This document shows, in pieces, positions 1 to 64,000 of a stretch of DNA of 64,000 nucleotides. The stretch's first letter is position 1. Each line of letters starts with the position of its first letter. A model generated the notes under the pieces. The model was not told the DNA's origin. It ran no database searches and saw only the letters and a list, made by a program, of their open reading frames with translations. Position numbers and translations under genes: made by a program. The DNA is from Podarcis bocagei (lineage: Eukaryota). The DNA lies in the NCBI GenBank assembly GCA_964188305.1, contig OZ076885.1; one strand, given 5' to 3'.

Positions 1-1099
1 CAGACTAACAGGGAGCAAGTCTGCTCTATATGCAGCGGAGAGAGAGACTGGTGCTGTCAAGCTCCTCTGGCACTTGTGTGCCTGGCAACGTGCTCATCTG
101 TCATCTCCTGGGTGATGCTACATGCTGCCCTGAAGGTCTAATCGGCTCTCAGCCTTGACCCTCCTGCTGCGTGGGTTTGTTTCTGGCTATTGCTTTTTTG
201 CTTTTTATTTTTTTTAATCTGGAGCTTGGCAGACTTGTTTATAAGAGGGAGGAGAGGCATTATCCCTCCCTTTTCGAATATGAAATGGAAATGCCACTGC
301 ATGGAGCTTTTAAGTGGCAGATCTGAAGTCTCCCTGGTTGTGCTCCCGCACCCCAAAATGAAGCTAAAGTGTGACATTCAAGGGGCATCTGTCAAAGTGG
401 CATAGCCCTAGCTGAGAAATCTCCTTAGAGTAGAACAAGACATTGAAAGAAGACGAGCTTCACCCATCTTCCTGGTAAAATGTGTCATTAAGTCAGGGTG
501 ACCAAGGTGGCCTCCAGATGTTGGACTGCACCTCCCATCGTCTCTGCTGATGGGTTGATGGGAGTTGTAGTCCGGCAACATCTGGAGGGCACTACATCGG
601 CTAAACCCTGCATTATGCTAATTTCGTTTAGCTGTGTTTCCCTGGCCCTGCCTCACATTGATTCTCTGTTGGGGTAGGAAACACGAAGAGTAATATCTCC
701 TCATGCAGAACTGAGGAGAGGGGAGAGAAAGACCTGGATGGCATGGTGGCAGCCCTGCATCTTTTCTAATATCTAATTCTGCCTGGAGGGGATTTCATGC
801 CGTCACCTGGGTTCTGAAGACAATTTGCACAGCGGTGCAGTGTCCTCGCCTTGCCCAGTGCGCTTAACAGCTGGCCTGAGGCCTCCATGTAAAAGTTCAA
901 GTTATTTCCCCTTAAAGTGAAATGTTCCTTTTGCATGTATGTCCCTTTTTAATAACTCGTCAGGTATTCCACCACCATGCAAAGAGGATTCCTAGTTCAG
1001 GGTAGAAGTCTAAGAGAATGATCTTTATTATTTGCTGAGTGACTCATCCCAGAGTTCATTCTGGCTCAGGCCAGGCTGCAAATAATGTATTGCTACTGC

Positions 1100-1661
1100 C
1101 AGTGCTTTTTTTTTCTTAAAAAAATGTTTAGGGGTACTCTCATTTGACTCAAGAAAATCACCCTTTTATAGTTCGAATCGGGGAAAATAAATACAGTAAA
1201 TGGACAAAAGTACAAAGAAGATGCATTACCTCATATCACACAGCTGACAGCCCACAGTAACTTCCACATTGGCATGAGGTTGTGTGCACTAACACCTTCC
1301 CAATTCCTCTGTAAAACACCACACGTCCACATTCCACACTGTTTCACACATTAAACACTCACTTCCGTCTGAGACTCAGGAAACACCGGGAAAGTAAATG
1401 AAGACGCCATCGGAGGTGGTAACAATGAAACTGACCAATCACAGTGCTAGATTCCAACTCCTCCTTCACACATTAAACGCTCGCTTCCGTCAGACTCAGG
1501 AAACACCGTGACAGGAAATGAGGCCGCCATCGGGGGTAGCAATGAAACTGACGATTCACTGTGCTAGAGAAGAAACTATTTTTTTATATAAAAAAAGTTT
1601 TCTCTCCTGTTAGATTCACAAAATGTTTAGGGGTATGCGTACCCCCAGAAAAAAAGCACTG
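1100..1661 (+). mobile_element. Non-autonomous hAT DNA transposon, family A copy 1
   Basis: TIR CAGTGCTTTTTTT/AAAAAAAGCACTG; perfect 8-bp TSD GCTACTGC (1092-1099, 1662-1669); internal ~120-bp tandem duplication. Confidence 0.93.
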
Positions 1662-4600
1662 GCTACTGCTATGTAGGCAGAGCAGTTAGGAGAGCAGGCT
1701 CAGAAAAGAGCAAAGAGCCCAAGTTATGAAGAATGTTGCTCAGCGCAGCAACTGGGAGAGAGCTCTCTCATGACTTCATAAATAGCTGCATTCAGCTGTT
1801 CCTGAAGTAACACCTATATAGCCCGCCAGCCTTGCCTTGGAGATCTAATGAATCATAACCCCACTCCTTAGTACTAGCTTTTGCAAGATCTCTTCATGTG
1901 AGAGTTATACCTGTTCACACTTGCTGGGATGATACTTACACTTACTGTACTCACAGGAGTCCAGTTTATAACCCTTGAGTGAGTGAGTAAGGCAGGCATA
2001 TCTCAACGTTCCTGGACCCAAGGGAGTAATATTATATACCTGAGGTCAACACCTGTGTGCTTGACAAGCAGCTATAAAAGCTAGATGCTCTACAGACAAT
2101 AAAAAAAGAAAAAGAAAACAAACCCTGCCCAAATTGTCTTACCATCTAATGTAGATGCTTGTTGGTCATTCTTGGGCTACTGTGTCTCTCTCTTGCTTAC
2201 ATGATCATATATTCCAGAATGAAATAAAGACTAGCCAAAAGCCCCAGACCTTGCCCTGGGATGTGGACTATCTTGCAACTCCAGTTTCTGATTTAAATCT
2301 TAAATGGGCAAGCAGCTTGCAAGCTAAGGTGAGTTCACAGGGTAATTGATCATATAAATAGACAGTTGCCATAGCTGCTGGCAACAACCCTGAAAATGAC
2401 AAAAGTATTAGCACTTCTATCTTGCTTTCCTTAATGTATTGGCCCTGATCTGACTAAGAGTAATGGTGCTTATGCTCCATTTAAATCAGAGGGACAAGAT
2501 AGCTGTGGCTACTTAGGCCCCATTGATTTCAATGGGACTGAAGAGTGGCTAACTAGTTGGGTCCAGGCAGAAGTATTTATCATAAACCACATGGAGCACT
2601 TCAGTGAGGACATAAACTAGGTTTCTAAAGTACCTTCACTTTGAGATGAGTATAGCTGATCAGAGTTGTTCAGAGCAACCATCTGCCTTCTTGCAAAAGT
2701 AAGTGGTTTTAAGAAGCGAGGATACCTAAGAGATATCAAGTGAGCATTTTTGAGAGAAGTGAGGACCCAAGTGAATGGTGCCAAGCCAGGTGGTGAGATG
2801 TGAAAAATAATTCAGGTTTCTAGCTTTGCTACCAGCCTAAAACCCATGTTTCAAGATACAAAGGAAAGATCGGCAACCTCAGTGCTCCAACTGCCAGGAC
2901 ACAAAGTACACTGCAGGTAAGGCTGACTGTTACCTATCCATCCTTTGAATAAAACAGACTAAGAGACTTGTACCTCCAAACATGGATGGCCCAGAGCATT
3001 TGGCTTCTTCCCTGCTGCTTTGTGTCCCTAGCCACTCCGCTCCCTTCTCCAACTTGAGGATGTGCCTACCCACCCAACACACTGCCACTTTGCATGGAAT
3101 AACTGCCAAGTCTGAAACAGTGGTACCTTGCTTGGCACTTGCAGAGGATAAGGTGCTGCTTTGGATTTGGCTGCTTCTGACATGTATCCTGTGAGGATGA
3201 GAGAATATGCCAGCTCCGACATCCTGCAGCTGCACTGTTCGGTGCCTGGTCCAAGGATGTGTTCAGGCAAAAGAAGGCACACACATACCTTGACCAGCTT
3301 CTAATCTATTTGCAGACCATGCCTCCTTGACTTTGCATTTGGCAACCCCCCAAAAATGAACACAAAGCAGATAGAAAATAGATGAAACCCTTAGAAATTA
3401 AGCTTGATCAGATTTGCAAAGCTGCCGTTCTGCACGAAGGGTTTTAATTTAATGCCCCGGTAATTTGTAATTACACACTGTAAAGAATTCTGATGTGGGT
3501 GGTTCAGGTGGTGGTGTACGCTTGCCACCCGCCAGGATCTACAAGGTGTGACCTGGAAATCTACAAATGCTTAGGAGCTGGCAATCTTTGAGAGGGGAGG
3601 AAGATGCCGACTTGAGCCAATGCCATTTGCAGGAGGTTGGTTTGATCATCTCTGCTTTATGGTCTTGAAGGTGAAATGTCCATCAAAGAGATCAGAGAAC
3701 TTTTATTATAGGCCATTTTGTGCTTCACATCCTGTGTAGGGCATACTCTCATTGTAGGCCTTAAGAGAAGGACAGAAGAATGATAAAAGACTGGACACCC
3801 CAAGTGAGGTGAGACTATGTGGTAGCTACCCTAGACCAAGCTTGGAGAGGGACACAAAATGGCCATTGGAAATCACGGAATATGTTGCCCTTTGTTTTCA
3901 TAAGGTTATGTTCCTTTCCCCTGCTCTCAGGTGTATGAAATAAATCTGTCCCATTTTCAGGCTGGAAGAGGAAAAGCCAGATATCTGCTTGTTCTTAGTC
4001 TTGTAGCTTTTCATGGACCCTTTCCCCTGCAACCTAGCACAGCAAAGCACATTGAGCCAATAAATAACACTGTCAGAGGAGAAATTGGAGACCAGATATG
4101 GGACAGCAGTAGCCAATGGGGTGCCTCTACAACAGTACCAAACAGGAGCAGTCCATCTGAGCAGTGAGAACTTTCATTTTGTGCCTTAAGACGTGCAACT
4201 GTCCATAACTTTTGCCACTTTTGGGGGTAGGGGAACTGAAGTCTGCCCCAGGCATGGAAACAAATAGTTATAACACTCCTCTCACCCACCTCATCTCTTC
4301 CAAGATGCAATCTGTTTTGAGTGGCGGAACGTTGACGTTATCTCAATGTTTTTCCCAGCTCTCAATATTCTGCCTGAATGTGAATGACATCTGCAACTAG
4401 AGCACATAGGAATGACACAACATATTCTGGTGAGATGTTCCTGAAAAGAAAATTGGATCAGTTGATTACTTTACTGTGGGGAAATTGAGCTCTTGAAATA
4501 TGTATGCACTACAGTATTTGCAAGTGATGGTGCCAAGAGTATATTTTGTCATTTAAATTTGAGCATATTTTTTTGTAAAGAGTGAGAGGGAATGTGTGAA

Positions 4601-5011
4601 TCTGCCACAGTATGCAAGAGGTTTGTAGGTGCCTTCCTCACTTAGTACCTATCCTATTTCACAGGGCTGTTATGGGGACCAATTATAAAGTCCCTTGTGC
4701 AGTAAGAAGAGAAGTGCCTCAGCTGTTAGTTTTTGAATTAAAAACCTAAAATTTCTCTAAGTGGCCATTTGAGCTACTGACCTGATCCAGACTCCGGATA
4801 CAATCGTAAATGATGTGGATATCTGTTGGAGCTTCTCATTTCCTGTTTGTAAATAATAGAGATCAAAAGCTTTTCAAAGCCAGCTGCTGGCTTGTAATGA
4901 AAATAATAGTTTTGCTGTAGGGAAATGGAGCCATTTAAATGTTTGTGCTCCATTCACAATTCAAGGCACTACAAAGGTCATCAAGTCCCACTTCCTTCAT
5001 TGCAGGAATCT

Positions 5012-5012
<1 letters not shown>

Positions 5013-5083
<71 letters not shown>
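5013..5083. repeat. Compound microsatellite (GT)n(AT)n(AG)n
   Basis: Direct inspection. Confidence 0.97.
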
Positions 5084-5085
<2 letters not shown>

Positions 5086-5146
5086 TTAAATGGTTTTTAA
5101 TAGTGGTTTCTGGGTTACAAAATTGCATACAAACATAGGAATCTTT

Positions 5147-5207
5147 TGCCCAATGTGGAGCTCAAACTCTTGACCCTGAGATTAAGAGTCTCATGCTCTA
5201 CCGACTG
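5147..5207 (-). pseudogene. tRNA-Lys(CTT)-derived SINE head / pseudo-tRNA (CR1-like tail at ~4955-5012)
   Basis: Reverse complement CAGTCGGTAGAGCATGAGACTCTTAATCTCAGGGTCAAGAGTTTGAGCTCCACATTGGGCA matches vertebrate tRNA-Lys-CTT, but the 5' acceptor strand is lost and the B box is mutated. Confidence 0.8.
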
Positions 5208-5824
5208 GTTGCTCTTACTCTGTATGAAATTTTCCACTCAAACTGTCATTTTTGATACTAAAGCACTGTGCTTCACTAGATAACATGAGAGGCTGTTGAC
5301 CCTTTTGTAAATATATATGGGGTCAAGCTTCTATTTGCATATGAAATGGGAACATGCTGCCTTCAGAATGCATTCCAACTTCCATTATAATTAGGAAGCC
5401 TAAGTGGATATTTTGTACTTACTGATTCTGCTCTGTTTTATTTCTGAATTACCCACCTTGAGCCCTTGGGAAGGTGCTGTGGTACAGAAGTTTGAATAAG
5501 GCTGTGTGCACAGTCCTGTTTACTCTGCATCCAGCTTGGTCCCACCAGTGGTTGGAGAAGCAATGTTAGTCACAATCCATACCTATCCTGATGTTTCGTA
5601 TGAAAAACTCTGGGCTTTCTATATGTTTCCCCTAAGCCAAATTCAATCTGAACTGAGAAAAATAGCAACCCAGCTGTGTTTTAAGCTGCTAATGTGTACA
5701 CAGTCTAAATAAACAGCCCTTTAAAATAATCTGATTTGAGAGAGAGAGTAGCCAATAGTTGACTACCTTGGTTCTTGGAACTGAGAATGACTGTGAAATC
5801 TGACAATGCAAAGAAAGAGAAGTA

Positions 5825-5826
<2 letters not shown>

Positions 5827-5909
<83 letters not shown>
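5827..5909. repeat. Compound microsatellite (GA)n(GACA)n
   Basis: Direct inspection. Confidence 0.97.
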
Positions 5910-6142
5910 CACCTTTTCATTTACCAACGGAGTGCTCAAGGTAGCTAACATCCTACAAGATACAATAAAACAAGCAACAATTAAATGTTAAACTGAAGCA
6001 GCACCAAGCAGGCCAATTAAAAGAGGTTAGAATACAAAACCTAATGGAAAACCCAATGGAAAAACAAAATGGTCTTACTCTAATAAATATGCAATGGCAT
6101 TAGTGGATGGGTTGTTCAAACAGCTAACCAAATTCCTTGTTT

Positions 6143-6272
6143 CAGCCTTCCCCAACCTGGTGCCCTCCAGATGTTTTGACTACAACTCCCTTCAGTCTCA
6201 GCTAGCACAGGTGACCTGCCTTGGAACAATGAGAGTTGTAGTCCGAAAAAATCTATAGGAGACCAAGTTGGC
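6143..6272. mobile_element. Short palindromic hAT-derived MITE (ggactacaactccc family)
   Basis: cagccttccccaacctgg...gactacaactccc...gagttgtagtcc...; relatives at ~494-610, ~39240-39362, ~39720-39840, ~44870-44968, ~46860-46948. Confidence 0.7.
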
Positions 6273-6314
6273 AAAAAATACCATGTGGTTTCTGTAACTG
6301 CACCTTTTCACATA

Positions 6315-6669
6315 CAGTGGTACCTCGCAAGATGAATGCCTCGCAAGACGGAAAACTCGCAAAACGAAGGGGTTTTTGGTTTTTTGAGTTGCTTCGCAAG
6401 ACGATTTTCCCTATGGGCTTGCTTCGCAAGACGGAAACGTCTTGCAAGTTTGTTTCCTTTTTCTTAAAGCTGTTAATACAGTTGCAACTTGACTTCGAGG
6501 AGCAACTCATAGCACGCAGTGTGGTAGCCTTTTTTGAGGTTTTTGAAGACTTTGGTGATTTTTGAAGCTTTTCCAAAACTTTTCCGACACCGTGCTTCGC
6601 AAGACGGAAAAAACCGCAAGACGAAAAAACTCGCGGAACGAATTAATTTCGTCTTGCGAGGCACCCCTG
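6315..6669 (+). mobile_element. Tc1/mariner (Tigger-like) MITE
   Basis: TA|CAGTGGTACCTCGCAAGA...TCTTGCGAGGCACCCCTG|TA; repeated TCGCAAGACG sub-terminal motifs. Confidence 0.92.
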
Positions 6670-7373
6670 TACATTTGATGTGGGCAGGCTCAAGAATTTT
6701 TTGGTCTGCATCAACTGAGAATAATGTAAACTCTGATGCAACTAGGTTTTAAAATGGCACATTTGTCTTGGTAAAACCAATACACTTCCATGCAGGAGTT
6801 TGCAAGATTTTTAACATAACTTTTGCAAATATGATTCTCTGAAAATTTTTCCAGTCTTTCTTTTTGTTTAAATATTTTTGCCTGATTGCTTCCTCTTTCT
6901 AAAGCTGCATCCCTGGTGCCTGGAGCAACAGAATATTTTAAAGTAAGAGCTTTCACTTAATCTTAATGATAGAAGCTGAGGGCTTTGAATAGATTTGATG
7001 TAGTTTAAAAGCCATTATTAAATGCTTGCTTTGCCTTGTACAATGGGTTCTGTTTGCCTTAAATTAAATGTGTTGTAATGTTCCCATTTATATCTTCCAG
7101 GCATGTAGAGTACCCACACAATGATTGCACTGGGATTTATTTATTTTATTCTATATTTTTGGCCCACTTTTTGAGACATAAATCCTCTCCCATAGCAATT
7201 AAAATTCACTACACAATGAATTTTACCTAAATGGAAATCTGATACATGCCCTTCTCTCAAGCCCATAAGCTTTTAAAAAACAATATAATGACCTAGATAG
7301 TAATGCTGTGTCCAGAATTGCTTGCTGGTGGGCTTATTCAGTCATACCCAGGTCTGAACCTTAATTCTACAGG

Positions 7374-7486
7374 CATGGGCATAGCCAGGATTGTTGTTTG
7401 AGGCGGGGCAGAACTTCAGTTATGTATTATTATTGAGGTTTATTGGTTTAGGGGGGCAGCTGCCCCTCCCCCTGGCTACACCCATG
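7374..7486. mobile_element. 113-bp hAT MITE
   Basis: 16-bp TIR CATGGGCATAGCCAGG (14/16); perfect TSD TCTACAGG. Confidence 0.9.
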
Positions 7487-7545
7487 TCTACAGGTGTGTG
7501 GTTGTGCTAATGGATCAGGACCTTAAGCTGTGAGGCTGCTCCAGC

Positions 7546-8108
7546 CAGGGCCATCTTAACCATTGGTGCTAGGGGTGCACGGCACCCGGGCGCCGGGCTC
7601 TCAGGGGCGCTAGGCCTAGAGTCCGGGGCCAAGCGTTGGAGCCCAGGGAAGAGGCGGCGACAGCTGAGTGGAGCAGAGCCTGTCGGAGCTTCGCAGGCGG
7701 CTCTTCCCTGGACTCCAATGCTCACCCCCGAACTCGCGCCGAGCCACCTCTCTGCTCCGCTGGGCTGTCGGCTATTGCCCCAGCTGCATGGTGGCCAACT
7801 GTTTTGGCCATGCCCGGAGCGCCGTATAACGTTGTGGGTGCTGTGTGATGCATCCTGTTGCGTCCGCCGAGCTGCAGGTTCCTTTGCTGGCTTTTCCACT
7901 GTTGGCGCACGCTCCTAGCGCCGCCCAACATGGGGTGCCAGTGCAGAACGATGGGGAATGCAAGGGGTAGTAGAGGAAACATCTCCAGACGGGATCCACT
8001 GCGCGCCAACGGCAGCAACAAAACCTGATAAATAGGAGTGCATGGATCACCTAGGGGTATTGGGCGGATCTTTGCACCCCAGCGCCGCATATGCTTAAGA
8101 TGGCCCTG
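7546..8108. mobile_element. GC-rich hAT MITE (563 bp)
   Basis: Perfect 14-bp TIR CAGGGCCATCTTAA; perfect TSD GCTCCAGC (7538-7545, 8109-8116). Confidence 0.93.
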
Positions 8109-9065
8109 GCTCCAGCTTTAACAGAATCAGGACCTGAGTTTTCTGAACACAGTGCTCTTATCACACAGATCTAGCATGGTGGGGTGGGTGGCAGGGGTGA
8201 GAATGAAAGATCAAATCAAATCAAATGTTGCTGCTTCACCTTCGGTTTGCTGCTACCTCTCTTTCATGTACAAGAAAAGCAAGGGAACAAGCAAGCAGAG
8301 TCCAAAACTAATATGATGTCTGTTCATCCATTAAAAAAAAAAAAGTTTAATACAGGATTCCTTTCCAACTTCTGTGTTCCCCTGTTAGGAATGTTATAGC
8401 CCATGGGTGTCATAAGCAAGCAGTCATAAGATCCACTGGCAAACCCGAGGCTTCTTCATAACTTGGGGCAAAACAGCAATCTTAAACAATGAAGGGAGGT
8501 TTGTTTAAGGAAAAGCAAATGGAACATAAAATCAGACCCATAAAATAAAACACAAAACAGTCCACTAGTTTAGCCGGCCCTGGAGGGGCTGGGGGATGTC
8601 ATGGTAAGGGAGACATCTTTTTTTTTTTTTTTATTATAAAAAAAGACGTTACTACTACATTGGCAGTACGTGTTGTTCCTCTCAGCCAGAGAACAAAGCA
8701 ACTGTCTTGTAAAAGAGGGTCTCTCTTGCAACAGCATTAGGCCATGTGGGCTCCAAATACGTCTCTGTGCCGTACGTACTATACTTGCACTCGTCTCCCA
8801 TCGCATGGCTTTCACTGGCTGTTTCCCAAGGTTCTAAAGGCATGGGAAGAAGGAGAGGAATATTGCCTGTAGTGAATGACTGGAGGGGGGTTAAGGGAAT
8901 GTATTCGTGGGGATGGGGATGAGAAGGGTCTTGTGTGTGACAGCTTTAGTCTGCTGGTAACTGTAGGGAAAAGAAAGGAGGAATTGGGGAAGAGAAAGTT
9001 GGAGCTGGCTGGGTGTAAAGGTGGTATTTGGAGGAACAAAAGAGAATATAGAAGATAGCGTAGAA

Positions 9066-9068
<3 letters not shown>

Positions 9069-9120
<52 letters not shown>

Positions 9121-9300
9121 TTTATTTATACCCCGCCCTCCTCAGCCAAGACCAGGTTCAGGGCGGCTAACACCAGATATAAAACAATTGATTGAAATAC
9201 AACTTTAAAAACAAGATTAAAATACAACATTAAAATGCAGCCTCATTTCAGCAGAAACTCAAAAACTTTTTTGGGGATGAAAACGTCAAGTCTTCACCAA
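9069..9300 (-). mobile_element. LINE (L2-type) 3' terminus with (AAT)n tail
   Basis: (AAT)~17 adjoining tttatttataccccgccc...gggcggctaaca. Confidence 0.65.
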
Positions 9301-9352
9301 GGCTAACTATCCAGTGGTCTTATGTGGGCCAGAAAAAAGCCAAGGAAAGGAC

Positions 9353-9744
9353 CAGAGGCGGAGGAAGGTGGGGGTGGTCCACCCCAGGTGTCATCGCTGA
9401 GGGGGGTGACATTTGGCGCACCACCCGCCTGCAACTCTCAAGCCGTCAGGGGAAGGGGGAGCCACGCCACTTTGCCGGCGGCACCCCCCCTTCCCCCTTT
9501 GTTTTGACAGCTGGGGGAGGCTTGGACAGGTGGCGTACCGAATGTCTGCCATCGGCGGCTTGCTCCGCCCCCATTAACGGCTTGCTCCACCCCTGGCTGC
9601 AGGGTACGTACGCCACTCTGTGCACCCGAGTGGCTATCCCGTGCCTGGGAGGGCACCCTCCATGCGCTGCCCCCCTCGGGAGCGCCCCTGCGCCCCTCAG
9701 GAGTATGCCCACCCTGGGCAGCACAGGCATATGCTCCGCTGCTG
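9353..9744. mobile_element. GC-rich hAT-type MITE
   Basis: Imperfect TIR CAGAGGCGGAG/CTCCGCTGCTG; TSD GAAAGGAC/GGTAGGAC (6/8). Confidence 0.75.
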
Positions 9745-9965
9745 GGTAGGACACTTTTAGGACTCTAGGAATGGGGGTGGGGGGAATCTGGAGATGGGGT
9801 GGAATTGGGGTGGAGGCAGGTGGAAGTTGGTGGTGTTGAAGGGGGCATTTGCACTGCCGTGAAGGAGCAAGAGGGTCATTGGGCGAAATAAAGGGGAATG
9901 TGTCTGTGCCCCCTCCTCCTTGCTGTACTCAAATTTCTCCTGCTTCCATTCCAGATGGGTGGGTA

Positions 9966-10315
9966 AAGGTAAAGGGACCCCTGATCATTAGGTCCAGTCG
10001 CGGACGACTCTGGGGTTGCGGTGCTCATCTCGCTTTACTGGCCGAGGGAGCTGGTGTACAGCATGACTAAGTCACTTCTGGCGAACCAGAGCAGTGCATG
10101 GAAAAGCCATTTACCTTCCCACCGGAGCGGTACCTATTGATCTCCTTGCACTTTGACGTGCTTTAGAACTGCTAGGTTGGCAGGAGCTGGGACTGAGCAA
10201 TGGGAGCTCATCCTGTCGCGGGGATTCAAACCACCGACCTTCTGATCGACAAGCCCTAGGCTCTGTGGTTTAGACCACAGCGCCACCCGCATCCCCACAG
10301 CTCCACCCGCGTCCC
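9966..10315 (-). mobile_element. Sauria (POM-type) SINE
   Basis: (ACCTTT)n tail, tRNA-like head GGGACGCGGGTGG...GTGGTCTAAACCAC; TSD ATGGGTGGGTA/ATGGGTAGGTA; ~20-bp duplication at the 5' end. Confidence 0.92.
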
Positions 10316-11048
10316 ATGGGTAGGTATAAATAATAAAATAATAGTAATCATCATCATTATTCTTCTTCAGCTACCTCATATGAGAGAGATGAAGGATGCA
10401 GAACCTCAAATGTTCCATAGTACCCTCACACAATGCATTTCACTCCAAGTGTTTACTTCAATATGAAGTTCTAGTTGTAATTTAGAGTGGATATTTTATG
10501 AACAAGCAGACCACCACCCACATATGTACAACATCCATCAACTGAACTTTACTGTCACTGAACAAGCCAACTGACAGGCTTGCACTGAAGAGTCTGTTCA
10601 TCTTAAACATCTATTGTCATGGAGTGGGTGGGTGTGCAAAGGGGACTGCAGAACAGGAGAGGAAAGGAGGCGCAGAAATGTGACTGGTCTGTGTGCAAAG
10701 GGGAATCTCAAAAAAGGAAGGGGGAGGGGAAGGGAAAGGGGGTGGGGTGAACGTGGGTCCAAAGAAGGGGGGGATGCAAAAAAGAGAAAAGGCAGAAAGT
10801 GAATCGGGGTAAAGATGAAAGGAAGGGTACAGAATGGACTGCAGGATTGGAGATGGTGGCTTCCTAATTGGGTGGAAGGTGCCTGGTAGTTGCAATGTGT
10901 GGAAGAAGGAAGATGCAAGAGGTTATATTGGGGATGATCTGTCTGCAAGGAGGGGGTTGCACAAAAGGAGGGGGCTTTTCTCTTCTCATTCCAGCAGCAA
11001 AAGCATTTAAAAAAAGATTTACTTTGTTCAGAAGTACTACACAAAATA

Positions 11049-11305
11049 CCGTATTTTTTGCTCTATAAGGCTCACTTTTTCCCTCCTAAAAAGTAAGGGG
11101 AAATGTGTGTGCGTCTTATGGAGTGAATGCAGGCTGCGCAGCTATCCCAGAAGCCAGAACAGCAAGAGGGATTGCTGCTTTCACTGCGCAGCGATCCCTC
11201 TTGTTGTTCTGGCTTCTGAGATTCAGAATAATTTTTCTTGTTTTCCTCCTCCAAAAACTAGGTGCGTCTTATGGTCTGGTGCGTCTTATAGAGCAAAAAA
11301 TATGG
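11049..11305 (+). mobile_element. Tc2/pogo-type MITE (CCGTATTTT TIR), copy 1
   Basis: TA|CCGTATTTTTTGCTCTATAAG...CTTATAGAGCAAAAAATATGG; central hairpin. Confidence 0.9.
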
Positions 11306-11995
11306 TGCATTATTTATTTGCCTTGAACCCTAAATGGACAACAGTTTGGATCATGTGGCTTGCCTGGCATTCTTGCGATCAATTCAGTAGTACTCAAGGC
11401 TAAGTAATTTGAAGGTTTGAAGTCCTGTTCGAGCATCCAGAGGATTAACTGTAAGAGGCTGGCTAAGAGTGATCGGGAGCCTGAGGACACTTTAGCTTTA
11501 AATGTTATGTTGAAAATATTGGAGGGAGTGGACAACACTGAAAAAAGCATTGTCTAATACTTTGGAAAAGCAGTCTGGGTACTGGGCGAACTGGTTTCAA
11601 GCCTTTGTTCTGTTGCTAGGCACTTTACTTATGTGTTGCATTTTTCTCCAGTTAGAGCTACTTGCAATTATTATTTTTTTAAAAAAGAATTCTTTAGCCA
11701 ACAGCAAAGAGAACTCCTGCCTAGCATGAGATGGTACTATTTGTTTTATACCCCTGGTTTCTGTAAACCAACTGGAAAGTAGATAAGATGCATAATGTAT
11801 TCCGAATCACCTTTGTTGTGTTTCCCCATTTTTCCAATGCAGCATTCCTCTCCTTTGAAGGAAACAATGCCCTGGCTATGGCCAAATGCAGGCTGCACAA
11901 ACTGTTCTCATTAGCCCCCAAACATTGGAGCCGTTTGTCCCACTGTTAAGTGTCAGGCTATGCTGCAACACTATATACAGGTCAGTGCATAGAAT

Positions 11996-12343
11996 CAGTG
12001 CTTTTTTTCTAAAAAAAATGTTTAGGGGTAGTCTCATTTTGACTCAAGAAAATCACCAGGAAAGGAAATGAAGCCGCCACTGGAGATGGTAACAACAAAA
12101 CTGACCTATCACTGTGCTAGATTCCAATTCCTACTTCACACATTAAACGCTCGCTTCTGTCTGAGACTCAGGAAACACCATGACAGAAAATGATGCCGCC
12201 ATTGGGGTAGCAACAGAACTGATGATTCACCGTGCTAGAGAAGAAACTAATTTATTTTTTTTTACTTCTTTCTTCTCCTGTTAGATTCACAAACTATTTC
12301 GCGGTATGCGTACCCCTGCATCCTCCCAGAAAAAAAAGCACTG
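11996..12343 (+). mobile_element. hAT family A copy 2 (internally deleted)
   Basis: Same TIRs and body as 1100-1661; TSD CATAGAAT/TACAGAAT (6/8). Confidence 0.9.
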
Positions 12344-12550
12344 TACAGAATCATAAAGTTGAACTAGTCCCATCCCTCCTGATTCAGGAAATCTGCTGCC
12401 TACAGCATTGCAGTTAGGTGGCCATCCAGCCTCTGCATAAAAACCCCTAACGAAGGAGAGACTGCTACCTTCCATGCCAGCCTGCTCTACTATTGAACAG
12501 CTCATACCATCAGGATGGAGGTTCTTGCTGACGTTTAGCCTAAATCCCTT
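12344..12550 (-). mobile_element. Degenerate CR1 3' fragment (hAT MITE inserted in its terminal repeat)
   Basis: agaatcataaagttg...ccatccagcctctgc...ggagagactgcta similar to the CR1 3' end at 63420. Confidence 0.7.
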
Positions 12551-12562
12551 TGTAAAATAATT

Positions 12563-12905
12563 TACTTATTTAATTTATATACTGCCCCTTACCCGAAGAT
12601 CTGAATAGTTCACAAAATAAAAATACAAGATAAAAGCACAAATAAATAGAACAAAAATAAAGCAATAACACTCCCCCCCCCCAAAAAAAATCAAAAAGCT
12701 GTAGAATATTGCACAGTTAAAGGCCTGGTTGAAGAAGAATGTTTTCACTAGGCATCTAAAGATGTATAATGAGGGCGCCAGGCAAACCTCCCTGGGGAGA
12801 GCATTCTGCAAAGGGGGAGCCATCGCAGAAAAGGCCTGTTCTCATGTTGCTACCGTCCGATCCTCTCGTGAAGGAGGCACACAAAGAAGGCCCTCACATG
12901 ATCGT
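12563..12905 (-). mobile_element. Older L2-type LINE 3' fragment
   Basis: APPLQNALPREVCLAPSLYIFRCLVKTFFFNQAF on - strand. Confidence 0.75.
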
Positions 12906-13199
12906 AGAGTCCATATTTTCCAGGTTACAATTTTGCTGACTGAGGGTGATGGGACTTTGGTCTGAAACAGCTGAAGGGACTAAGCTGGCAAAGGCTGTTC
13001 CTCATACATTCATTTCCCAGAAACTTGTAGCAAGACCTGTTGCTCAAGCACCTTATAATTATGTATGGATTACGGGGACAAAAAGATTTTATTTAGCCAT
13101 TGGAAGGGGAATTATTATTTTTTTAAAAAAGCTTTAGTGTTCAGAGGTGCTGAGGCAATACTGGTTGCTGGGTAGCAACAGTATTCCTCCAATTTATTT

Positions 13200-13640
13200 G
13201 ACTCTCATAAACCTTCACTTTTACTCCCCTTCTACTCTTTGCTTGGTTTCTTAACAGCTATCTTTTCAACTGTGTTTTCTGACTCTACTCAGTTGTTTTC
13301 ATTATATTATCCCGCGTTGTAACCTCTACTGCTGCGTACTTTTGTCAGCCTGTTTTTTTCAGCCAGTTATTTTCTTGTTGTAATATTTTCCCATATAATC
13401 AATATTTAATATCCAGTCCTCTTTTAAATTATCATATTTATTTCTTAATCTATTTGTCATGCTGGCAAGTTCTATATATTTTAAGGTGCCATCCTTCTCA
13501 GGATGGCACTTTGTCCTCCACTTTTGTGCTACCAGATTTCGGGCAGCTGTGGTTACATACATCCATAGAATAATTTGATTTTTGGGGATCAGGTTCAGCT
13601 TTGAAGTGTGATCAGTGTTCAAGGTTTTGATGACATCTTT
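13200..13640 (-). mobile_element. Degenerate L1/Tx1 ORF2 C-terminal and 3' fragment
   Basis: Translation WMYVTTAARNLVAQKWRT resembles the C-terminal region of squamate L1 ORF2. Confidence 0.65.
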
Positions 13641-14079
13641 TTCATGTGGAGTTCTTCAACTTGCATATCAAAATCTTTCTGTCCAAAATATTGGAAGGAG
13701 ATATTTCTGCAATATTTCAAGACCTTTTTGACGGGAGGAGAGAGATAAAAGTTTATTGATCACAACATACTGGGTAGTTTGTCACCGTGCGGAAATATGC
13801 GTGCCTGAGAAGTGCTGTTCTATCCACATACTTGTGAGTAAACATGGCTGGACTGCAGCCTTGATTCAAAAACAGCAGCATGCCTCAAAACACTAGGATG
13901 CTTGCACCAGTGGAAGCTGAACTTGTGAACATGCCCTTTAGACTCCTGAAGGACTTCGAGCCTTCTCTTGGCAGGGATGCAGAAAGCTTCACTTACGTGT
14001 TTCGGACTTGTTAAAACCACAGTGGGGGCTGGGGGAAAGCTGGATTCCTTTGACTTAAAGGTGGGAGGCTGGCAACGTC

Positions 14080-14960
14080 GGAGCCTGAGTTGGGCGCTGC
14101 CCCTTTAAGAGCTCCTCTTGCCTTGATCTTCCTGCTGGGAGCTGGGAAGGTGCTGCCGCGGCGAGGAGGAGGCGGCGAGGCGAGGCCAGAGTTGGCCCTC
14201 GGAGATCAGACCCGGGATTGAGGAAGGCAGGATCCCACCCTCTCTGCGGCTGCTGCGAGCAACGGTATGGCGTCCCCCTGGGGCACTCGGAGTCCTCTTC
14301 AGGCCAGGCGAGGGGATCTTCCTCAAGCCAACCACGCGGCGCCCTAAGGAGTAAGTAGCCAAGGCGCGGACTCGGCGCTTCTGCCTGGCGCAACCGATCC
14401 CGCCATGGGAGCGCAAGTCTCGAGCGCAAGGGGGATCTGAAGTGCTTGGCGAGCGGATCGAGCCTGGGATCGCCGCGGGATCCGGGCCGCCACCTGTTGC
14501 TCGGAGCGCACAGCCAGCCTCGCCGCGCGTCTGGGAGGGGGCGGCGGCGGCGGCGTCTCCTGCTCTCCAAGCGGCGCTGCGCCTCCAGTTGCGCCTCTCC
14601 GGGAAAATGGAGAGCGACGGACTTTCCAGCGCGGACCAGAAGCTGATCCGAGAGAGCTGGGAGAAAGTGAACAGCAGCCCCATCGAGCACGGCTTGGTCT
14701 TGTTTACCAGGTAAGGGGGAGAAGGAAGAGGGGCAGGCTGGGCTTGGTTGGAGGGAGCACGTGCGAGGCCAGATGCCGGAGGAAGATTGTAAGGGGGAAT
14801 CGAGGATCTGCCCGGGAGAATCAAAGAGCCAGGTGTGTCTCCACGACGCCTGAAGTGGGGACGGTCCTTTGCAAAGCAGACCATCTTGACCCAACTTGGT
14901 TTCACAGCTTGAAAGACTCCGGTGAGAAACTTTGTTCCACCTTCTCCGCCACGATCTTTA
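14080..14960. promoter_or_regulatory. NGB: CpG island / NGB promoter and 5' UTR; TATA-like TTTAAGA at ~14104; CACGTG E-box at 14758
   Basis: Visibly CpG- and GC-rich compared with the CpG-depleted flanks; surrounds the start codon. TSS position is not determined. Confidence 0.8.
14607..14710 (+). CDS. NGB: NGB coding exon 1 (104 nt)
   Basis: AAAATGG Kozak start; [18 protein letters not shown]...VLFTR; donor AG|GTAAGG, phase 2. Confidence 0.96.
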
Positions 14961-17900
14961 CGCTCCATATTCCCAGAGTCTCCATGCTTAGATTTGTTGG
15001 TGGTGAATCTCTGCCGGGAACGAGCAAGCTCCTTCTAGCAGGGGTTTGGTTCCTCTTCACACATCACAGGGGTGGGACGTCTGAAGTGGTGGCGGGGAAG
15101 CGGGCAGATCGTGTGTATTGGTTATGCGAGTGTAGACCTGCTTGGTTATTTGCAGGTGATTTATATATGACACAGGTGACAGACTTGCTTCCAACATGGA
15201 AGTGTTTTCCTGTGCAGCCAAAGTGTAATAGGTGAAGTAAAGTGCCTCTCTTTCTAAATTAGCTTTATATATATATAAAAAAACCACATTTATATATCAC
15301 TGTTCCATGTTGGTGCCTAACATGAGCGCTTTCTAGGCTTGAGAAGTCTACCTGCAGGTCACATATACACCTCTGTGCTGGGGCACTTCTTGTCCCAGAA
15401 GTGCAGGGCTGGTTTCTGTTAGTTTCTAATGAGGGAGAGGGGCCCCATCTTCTCTAACCCCCCACTATAAATAAAAATTTAAACCACAAACAAAAATACA
15501 TATATATATGGGGGGAATGAGCTGTATACAATAAAATTAATAGAAGACAAAAGCCTAGACAATATTTAACATTATTAGAAAGGATACTGAAGTCTACATT
15601 TAATATAAATAAAACAACATTGAATTAGGTTAATTAAATAATTTCTCTTTCTTACATCCCCCTCCCCCCGAGACACCATGACTTGACTTGAGCTAGAGCT
15701 TGTTGCTAACACTGTATTTGCTTTCATTTCCCTGGAGTACCCCTAGAATATGCGAAGTAATGAGTGCCACTGAGCATGTGCAGAGCGCCTTTTAATAAAC
15801 ACCAGTCAGTCACAACAAACCCATGTAAATATGTGATGGATAGTTAAGGTGGCAATTCTGTATGAGCTTACCTGAATGTAAGTCCCAGACACATATAGGC
15901 TTGTGCTGCAAGGCTTCTGGGTCAGAAAGAGGGGACTCCTAGACAGGCTTGAGTTCCAGCAGGACTTTTTCATTTCAGAAAATGAAGCGTTAGATGAGTC
16001 CAGACAGAGCAAGGAGCTTGTGCAGTCCTGTGAAGGCTTACTTTGGCTTAAGCTTGGGCAACATAGCACCTCTATGGGTTTGAAGGGTGCAAGTATTGAT
16101 GTGATTTTCATATGAAACTCCATGAGGATTAAAGGCCAGCAAGCTGTTTAAAAAGACAGGCCAAGAACACAGGAAGAAGGTTGTGTGAGCTCTAAGTCTT
16201 CCCTTTGATATCTTCTTGTCGTTGTGGCAGATGAGAGTTTTCTCTCAATCAGGGAGTAGCTCCACAGTCCTCAGCTCTGCAGAGTGTATCAGAGCGGCTT
16301 CCTAATTGCATGTGACATGGCAATCACGGGAGCCGAGGCCAGGCCTGGCCCTTGGGGAGAGGCTTGATTCATTCCGGGATCAGTCCCAGGGCAGAGGAAA
16401 TGGTGCATGCGAGAGAACAGCTGAGTGCCCGGGTGCATGCCATTAACCCTGAAGCTGAGGAGTACAGAGCTGGGAGACGCAGATGGGACAAACGCTTTGA
16501 GCCTCTGGAAGGCCGTGCTTGGTTTTATAGGAAGCAACAAACTTTATTCCTCCATTCACAGAGGAGTTTGTGCAGAGGCTGCTCTGCAGCCAATGTTCAC
16601 CCACCTGCTCCCAGCCACTCTTTAACTTTCCATTGTATAGACAGGAAAATCGAGGCAGGTAAGCGTGGCGTTTGCTCAACATGGACTAAGGAGAGTCTAT
16701 AGTGTGAAGAATGGGATTTGGAACCTAGGAAGCTGCCCTATACAAGTGACAGATCTTGGCATCTCAAATTTCAGGGGTGCCCTTTGCAATGCCAAAATCC
16801 GGTGTCCCCTCGCCTTCTGTTAGATCTCATAGTTGCAGTGTCCCAGAAGCTTTGCACCTGGTGTGACCGACCTGTTGTGCTCCCCTAGATCTGCCTTTCA
16901 TACAAGGTCAGATCATTTGTGTCCTTGTCGACACGTGGCTGGCAGTGGCTGTCCAGCATCTTGAGCAGAGGTCTCTCACATCACCTCCTATCTGATCCTT
17001 TGTTCTTTTTAATTGCAGACATAATAAATTGAACCTCCAGCCTTTAGCATGCTCTACCCCTGAGCTATGATCCCTTCTCCTACACAGAGAACAGAACTGT
17101 TTATCTGCTGCTTGTGTGTGGTGGATGGCAGCCTGGCCATTGAAATTCCACTTGCTTTGTCTGACTGTTAGATTTTAGTTTCTAAGAATCAAAGTCCAAC
17201 CAGCGGCAGAGCTTCAAGCGCCAGCACCGGGGTGGGGGGCGGAGAGCAGGTGGGGGTGGGGCTGGCATGCGTCCTGCGGGCGTGGTGCTCAGCGCGGGCA
17301 GGGGGGGAGCCACGATGGCACCCCACCAGTATTTCACTGCCGGGGGCAAGGTGCTCCCCCCACACTCCTCTTCCTCTGCCAGTGAGTCCAACACAGTCAA
17401 CTCCAGCTCCCCATGTAGAATATGGATGGGTGGAGCTGGTACTATAAAATGGGCAATGCAATGTAGGTAAGGTATCCTTTAAAGTGGTGTGCAAACAGCT
17501 TCTGGGAATTCTCTGCTCTGTTTATAGGAGATTTCTCCTGCGGGAAGATAAATTATTCTTTAGTAATTTTTCAGGGGTGGGGCTGACTATTGGCAGTGAG
17601 GGATGGAAGCAAAGCTTCTTTCTTTTCTGCCAAGGGTGTGTGTGTGTTGATACTACAAATGGCTGCAGGATCTGTGTTGGTCGAGTCACCATTTGCCTTT
17701 TCCACAATGGATTGTTTTCTCAGTAAAAAATGCCTTATGGGAAACTGAATAGCTGTATTACTCCTCCATTAATTAATAAACACACAACTTTGTTTCTCTG
17801 GGCCAAATGCAGTAAAACCCACTCAATGAATACGAAGACGAAATTATCAGAGGATGCTTAAAAGTTTGGAAGGGATGCACAAAGCTTCAGAAGGAGTAGA

Positions 17901-20900
17901 CAAATGAGAAAGTGACAGGTTAGCAGGGCTGAATTGTGTTCACATGGGTTCTTCAACAGTTCAAAGGTAAAATTGTTAACTAAGGTATGTAATTTAAAAT
18001 CAGCAAACTTTTCCAGCAAATTGCTGAAATGGTCATTGTAGCACCTGTATTTTCAGCAGGAACCAGGAAATTTGAACCCTTCCAGACAATTCTATACTGT
18101 ATTGTGCAATATGATGGAAATCGTTATTAAGACTAGTTTATCTATTGAATATGTAACACAACAAAACTCGTGGAGGAAGAGTTGGCTTGGTGTCTCCAAA
18201 GAGATGTCTTGCTTCACTAACCCCTTTAAGTGTGTTGAGAGTATCAACAAAAATGTAGAGGGGGTGGTTAGCCGAACATTGCAAACATAGGCTTTGTGTT
18301 TGTTTTTAAGAGAGCTTTTTAGCAAACACTCCTTTCTGTGGAAAGTCAAGAGTCAGAAATGCACCCTCTTATGCATTCAAACATCCTCTAGTTAAAATCC
18401 AGAAAGCTGTGGTTAGGAATACAGGCATTTTTCATCATAGAGGAAAGCAAATTATATGGAGTGAGGCTGGTACTGTTTAGATTATTTAATAATTATCTAG
18501 AGTCAGTGACAGAGCTACCTTGCGCATGACACAAAGTTATTAATAGGATGTTACAACTGCAATGAGCATAGATGTGTTGCTGATTGTTTAAAAAACAGAT
18601 AAAGTGACAAAGTACAAGCCTACCAGTGACCATTGTCTATGATGGCCTAAACAGACTGTCTACATTCCGTGGCGTAGCTGCTAAGAGTTTGAGCGAGGAA
18701 CGCTCTGGTTCAAATCTCATCTTTTTTACTTACTTCATAACTCTCAGCCTCCCTTCTGCAGTATGTGGAGAATACTGGCCTACCCTACTGATTGTTGTAA
18801 ATGTTGTTGAGGTAGGCCGGTATTCTCCTCATGCTGACAGGTAGTATTATGAAGTCTTTGTTGCAATTTTTTATTTTGCTGCAAACTGCTTTATAGCCCC
18901 TGTCTGATGGACGACACCAGTCTCTTGCATTACCTTGACTTTGAAGGATTGCGAGTTTTGAGTTCCTGCATGGAGCAAACCATTCTTTGAGATACCATTA
19001 CATGTTTTATACCACTGTATAAAATTGTTCAGCGAATAGCAGAGAGCAGAATTCAGGCCGGTATATGGAACGATATTGCAACAGATTCTCGTTCATCCTT
19101 ATTAGTCAGGAGAGATGTGTACCATATAAATAGGAAAAAAAAGGGTTCCTGTCAATCTAGGAGGTGAATTACCAGAGAGATGAGTTTAGGAAGGCAGTCA
19201 GGGTTGAAAGGGCACCAGGGATGACATGAATGTGTGAAATGCAACCTGGCAATGAAAAGCTGAGGTGGATTTTGGGCTGTGTCGGGGAATGAAGAAGGGA
19301 GAGTCTAATCTCAATGCAGTCTGGAAGTGAAGACCCTTTGAATGTTGTGTTAAGAGACTGTGGTTAGTGGGTATTTTGTCTGTGTATGTTGGTGGGAGGC
19401 GCAGAAGGGCAGAACAGATCCTACGGAAGGGAGTTTGGAAACAGACAACAAAACAAGTCATTGCTACGAGAAGAACGGAGGATGTTTTCAACACATCTTA
19501 TGCTCTTTTGCGCAAGGGTGGTAACTTACAGCGGCTGTGGTGGAGTAAATGGTGTGTGTGCTAAACTCAGCTTTTTTTTCAGAGAAAAGCTTGGTGCTGG
19601 CGATCTTCCAGTGCTCTTGCAAAAGGCTTATGATGTTCTCAGATTTTTCTGCTATCCAGGTCTTTGTCACTTCACACATCTTTCTCTCTCTGTGTGTCTT
19701 TCTGTCTCTGCCTCTCTAAAACAGCCAGTCTTCGACCCCCTATTATTGCTACGATCTAGCAGTGTGATGCTACAGCACGATAAATGGAGATTGCTGTTTA
19801 TACCAGGAATGAATGGACCCTTCCCCATTTCTTAAACACATATTTGAGTGGGACGTTTCTACATGCTCAGTTGAGAAACTGGCTTCAGCCCCACTCCAAG
19901 CATAAGAGCACCATGAGATGAGCAAGGGGAAAGGGGCGGTGGCAGACCTCCATTTGCACTGCCTTCCCCTCCTGGACAGGCTGTGCTCGCAGGGAGAGCT
20001 CAAGTGACTGGGAAGTAGTAATGAAACAATTAAAGCATTTTGAAATTTGTTTAAAACAAGTCCAATACAGATGGAGATTGGGAAAGATTGCTACCTGAAA
20101 TGCTTGTTGATAGGGGAACATTTTCAGCAGGCAACAGAGATGGTGCCTGAGAGTTGTGCTGGGTCTCCATTTTTCTTTCCCAGAAACCAACTGTAAAGGG
20201 ACAGGGGAAGTTGTACCGAGAGAAGAAAAATGCCCTGGGTGGTAATCAACTAAGTTTTACTCTGTGTATACCTATTGGAATTCATGAATATTACTAAAGC
20301 CTATTCATTTCAGTAGGTCTACTTTTGGAATAAAACCTAGTTGAGTACCACTCCTTGTCCTCTGTTGTACCTGGTTTGTTTCCCTGAAGGCAGGCTGGGC
20401 ATGAGGGGAGGCTGTACAAGAGATGAGGAATACATCCTTTCCTCCCCTGCCATCAGCCTTGTCCTGTGACTGGCTTGCTTTCTTGGGCCTCCCCAGAGGA
20501 TGGGAAAGAGAGATGGGATGGGATGTCTGCCCGATTTGTATGGAGGCCAAATAATTGTTGGGTTGATGTCTTTCAGGCTTTTTGATCTGGACCCTGGCCT
20601 CTTGCCCCTTTTCCAGTACAACTGCAGGAAGTTCTCTACTCCTCAGGAGTGCCTCTCATCACCTGAGTTCCTGGAACACATTAGAAAGGTGAGAGGTGCA
20701 AAGGAGTCATTCTGGTAATTGTCTTCAACTATAGCAAAGGCTATGCTGGCAAGTGGCAGTGGGGTATCCTGCTTAGCGTGTTTGGCTAGGGCCTGGGAGG
20801 GCTGGGTTCAAATCCCTCCTCTTCCATGAAGCTCTTGGGGTGAAAGGAGCTTGTTGAGTAAATCTGGGCCAGTTGTTCTCTCTCAGATGGACCTACCTTG

Positions 20901-23900
20901 CAGGGGATCAAATGGTATACAGGTGACCTTGCACATTTTCCTGAGATGCTTGGAAGAAGTTTGGTGTAAAAACTGTAGTCAACAAATGCAGCTTCAAAAC
21001 TCTCTTGCTCTGCCCCAACAGCCCTTTGTGTATCCTCTTCACCAAGTCAGTAACACAAAGTCAGTAAAATTATAATAAGCTATTATTTATTCTACACTGC
21101 CAGGGAATGGGGAAATATTAATTGGTGCCTGGTGCTTCCCAGCTGAACTATTTAAAATTTTAAAAGATGATGCTGTTAAGGTGCTACACTCAATATGCCA
21201 GCAAATTTGGAAAACTCAGCAGTGGCCAGAGGATTGGAGAAGATCAGTCTACATCCCAATCCCAGAGAAGGGCAGTGTCAAAGAATGCTCTAACTACCGC
21301 ACAATTGCACTCATTTCACACGCTAGCAAGGTTATGCTTAAAATTCTACAAGGCAGGCTTAAGCAGTATGTGGACCGAGAACTCCCAGAAGTGCAAGCTG
21401 GATTTCGAAGGGGCAGAGGAACCAGAGACCAAATTGCAAACATGCACTGGATTATGGAGAAAGCTAGAGAGTTCCAGAAATACATCTACTTCTGCTTCAT
21501 TGACTATGCAAAAGCCTTTGACTGTGTCGACTACAGCAAACTATGGCAAGTTCTTAAAGAAATGGGAGTGCCTGATCACCTCATCTGTCTCCTGAGAAAT
21601 CTCTATGTGGGACAAGAAGCTACAGTTAGAACTGGATATGGAACAACTGATTGGTTCAAAATTGGGAAAGGAGTATGGCAAGGCTGTATATTGTCTCCCT
21701 GCTTATTTAACTTAGATGCAGAATTCATCATGCGAAAGGCTTGGCTGGATGAATCCCAAGCCGGAATTAAGATCGCCGGAAGAAATATCAACAACCTCAG
21801 ATATGCAGATGACACAACCTTGATGTCAGAAAGTGAGGAGGAATTAAAGAACCTATTAATGAGGGTGAAAGAGGAGAGCGCAAAATATGGTCTTGAAGCT
21901 CAACATCAAAAAAACGAAGATCATGGCCACTGGTCCCATCACCTCCTGGCAAATAGAAGGGGAAGAAATGGAGGCGGTGAGAGATTTTACTTTTTGGGGC
22001 TCCATGATCACTGCAGATGGTGACAGCAGTCACGAAATTAAAAGACGCCTGCTCCTTGGGAGAAAGGCGATGGGAAACCTAGACAGCATCTTAAAAAGCA
22101 GAGACATCACCTTGCCAACAAAGGTCTGTATAGTTAAAGCCATGCTTTTCCCAGTAGTGATGTATGGAAGTGAGAGCTGGACCATAAAGAAGGCTGATCA
22201 CCGAAGAATTGATGCTTTTGAATTATGGTGCTGGAGGAGACTCTTGAGAGTCCCATGGACTGCAAGAAGATCAAACGCATCCATTCTTAAGGAAATCAGC
22301 CCTGAGTGGTCACTGGAAGGACAGATCATGAAGCTGAGGCTCCAATACTTTGGCCACCTCATGAGAAGAGAAGACTCCCTGGAAAAGACCCTGATGTTGG
22401 GAAAGATTGAGGGCACAAGGAGAAGGGGACGACAGAGGACAAGATGGTTGGACAGTGTTCTCGAAGCCGCAAACATGAGTCTGACCAAACTGCGGGAGGC
22501 AGTGGAAGATAGGAGTGCCTGGCATGCTCTGGTCCATGGGGTCACGAAGAGTCGGACACAACTAAACAACTAAACAACAACAGTGCTTCCCATGTGTTTT
22601 GATGATCTGAACTACTTGTATGACATGAAGAATGTTGTCTAAGAGGTACCTGTAAAAAAATTACCTGGGGTGGAAAGTCGTGTGCATGAATCTATCCTGA
22701 TTACTTTTCTGCGTGCAGAAAATGCATTAAAAAAACTAATATAAATCTATTAACTGTATTAGATTAGGAATGAGTTTAATCACATTTAAATTAGATTTAG
22801 CTTAGCAGAGCAAGCAGGAAGGACAAGTATGAGCTTAACTCCAAGGGTGTGTTAAGAAAATATTGAGACAAGGGACTCTACAGGGGTATAAGCAACCTTT
22901 CTTTTCTGACTGAGTTTTGACCTAGCTGTGGGCTGGTTTTAATAGAATGTTTTCTGCTGCATGCCTGGTGTTTGGTGTTTGATTATGACATGTTTTTAAT
23001 TTGTTTTACTTTGTCCCTTTTGATGAATTTTCTTTTCATTAGCTGCATTGGACAATGCTTTGTTGGAAAGTCAGGAAAGAAATACAAATATAGAAATAAA
23101 ATAAATGAGGTGGTTTGATAGGGTGTTTAGATTGTCAGATTAAAAGAGAACAAGTTTAGTCTAGCTCTCCCCCACCCCCAAGGATGGCTAGTCAGGTTCT
23201 ATTTATTTTTCAGCATTTTTGTCCTGCCTTTCTGCAAAATAGGGTGGCAGAGTACAAACTGTGAAGAGATGAGCTAAAATTTAGTTGAAACAAACAGTCT
23301 GTTGGACAAGCAAATAAGAGGATGATGTTGGTGCAGAAACCAGTAGCAGTCAAAGATCAGCCTCAGAAAACACTATCTTTAAAAAGCCTGGTGGAGAAGG
23401 AAAGTCTTAGCTGCTTTGTTGAAAAGCAAGCAGCCATGGGGCCAGGTGAGCCTCTTTTGGCAGAGTGTTCAACTGTCTGTATCCCAACACTGAAAAGGCC
23501 CTGTCCCTTAGAGCCACCTGCCAGGCTTCAGACTCAAGTAGGCCAGGAGACATCCAACAAGAGCCTCAGTAGATCCATGCCCTCCAACATTTCTCTGATG
23601 AAAATAGGGATGCCCTAAGGAAAAGCAGGATCAAATCAGAAACCGAGACAGCTTCTGTAAATCCAGGACTGCCCCTGAAAAATAGGGACACTTGGAGGGT
23701 CTGTAGATGATCATAAAGGTTAGGCATGTGGGTGGAAAGAATTCTCCAGATGCTCTAGTAACAGGTCAACTGGGCCTTTAAAAGTTAAAACGAACACTTA
23801 GGATTGAGCCCAGAAATGAATTGGTAGTTGCTGTACTGAAGCCAGGTCTTGTAAACATTCTGGCAGCTGCATTCAGGACCAGTCAAAGCATATGATCTAC

Positions 23901-26017
23901 AAAGGCTGAGCCACATGGAGCACATTAGAGTAATCCAATCTGGAAGTGACCGCGGCATGAATAGCTGGCTACTCCTGGCTTTTCAAGGGAAGGATGCAGC
24001 TGACCCACATGCTGAAAAAAGGTACTTCCAGCCACAAGATCATCCAGTTGCCAGGCTGGGTCTTGCGAGTACTCCCAAGCTGTGGCTGACTTTTAAAGGA
24101 GTGCAAGTATGTGCAAAAGAAACAGAACACCAGCGCTTCTAACACCAAACCCTCAACTACCCATTGCCTCTATTTTGTCTGGATTAAACACCAGCTACTT
24201 CACCCTCATCTGCTCCAAAACTGATTTCCTTAAGGACTTTTACAGGCAGGGCACAGCAGAACCACCCCTTCTTGCTTGTTCCATTAATTGGTAATCAGAT
24301 CTATACTCTCTGGGTACGGAAGCTCCATTTTTAGCTCTCATAGCTAATTGCCAGTGGTACTTTCCCTATTGAATTTGGCTACAACATCACCGATGGGCAC
24401 GCACCTATTAGGAAGTAAATCCCATTCATATCAAGGGGGCTTGTTACCAAGGAAATCAGCTTTAGTTATATGGCTGTGATTTCCCCTCTGCCAAAATCAA
24501 AACTCATGCAGGTGGGAAGAATGGCAGAGCAGCCAGGAGGGTTGAATCTAAAATTGGGTAGTAAGGTTTCTTGTAGCACCAGTCTGCTGGATAATGTGTC
24601 ACTGTGATGTGTCCCTTGAGAGTCATGCATGACAACTGCATGGACAACCATGTCAATCTGTTTCGACAGGCCACACTGGCTGTTGTAGCTTATCAACATG
24701 TGTAAACGCTACTAGAAGAGGTAAGTGTATGGGAGATCAACACACAGCTGATTTGGGTTTGGTTTCCAGGTTTTTCCTTGCTTTCTGCATAAGGGTTTTG
24801 TAACATTTGCTGGAGGCCCTAAATGGCAGGATTGGTGTAATAGACAGATATAAATGGTATTTAAATACAGATTTTCTTCAAGCATGCCCTTTCATCTTGA
24901 CCTGAGCTCTGAGGCTTATGGAGATATCCAGAACAAGCCTTTCAGAGTCTCCTATAACATTTGCAGAAGGCTTTTAGAGTGCCTTTATTTCCATAAGGAC
25001 ACACCAGATTGTCCTGTTTGTCGTTCTGTCTGCTTGGTAGGTAATGCTGGTAATAGATGCAGCCGTGACTCATTTGGAGAACTTGCAGTGCCTGGAAGAA
25101 TACCTTGCCAACCTGGGTAAGAAACACCAGGCAGTTGGTGTGAAGGTGGAGTCTTTTTCGGTAAGGAGCCTTTTCGTTTTGAGATGTATCCGTGGCACTG
25201 TTGACTTGCTTTGAATTCTTCCCTCAGCTTTCCAGGTTTGTGTTGCAGGAAGGGACATGTTGGGAAATCAGTACAGATTGAGGAGGAGGAACAAGGTCAT
25301 GGAGGGTTTTGAGAGGACAAAAAACTTGCTCAGGATCCCAGAGTGGATGGGAAACCAGTGGAGAGAGTTAAGAGGGGAGAGTCACATGGTCTGAATAAGT
25401 CACAAAATAAGTGAGCAGACTTCTGAGCTGTTTTAGACCTGGGTGGATGAAGGAGAGGGGTGCATGGCAGAAGGAAAGTTGGGGTGACAGAAGAGCTACG
25501 ACGTCTGCAGTTGAGATAGTCGTAAGTCCTGGAGGAGATTTACAGACTGGATGGGATTAGCTTTCTGAAAAATTCATTAGCCATTACTCAGCTCAGCCTC
25601 CAGCTCCAAACAAAACTTGCAAGATCCTCTGAGGCAGAGAAGTAAAAAGCAAGGTAGTCTGTTGTTAGGCAAACGGGGGATAAATAATGGTTGACAGCGC
25701 CAGTAAGAGCCAGATTGAGAGGATTACTTGGAACTTGGAGGGTGTGTGCCTCCACCATCACTCTGAAAGTAAAGTTCCATTTTTTAGATAGTAGAAAATC
25801 ACCCCCACCCCTTCCTTAAGAGCTGCTTCTTTTTGAATGCTGATTCTGCTGTCTCCTGTTTGATTTGCAGGCTGTGGGCGAATCCTTGCTGTACATGCTG
25901 GAAAAATGCCACGGCCCCGCTTTCAATGTGAATGTGCGTGAGGCCTGGACCAAGCTGTACAGCATTGTGGTAAAAGCCATGAGCTGCGGCTGGGATGTTC
26001 CCAGAAAAGTGGAATAA
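14607..26017 (+). CDS. NGB: Neuroglobin, complete spliced CDS join(14607-14710,20577-20688,25041-25160,25871-26017), 160 aa
   Basis: Spliced translation [160 protein letters not shown]. Has distal His (H69), proximal His (H101), CD1 Phe and the Ngb-type three-intron pattern, all GT-AG. Convergent with TMEM63C as in other amniotes. Confidence 0.98.
17201..17384. mobile_element. hAT MITE in NGB intron 1
   Basis: TIR CAGCGGCAGAG/CTCTGCCAGTG; perfect TSD AGTCCAAC (17193-17200, 17385-17392). Confidence 0.9.
20577..20688 (+). CDS. NGB: NGB coding exon 2 (112 nt)
   Basis: tttcag|G acceptor; [16 protein letters not shown]...EFLEHIRK; donor AAG|GTGAGA. Confidence 0.98.
21142..22582 (+). mobile_element. 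5'-truncated RTE-BovB LINE (RT domain and C-terminus) in NGB intron 2
   Basis: ORFs 21181-22023 and 21887-22573 translate to BovB RT ([36 protein letters not shown] at 21802-21813, [17 protein letters not shown]); one frameshift near 21894; (CAA)n tail; TSD GTGCTTCCCA at 21132-21141 and 22583-22592. Confidence 0.97.
25041..25160 (+). CDS. NGB: NGB coding exon 3 (120 nt)
   Basis: ggtag| acceptor; VMLVIDAAV...[15 protein letters not shown]; donor TCG|GTAAGG; not in the ORF track. Confidence 0.98.
25871..26017 (+). CDS. NGB: NGB coding exon 4 (147 nt incl. TAA)
   Basis: ttgcag| acceptor; [13 protein letters not shown]...[13 protein letters not shown]. Confidence 0.98.
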
Positions 26018-27325
26018 ACCTGGACCCAGGATGCTTGAGTGGGAACAGCTACGAGGAGAAAGCAAGCTTGCCTTTCTAGCTCTGTGTATTTCAGAGTAAT
26101 CTCAACATTTCTGTCTCTCTTTCTCGTTTTACTCTTGCATTCCCCATCTTTCTTGTGGTAATGTGATGACGCTCCCCTATTTCAGTGTTGCAGTTCCACG
26201 TATCTGTTTGCAGGGGGCAAAAGAGAGCCAAGCCGGAATTAAAAACTGAAATGCCAACTGCAGCTAGCGGCTTTCCTTCCAAAAGGCATGTTATCATTCT
26301 CTTTATTTCCCCATTGCCTTTCGAAGAGTAATTACAAAGATTTCTTAGCACAGAAGGATGATTTTACTAGCTTTCCCCCCTTGAGATTGTGAGCCTGCAA
26401 TTGTTTCAGTGAAGCTAAGCAGGAGTGTGTGCATTTCCTTGGGATTATCCAAGCAGTGTAGCTCCCCCCCTGCCTTTTAAAGTGGGTTAATTCTACAGTA
26501 AGGCTCCTGTTTGTATGCCTGAGCTGCTAGATGGTTGGATTTTGAAATGCTTGGCCACAAGTTAGAACTTGAAAGCCAGTGGGAATGCAGCAGCTGCCAG
26601 TTCCGTGAGCATGTGGAAATAAAATCTTGTAGTGAAATTAGTGACAGATGCGGCTTTTATCCTGGGGAAAGCTTCCAAAATTCATCCTGGATTCTGGCCA
26701 AAGGAGAGTCTGTAGTATAAAACCCATTTCTGGGCAACTGCTTTGCTGCCATTCCTCTCCTCCCCAGGCATTTCTGGTATAGCCTTCCAGGTGCTTGACA
26801 GAATCCTCCTTTGCTCTTTGCCCAAATCTTAATGAAAGCAACTTAGTTCTTGGGGTTGTTTTGGAACCCATCTGGGGGTGGGGGGGAGTAGGAAACCTAG
26901 AAAAGAAGATTTTTGGTGTGGTGGATGAACATTTAAAACTCCTCACCCCTTGCTTTTCAATCTAGGTGCAGATAAGGCCCCTATGAAAACTTGAGGTGGG
27001 CCAGGGGTGGTCTGGTTGTATCGAGAAGAGGCAGGGTGTGTGTGTGTGTGCGTGCATTGTCCTGGTATGGACAGTCCTCCTTGATGACTGACAGGGGTTG
27101 TTGTGGTTCCTCCACTTAATCTGCTACCTTATAGGTGGCCTAGGCAAACTGATTAGGCAGTGTGAATGGTCCCGCTGTCACCATTGGTAGAGAACAACCA
27201 GTGGTTGACACTGGGCCCCTGAAAGGTAGCTAAAGTTCACTTAAAACAGTTTAGCAGGCCCAACCGTCAAGGCCTGGGAGCCCTAATTAGGCCCATGGCT
27301 GGAGCTGCCTGTCCCAGTAGAAATA

Positions 27326-27652
27326 CAGTGGTGCCTCGCAAGACGAAAAGAATCCGTTCTGTGATTCTCTTCGTCTAGCGTTTTTTTCGTCTTGCGAAGC
27401 AAGCCCATTGAAGGATTAGCGGATTAGCGCTATTAGCGGCTTATCTGCTGATCAGATCAGCTGATAAGCGGCTTAGCGGCTTAGAAAAAGGGGGGGGGGA
27501 GGAAAAAAACCCAGCAGGAATTCGCAAGACATTGTCGTCTTGCGAAGCAAGCCCATAGGAAATTCGTTTTGCGAAGCACCTCCAAAACGGAAAACTCTTT
27601 CGTCTAGCGAGTTTTCCGTCTTGCGAGGCATTCGTCTTGCGGGGCACCACTG
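27326..27652 (-). mobile_element. Tc1/mariner MITE related to 6315-6669, inverted, within putative NGB 3' UTR
   Basis: TA|CAGTGGTGCCTCGCAAGACG...CGTCTTGCGGGGCACCACTG|TA. Confidence 0.92.
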
Positions 27653-28965
27653 TAGTGACAAACAATTTACTGGGCCTCTGGGAAGCCATTTTTTTGCTTG
27701 TGCTTTACGCATGACCAACAGACCAAATTCAAGTCCTACCCTGTCATATCTTGTGATTTATATACGATATGTGAGCTTCCATACAAAGTGCCAACAACTG
27801 CCCACTCACAACTGTGAATTTGGTTCACGTGCGAGGGGAACCCGTTGTGTGTCAAAGCTTAGTTCAGAGATGTGTTTGAGTTTGTTGCAGTGTTTGTCAG
27901 GAGGTGCATGCCTTTTTCTGTTTTGTGAGCAATTCCTTTTTCTGAGTTTTCCATCATGTCTCTATATTTAAATTCCAAAGCAGCCTAGGGACAGCTATTT
28001 TGAAACGTGCTGAGAGCTGCACAAAAGGGGCAATGCCAGCAGGGATGGCTGGTGCCCATTGGGCCAGAAAGCAGAGAGGCCCAACTGTAGGTGGAGCCAA
28101 TAATTCTAGGTTTCCCCCCTCTCATTCTAGTTCTTCCCTAGGTGTTGAGCACTAGCCTAGTGGGATCAAACCTTCTCAATATTTTTATTTTTGGGGGGAG
28201 GGCGTGTATTGAAAGTGACATATTTTGTATACTCACAACCCAGGTGGGGAGGATACAGAGGATAATTTATCCCTTCTTCCTCCCTGCTCAAATACCCCAA
28301 TCTCAGGATACTTTCAAACAGCTCTAGGTTTGTGGAAGTAGATAAGATTCCTTTGTTACCCCTCACCCTAAACTTATTGTGAATGATGGTGGCGGCGAGA
28401 GTGCTAATAGCTGGATAAAATTTAAAATTCCTAGAGGTAAACAGAAAGCTGCTTCACGGAAGTAGCAATTGAGAAAACAAATATTAATGACCCAGACACG
28501 GTCACATTCTTTTGTCATCAGAAATGCTTTCTCCTGCACAAATGTAAGAATTGTGTTTAAATGCACTGATTTCATGCTGTCTAGAAAAGAGAACCTGAAT
28601 CCTCAAACTAGGGTTTTTGAAATTATTTGCAGAGCTTTGTATTAAACAATTGTGTGTCCCATAACGTTATATAACTGCAAGCCAGTCTTACAACCATTGT
28701 GACTGAGGCCTAGTTCTCTGAAGCAGCAGGGGAGGAAATAAGCCTATTTCTGGGTTCCACTGCTTCAGACTCTGGCAGGGAGGGTAGACTTATGAAATTG
28801 AATGGTTCTCTATACAAAAACATTTGCTGCACCTAGAAAATAAAATGCCAAGGAGAAAGGGGATAGCTTACCCCAACCCCATGCGTATAAAGGTGGGCCC
28901 TTTGTAAGCTTTTCACAGCTCTCTTCACGTTTTGTGTGTGCCATATTTTGTTGCATTCCAAAAGA

Positions 28966-28971
28966 AATAAA
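28966..28971 (+). terminator. NGB: Candidate NGB polyadenylation signal (3' UTR ~2.95 kb)
   Basis: AATAAA followed ~25-45 nt later by a GT-rich tract (tgtttggggtgttgtggg). Other AATAAA at 26013 (overlapping the stop) and ~26618 are alternatives. Confidence 0.5.
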
Positions 28972-29284
28972 AAACATGGTGTTGCTGTATCTCAGACCTG
29001 TTTGGGGTGTTGTGGGTCTCCTGCAAAGCAAAAATTTTTATATTTCACTTACTTGGGAAAGTAGCAGCGTGAGAGGAGTATAATCTCAACACTCAGACAT
29101 GTCAGTCCTGTGTGCGGCAGCTGTGAATAAGGTGAATTCTGGCTTGGGAAAAGTCTGGAAAGACTGCTATGCAAATTTTATGCTATACATAAAGCTGCTA
29201 TACAAATTCTGTGGTGGAACCAATATGGAATAGTTCTGGTTGCCTTGCAGAGCTGCAAAAGATGCAGAAATTGGGAGCTCAAAC

Positions 29285-29590
29285 GATCAAGGGGCTGATG
29301 AAGCAAGTCCCCTATGACTAAAGGTTGCAATATTTGGGACTTTTCAGTTTAGAAGAAAGGTGAATTGGGGTGAAGCATGTGTATTATTAGTTATGGTGTA
29401 GAGAAAGGGAAGGTTTTCTGCTTCATAGTACTTCATCCGATGAAACTAAAACGCTGGGAGATTAAGGACAGAAAAAAAGGAAGTCCACCACACAGCACAG
29501 AATCCACTATCACAAGATGTAGTGATAGCAATCAGCCTGGTTAGGTTTGAAACATGATTAGACAAATTCATTCAGGTTACCAATAGCTAC
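29285..29590 (+). mobile_element. Degenerate CR1 ORF2 3' fragment
   Basis: ccctatgactaaaggttgcaatatttgggacttttcagtttagaagaaagg...gattagacaaattcat resembles the CR1 3' region. Confidence 0.6.
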
Positions 29591-30284
29591 TCACCATGAC
29601 TGTGTACTACCTTCAAAATTGAAAACAATAAAGTTGCTGGGGAACGTTGAGTGGGGAGAATGTCCTGCTTATGAAACTCAAGCCCTTAGTCTTGGTGAGA
29701 ACAAGATGCTGGACTATATGGTTCTTTGCATTTGATCCTGGAGGGTTTCTTATATGAGCTATTCTCTCCTCTGGAAAGACTAAAAAGGCACGCTGATACA
29801 GTCAGTTGTATTGCATTTCACTTGTAATTATTTCTGAATCTGCATCTTTACATATAAATTAGCACGTGCCCCTTTTTAGTCATGTGTATGTGGCCTCATC
29901 ACCCTTTTTGCCATCCTCCATTGCCATCATTGAGAAGGTTGCAGGTGTGGGTGGATGTCTGGAAGTTATCCTGGGTCAGGGCCAGACGACTAGAACCGCA
30001 AGAGTTCCTCTGAAAGTGGGGGGGAATTTACCATCCCTGTGGTTTTATACTAAGCATAAGAATCCTGGCAGGAGGAAGCTAGCTTTGTGGGAGCTCCCAT
30101 TTCCATAGTAACCGGAGCAGGAGTTTGTCGAGGCAGATGGCTGCCTACAACAGCAGCAGCAGCAGGTATCCTTTCTCATTACCAGAGAGGTGGGGACTTC
30201 TCCTGGGTGGGAGTGAGGTTATCAGAGGCTAAAAAAATACTATTTCTTAGTTTGACTAGGGATGCACTGGCCAAACTCTGAAAG

Positions 30285-30555
30285 ACAGGCTCCTTTGCTA
30301 CAGACCATCGGGGGCCCTCTTGGGAGTTCCTCTGCTCTCAGAGGCTTGGGGTAGCGGCAGCTTGGAATAGGGCACTTTCTGTGGCAGCCTCTAAACTGCA
30401 GAGCTCGGTTCCCACAGAGGTGTGTCCAACACCTTCATCATACAGCTTCCGGAGGATGCGGAAGATGCAACTCTTCAGCCTGCCTTTTGACACTTGAGGT
30501 GTATATTTTCAGGACTCACCTTATTTTAGTGATTTCAAGTTGTTTTAAACTGTTT
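30285..30555 (+). mobile_element. Degenerate L2-type fragment
   Basis: agggcactttctgtggcagcctctaaactgcagagctc...gaagatgcaactcttcagcc resembles the L2 ORF end. Confidence 0.55.
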
Positions 30556-30559
30556 TTGA

Positions 30560-30878
30560 TACAGAGTTGGAGGGGCTCCTGGGGGCAATCTTATCCAGCC
30601 TCCTGCAATGTGAGGAATTACAACTGAAGCATCCCTGACAGATGACCATCCAACCTCTGCTTAAAAACGTCCAAGGAAGGAGAGTCCACCACCTTCTGAG
30701 GGAGTCTGTACCAGAGTTGGACAGCTCTGTCAGAAAGCTCTTTCTCTTGCTTGGGCAGAATCTCCTTTCTTGTCGTTTGAATCCATTGGTTTGGGTCCTA
30801 CCCTCTGCAGCAGCAGAAAACAAGCTTGTTCCATCTTCCATGTGACAGCCCTTTGGCTATTTGAAGGTGGCAATCACA
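30560..30878 (-). mobile_element. Older CR1 3' fragment
   Basis: Similar to 63430-63750 (SLFSAAAEGRTQTNGFK.QERRF). Confidence 0.85.
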
Positions 30879-31069
30879 CCACCTAAACTACTTGAGCTTT
30901 CCTTCTCATTACGCCCAAGACCTTGCTCTCTCATTGAACAAAAGCAAAAGGGGACCTCTCAGGTTTCTGATATGCTTGGCAAGGGCCTCCTTCTCCTCCT
31001 GTTTTGAGTTAGCATCACTCTGCGTCAACATGTGCAGCTCAACCCCAGGCACCAGCTGGGCGAAGTAAC

Positions 31070-31075
31070 TTTATT
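31070..31075 (-). terminator. TMEM63C: Candidate TMEM63C polyadenylation signal (3' UTR up to ~5.2 kb)
   Basis: TTTATT on + (AATAAA on -); alternatives at ~32180 and ~32521. Confidence 0.35.
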
Positions 31076-33214
31076 CAAGGCACGGTCATAGCAATAAATA
31101 TCACAAGAAGATACATAACTCTGGCACATTCCTAGAGGGCAACAGCCAAGGGAAAGACAAAAGACCAGAGCTTCCCAAAGACACCATACCCAACTCACAG
31201 GCACTTTGCCTCCATAAAAGAGAAGCGGCTAAGACAGGAGGCCTCGAGGTTTGCTACATTAGCATGTGACTAGGCAAAGGTAATTTCATAGGTTCCAAGG
31301 AGGGAGTAGTCAGGAACCGCTTACTCACGCTACAGCACTGGACCCAACCACCCCTTCCTCAAATGCAGCCAGATACGGCACTCAGTAATAGGATGGGAGA
31401 AACCTGTGATGGCATTCGTGCTGAATTAAGGTGAGTCACATTCTGGGGTTCCACACCTCAACTTCACTGCCTGTTTGTGAGGCATACACAACCTTCCCCC
31501 TTTCAGAAACGAGCCACAGCGTTCAATGAAGTATTAACCTTTCCTCTCCTCCTGGCAGATGTGGGCCTGCTGCTCCCTTCTCTGAGGACTCGAGTGGCTC
31601 CAATTTCTTACCTGTGGGAAATGTTGAAGAAACCCAGCACAGATAATAGCATAGAGATGCCTGACTATTGATACTACATGAAAGAGACTCATTTGGATAA
31701 GGAGGCCCTATCCTCTAATACACCAGAAGCCTGACCCTGTGCATATTCACTCAGATGCTAAGTTCCACTGCAGTCAGCAGGACTTCCTCCAAGTTACGTG
31801 GGCATAGCTTCAGATGTGTCATTAGCTCAGTCCTGCTGCACTGGAGGATGAGCCAAGCAATCTTACCAAGGCAGACAGACAGTTCTTCATGCCCCCTATT
31901 CACTGACATAGCTGGTGCTGGATCTTGCAGAATCACCAGTTCTCTACTGCTTGTCCCTACTATTTTAGGGACAATATGACTACACATCCTGCAACAGACA
32001 TGTGTGTGAGATTATTAGGAGCAACGATGTACATTACCAAATGTTGCTAAAGGCAGATAGTCCCCAAAGGGTACAGGAAAGGTTTGTAAACTTATACCCA
32101 CAAAGCTGGAGCCTTGCAATCCTGCCAGCTTCTGGAGGATGGGAACTCACCAGTCCAGTTTCAGAGTGGTGTGTTGCCTTTATTTCAGCCAGTCCTCTTT
32201 TGTAACCACATGACTTAGTCCATGTGTGTACACACACACACACACACCCTCTTCTGTGCTACGATTACTCAACATTCCAACCCTCTGCCTCTGAAACCTG
32301 TCACAGGCGACAGGACTGGCTCCTGGAACAGAATAACTAATACAGTCGCAGGCCACAAGCAACATCAAAAGGTGCAGACACAGTCTGCAAAAACAATTTA
32401 CTGTCTCACAATTTTCTGCGAAACCTCAAAACACCAAGAAAGACCGACCATTCCTCTTATGCATGTGCTTGTTTCCTCTTTGGACAGCTTCCACGAACCT
32501 CCAGCCCCTGGAAAAAACATTTATTTATTTTTTAAACAATCCACAACCCAGTTTTTTAAAAAATGAATTTAACTCTCTTCGGTTAAACTGGAGATTGCTT
32601 TATGGCTCCCTGTATCTTCATCACTTGTTCACTAACATGTCCATTTTTTCCTTCGCCTGTTTTTTAAAAAGTGGGCAGGTGACTGTGCATGGCACAAACT
32701 GCTTCTAAAATTGGGCTGCTGCATTTACTACTACACTGAGGCAATAAACTTAAAGGGTGCCTTTTCTTTCCATAATAAAAGGCTGCAGTGTGGAGAATAA
32801 CGCTACAGACTCTTCCGTGGCCGCACATGAGAAGCTAAAGCAATGAAAGATAATCTGTATTGCATAGATAAGGTTGAAGTTCACTCCCCAGTTAAAAGGA
32901 TCTCAGGGTTGCCAAACACATTAAAAAAATTCTACATGGGACTACACATTAATATACTGTATTTTACTGTACGTACACTCAAGCAACATGGTGTTCATCC
33001 AGCAAAATAGACGTATCTCATCGCACCAGCCGACTGATAATTTGCCTGTTAATTCTTACATTGAAGGTGGGGATTTTTTTTGTACTCTGCATGAGACTCT
33101 GGAAACCACCTCTCAGCAGAGAGTTCTAGGCTCTACAGGGTTGACCAGGGCAAATTTGTGGTTGGATCTCCCAACATATTCCACTAAACACCAAGCAGAA
33201 GTGGTCATGAATTA

Positions 33215-33469
33215 CCGTATTTTTTGCTCTATAAGACTCTTTCCCTCTTAAAAAGTAAGGGGAAATGTGTGTGCGTCTTATGGAGCGAATGCAGGCTGCG
33301 CAGCTATCCCAGAAGCCAGAACAGCAAGAGGGATTGCTGCTTTCACTGTGCAGCGATCCCTCTTGCTGTTCTGGCTTCTGAGATTCACAATATTTTTTTT
33401 CTTGTTTTCCTCCTCCAAAAACTAGGTGCGTCTTGTGGTCTGGTGCGTCTTATAGAGCGAAAAATACGG
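33215..33469 (+). mobile_element. Tc2/pogo-type MITE copy 2 (putative TMEM63C 3' UTR)
   Basis: Near-identical to 11049-11305; TA TSD on both sides. Confidence 0.92.
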
Positions 33470-36238
33470 TAGATTGTTGCACTGGTGGTGGTGTAAGCAT
33501 TTAAGCTTTCCTCTCTGGGTGAACTAAAACCAGAGTGACCAATTTTTAATTAACTAGTCCTAAGGTAGCCAGATGCAAAAGAAGACAGAGCCCCACAACC
33601 ATTAATATCTGGACACAAGAGGGATTTCAGCAGGTCTAAGCTGCTGCACAACTCTTATAGGTGCCACTGTCCTTCCTCATTTGCATTAGGCTACTCTATT
33701 TAGTTTGCCTTTCTTACATACAGGTGAGTAACTAAGCAAGAAACAAGTGGGCAGCTCACCCTAGAGACACAGATGTAGCCAAGCCTTTGTGCTGCCTCTG
33801 ATGCTGGGCTTTTGCTTCATGGGGGCAGGAATGGAGACTTACTCTATGAAGTCCCTATGCAGCCTCTATATATTAGAAGGAATGCCGTGTTATAGGCATT
33901 TTTATCTGTGGCAAGGTGTATGAATGATCTTCAGCTAAGAAAAGGAAATTCTGGGAAGCAGATTTACCTGGGCATAATTCCCACTGCTTTTAATGGGATT
34001 TACTTCCTGGATAGTAATTGCAGGTAAGCTTCTAATATAAATATTTAGCTATAATTGCAAGGTGCTTTTTCTGTTTCTCAAACAGCAGTGGGCAACCTAG
34101 ATCTGCCTTGTTCAAAACAGGCCTTGAAGATGGAAACAGGGCTTCTTCTACCTTCTCTCCTGACACCTACTATGCCTTTTGACAGTTGCATGGACAGCAG
34201 AAATCTAAGAGGCAAACCTCTTATAACAGCGACAGAGTAGCTTGGGAACAACTTTCCCAATTACAGCACCAGCATGCTAGGAAAGTTTCACCCGCTTAAG
34301 AGCTATGAGACAGGCAGTAATTCAGCGCACAGGAGTCCTGCTAGAAAAAAGGCATGGCAATTCTGATTTGTATGCACATCACCTAATACTTCTCCTTCCT
34401 GCTTGCTCTCTTGCGGCTTTTACTTAGCTCCTAAGTAAAAAAATTTGGACAGCCTCATCCCAGGTTCTGAGCACAGCAGCCCACGAGAGAAATCTCACTC
34501 CATTACTCCTAGGGACTTTGCAGAATCATAGATTAAGAGTCTCATGTTCTATGGACATGAATGATGGTGAAGCACTGATCTAATGGGCTAGTATATAATG
34601 CAGTTGAGCCAGAGAAAGTCCTATATAACAGTGGAGGTTTCGAAGTAAAATGGAGTCATTCCCATGCACAAGTCTATCCTGGCAGGCACCCCTATCATTT
34701 GGAAGCAAGGGGGCTGGCCAGGTTTGGGCCTGTGATATCATGCAGCTTGTGCACTGGCAGCTTAGAACATGCTGGTGTACAAATGGGTTATTGTCACAGA
34801 AGGGTCGAGATGTCCCCACTGCCTGCCTGCCATCCCACCCAGCTCTCAAGCCAGTGCCAAATTAGCTGTGATTGTGACATAACCATATGTTTAAACTTGG
34901 ATCTGTAATGAAGATGCTGAAAGTCAAGCAGGTGTGGAGATCCAATTTATGGAGCACAAGGGGCATATGAGTGATGTGTACCAAACCCGTAACCCTCCCC
35001 AGGGCTCAACCCCCTGCAGAAAGTTATCTAGCCCCCTAATCAGGGCACTAGCTGCTCGTTTAGCTCCTCTCCCACACATGCTCTCCTTTTGCCTTAAAAG
35101 TTTGACTCTACCCCTGGTTTCTAGGGGTTTGCATCAGATCTGGATTTATACACACAGCTCTGCCGCTGTCCTGTCTGGTTTGGGCTCAGCTTCTACACAA
35201 TCTCATTCATCACCCCCACCCCACCCCACCTTCAAGTTTGCCTTCAAACAAGGAACCAGGCAGTTTCCAACACGGTTGGAAAAAAGGTAAGCAAAAATCC
35301 GAACATGGCCATTATTCTGGGCATAAAGCACACAACCAGTCAAACCTAGAAAAACAGAGACAAGTCAGGCCTGTCACTTAGGCCACACTGAGAAAGAAAG
35401 TCTTTTTTCAGAGGCAGTGAATTTGGGCAAAAGCAACAACCGCAGAAGCAACAAATGGGCATATAAAAAATGAAGCAGCTAAAGCACCTGTCTTTTGCAA
35501 ATGCCCCTCTTGCACTCAGGAAACAATTGGGAGTTTGCTTCTGCAACAAATGCATTACACCGGGCTGTGCAGTCAACTTGAATGTGTCTCGGGAGTCACC
35601 ATTCTGCTCTCTACTCCACACACCCGCACCCAAATGTTTTATAGACGGGTTTGTAGCTACTGGGCGCATGATGCTATTTAAATCCAGACAGTCTCTTGCT
35701 CCTGCTGGTCTGAGCAGAGAAGGCTGCCCCCAATAGAGAAACATCTTCCTCTACCAAGAAAAGAATATAAATGAAAAGCAAAAATAGTGGAAGGTGAGGG
35801 AGACCAACTGGGGCAACGGAGAGAAGGGAAGATTTGTCAGAAGACACAAAAAGAGTCAAGCAATGGCAGTCTGTAGCCCTGGAGCAGAAGGATGAGAGGC
35901 AACATGTGGAACATGCTGCTGTTAAACAGCTGGGAGTAAAAAACTGAAGTAACACTGCCTATGCAGAACCTCCCTGTTCGTTACATCTCTGCTGGAGAGT
36001 TGAGCTGCCATCCCAACACTGTGGCCAAGAGAACTGCAGCACTGAAGGCCCATTGTGCATCAGCCCGAGTGGTTCTGGCCTAAGTAGCAAAGCCAGACCT
36101 TTGCTCAAAACTGGTTTACAGCAGGACTGATATGGCAACTCAGAGCAATCTAGGCCTTGGGACATAATGCTTCCCCTCCGGCACTCTTAATACTCAAAAT
36201 GTTTCTCTGGTCTGTCTCGTCACTCTGAGAGCAGGTGG

Positions 36239-36451
36239 TCAATGATAGCGGGTTTGGTCATCCAGCACCGGCCCGGTTCTGTATTCACCCTCCGTGCTCT
36301 CCAGCTCTGTTTCAAAGCTCTGCAGGCCTCCCTCCTCCATGTTCTCGGCTTGCTCCAGGCGGCTGCCCATGGTGCCGTAAGACTGGTGAGCTGGGGAGGC
36401 TGCTGGCGTTAGGCTTAGTTCTGGCTCCTGAAGCACTGTAGCCACAAACAT
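36239..36451 (-). CDS. TMEM63C: TMEM63C last coding exon [12 protein letters not shown]...DDQTRYH*
   Basis: tgtag acceptor, TGA stop; C-terminus resembles mammalian TMEM63C. Confidence 0.96.
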   Translation of the reverse strand: MFVATVLQEPELSLTPAASPAHQSYGTMGSRLEQAENMEEGGLQSFETELESTEGEYRTGPVLDDQTRYH

Positions 36452-39400
36452 CTACAACACAAAGAGCAAGGAAGTTACAATTCCGAGGTCCTTTGCTTTG
36501 CATCTTGCTGAAAAGACAAATTTCTCCTGTAACTCTTCCCTTTTGTGAAAGGATAGTGACTGCAGAAACGCTGGCACGTGGACCTTGCCAGTCTGCACGA
36601 GGGAACCGGGACATTGCAAGCAAGTGTGCAAGGCCAGTAAGGGAGGCATACAGGAAATGGAAGATATACTTACATTTGAATTGGGGGTTGAAGAAATGCT
36701 GCTCCTTTCTGTATCGTTGAAGGCACCTTCAGATTGTTCAGACATCTGCTTGCAGGTGGAGAGGAGAATAAAGTTGGGTGAGGGATAGAAAAACAAGGAT
36801 TGATGCTCGACCCGTAGCTCCCAAAATGGTGATTCTCCCAAAAGCAAGTGTTACAAACTTGGAGCCCTCCATATCTTGTTGGACTACATTTCCTATTATC
36901 TGGCTGGAACCAATGGGAGGGTCAAAACCTCTCCATCCCTGCTGTAGGTCAATAGATCATGGCTACTTTTGAGGTGGACGCCTTGTGAAAACACCCTCAT
37001 GTAAGGGGATATACTACTGAACTTAGACTAGGGAGACCCCTGGGTCAAATATCCACTCATTCACAAAGAGATGGGCTAAAACGCCTCACAAAATTATTGT
37101 GAAGACAAAATGGACCATACAGCACACATGCTGCTTGGAGAAAAAGTGGAATACAAACCTAAAAGGCACAAAATGAGCTGTCACTACACTCTTGAGAATG
37201 CACTTCTCTTTGTTTTCAGGCTATTCAAGGGAAATTACTAAGATTGTGGGGAAGTGAAAAATAGTTGTGTGACTCAGTGTATTATAGTGCCTTTTGAGGT
37301 ACAAAAATGTAACACTGAAGAATAATGCAACCATAAAGAGGGAGAACGAATGCCCCAAATAACCAGGAAACCATAAAAGGGGTACCCAGTAGTAACAAAG
37401 ACACACAATGTAAAATATCAGCAAGACTTGCAGCAGCATTTCTTTTTCTGTTTTCTCGCTGATACTCTGAAGTCCTATGCAATTCCTTATTGGAGTCATC
37501 AGGATTCAATAAGCACATACATAATTCTTCCAAGATTAGACAGCTTCACCTACAGTATCCAAACCTGCTTGACAGAACTATATTCTTTTGGTCAGCATTT
37601 GAGAGTTGATTCCCCCCCCTCCCCGGTATTCTGCGTACTCGTATGTTGTGTTTGTGTCATTTGACAGAAGGGGTGGGGCAGAGGTCAGTCGAGGTCTACT
37701 AGTACATCTCTGCCTGGTTTGTGGTGTATCAGCAAGGGTTTCCTGACTCTTAACAACAGCAACAAAACAACTTTCCCTGACTAAATTTGGCTGCTGAAAC
37801 CAAGAATGCTAACCAGGACCAGACTTTAGTCTGACAGGACTGTGAGATCAGTTCTGGTACCGAAGATAAACTCCTCCATTCAGAATGTGTTCCGAGGCAT
37901 CCAATTCTCTATATGTATTTTCTAAAGTAGATCTGACAAGCATTTCACCTTTTTGGTAAAAGGTGCACGCATCCATCCATTTCAAAGCAAATGTATGTAG
38001 CGCAACATTTTAAAAGTGGTTGTGGGTGGAACATGCTAGTCTGAGAAGTGTGTACATGCATCGTAAATAATATTGTGGTAACCATCTCCCCATGCTTGGA
38101 TTTTCTTCATGTAGCTCAGGTGACAAGTGGTCATGAGCAAATGTAAGAAACAGCACACAGTAAACTGGGCACATTCTTGCCTTTCTTACCTGGTAACTGG
38201 AGGGCTTCCTTGGATGCAGCTTCTTCAGACAAAGGCCAAAGAAGGAAGAAAGGATGCAGGAGACAAGGACCACGCAGGTGAAAATGGTGATGGGTCTGAT
38301 GGAGCCTACAGTGTTGACAGACCAGGAAATGACATTAGGTGCCACTGCTTTCTCTGCCTACAATTTAAAGTAGTCTACAACTCCTGAGACCCAAACCCGC
38401 TTTTGTAAGGAGCAAGGCCTGTCATATCTGGATGAGGGCTCTCTGAATCACCAGTGGTGAATCTGTGGCCCTTTAGATGTTATTGGACTCACCAGCCCCA
38501 GCCAACACAACATTCAAAGCAACTTCCTGGGGGTAAATGGATGTGCTCAGTCTGGATACTACTCAACCTTTCCTAAATAAATGTCAACCAGCCCCTAGAG
38601 TAAGGAGGTTCAGCTCAGGGTATGCTTGATGGCAGCCCTTGCCTACCTAGTCGGATGACGGAGAAGAAGAGCAGCCAGAACATGCAGAGGATGGGAGCTA
38701 CCACCACTTGGCTCACAGCTGCCGTGTGGATGCGCTGGTTCAGTTTGGTGGGGATGTAGACATAGTAAATGTTGTAGCGGTCAACCATGTGCTTCAGCAG
38801 CATATACAGCAAACCTGGGAGCAAAAGGACAAGGAGTGGTCAAAGGAGATGCCGGTAGGCAAGAAGATAAGGGGCTTGGTCAAGAGATTTTGCAGCAGAC
38901 GATTCAGTGGGAGAGGCTACAGCTTAGCTAGTAGTGGGACACATGCTCTGCATGCAGGAGGCCTCAGATTCAATCCCTGGCTTCTTCTGTTAAAAAAGGA
39001 TTCCAGGTAGCTGGGCTGGGAAAGACCTCTGCCTGTGACCGTTGAGAGTTGCTGGCAGCCAGGAGTACTGGGCAGAATGGAATACAAATCCTGTACACCG
39101 GGCAAAGTACAAGCCCATAGTCATTTTCTGTCCAGAAAGTGTACTTTGGGAATGGGGCATTATAATTCAATGTGAAAGAGCTAAAACCTAAATAAATGTA
39201 GCTTAATATGCATTATTTACACATTATTACATTATTTACACAGAGCCTCCAGCTGCTGTTGGACTACAACTCCCATCATCCTTAGTTAGCAGGACCAATG
39301 GTCAGGGATGATTGGAATTGTGGTCCAAAAACAACTGGAGACCCAAGTTTGGGAAACCCTGAGCTAGAGATTTGCTTTTTATTAAAACCAAACCAAACCA

Positions 39401-42400
39401 AACCAAACCAAACCAAACCAAACCAAACCAAACCCAGAACACTAATAATTCAGAGGAGCCTGGAATATCTTGGTGTGTGTGTTGGTAGAAGAACACAGGA
39501 AGCTGCCTTATAACTGATTCAGAGCAGCAGCATCTACACTAATTGGCTCAGTATTGTCTCTACCAATTGATTTCAGCTCTACAAAGTCTCAGAATGAGTT
39601 TCCCAGAGACTGAGTGTGGGATTCTGTGTGTGCAAAGCACATGCTCTACCACTAAGGTATGGTCCTTCCTCTTGTGTCAAGGCTACAGCCTTGAGCACAA
39701 ATGCATAAAAACATCTAAGACAGGAGTAGGCATTATGGTGCCCTTCAGATGCTGTTGGATTACTCCCATCATCCCCGACTGGGGAAGATGAGAGTTGGAG
39801 TCCAACATCATTTGAAGGGCACCATATTGGCTACTCCTGATCTGCAGTTTTTAAATGTAGAACGTATGGCAGCCCAGTGTTTGCCCAGTGGATTGGAGTG
39901 CAGCCATGTGGATTTTGGTAAGGCTGCTTTTAGCTGTGAAATGCAACTGCATGGTAGCAGAGCCCCACGTTTTGCCCTGAATCCTATTAGGCAAACTTCA
40001 GCAGCTGCCCTGCCCAGCAGCCCCATCTCTACCCCCCATATCCTTCCCCATGCATCCTGAAATCTGACTAGGATATTGATTTTCTCAAGTGACTAGACAA
40101 GGACAGGAACTTTGGGGGGCTGGCAGAGATACTTACCAAAGGGGACAATAATGGGGCAGGTGATGCTATAGGTCATGACAACAGCAAATATACAGCAGGT
40201 CCAGGCATACTCCAATCCAAACTGGAACTCATAAGCTTGGTTCTAAGGAAAACACAGCAGCACATTTATCCTGTTGTCTTCTACTTCATCATGAGGAGAG
40301 CTAAAAGAACACTTGTTGGCTGGGTTAGCACACTTAAAAGCCTTGAGCCAATATGATTTGTTTCCCTTAGCTACGGTTAAGCATTACATCTATGTACCTA
40401 AACCATGGTTAAGTATTGGCCACAAACTAGGATGCAAAATCATGATTGAAATAGGTTGCAAACCCACTGCATTGGCCTGCACAGAGAAAACTGCTGTTGA
40501 GGCAGCTTCCCTGCCTCCTGAGCTTCTCTTGCCTGCAAAGCAACAATCAGGTTTTGCTAACATCTCCTTAGGTATGCCCTTTACAAGCTACATCATGGTT
40601 TCAATGTTTCTTTGGGATGTTAAGCAGTGTTTAGGCAACAGTGCTAACCATGGTCAATGCGTTAAGCATTGTCTGCTCTGGGCCCATCAGAAGCCCTCTT
40701 TGGGTGTCTAATACTCATGTGATTGAAATTATGTTAAGGGCCTCTGTGCTGCATCTCCGCTGCCCAGCCACACCACCCTCCACTCACAGGAGGAGGAAGT
40801 CTAAAGTAGGGGAGATTCCCTACATTATTTAGCATAATACACAACCAGGATTGTATAGGCAGGGTTGTGCACACAGGGAGCCTAGACATGTGTAGATCCC
40901 ACTTCAAACCTTCTCCCTCCCCCAAAGTGTGGAAGGCAGTGGAGGCCAGCAGATGGTGACACAGTAAAAGAGGTGGGTCCAGCAAGTTCAACTCTCTCTT
41001 TGCCCCTTGCATGATAAATATCATGACAGTGAACTCCCAAATACAGCTTGACTTTCATGAGATTCCTGCTCCATAAGAACCTGGGCCAATGGAACCCTTC
41101 TCCCAAGATTGCTGTCCTTGTTTTCCAATATTATATCTGCAACAACAATTCACAGGCAAGTGCCCTTCTGTGAAAAGAGGAAGATAAGCTTCTCAAGAAG
41201 TGAAATTTTGTTCTCACTCACACACTGCATAGTATGCAGCTGGAACACATAGAATATATATATAATCCTGGAGACTAATAAATCTCCAGGACTGAAGCTT
41301 GCCCTAAGTTGATGTTTCTCATAAACCTTTGGAGAAGCTGAACCTCAAGCCTGGCCATTTGTGAGTTTTTTGGTTGGGGGTGGGTGGCATTTCCACACCC
41401 TTACAGGACAGAGTTGCTTCAGAACAAAACATAACAAGAGGGAATCCCAGAGAGTCACAAAACACAGAAGTGCCAAGAGAACAGCCTTCTGGTCCTAAGA
41501 CAGGACGGCATGCGGCTGAGTGTGAGTGAGAAAGTAACGAAACCGCAAACCCGCTTGATGTGGAGCCGCTCCGGTTCAGACTTGGCAAAGCAGAGCCGCG
41601 TGGCATAGACAATGAGTCCAGGGATGCGCAGCAACTCCATGGCTGTCCCAATCAGGCTGGAGGTGACAACATAGTTGACAAAGAAAGCACCGTTGTCGGG
41701 CAGGAAAACACACCTAGGTGGGAAGAAACCAGGGGCGGAGGAGTGAGAGGAGAGAGATGCTCTAAACAGACCAGGAGAAAGTGGCACTTCCAGAAACCTT
41801 TGCTGAGAACCAAGGCCACACATGCTCGTGACGTACCTCATAAACACAAAAAAGGGCACCCATCCTGCCAGCAGAACTGGTGAGCCCTCTTTGTCTCCCA
41901 CACACAGTTCTGAGCAATACTCACTGAAACTTGATCTCTGCCTGATCCACAAAGTGGGTGTCAAAGAGCCAGCGGAAGAAGAGGTCCAAACTGGGGAAGG
42001 AGAACAGAGAGCAAGAATGCAACAGAGGCTTATTCCTTTGCAAGGAAACTTATGCAGGGCCCCCAGGCCACTAGTCTAGCCTACTAAAGGTTGGGGCTAT
42101 GCCAGCAGGACCACCATGCCAGCTTCACCAGTGTGTCTGTGCATTCCCAACTTCAGCGGCACTTGGCCCTAGCCTGTACATGGAAGCTATAGCGATGCTG
42201 GTGCTGGGGGGGGGGGGAGGGGAGGCTCTGCTCCACCACCACAGCCGCTGCTGGTGTCGCCTTTAGGATTTTTGTTGTGTAGCCCCAAGGCCCCTGTGAT
42301 TTGCCCCTCTCCGGACCTTCATACACACTGCCCTCTTATACAGATAAAGACTGAAATCGTGAAATACCACCTACTACGTTGTCTCTACTTCCTCATGCAA

Positions 42401-45400
42401 ATCACAATGCCCGAGAAAGCATTTATTTTGCTTTAGAAAGGAAGAACGGAGTGCCAAGTCAAGTCTCAATCCTAAATAAATTTACCTCTAAAGTGAGCTT
42501 AATTTTCTCTTTTGAAAGGAGTGGATTCAATTTACCTTCCTTATATATGACAGTAAGCTTAATATCAGCAAATCACTTAAAAAACAAGGTTTTATGTGGT
42601 AATTTGAGCTACCACATGGAAAACACACTTGTGCAGATCTCCCCCAAATCTCAAGTGCTGCTGATTCACTTCTGGCTTTAAATCTTGCCAACTACTTATT
42701 CAGAACTGCTGGTCTCCCTATCAGAGGGGGGCTGAACGGCAGTGTGTTCTGTGAGACAGGAAGCATGCATTCAATCTGCAAACAAAAGGCCTCCAAGAGG
42801 CTTCACAAAAGGCCTGAACAAAGGAAGAACGATTTGTGTTTTAACATCTGCAAGTTGCTTTGTACCTGGTCAATCCAAGTGAGGGCAGGATGATAACCAT
42901 AAACACCAGGAAAAAATAACACTTGTGCATTGTGAGCTGATTCTCATTTGACCTAAAAGGGAACAACAACAACAACACATATTTATCCCACCATATTTAT
43001 CTCATGGGGAGAGACAATCAGCAACGTAACAGGAGCTAGGTTAGAATTTTGTAGTAAAACTCCCAAAATGATACTACTAAAGCAACCTGATAAAAACATC
43101 CTCAGATTCAGCAATAAATATCACAGAATGTCACTGAAACACACTTGGAGGTTTTGATGAGGACTTTGCATTTTTCTTTTTTTGGTTTTTGTTTAGTTTG
43201 TTTTTTCTAGTATTGTATTATGAAAAGCCTTAATAAAATCTTATTTAAATAAAGCAGCATACATTGTGTATGGCATAATGGTTATAGTGTTGGAATAGGA
43301 CCTTGAAGGCCAGGCTTCAAATCCCCACTCAGCCATGAAGCTCACTGAATGACCTGGGGCCAGTCACCGCCTCTCAGCCTAACCTACCTCGCAGGGTTGT
43401 TGTGATGAAATAGGGAGGAGGAGGAGGAGAAACATGTACCCCACCTTGAGATAAAGGCAGTGCCTCAATGTAATAAATAACAACAACAATAATGAGAGTT
43501 ACAAACCCTTTTGCTCCAGTATGAATAAATAAAATAAAGCATGGGGTTCTTTTAGGGTTTACCAGGTTTTTTTCTTTTAACTTGGGAAACCATGCTATTA
43601 AAACAACCAGATAAAAGGATTCCCAGATTCAGCAATGAATTTTACTGACTGTTACTGTCACAGCCAGGTAGACCCCCAGAGAAACTCTGAAAATGCGTAA
43701 CGCAACAAAATCTAACCCCTGGGGTGTGTTTCTAGCATAAAACCATTTTAAAAGTTGTGGGTGTAAGGATATGAGTTACCTTGTCCAGTGTGATTCGAAG
43801 AAAGCAGAGTAGTACACAATGAAAGGCAGGAACACTGAGAAAGCCCAGAGCAGCAGTGTGGGGAAGAACTGGGTGACAATAGGATTCTGGGAAATGAGAT
43901 AGAAAGGAGGAATAATATTACTTAATACTTTTACTGAGAATCCAGCAGCTTCTCTCCCTGCCGCATCCTGGGAACAGGACTAAAAGAATACAACTTCTCC
44001 TTGATAGGTTCCCTCTCATTGCTGCTAATTCGGTCACTGACTGTAAGTGTGGCTTGGGGGAAAAACAACACCACATCAAAGGCAAAAAAGGATGAATGGC
44101 TGTTCTGTGCTGGGAGATTTCTGTCACAGCTCCTTCTCTAAATCAGAGGATCACCTGTGTCATTCTACCTTCGGTGCAACAACCTATTCAGTATCGGGAT
44201 GCATTTGAAGATCAAAGATGAAGATAGCAAGTGCCATAGCACAGAGCACAGAGCAGTCTGGCTGCCCTGGGCAGAGCAGTGCTAAAGGCTCCATTATCAG
44301 GACACTAGGCAGAGATTTTATTCCCTGTCCAATGCTTTCACAGGTACCGTATTTTTTGCACCATAACACTCACTTTTTTCCTCCTAGAAAGTAAGGGGAA
44401 ATGTCTGTGCGTGTTATGGAGGGAATGCCTACGGGTGGCATGCCTACGGATTTCCCTCCTCTAAAAACTACGTGCGTGTTATGGCCGGGTGCGTGTTATA
44501 GAGCGAAAAATACGGTATATGCTTCTCTTTTGGGGGTGGATGGGCATGGAATGGGCAAGCCCTGAAAAGCAGGGAATGGGAATGTTACCCTCCCCATAGC
44601 TGGGCTCTAGTCCCAATAAGGAAGAACCCCACAGGGGACGGCAGTGCGCACCTTGAGGCTCTCCACAGGCTGCGTGACGTTGAACATGTCCATGGTGTTG
44701 ACAATGATGGCTGGTGTGGTGAGGAAGAAGAGGAGGATGAAGAGGCAGATGTTGAGCACGACAAATCGCACCCACCACGAAGCACCGCTGACGGATAAGT
44801 TCTCCCTACAAGAAAGAAAGCATGAGGAGCATGCGGAGTGCAGGGAAGGCAGCCGGCCAAGAGGTGACAACAGCCTTCCAGATGTGTTAAGACCACAACT
44901 CCCATCAGCCCCAGCCAGCACGACTGCAGACCGAAACACATGGAGGGCACCAGGTTAGTGAAGGCGGAGTTAAGAAGTTCCCATCTCATAATAACACTCT
45001 TGCCCTCACTTTTGGGGTTTAGGACTTCTGCATAAATCTTAATATCTAACTAGGAATATACTGATTGTGCGCAAAGTGTTTGAAGTTGTTTGCAACATGC
45101 TGGCTGCTGAAATTAGTGATTGTTTTAAAAAGGTAACACTGGCTTGAGGATTATTTGCTTTGTGGATGACCAATCAGTGGCACACTGTACCTACAAAAGC
45201 ATGGTTTTTGCTGGATTATGCAGATGTTTGGAAGCATCTACAGATGAATACTCACTTCAGCCAGATAGGTCTGTTAGGTGGCCAAGGAGAAGGGCCATAA
45301 CTCAAGTGATTTAGCATCTGCTTTTCATGCAAAAGATCCAAGGCTCAATCTCTGGTGTCTCCAGGTAAGGTTAGGAGAAACTCCCAGTCAGTAGAGACAA

Positions 45401-48400
45401 AACTGAGTAGATGGACTCAGTATAAGGCAGTTTTCTTTGGTCATTGCGAAAGCTACAAAAATCCTGTCAATATCCTTGAGAACAGTTTTCACACCACCTT
45501 TGTGTAGTGTATTAATTGGAGTCAGCAGATGGTGCTATTGTTTCACCCAGTTCTTCCACAAGCAACTATACAAAAACAGCTAAGATTCTAAGGTGCAGTA
45601 AGAAATCAATTGCGGCCTACGCTTTTGTGGGCTCGAGTCCAGTTCATCAGTTGCGTGCGGTGTAAGCCCTAGTTGCAGGTATATCTACACATGGAAGGGT
45701 AGTAAGCAGTGAGATCGGAGGGAAATAAAATGCAAAAATCACAGACACTGACCTCATTGCTTACAATTCCCCAATCAACTATGTATATACATGCACTTGA
45801 GGATTATTCTTCATGCAACTGGTGAACTGGAATGTGGTCTGTAAAAGCTAATGCTGCAATAAATTGGTTAGTCTTTTGGGCACCACAAAACTGTTGTTTT
45901 TGTTGCAATGCAGAGTAACATAACTTTCCCTGTGGAAATATATTAAAAAGTCTGCCTTCTGCCACATGAATGTGTCTGAATTCCAACGTTCTCCTCTATG
46001 ACTGCGTACACATTCAAAGCACATTTCATTGTGAATTGCCCTGAGATCTATGGGTAGAGGGTGGTACTACAACAACAACAACACAACAACAACAACAATT
46101 TTGTTGCTCAAAGAATTATCAGCATTGTAGTTTGGGAAGGCTTGCTGGGAATTTTAACCCTGAGGAATGAACTGCAGTGCCCTGAGGGGGGAAATGTGCT
46201 TTGAAGGTATAGTTGTACTCAGCCAAATCTCCCTGAGGCACTGGCTGCGGGGTAGCTCAGGACTCCATGGCTGCCATAAGGACCATGGGGCTGTCCCAAC
46301 ATGTCACTGGCCCAACGCATGTGGCAGGCCACACTCTGAACCTTGTTTTCTCAACTGGGTAGGAAGAAGGTGATCCAAAAGTGGGAGATACTGACATCAG
46401 TCCCTTGTCATGGTCAGATCACTTCCTGCTGAGATTTAGGCTTTTGGCACCTTTTACCCTCTGCAGAGGTGGCAGAACTATTAGGATGGTCTGCCCTTGG
46501 AGTCTAATGGATCCACCTACAGCTTACCAGAGCACAGATTACAGAAGTTAGGCTATTCTCATTTTGTATTTTTATGTTGTGAACTGCCCTGTGATCTTCA
46601 GATGAAGGGTGGTATACAGATATAATAAATAATAACAAATAATAATTTCCCTAGGGATTCATTTCAGTATGTAATGTTAGTTGCCTCAATTACCGTTTTC
46701 TCAATTTTGCTGAATTTTTATGTAGTGAATTTTTAACAGTGGCTACAAAAAAGCACCAGAATAACCAAACACTCTCTGGACTCACCAGCATATTTCAACA
46801 TCAGTACCCAAAGGAACATTTACATCTCTCTCTCTTTTCTGCCTGATGTCACTGCCCAGGCCAGCCTCCCGTAACCTGATGCTGTGCTGGATGGGGCTGA
46901 CAGATGCTTTCTAAAACATATTGGGGGCACTAGGTTGGAGAAGGCTGGCCTAGGGTTTAAAGTGGTGGATTTGCTAGTCTCGAAACACCCAAAAGTATAA
47001 CACGGAATCTTAAAATTTCAACATGTTGAACTTGCTCCTTGCCTTGATGCTCCCTTGAAAACCAAGATGGCAGAAGCATGGGAACTTACCAGATGATGTC
47101 GTTGGGAGCGGGGGCATAGCTGACTCCCCAGCAATGGGATTTCACCACTGTGGTAACAGAAGACTGTTGTGGATGCTTGCGACACCAGACACGGCTGTAA
47201 TCCTTCAGAATACTGGGGGAGAGAAGAGGCAACAGTTGGAGGAGGGTGGTCCAATACCCTTGATAGTGGCGCCTGCCCTGTGGAACACCCTCCCACCAGA
47301 TGTCAAAGAAATAAACAACTTTCTGACATTTAGAAGACATCTGAAGGCAGCCCTGTTTAGGGAAGTTTTTTAATGTTTGATGTTTTTATTGTGTTTTTAA
47401 TATCCTGTTGGAAGCCACCCAGAGTAGATGGGGAGGCCCGGCCAGATGGGCAGGGTATAAGTAATAAATGATGATGATGCAGAAGGTCCCAGGTTCAATC
47501 CCTGGCATCTCCAATAGGGCTGGGAGAGATCGCTGCCCCAAACCCTGGAAAACAGCAGCCAGCCAGCCAATACTGAGTCAGATGGGCCAATGTATAAGGG
47601 TCAGATGGCCTCTGTATAAGGCAGTTTCCTATATTCCTAATGTTCCCCTTGGAGATAATCTTTTCTGACCTCAAATACGGTGCAAGTTAAGACGTTCAGT
47701 GTGAACAAACTCCTAGAGAAATTAGTAGTAGCAGGGAACACTCACGTGGCTGTCATCCTCTCATCCTGAAATGTGACAAAAGCCATGTCGAGGCGCTTTA
47801 GTGCAATCCGGCTCCGCTCCGCATTAAATTCATCTGTCAATTTCTCTTCTAGCTCCCCATAGTATTGCTCCGCATCTACCTAGCAGGGAGAAAAGGAAGC
47901 ATGCTCAGTTATTGGTTCTGCTTTGAAATGCCTGTGAGAGTAAATGCAGAATGAAGTTATCATCTTCTGTCTTCACGCATGCTCTGAAAGGCTGCTGCTT
48001 CCTGAAACACCAACTACCGCACAATTATTTTTTTTGTGAGACAGCAAGAATGATATATACTGGTTTAATCTAGGCATTTTCCATCACCAATGTAAACTGA
48101 TTATACTTGCTGTAATGAGGTGGAGTAAAAGTCCAAGGCCAGACTCCGCAATAAAATTGGTACCAAGCAAACATTCGTCAGCTGCCAAATTCTAGCCCAG
48201 GAGTTGCAACTGGAGTGAATCAGCTGTCACAGGAAGGTGTGTGCATGCAAGTGAGAGAGATTAACTGCGTCATTCCAGCCCTTTCAGGCAGACACTACTT
48301 GAAAAAGAACAGCAATAACTATGTCAAGGAGACCATGGTCTCAGTTGGAATAACAGCTGCCAGCTGCCAGACAGTATTCCAGCAAGGCCTCTAGATGGTG

Positions 48401-51400
48401 CAAGCTGAAGCACGTCTTCCGAGATGACGTAGAACCGTGAAACAGTTTGTAACAGTTTCAGCCCTGCCTTTAGTCCCAGCCTGAAATATTGGACCCATTT
48501 TTAATTTTCACTACCTCATGTGCCTTTCTCTATATCTCTCTCCCTCACACACACTGTCTATGGATATTCTAATGATCCCCGCTTCTGTCCCAATTTGAAA
48601 TGCTGGGCCCATTTTTAACCTCATGTATCCATTTCTCTATAAATTATTGTCTTCACTGCGCTTTCTCTTGGTGCTCAAACAATCCCCTTTAGTCCTAATC
48701 TGAAACATTGGGCCTTAAAAAAAATCCCTCGTGTGTCTGTCTTCATACAATCTTTTCTCTATCTCATATGTTCTGAAAACCAGAGGAAGAGAGACACAAA
48801 AAAGCCTCCTCACACATTTACAAAATGGGTATGCAGAATGGGGGAAAGAGTGCCACTGGTGTGGCCCATCTCTGACTTGGGCTTAACAAAACTGTGGGTC
48901 CCAATTCAGCAGGTGAAGGCCAGTTGTGTAGCAGACCAATTTCAGCTCTGTCATGAACTGGGTGCAGGGGACAGGCAAGTGCTCAAGAAAAACACACACA
49001 CTCCCATTTCCAAGTTTTTCTCCCCTGTCACTGGGTGACATTTCCCTGAGGCTGCTTAAGAAAGACCTGTGTGCCCCGAGGGAAGGCAGAAGCTAGGAGA
49101 CTTGGGCCAGGGAGCACTAACCATCAGCTCCTGGCAGAACCATCAAGAGGTCTGAGAGAACTGTTGGAGCAGGCCTTTCCCCCACCACCTTCCCTGGGGC
49201 TGCTCAAGAAAGGCCTCTGCAGCCTGAGGGAAGGCAGGAACGAGGGAACACAAGCCAGGGAGCTTGTTGCCATCAGCTCTTGGAGACACCTGTGGGGCCT
49301 GAGATGACTCTGTCAGTCACTCTGCATTTTATAACATGCATTTGTTTTCATATTGTAAAACTACAAACCATGTTTGGGCGCCTTGGCGAAAAGGTGGTTA
49401 TATAAAAGCAGTGCTTTTTTTCTAGGGGGATGCAGGGGTACGCATACCCCTAAATATTTTGTGCATCTAATGGAAGAAACTATTTTTTTTAAAAAAATAG
49501 TTTCTTCTCTAGCACGGCGAATAATCAGTTCCGTTGAATAGCACAGTGACTGGTCAGTTTCGTTGTTACCACCTCCGATGGCAGCCTCATTTCCTGAGTC
49601 TCAGATGGAAGTGAGCGTTTAAAATGTGAAGCAATGTGGAAGTGTGGTGTTTTACTGTCAGCTGAGTAATATGAGGTAATGCATGTTCTTTGTACTTTTG
49701 TCCATTTACTGTATTTATTTTTCCCAATCTGAACTATAAAATGGAGATTTTCTTGAGTCAAAATGAGAGCACCCCTAAACACTTTTTTTTGAAGCACTGT
49801 ATAAAAGCAATCACTCAATCAAATTTCACATGGAAATTGTCTCTAGCTTAGCTTGGTAGCCAGCAGACTAACAAAGCAACAGGGTAATGGACAATCATAA
49901 ATGCCCACGGTCAGTTTCATGTGCCAGCCCTGAATTTCACTCTGTACCTCTTCAAAGCCGCAACTACGGCAACAGAATATCCGTGAGCAGGGGTGGATCT
50001 TGATCATGATTTTCCCCTCCTTCTGAGCCTTGGTGGTGAAGTAAAGCCTCCCCTTCATTGCCTTGCGCCTGCCAGCCAAAACGAAGCAGAGAGGAAAGTT
50101 AACGAGGCTGCCCATTGAATCATTGTGTTCAGAATTACCGTATTGTTCTGTGTATAACCCGCCCCCATGTAGAAGACAACCCCTATTTTTTTGGGGGGGG
50201 GGCATTGCCCAAAGTTGTTGAGAAGGCCAATCACACGGCCAATTGCCTCTGACAATCTCCTGCTGGCTGCTGCCACCAATTGCCCACCCACCCACTGCTA
50301 TCCGTGTATAAGACGACTCACAATTTTTGCCCATCATTTCGAAGGATAAAATATCGTCTTATACATGGAAAAATACGGTAAGTGTATTTCCATGCATGCA
50401 CAACTGCGGTTGCTTTGCTTAAGTTTGAGGCTTTCGGATTCCGTACAGCAGGGGTGGGGGACCTTTTTCATCGCAAGGGCCACATTCCCTTCCAGGCAAC
50501 CTTCTGAGGGCCACATGACAGTGGTGAGTGGGGACAAAAGTGGGCAGAAAAATAGGTGTAAACGTTGCCTTCGTACAGCATTCTAGTGTCTCCACACCCA
50601 TACATGCTCCATCCAGACAAGCAAAAGAGGCATGAAATAGTTCAAGGACACTTTCTAGCCAGGCCAGTGAGGAGTGTGGACTGGGGGCAGTTCTCAGGGT
50701 CAGATAAAGAGGACTGGAAGGCCGCATTTAACCTCTGGGTCTAAGGTTTCCCACCCCTACAGAATTACATCCTCAGAACCTTAGCTGTGATGGAAATAAC
50801 GTTGCGGTGCAGCACTTGGCATTTATGTATTTATTTAAATATGCAGACAAAATACTTGTTTAAATAGGTTTCAAGGTATCACAGTGTGTGGCCTGGATCC
50901 TTTGGCTCTGTGAATGGGAGCCTCCATTCATGGAAGGAGAGCTGCACTCACAGAAGAAACCCCGTCATGATCTCAAATCTCCTTTCATTCACGGAGTAAA
51001 AAGTTGTGATTTGAGGCAGTGTATTTAGAGACATATCTTGAGATGAATTTTTTTTAAATTGCAGGTTAAATGTGAGGCCTGAATGGAATTATGGCTAAAA
51101 ACAGTATGTTTAAGTGACACAGACCAGAAATGGGTCTGCCCTTTAACTGTTTCCATTCCAGCTGGTCATTGTAAGTACTATTCAACATTAAGAACTGACA
51201 TGTGAGTTTGCTACCCCCCCTTTCTTCCCTGTTTCTTTTCCCTCGCGTGCTGTGCCTTTCCGATTGTAAACCTGACGGCAGAGACCATCTTGTTTTTATC
51301 AAAGGTACGCCACCCTGGGAGCCTAAGTGCTCTAAGTAAAATAATAAATAAAATGCAGCAAATAACTGCCAAGATGCAAGTCTTTGTCATGTTAAAAGGA

Positions 51401-54400
51401 TCAGACACAAGCTTCTCCCTTGTGTCTTGCAAAGTGCCTGAAGCAATTCTCAAGGCGGGGTGAGAACAATCTTGCCGAAAGGTGCTTGCTACTGCACTGT
51501 AAAATTGATATCAGGATATCTGCTTAATAGAATCCAAGGAGTTTAGAAAAATCCAGGCCTTAGCAGAAAAACAACACACCCACCTCTCTGAATCCAACTT
51601 CATCAGTGTGCGAACATCAGAACAGAACTGGACACCAGTCACTGTGCAGCTTGGGTAAGCCTCACTGTTGAGAAGATAAAATCAAGATCTTTAAGGAACA
51701 TGCTCACCTGTGAAAAGGAAGTGATGGAGCTTGATCAGTCCTGCCCATCCCATCCCTGGCGTCACAAGGGAACAGAGACTGGGCTGGTGCCATGAAACAC
51801 AGAACACCTCTTTAGAAAGCTGTTGTAGCAGCGATTGGTTAAAAATGGGACATAACCTTATGAATGTATTTATTTTATTTTTGTATATTTATATCCCATA
51901 TTTCACCCATCTTGGGACCCAAGATGTTGTATAAGTGGTACCCAGGCAGTCCCCCATCCACCTTCAGTGAGTGACTATTACTAGCTAGAGAAGAAAGGGG
52001 AAGAGGGAGGGATGTGTTTAGAGGCATGGGTATCAACTTATAGTTGCACTTACTGGAAATGTTTGATGACTAGGGAGGGATCCATAATATCTTTGGGAAT
52101 CCTGGTAACCATCAGGGTCCGGGCCACCTTAGGGAGAAGAAAGGGAGAAAGTCCCTGAAAAAAGGAGACACCCGAGAGCAACAGGACCAGACTACCCCCC
52201 TCCTGCAAATAAGCAGGGTATCCAGAATTCTGTACAAATAAAGCTTAATTCTGAAATTTTGCCAAGGCATTAAGACACTATGCAAAGTGGTAAGCTGTTA
52301 AACACATATTTATGCTGCTTTATTTTATGGGTTTCTTTCTTTTGTGTGTGTGTTTTTTAATACTTATTGTATGCCACCCAAATAATTTTGTTATGGGATG
52401 GCATGAAAATTAAAATAAAAGGAACCCAAGAGGGAGTTCTCATTTTTGGTCCACAGCTCTCATTAAGGACACAGACACCAGACTCCAAAATTCCCCAACA
52501 GTGGATGGTTACCTGACTGAAACATACTGGGATCCATTCTCTTTAAAATCTTTTGAATTAAATTAACCTTCCCACTTGCAGCTAATTCATAACATTAATA
52601 AAGATTTTAAAAATATTGTTTATACAGGAGTCTTTCCTACATAAGACGCTTGCCTCATTGGTTTTCTGAGCAATTTGCGAAAGGCCACCTAGTAAATTAG
52701 TTTACAGCTGGCTTGGGCCTCCTTCCAGAGCATTCTAACCATACCAGTGTGAACTTCTTGAAACCAGCTTTGGACCCAAGGATCTCCCTTAGTAAAGGAC
52801 AATGAAAACACCTCATTGCCCAGAGTTTCTCTGAAAGGGCAGAAGGGGAAGGCGTGAATGGGGCTACTGAATTTCTTACCTTCTCATTCTCTTTGTATTC
52901 AAGTTGGATGGAGTGATGAGCCATGCAGAGCACGGTGATGATGAAATAGAGGAGGGCAAAGATGCTGTGCAGCCACAGGAGACGGTCACTACAGGAGACA
53001 AAAGGAAATACATTTTTTCCAAACAGGAAATACAAGGGATCTTTGCCAGTAGATAAGGAAGCCGCAACTGTTTCCTGAGGAACACCTAGAATCCCTCATT
53101 ATGGGATGTAGGCAACAACTTCCACCCTCACATAACAATATCACAGTTTCATGGAGAGAGGGCTAGCCCAGAAGTACCCCAAATTACCCCTGCATTTTTA
53201 CACACACAAAAAGCTTCCCAATAGTTGTAAAAGAAAGAACCAAGTAGAACCTTAGTTCCTGGATCTTTTTTCTCTACGCATTGAGATCATCACAGAGTCA
53301 TGCATGTTGGGGATGGAAATATGGGGAACAGGTCAAAGACCAGCAGTAGACGAGAAGGTAGAAAACGGCACAGTGCGTAAAAACAGTGACCCTGAATTTG
53401 TTGCCATGAGGTTGTAGCAATGTTCAAAAGAATTCTTGCAGCCAGTGACCAACCTTGGCGGATTTGATATTATTCCCTTCTCCCCCTGCCCCCCCATATT
53501 TGCTTTGCTGTAGAGGATAAAAACATTTCCTGTTTGTGGCTTCCACCAAAAACTTATTGCTCATACCATCTGCACAGACCAGGTACATACATGGGTACAC
53601 ATGCATAAGGTAAAGGTAAATGACCCCTGGACGGTTAAGTCCAGTCAAATTCAATTATGGGGTGTGGCGCTCAATTCCGCTTTCAGGCTGAGGGAGCCGG
53701 CGTTTGTCCACAGACAGCTTTCCAGGTCATGTGGCCAGCATGACTAAACCACTTCTGGCACAACGGGACACTGTGATGACTGCCAGAGTGCACAGAAACG
53801 CCGCTTACCTTCCTGCCACAGCGGTACCTATTTATCTACTTGCACTGGTGTGCTTTTAAACTGCTAGGTTGGCAGAAGCAGGGGCAGAGCAACGGGAGCT
53901 CACCACTGTCACGCGGATTTGAACCACTGACCTTCCGATCGGCAAGCCCAAGAGGCTTGGTGGTTTAGACCACAGCGCCACCTGTTCCCCTCCACATACC
54001 ACTAATCCACATACTGGGAGCACTGCAATACTAAATGAAACAGGTATGTGCTAAAAGCTTAGGCTTAAAAACAAAACGCCCACAAATTGGGGTGGGTGGG
54101 TTAATACTAAAAAGTATGGAGGTGATCCAATTATGTGTGCACATTCAGAGTTGCTTCATTTTTTAAGCGGGGATAATCACAACCGCATACCGTACTTTTC
54201 TCTCTATAACACGCAGATTTTTTCTCCTAAAAAGTAAGGGGAAATGTCTGTGCGTGTTATTGAGCGAATGTGTGGTCCCTGGAGCTGACTGGCCCGAGTG
54301 CAGGGGCAAAAATCCAATCGCGCACGTCAGGGAGGAGGGAGCTCCGTGAGAGAGGAAGCTGTTGCTTTCCTGCATTCTGCCTCAGGGTCTTACTGCCCAC

Positions 54401-56243
54401 CCTCTTCTGTTTCGGTTGCTGTTTGCTCAAACGGAACAAAGAGCAGGCAAATCCCCTCCCCTCCAGGCAAGCAGAGGGGAAAGGAAAGGATCACGTCCTT
54501 CCTTCTAATTCCTCTCCGTGCTCCGGTGCTGCTGCGTCCAGGGAAGCATTTTAGGGACTCGCAGGCAGCCAGAAAACGTGCAGGTGGGAGAGAGAGAGAG
54601 GGGGGGGCTGGCTTAGGTGCGTGGGTGGGGGAAAACTTTTGCCTTCCTTTCCTCCCTCCCGTTAAACCCCTCTCCTGCATTCTTAGCCAGCTGCTTCTCT
54701 GCACACCCCTCTCGTGCTCCTTGTCCCTTCTGTGTTTTTCCTTCCCTCCCCACTTAAAACGTGGTTACAAAGCACAGATCCACATGGATCCTCAGGATCT
54801 TTGCATTGGGTCACCCCAAATTCACCATCAGATCACAGAGCATGTCCATGGCTACAGCCTGCACCAAAATAATCACGCACCCACTGTTGCCTGGGGCCAC
54901 AATGGTGCAAAAACGTGGTTACAAAGCACAGATCCACAGGGATCCTCAGGATCTTTGCATTGGGTCACCCCAAATTCACCATCAGATCACAGAGCATGTC
55001 CATGACTACAGCCTGCACCAAAATAATCACGCACCCACTGTTGCCTGGGGCCACAATGGTGCAAAAACGTGGTTACAAAGCACAGATCCACAGGGATCCT
55101 CAGGATCTTTGCATTGGGTCACCCCAAATTCACCATCAGATCACATAGCATGTCCATGGCTACAGCCTGCACCAAAAAAAAATCACGCACCCACTGTTGC
55201 CTGGGGCCACAATGGTGCAAAAACGTGGTTACAAAGCACAGATCCACAGGGATCCTCAGGATTTTTGCATTGGGCTACCCCAAACTCACCATCAGATCAC
55301 ATGTCTGTGGCCACAGCATGAGGCACAAAAATGATACATCCACTGTTTCATTCAGAATTCCCCCCCCCTTTGTTTTCCTCCTCTAAAAACGATGTGCGTA
55401 TTATGGTCAAGTGTGTTATAGAGCGAAAAATACAGTACCTTCCTGCCACAGCAGTACCTATTTATCTACTTGCACTGATATGCTTTTGAACTGCTAGGTT
55501 GGCAGATACTGGGACAGAGCAATGGGAGCTCACCCCGTCGCGTGGATTCAAACTGCCGACCTTACAATTGGCAAGCCCAAAAGGCTCAGTGGTTTAGACC
55601 ACAGCAGCCACCTTACCACATGCATACACACACAGGGATTATAATGTCAAGAAAAATGGATCCAGGACATGCTGATGAAGGACTCTTGGTGTGTAAATGG
55701 TCCTCATTTGTTCCCAATGGTCATCACTACAAGAAGCAAAAACAACAGAACTCTGAGGAAAAGAAATCACGTACTCTTTGGGGACATTCGCAATTGTGGT
55801 TCGGCCAAAATTAGCTGGATGCTTCCCTGAGAGAGGGAGAGAGAAAGAGAGATATGAGTTGTCACAGACACCAGAGGGCACGGTCACAAGAGATGCCTTT
55901 TAAAAAATCCCCTCGTTTCCACAGCCATGCCTCCAACATTATGCAAACACCAGCGTTTGGGGGCTCTTAGTACAAGGATGGTGAGAAGGGTCCCTCAGGC
56001 CTGGGGTCCAAATGCAGCTCTGTCGCCACACACCACTAATTACATTGTGGGAGAGCAACTGGAGGGGTTTCTGTGCCCTGCCCTGACGCAGTCTACGTAC
56101 CCAAGAGATCCCCAGAGAAGTTGACAGGGAGGACCACAGCCACTGAGAGCACGCAGATGATCAGAAGCAGCACCAAGACATGCCGCTGGAAGGAGAGGTA
56201 GGTGGTGGCATCAATTCCACACTTGCTTTGGATTTCCTCATCC

Positions 56244-56279
<36 letters not shown>

Positions 56280-59200
56280 AGGCATGTCAGCACAGAGCCA
56301 CAAAATCCCATCTGTTTCCCCTCCTTTCCTTTCTTGAGAGAAAGAAAACATCAAAACAACAGAGATCATCACATTCTCAGGTCCAATGCAAAATGGACGA
56401 CTAGGCTGTGGCTTTACAACCATGTTTGATAGGGATTCGTGTCCACACATCTAGCAGAGTAAAATGGCTGGCGAAAAACGGCAACGGTGTTAGGATTTAA
56501 TTACATAAAAAGTTGGAATAAGACATGTAATAGTCATCACCCAAAAGTAGCATGTACTCACTTCATCTGGTAGACTGACAGGAGCCAGGAACAGAATCCC
56601 TAGAATGGAAGTTGGAGAAACAGAATGAGCTAGTTGACTGATATCAATTAGGCAAGAACCACTGATCTATTGATGTTCCTACCAATCTCCAAAAATTAGG
56701 GCTATGTCTGCATTTGCAACTGTGTTGGAATTATATGGTGCAGATCAATGTAACTGAGCATGATCCTAGATAAACATTAAGAGAAAGAACACACAAGTAA
56801 GTGCCCTTTGCTTTCCCTGTGCATTTTCACAGAAAAACCCAATACAGTACTAGTCACTGTCAAAGACTTGGAGAGATGGACCATTTGTCTGACGCAGCTT
56901 GGCTCTTAATAAATAAATAATAATTAGTATTATTTGTTATTTATACCCCACCCATCTGGCTGGGTTTCCCCAGTCACTCTGGGCGGCTCTCAACAGAATA
57001 TTAAAAACACGATAAAACATCAAACATTAAAGCTTCCCTAAACAGGGCTGCCTTCAGATGTCTTCTAAAAGTCAGATGGTTTATTTCATTGACATCTGGT
57101 GGCAGGGCATTCCACAGGGCGGGGCCACTACGGAGAAGACCCTCTGCCTGGTTCCCTGTAACCTCACTTCTCACAGTGAGGGAATCACCAGAAGGCCCTC
57201 AGAGCTGGACCTCAGTGTCCGAGCAGAACGATGGGTGTGGAGATGCTCCTTCAGGTATACAGGGCTGAGGCTGTTTAGGGCTTTAAAGGTCAGCAGCAGC
57301 ACTTTGAATTGTGCTTGAAAACATACTGGGAGCCAATGTTTCACTGTTATGTTCCAGATAAGAACAATATAATCAGATGAACAGTTTTTCAGAAAACGGC
57401 AGGATTAGAAATAGTGAAAGCAATTCATGAAGATCATTAGGCTACCAAGCATCACCTCCTATTTGTCTGCCTTATGATGAATAAGATCATAGCGTAATTG
57501 GCGGGTTTCCAGAAAAGCACTATTCACTCTGAAAACATTAGTCATCTCTACTCCCCCCACCCTTTCTTGAATGTCTGGTTGACCCAATTTACATACAGTG
57601 ACAGAAGCTCCTTTCAGGAGAATGAGACTCCATCCTACTTTCCCCACTTAAGCTTACCACATCTTTGTTGTCAGCGTCCAGTGGACTGGTCTCTGATGGG
57701 GATTTCTCCTTTTCACTTTGTTCCCCATAGAAGAGCGATGTGAGGCTTCATGTGTCCAGCAAGAGAGGCAGAAAGAAAGAGCATGTGGTTGGGAGAAGCA
57801 CAGAGGGAGCAAAGGAGAAGAGAGGAGGTCAGTATGAATGAGAGTTGGGGAAGAAGAAAAAGAAAAGAGGAGAAAGAAAAACATTATTCAATTCAGACCA
57901 ACTTTTAAGTGTCTTCACCCCACAACCCAGGAAAGCAGAGAGGACCGCAAGAGGAAGGGTGAGAGAGAAAGACAAAGGGGGTGGGCATTTTTAAGTTGCA
58001 CCAACAGCACTCCATGATTATGTTAATGCTCCAGAAAGCCAGTAGGGATCAAGTGTCCCCTCTTCTCCAATGAATGAAGCAGTTTCAGTTTCACAAGTAT
58101 TGTTGTGTACTGACTTGAAGGGGAAGGAGGCTCCCTGGCAGCCAATAGCAGCAACATCTTAAATGAAATGCATTGTGACTTTACATATCCACATATGCCA
58201 CATACTCTTGACTGCATGGAATCAGTCAATTAAACTATTAGAACGTGTTCCATTGCCCCAACCCTGCTTGCTCCTACCAAAAGAGACTCCTAAGTTCAAA
58301 GAGTGTGGGGCAAGGGAGAGGTCCGTGTAGGTGGAACAGAAAAAATGTGTTTGTATGAGTTTGGGATTCTGCAAAAGCCATGGACTTCTTTAGCTGTCAG
58401 ACCACCAACTTGATCCTTTTGACAATAATTGATAAATATTTGACAATATTTATCACGCCAATGTACCAGGCCCTTTTTGAGCAGCTAGAAGCTTAAGGCT
58501 ATCAGAGACCCTCTTGGTGCAAAGCAGATGTTCTATGCCCTTCAATTCTCCATCACCTGAATTCAGCCTGGATTCTGCTACCAAAGGGAGACCAAGCATT
58601 TTCCTCCATTTCTTTTTCACTATTAGAGGCTATAGTGGTTATGGATGGCTGCACAGTTCCTGCCTCTGCTCCAGGAAAGTGACATCATTGAATCTGTTAC
58701 ATCATCACAGATACGACCTCACTAATCCAGCACAGAGCCAATGTTTCCAGTACTGGGATGAGGAAAGAAAATTCCCTGTGAAAAGGAAATTGGGCAAGGG
58801 CAGATGTTTATGGGGGATATAGCAGGACTTTGCTTCTTCCTGCTGCTGCTGGTCAACCTACTGAGCACTCTAAATGAACACATATAACCAGCACGGCACT
58901 GAGCTCTGCTCAGTGATTTTCCTGGCAAACCAGAATGGTGGGGGTTCTTTAAGACTGTGAATTTTGACTCCCACCCACTTCCAATGTGCACTTTGCAAGT
59001 AGGCCGGGATCCATATCAACAGCCACTCTTTCCCAGGACTGCGGTTGGAGATCCAAAGTTCATGGGGGGAAATCTGATTTGAATAAAAACTTACCTCAGC
59101 TTCTTTGCTATTACTATCTAGGAAAGGAGCACTATAAAGGGAAGGGATAAATGACACCAAGAGCCAAATCAAACTACCAGTGGAAAGTGACAGACCCTTT

Positions 59201-60984
59201 AGATGAAGATGCAGCAGAAATAATCTCAAGTGACATTAGAACAGGAATCCTGGATCAGAATTTCAACAATGATTATTTCAGAGCTGTGGTGTCTGAAATA
59301 AGGGATGCCCACTGTATACAATGGAAGTGTGTCATTTTAGAATGGAGTATAGCACTTGAAATCAACTAAAATCAGGAACCACAATGTTAGTGTGATATTG
59401 TAAAAAACAAATTTGAAAGTGTCAGATGTTGACTTTGACTGTTTCCTGTGCCCCACATGTGTAAATGGACCAGAAGTAATTTTTTTCAGCTCCTGATTGG
59501 GAACAAAACCATAACCAAACAATCCCACCATCACCAGATAGCCAACATCCCAGAGAGTAAGGATCAGGAGAACTTTCTAGAAGAGCGTGACGAGAAGCTA
59601 TTCCATGCCATTTGAGTATAATCCCTACAGGGAATGTCTTGTGAAGGAAAGGAAAGCTACTATAAGGTGAAGATTAGGTGGGTCCATTTCAATTTTCTAT
59701 TTTTTTTTAAAAAAAAAAACCCACTAGGTTGGAGTGAGGCTTAGTCCTACTCAAAGCTCACTGGAACATAAAATTTAAGTCCATTGAAGTCAATGGGTTT
59801 ACTCTGAGTAGGAATAAGTCCTAATCCAGCTCAATGAAGGAAGGGCAAACTCATCTGATCTGAAACCTGTTAACACATTTATTGGAATTATCTTTCACCT
59901 GTATAGGTTCAGGTCATTTGTACAAGAAAAATAAGATCCCCACTGCCTCCAATGGATTTTTTAAAAGGTTCCCTCAAGGATAGGGAGCCCCAAGTACAGT
60001 CAGGGAAACACAACATTGTTCCTTTTCACTGTGAGAAATTCAGGTGAGAAAGTGAGGTAATTTTGGGAAAGTCATCTGCCCCTTGTGGGGGCTGGACCAA
60101 GCTCTCCTTTAAAAGAAGTGGGGATTCCTTTCTTTCACAAGAATTCCTATCTTCCCAATGTTTCAGTCCCATTGTCACCATCATATCATTACTCATAGGA
60201 GTTCCATGTGCTTGGAGGAAAACGGCTGATTTAAAAAAAAGAGGGAGGGGTGGTAGGAGAGAAATCATAACAATTGTTAGATCCAATAATAATAAACAAC
60301 AACAACCGCTACTACTTTGGATTCACACAGTTCTTCTAAACTGCTTCAAGCAACATTATCAAAGGCGATAGGCAAGAGTTCTAAAACACAATGGAGGAAG
60401 CTAGAACATCCTTTTGTTTATTCTGCTCAACAAACATAAAATCTCAAAGCACTGCACGTAACACAAGAAAATACAGATAACAAAAATACTATATCTATCT
60501 ACAGTATTTTTCGCTCTACAAGACGTACTTTTCCCCTCCTAAAAAGTAAGGGGAAATGTGTGTGCATCTTATGGAGCGAATGCAGGCTATGTGGCTATAC
60601 CAGAAGCCAGAACAGTGAGAGGGATCGCTGCGCAGTGCTCCCTCTTGCTGTTCTAGCTTCTGGCTTAGCCCCTCTGTCCCTTCCCCCACCTCCTGGAAAA
60701 GCCCCCAAAAGCCGAGCCAAGCTGAGCCGAGTGTGTGTGCGGCTCTTGGGGGCTTTTCCCCGAGGAGGGAGAAGGGCAGCCCGTCGGGGGAAAGCCTGCA
60801 AGCGCCGCACACACGCTCCTCGCGGCTCGTGAATGGGAGCACTGAGCAGAGCCTGGGATGGATACAGGCGCTGCTCAGCGCTCCCTTTAAAGAATTTTTT
60901 TTCTTGCATCCCCCCTCTAAAAACTAGGTGCGTCTTATGGTCAGGTGCGTATTATGGAGCGAAAAATGCGGTATCTATCATCTA

Positions 60985-61016
<32 letters not shown>

Positions 61017-61719
61017 ATCTATCTATCTATCATCTCAATTGGCTGGATTCAACAAACCTGGTGCACAAGTAGAAGCCAGCACAAGGGTTTCTGCTAGTGC
61101 AACAAAGCTTTCCCCTCTGCTCTCCCCACACCTCCCCCAAATCCACCCTGGAGGGTTGGCAAAACCACACTCCCCCCCAAACAGTGAGCGGGGAGAGGAA
61201 AGGGGAGACCATTCTGTCTGGCAAGCTGAAATGTTTGCCAGACAAACATTTCAAAATATCAAAATAGTGTGTTGCTGAATTCCTCCTGCTGTGCTGCATT
61301 CTGAAGTTTCTGCCGTCAGAGCAGTGAACACATGCTCATGTGCACTTTGTTTCCTTTGTAAGGAAGCTGACTTGATCCGGGTTCCATGCATGTTGTACAG
61401 CAGGCACCGGAGGGACCCCTTCAATCATTCTTACACTCCCTCAGCCATGCGGATTCTAGGACATCTTTGCCCACTGGGATCCCATCTTGGGGCTGCTGCT
61501 GGCCACTGCCCTTGTTGCCAGCCCAGCAGCACCAGTCAGCATTACATGGGGCTCTTATTTTGGGTAACAGAAAACTGCTCTCCTATTATTCTCTCAGGCC
61601 CTCACCTTCTCCATCCTTTTAGGAAAGCTGCATTCTTACCTGTCATTGTCCATAAGCAAGGCCAGGCGCCCATAGTCCCAAGCTGCTTTCCGAAGGCAGG
61701 AGAAGACCAGGAGGAGGAA
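36239..61719 (-). CDS. TMEM63C: TMEM63C (OSCA/TMEM63 osmo/mechanosensitive cation channel), 21 coding exons, 764 aa + stop in window; 5' coding exon outside window
   Basis: Spliced translation has [75 protein letters not shown], and the TMEM63C-type C-terminus [19 protein letters not shown]...RYH. Exon phases sum to 2295 nt in frame; synteny with NGB. Confidence 0.97.
36674..36745 (-). CDS. TMEM63C: TMEM63C exon (72 nt) [24 protein letters not shown]
   Basis: aagcag (NAGNAG) acceptor, GTAAGT donor, phase 0->0. Confidence 0.92.
38190..38305 (-). CDS. TMEM63C: TMEM63C exon (116 nt) [14 protein letters not shown]...KPSSYQ
   Basis: tgtag acceptor, CAG|GTAAGA donor, phase 1->0. Confidence 0.94.
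38647..38814 (-). CDS. TMEM63C: TMEM63C exon (168 nt) [15 protein letters not shown]...FFSVIRL
   Basis: cccag acceptor, GTAGGC donor, phase 1->1. Confidence 0.97.
38915..39070 (+). mobile_element. tRNA-derived SINE (second family)
   Basis: gcatgcaggaggcctcagattcaatccctggc...ctgggaaagacctctgcctg; relatives at ~45290-45430, ~47480-47640 (+) and ~16885-17080, ~39500-39670 (-). Confidence 0.7.
39385..39433. repeat. Pentanucleotide microsatellite (AAACC)n
   Basis: Direct inspection. Confidence 0.95.
40137..40242 (-). CDS. TMEM63C: TMEM63C exon (106 nt) [14 protein letters not shown]...CPIIVPF
   Basis: cttag acceptor, GTAAGT donor, phase 0->1. Confidence 0.97.
41551..41713 (-). CDS. TMEM63C: TMEM63C exon (163 nt) [16 protein letters not shown]...[10 protein letters not shown]
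   Basis: cctag acceptor, CGG|GTTTGC (weak) donor, phase 2->0. Confidence 0.95.
41925..41990 (-). CDS. TMEM63C: TMEM63C exon (66 nt) [22 protein letters not shown]
   Basis: cccag acceptor, GTGAGT donor, phase 2->2. Confidence 0.96.
42866..42952 (-). CDS. TMEM63C: TMEM63C exon (87 nt) [29 protein letters not shown]
   Basis: tttag acceptor, AG|GTACAA donor, phase 2->2. Confidence 0.96.
43270..43492 (+). mobile_element. tRNA-derived MIR/Squam-like SINE
   Basis: A/B-box head then cagccatgaagctcactg...ctcagcctaacctacctcgcagggttgttgtga; relatives at ~20755-20960 and ~37000-37150. Confidence 0.75.
43780..43886 (-). CDS. TMEM63C: TMEM63C exon (107 nt) [16 protein letters not shown]...FESHWT
   Basis: cccag acceptor, AG|GTAACT donor, phase 0->2. 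Confidence 0.96.
44347..44515 (+). mobile_element. Tc2/pogo-type MITE, short copy
   Basis: TA|CCGTATTTTTTGC...GCGAAAAATACGG|TA. Confidence 0.9.
44652..44805 (-). CDS. TMEM63C: TMEM63C exon (154 nt) [15 protein letters not shown]...FFLTTPAII...VESLK
   Basis: tgtag acceptor, AAG|GTGCGC donor, phase 2->0. Confidence 0.96.
47090..47212 (-). CDS. TMEM63C: TMEM63C exon (123 nt) [22 protein letters not shown]...APNDII
   Basis: cccag acceptor, GTAAGT donor, phase 2->2. Confidence 0.96.
47265..47468 (+). mobile_element. L2-type LINE 3' fragment
   Basis: [35 protein letters not shown] followed by L2-type 3' UTR. Confidence 0.85.
47746..47879 (-). CDS. TMEM63C: TMEM63C exon (134 nt) [21 protein letters not shown]...[11 protein letters not shown]
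   Basis: gctag acceptor, GTGAGT donor, phase 0->2. Confidence 0.96.
48370..48402 (+). promoter_or_regulatory. Candidate CTCF site (core plus upstream motif)
   Basis: GACAGTATTCC-N5-GGCCTCTAGATGGTGCA resembles the CTCF upstream motif + core; motif match by eye only. Confidence 0.45.
49409..49799 (-). mobile_element. hAT family A copy 3 (inverted)
   Basis: Reverse complement of the family A body; perfect TSD TATAAAAG (49401-49408, 49800-49807). Confidence 0.92.
49948..50068 (-). CDS. TMEM63C: TMEM63C exon (121 nt) [20 protein letters not shown]...CGFEE
   Basis: ggcag acceptor, GAG|GTACAG donor, phase 2->0. Confidence 0.95.
50138..50378. mobile_element. Tc2/pogo-type MITE, divergent subfamily
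   Basis: TA|CCGTATTGTTCTGTGTATAA...TTATACATGGAAAAATACGG|TA. Confidence 0.85.
50449..50760. mobile_element. Probable hAT (Charlie-like) non-autonomous element
   Basis: caggggtgggggacct...aggtttcccacccct termini; TSD not clear. Confidence 0.6.
51584..51664 (-). CDS. TMEM63C: TMEM63C exon (81 nt) [27 protein letters not shown]
   Basis: aacag acceptor, GTGGGT donor, phase 2->2. Confidence 0.95.
52054..52127 (-). CDS. TMEM63C: TMEM63C exon (74 nt) [24 protein letters not shown]
   Basis: ctaag acceptor, GTAAGT donor, phase 0->2. Confidence 0.95.
52880..52988 (-). CDS. TMEM63C: TMEM63C exon (109 nt) [16 protein letters not shown]...EYKENEK
   Basis: tgtag acceptor, AAG|GTAAGA donor, phase 2->0. 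Confidence 0.95.
53608..53990 (-). mobile_element. Sauria SINE, apparently full length
   Basis: aaggtaaaggtaaa tail; body homologous to 9966-10315. Confidence 0.92.
54190..55435 (+). mobile_element. Long Tc2/pogo-type non-autonomous element carrying a 154-bp tandem array
   Basis: Same termini as the 44347 copy (TA|CCGTACTTTTCTCTCTATAAC...GTTATAGAGCGAAAAATACAG|TA). Confidence 0.9.
54756..55345. repeat. Tandem repeat, 154-bp unit, ~3.7 copies
   Basis: GTGGTTACAAAGCACAGATCCAC recurs at 54761, 54915, 55069, 55225. Confidence 0.97.
55436..55612 (-). mobile_element. Sauria SINE 5' half, abutting MITE end
   Basis: Homologous to 53806-53983; begins exactly at the TA after the MITE. Confidence 0.9.
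55775..55826 (-). CDS. TMEM63C: TMEM63C exon (52 nt) [17 protein letters not shown]
   Basis: ctcag acceptor, GTACGT donor, phase 1->2. Confidence 0.94.
56101..56243 (-). CDS. TMEM63C: TMEM63C exon (143 nt) [22 protein letters not shown]...PVNFSGDLL
   Basis: (TC)n-AAG acceptor, GTACGT donor, phase 2->1. Confidence 0.95.
56247..56276. repeat. (GA)15 microsatellite forming a TMEM63C polypyrimidine tract
   Basis: Immediately adjacent to the acceptor at 56244-56245. Confidence 0.95.
56562..56599 (-). CDS. TMEM63C: TMEM63C exon (38 nt) [12 protein letters not shown]
   Basis: ttctag acceptor, GTGAGT donor, phase 0->2. Confidence 0.93.
56920..57340 (-). mobile_element. L2-type LINE 3' fragment
   Basis: Reverse complement homologous to 47265-47468; ends in ccagatgggtggggtataaataa. 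Confidence 0.85.
57658..57745 (-). CDS. TMEM63C: TMEM63C exon (88 nt) [30 protein letters not shown]
   Basis: AAG acceptor, GTG|GTAAGC donor, phase 2->0; resembles mammalian SLTSLIYGEQSEK. Confidence 0.93.
60502..60971 (+). mobile_element. Tc2/pogo-type MITE, longer copy, inserted in a (TATC)n tract
   Basis: Termini and hairpin shared with the 11049/33215 copies. Confidence 0.9.
60972..61035. repeat. (TATC)n microsatellite
   Basis: Direct inspection. Confidence 0.95.
61640..61719 (-). CDS. TMEM63C: TMEM63C exon (80 nt) [26 protein letters not shown]
   Basis: ctccag acceptor, AG|GTAAGA donor, phase 0->2. Confidence 0.95.
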
Positions 61720-61854
61720 CTGGAGTAGGAGACAGAAAAGCAACAGCTTAGGGGACCCTCTTCATGGGACTGAGAGGAGCCCACCCTTAAGAAGTGTCCT
61801 TCCCCTTTATCTATGGCCTCACATCGTGACAGAAGCCTGGTTTTCTTTTTTAAC

Positions 61855-62480
61855 CTATAAAGCCTTAAATGGCTCAGGATTACAATACTTCAGGGACAGC
61901 CTCTCCTCATATGAACCAACCCAGACCCAGCAACGCTTCTTCGTGTGCCTGCTCTATGAAAGGTCCAGAATGTGACAACACAAGAACAGGTCTTGGTGGC
62001 TCGCCCCAGGGAGGCTCACCTGGTTCCTTCATTACGTATCTTTAGGCACCAGGCAAAACCAGGCCTTTGGTGTTTAACTACAGTGGTACCTCAGGTTACA
62101 TATGCTTCAGGATACACACGCTTCAGGTTACAGACTCTGCTAACCCAGAAATATTACCTCGGGTTAAGAACTTTGCTTCAGGATGAGAACAGAAATCGTG
62201 CAGCGGTGGTGCGGTGGCAGCAGGAGGCCCCATTAGCTAAAGTGGTGCTTCAGGTTAAGAACAGTTTCAGGTTAAGAACAGACCTCCAGAAAGGATTAAG
62301 TTCTTAACCCAAGGTACCACTGTATATGTGGCCTTTTAGAAAAGGGTGAGATGTTAAAAAACAAGAGGAAAAAGATATTTCTTTTTCCTCTTGTTTTTAA
62401 TGCATCTATGTGCAGTTTTTTTGTTTGTTTGGTTGTAAGTCGCTTTGGGTTGTCGCAAGATAAAGCAACCAAGAAATTAA

Positions 62481-62527
<47 letters not shown>
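61855..62527 (+). mobile_element. Degenerate L2-type 3' fragment interrupted by MITE, (AAT)n tail
   Basis: cctataaagccttaaatggctcagga...tttaggcaccaggcaaaacc; tail (AAT)~14. Confidence 0.6.
62081..62322. mobile_element. Tc1/mariner (Tigger-like) MITE, second subfamily, nested in an L2 fragment
   Basis: TA|CAGTGGTACCTCAGGTTA...TAACCCAAGGTACCACTG|TA. Confidence 0.9.
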
Positions 62528-62528
<1 letters not shown>

Positions 62529-63419
62529 CCTTGTATGCAGTCATCCGCATGGCATCAAAACAAACTTGGAAAATCTTTTCCATTACAAATTCAGCTCACA
62601 TCCACAGGGTATACTTCAGTCTTAAGTGTTAAGATAATTTCTCAATAGTCGCTGCTATGACTGAGACTGAGGGGAAGTTACTGTACTATTTTTAATAAAT
62701 AATATAAATCAAGACCCTACAGAGTCAAACCCATCTTTCTTTGTGATTCCTCTTATCACCTCCCATGGCGAGTTAAGTGTTCCATAAGTGCTATATTCCA
62801 CACATATTAGGTCCATGTTTCTGTGGTGGGAGGGGGTGGTCCCCACCACCACCACTACCATTTGTCTTGCTGAACACTTCTGCTTTCACACGTTTTGGTA
62901 TTTTGTTAAAGGGCAGCACAAGTTGTTAGCTAAACAAAAATTCATGCCCAAACCTGCATTTGCTGAGATACTGTGAAAGTGAGATGGGAGAATGAATGGC
63001 CAGGAAGGAAGAGGGAGTGTTTAACCTTTATCATGCCTGCTGGTCTTCCCTTGCAAAGCGCACAAACACTCAAGACAAATTTCCCTTTTAAGTTGACACC
63101 TGGACTTGGAAAAGGCAAAAAATATGGAGGAGGGACTAAACATTTCCTACCCAACTTGCAGTTTCCCCAGCAAGTCTCCCACCACCAAACAACGTTAGTG
63201 GTATAAGGCTAACTCGGGGCTGGGGGTTCTGTTTTATGTTGTAACATGAAGCTCCACCCTAGGCTTTATCAGGAAGAAGCAACCTTCTTTAGAAGTAGAG
63301 TAACATGAACTGTGTACAGCAGTGTCATCAAGTGTTATTCTACATATAGCAGCACTGATAACATGACAAACTCAGGATGGAGAAATATCTGCATATGACT
63401 TTTTAAGGTAAGCTAATAT

Positions 63420-64000
63420 CATAGAATCATAGAGTTGGAATAGACCACAAGGGCCATTGAGTCCAACCCCCTGCGAAGCAGGAAACACCATCAGAGCACT
63501 CCTGACATATGGTTGTCAAGCCTCTGCTCAAAGACCTCCAAAGGAGGAGACTCCACCACACTCCTTGGCAGCAAATTCCACTGTCAAACAGCTCTTACTG
63601 TCAGGAAGTTCTTCCTAATGTTTAGGTGGAATCTTCTTTCTTGTAGTTTGGCTCCATTGCTCCGTGTCCGCTTCTCTGGAGCAGCAGAAAACAACCTTTC
63701 TCCCTCCTCTATGTGACATCCTTTTATATATTTGAACATGGCTATCATATCACCTCTTAACCTCCTCTTCTCCAGGCTAAACATGCCCAGCTCCCTTAGC
63801 CGTTCCTCATAAGGCATCGTTTCCAGGCCTTTGACCATTTTGGTTGCCCTCCTCTGGACACGTTCCAGTTTGTCAGTGTCCTTCTTGAACCGTGGTGCCC
63901 AGAACTGGACACAGTACTCCAGGTGAGGTCTGACCAGAGCAGAATACAGTGGCACTATTATACTTCCCTTGATCTAGATGCTATACTCCTATTGATATCA
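63420..64000 (-). mobile_element. CR1 LINE 3' end (runs off window)
   Basis: ORF2 C-terminus [15 protein letters not shown]...[11 protein letters not shown]...[12 protein letters not shown]; (ATTCTATG)-type 3' terminus at 63420. Confidence 0.96.

Follow-up and report, generated by a model that had tools for sequence, protein, structure and literature searches.

The neuroglobin locus

The window, a stretch of 64,000 nucleotides from Podarcis bocagei (contig OZ076885.1 of assembly GCA_964188305.1), carries a lacertid neuroglobin (Ngb) gene, which was modelled by tblastn with squamate neuroglobins. The features of the gene and its leader are as follows:

14142–14606, plus strand: 5′ leader of the neuroglobin mRNA, minimum extent (at least about 465 nt), from the contigs of sequence runs X15 and X29
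14267–14347, plus strand: first upstream ORF (uORF1), 26 codons, MASPWGTRSPLQARRGDLPQANHAAP*, strong start context
14405–14440, plus strand: second upstream ORF (uORF2), ATG GGA GCG CAA GTC TCG AGC GCA AGG GGG ATC TGA, read as MGAQVSSARGI*
14430–14434, plus strand: G5 run (GGGGG), the place of a proposed one-base error or ribosomal slip
14477–14502, plus strand: conserved non-coding block GGGATCCGGGCCGCCACCTGTTGCTC with the E-box CACCTG, from alignment
14527–14566, plus strand: (GGC)n repeat of the leader, variable in length; the RNA contigs break here, and record 3 of X15 has 9 gap letters
14607–14710, plus strand: neuroglobin exon 1, coding part, from M1 to the first two bases of codon R35
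20577–20688, plus strand: neuroglobin exon 2, from tblastn; the RNA contig ends at 14711 run on into its letters
25041–25160, plus strand: neuroglobin exon 3, from tblastn
25871–26017, plus strand: neuroglobin exon 4 with the stop codon, from tblastn

The four exons total 160 codons, and 159 of the 160 residues are the same as in the neuroglobin of Podarcis muralis (G41 instead of D41); exon 1 shares an identity of 69–82% with that of other squamates. The donor GT of exon 1 stands at 14711–14712, where the G at 14711 fits either side of the joint. The leader region forms a GC-rich island (64–67% GC, CpG-island-like). Two long minus-strand ORFs over this island (14055–14894 and 14105–14968) belong to no Pfam family; an antisense gene was considered here and rejected, the two ORFs being taken as open frames of GC-rich sequence.

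Further along the gene, the segment 17125–17464 matches the alternative first exon of the Zootoca vivipara neuroglobin isoform X1 (P0019). In the window its frame is interrupted by a stop (LLDFSF*ESKSN), on account of which the predicted X1-type isoform may not be intact in this species. Intron 2 contains retroelement ORFs (21181–22573), the first of which carries RVT_1 (E = 1e-33).

An upstream open reading frame with a Met-Gly start

The ATG of uORF2 sits in GCCATGG (wider context CCGCCATGG), with G at both −3 and +4, and the ORF runs for 11 codons to a TGA at 14438–14440, 166 nt short of the main neuroglobin ATG at 14607. It is read in frame 2, as against frame 0 for the globin, and the globin frame holds 84 open codons upstream of its ATG, back to a TAA at 14352–14354. 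Removal of one base would join the two frames into a 67-codon extension onto the globin (202 nt minus 1), and the first residues of the peptide, MGAQVSS, fit the N-myristoyltransferase consensus (M-G-x-x-x-S). From these letters an earlier note on this DNA had proposed that a membrane-anchored long neuroglobin might be hidden one base away. What it reported of the sequence was confirmed on re-reading, namely the GCCATGG at 14405, the reading MGAQVSSARGI*, the TGA at 14438–14440, the G5 run at 14430–14434, and a globin frame free of stops from 14355 to the main ATG; the arithmetic of a 67-aa extension upon the loss of one G is also sound and gives one continuous ORF.

The level expected by chance was estimated from 5,000 random sequences matched to the leader in length and dinucleotide composition. 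An upstream ATG (uATG) followed by G-x-x-x-[ST] occurred in 3.9% of them and one fitting the looser PROSITE-type myristoylation pattern in 10%, while the main frame was open for at least 84 codons in 27%. The pattern is thus uncommon but only mildly unusual, and is unremarkable for one gene picked from a genome scan. The real leader contains two uATGs against the 3.9 expected from the random leaders.

Transcription of the leader and constancy of the G run

The stretch is contained in 20 public runs from about ten studies, four of which were compared over 13900–14900. X1 (organism A) is a near-identical DNA contig, possibly from the window's own sample, that spans the whole region with one difference, at 14197. 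The contigs of X15 (organism G) cover 14142–14526 and 14512–14711, the overlap at 14512–14526 joining the leader to exon 1, and those of X29 (organism I) cover 14186–14453 and 14567–14711, the X29 sequence diverging after 14453. The raw-read RNA run X35 provided a single read, confined to exon 1. Although the RNA origin of X15 and X29 was initially only guessed, both are spliced transcript assemblies, because their contigs stop matching at 14711 and continue into the letters of exon 2 (CTTTTTGAT...), and because their depth is zero in the intron (14716–14900) and upstream of 14138.

The spliced contigs of X15 and X29 cover 14405, which places the uORF2 start in the mRNA; uORF2 thus has an AUG and an in-frame stop in the transcribed leader, upstream of the main AUG. 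The transcription start is bounded only, at or before about 14142–14186, as the contigs show neither strand nor true 5′ ends. No substitution or indel is listed within 14405–14440 in X1, X15 or X29, and differences flanking uORF2 are listed (14399, 14446 and 14448). Judged from these unchanged letters, the G5 run, the ATG and the TGA can be taken as real and as shared by the window and no fewer than three other lacertid organisms. The suggestion that a run of another length might be seen in other individuals was not borne out, G5 being kept in the contigs of all three organisms with no G4 seen, and a sequencing error as the source of G5 is essentially excluded.

The leader varies in length among lacertids: organism G has a 24-bp deletion at 14363 (14363–14386) and differs by 9 nt in the (GGC)n repeat. 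From their exon 2 letters, organism G would resemble Podarcis (D41) and organism I would resemble Zootoca (G41, S44). At the 5′ limit of the RNA contigs, the window segment 14135–14160 (CTGGGAGCTGGGAAGGTGCTGCCGC) is kept in Python, L001 and Sphaerodactylus, and possibly indicates where the core promoter or the transcription start lies.

Start-stops in the neuroglobin leaders of other reptiles

A search with the in-frame leader and exon 1 (14355–14711) returned no match at E ≤ 0.001. With the exon 1 part only and a lax E-value, the Python bivittatus neuroglobin and two Logan contig ORFs were found, and the Python protein then yielded 177 relatives. The loci compared were those of Anolis, Python (two assemblies), Pogona, Sceloporus, Paroedura, Sphaerodactylus, Dermochelys, Crocodylus, Lagopus and mouse, together with the Logan contigs L001 and L002; every upstream ATG was listed for each locus, and the leaders were aligned.

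In eight other reptiles (two geckos, Anolis, Pogona, Python, the squamate L001, a sea turtle and a crocodile), the position corresponding to 14405 reads ATG-TGA, that is, a start codon followed directly by a stop, and in lacertids it reads ATG-GGA. The surrounding block has the form CCCAGNG-ATGTGA-GYGCAAAGTCYYGAGC, also given as CCCAGNG-ATGTGA-NNNCAAAGTCYYGAGC. In the aligned block the start-stops lie at the following distances before the main ATG:

Anolis: ATG-TGA, 161 nt
L001 (squamate contig): ATG-TGA, 180 nt
Paroedura: ATG-TGA, 182 nt
Python: ATG-TGA, 192 nt
Pogona: ATG-TGA, 205 nt
Sphaerodactylus: ATG-TGA, 210 nt
Crocodylus: ATG-TGA, 226 nt
Dermochelys: ATG-TGA, 232 nt

The start-stop is conserved above its surroundings over a range from geckos to crocodile and turtle, the ATGTGA columns being the best kept of the ten-species alignment (mean column identity 51%).

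Geckos stand outside the group of lacertids, iguanians and snakes, and turtle and crocodile stand outside the squamates. That all of these outgroups have TGA points to TGA as the ancestral state and to GGA as derived in lacertids by a T-to-G change, so that, on the alignment, the glycine codon of "MG" was once a stop; the letters are ATG-GGA-GCG in lacertids versus ATG-TGA-GCG in Sphaerodactylus. The residues that follow, AQVSS, are a reading of the conserved non-coding block CAAAGTCYYGAGC after the old start-stop. This block has an indel of 1–2 nt between gecko and lacertid and is therefore not conserved as codons.

The stop was also lost elsewhere. In Sceloporus undulatus (L007 2322) an independent loss (ATGGGCAGC) likewise gave "MG", in a frame that extends over the main ATG in another phase, and Sceloporus is the only orthologue that also has ATG-GG. 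The start-stop of Hemicordylus has apparently lost its stop as well. The ATG is absent at the block in the one bird compared (Lagopus), and no start-stop is evident at a comparable place in the mouse. The constraint on the start-stop is therefore not absolute.

Coding potential of the leader

Taken modulo 3, the spacing between uATG and main ATG is 1, 0, 0, 2, 1, 2, 2, 0, 1 and 1 in the ten species with a uATG, and the three frames are about equally open in 14 orthologous leaders. Even between the two assemblies of one Python species the leader is open for 23 versus 62 codons. Within lacertids, the substitutions 14446 T>C and 14448 G>C would replace Leu with Pro and Gly with Arg in the proposed extension. 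Because the phases vary and the blocks carry indels between species, the region between the uATG and the main ATG reads as non-coding sequence. A conserved N-terminal extension from a non-AUG start was also considered and rejected, since frames 1 and 2 of the 14 leaders are at least as open as frame 0 and the phases of the blocks vary.

None of the 177 neuroglobin relatives (88–280 aa) has an exon-1 extension starting with MG; the longer entries among them arise where another first exon replaces exon 1 or where the reading runs into an intron. The database neuroglobins of lacertids (Podarcis muralis, P. lilfordi and Zootoca isoform X2) are 160 aa long. One entry, XP_053139927.1 of Hemicordylus capensis (P0125), is annotated with 231 aa and has a 71-residue extension, MQSCEENQ..., obtained by reading the leader in frame. 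This extension is 39% identical to the frame-0 leader of the window over 56 residues with gaps and shows no match to that of L001, and the entry is probably an over-long gene model. In L001 (995–1282) and L002 (63–362), a second ATG right after the ATG-TGA is in frame with neuroglobin and opens extensions of 58 and 64 codons (MRAPGEK...), which differ from each other by frame-shifting indels that cancel out. On these alignments the extensions of Hemicordylus, L001 and L002 look like non-coding sequence that happens to be open. The first residues of the Hemicordylus extension resemble the block after the start-stop with its TGA deleted.

Other conserved elements of the leader

Python, L001, Pogona, two geckos, turtle and crocodile share the start of uORF1, (A/G)CAACATGGC. 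The end of uORF1 (GCNCCCTAA) and its length are near constant in squamates (26, 26, 26, 27, 24 and 18 codons) despite a leader rich in indels. The peptide is unconserved, all six of the changes in organism I altering a residue.

No part of the leader is better conserved across squamates, turtle and crocodile than the block GGATCNGG-GCCACCTGT (14477–14502), which stands in all three phases relative to the main ATG. This block is likely to serve as a cis-regulatory site in the promoter or leader of neuroglobin.

A predicted translational role for uORF2

In our assessment, uORF2 is quite probably a lacertid derivative of a conserved start-stop in the neuroglobin leader, with a predicted role in dampening or gating translation, and masks no membrane-anchored neuroglobin. 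Under this explanation, uORF2 would descend from the two-codon ATG-TGA that stands 161–232 nt before the neuroglobin ATG across squamates, a turtle and a crocodile, and a T-to-G change in lacertids would have turned its TGA into GGA, letting the frame run 11 codons to the next TGA. Scanning ribosomes would start at the strong-context AUG at 14405, make a peptide of 11 residues and terminate 166 nt before the main AUG, which only re-initiating or leaky-scanning ribosomes would then reach, to make the ordinary soluble protein of 160 residues. In this way uORF2 would lower or gate neuroglobin synthesis, and it probably dampens neuroglobin translation. Of the readings offered by the earlier note, that of a regulatory uORF with a chance motif is the one supported, uORF2 being present in transcribed RNA and its glycine codon deriving from a former stop (TGA to GGA). 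The motif resembling an N-myristoylation site appears to be incidental and is unjoined to the globin. An 11-residue product would be released before it could leave the ribosomal tunnel, and co-translational myristoylation of the uORF2 peptide is therefore unlikely.

The conserved letters might alternatively act as DNA, the ATGTGA block and the E-box block being promoter-proximal transcription-factor sites, with the ATG and the stop incidental and the lacertid uORF having no translational role of its own. Several observations fit such sites: conservation extends past the hexamer, the island character is that of a CpG-rich region (64–67% GC) and the block adjoins the strongly conserved CACCTG E-box, no conserved RNA structure was found around the start-stop (the folding energy of the leader being no better than that of shuffles, z = 0.15), and repeated losses affected the stop or the ATG. 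However, the region is part of the mature spliced RNA of two lacertids, so that scanning ribosomes would meet an AUG with G at −3 and +4 regardless, the six letters ATGTGA are the best-kept columns of the block, and the shortage of uATGs (two against 3.9 expected) fits selection on uATG content. We regard this alternative as unlikely, and even if right it is no rescue for a long isoform.

It is very improbable that programmed recoding gives uORF2 a further role as a lacertid novelty, with a +1 frameshift at the G run or at an antizyme-like AUC-UGA-A producing a minor myristoylated long neuroglobin. From either site a +1 shift would indeed lead into the globin frame, which is open to 14607, and the letters of uORF2 are identical in three lacertid organisms. 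Against this, no stimulatory or conserved RNA structure was found, both substitutions just downstream (14446 and 14448) change a residue and X29 diverges after 14453, the phases vary among species, an equally open frame occurs in 27% of random leaders, and the extension shares only 39% identity with the in-frame leader of Hemicordylus, in contrast to about 70–83% for exon 1 among squamates. Any lacertid-only role beyond a translational brake, whether through such a shift (at AUC-UGA-A or the G run) or through a free 11-residue peptide that is myristoylated and active, is accordingly given very little credence.

Equally little weight is given to uORF2 as the decayed start of an ancestral acylated, membrane-bound neuroglobin, which the earlier note had listed among its versions. 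N-acylated globins do exist, and globin X is both myristoylated and palmitoylated (PMC3176823). The glycine codon, however, is derived, with TGA in geckos, iguanians and snakes, and turtle and crocodile, so that the ancestral state was ATG-TGA, and the uATG keeps no constant phase with the main ATG. The alignment that might have shown a conserved in-frame MGxxxS instead shows ATG-TGA in eight species of squamates, turtle and crocodile, and no ATG in the one bird.

The long isoform itself, in which one G too many or a polymorphic run conceals a true product of 227 aa, N-myristoylated, has in its favour the arithmetic that turns the loss of one base into one ORF and the fit of MGAQVSS to the N-myristoyltransferase consensus, and is nearly untenable in the face of a G5 run and TGA unchanged in three more data sets from three organisms (DNA contig A and RNA contigs G and I), an ancestral start-stop, and database lacertid neuroglobins of 160 aa.

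Returning to uORF2 as a derived start-stop, it is an ordinary uORF with an unusual origin. The presence of a start-stop and of a second uORF (14267) in the neuroglobin leader, both conserved across reptile lineages, is modestly new; the reptile lineages concerned split roughly 250–280 million years ago. Remodelling of the start-stop has recurred: lacertids, Sceloporus, the one bird compared and probably Hemicordylus each show it. The control of neuroglobin expression is still debated. A full-text literature search found no paper linking neuroglobin to uORFs, and translational gating of neuroglobin, if true, would therefore be a new angle on the control of its expression. The locus also illustrates two ways in which sequence may mislead: a change of TGA to GGA right after an AUG yields a good-looking myristoylation motif by accident, and annotation by the longest ORF gives rise to spurious long entries, among them the 231-aa neuroglobin of Hemicordylus. 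The claim of a hidden membrane-anchored neuroglobin fails, and a chase in the wet laboratory is spared.

Comparison with known systems

The long neuroglobins of the databases (Hemicordylus, L001 and L002) share the leader discussed here, and in them the globin frame is entered from an upstream ATG near the old start-stop. They differ in starting with MQSCEE... or MRAPGEK... and not with MG, and have little or nothing in common with each other or with the window.

The N-acylated, membrane-bound globin X, which the earlier note cited correctly (PMC3176823), shares with the uORF2 peptide the M-G-x-x-x-S start, a good motif of the N-myristoyltransferase type. In globin X, however, the MG is in frame and part of the globin, whereas that of the window is stopped by a TGA after 11 codons, lies in another frame and derives from a stop codon. 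Nor is an MG start conserved in the orthologues, eight of which have ATG-TGA at this place and only one of which, Sceloporus, has ATG-GG, of independent origin and out of frame.

The leader of the window is also comparable to those of the GCN4/ATF4 type, in which two or more short regulatory uORFs permit re-initiation: it is long and GC-rich, and its two short uORFs have strong start contexts and both end before the main AUG. The spacers here measure 57 nt from the end of uORF1 to uORF2 and 166 nt from the end of uORF2 to the main AUG. Unlike in that type, neither uORF of the window overlaps the main ORF, stress-dependence in the Ngb leader is hypothetical, and the uORF1 peptide is unconserved within lacertids.

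There is also a likeness to the start-stop elements, a described class of 5′UTR elements reported to be repressive, to be conserved along with five bases upstream and to occur in over 1,400 human genes (PMC13338717); the main text of that study makes no mention of neuroglobin. The eight reptile orthologues have exactly ATG-TGA in the neuroglobin leader, preceded by a purine at −3, and the conservation takes in the adjoining upstream bases too, as reported for human start-stops. The window differs in that the stop is gone (ATG-GGA), and on this comparison of sequences its element would be a derivative of a start-stop and not a member of the class, an ordinary uORF of 11 codons with an elongation step.
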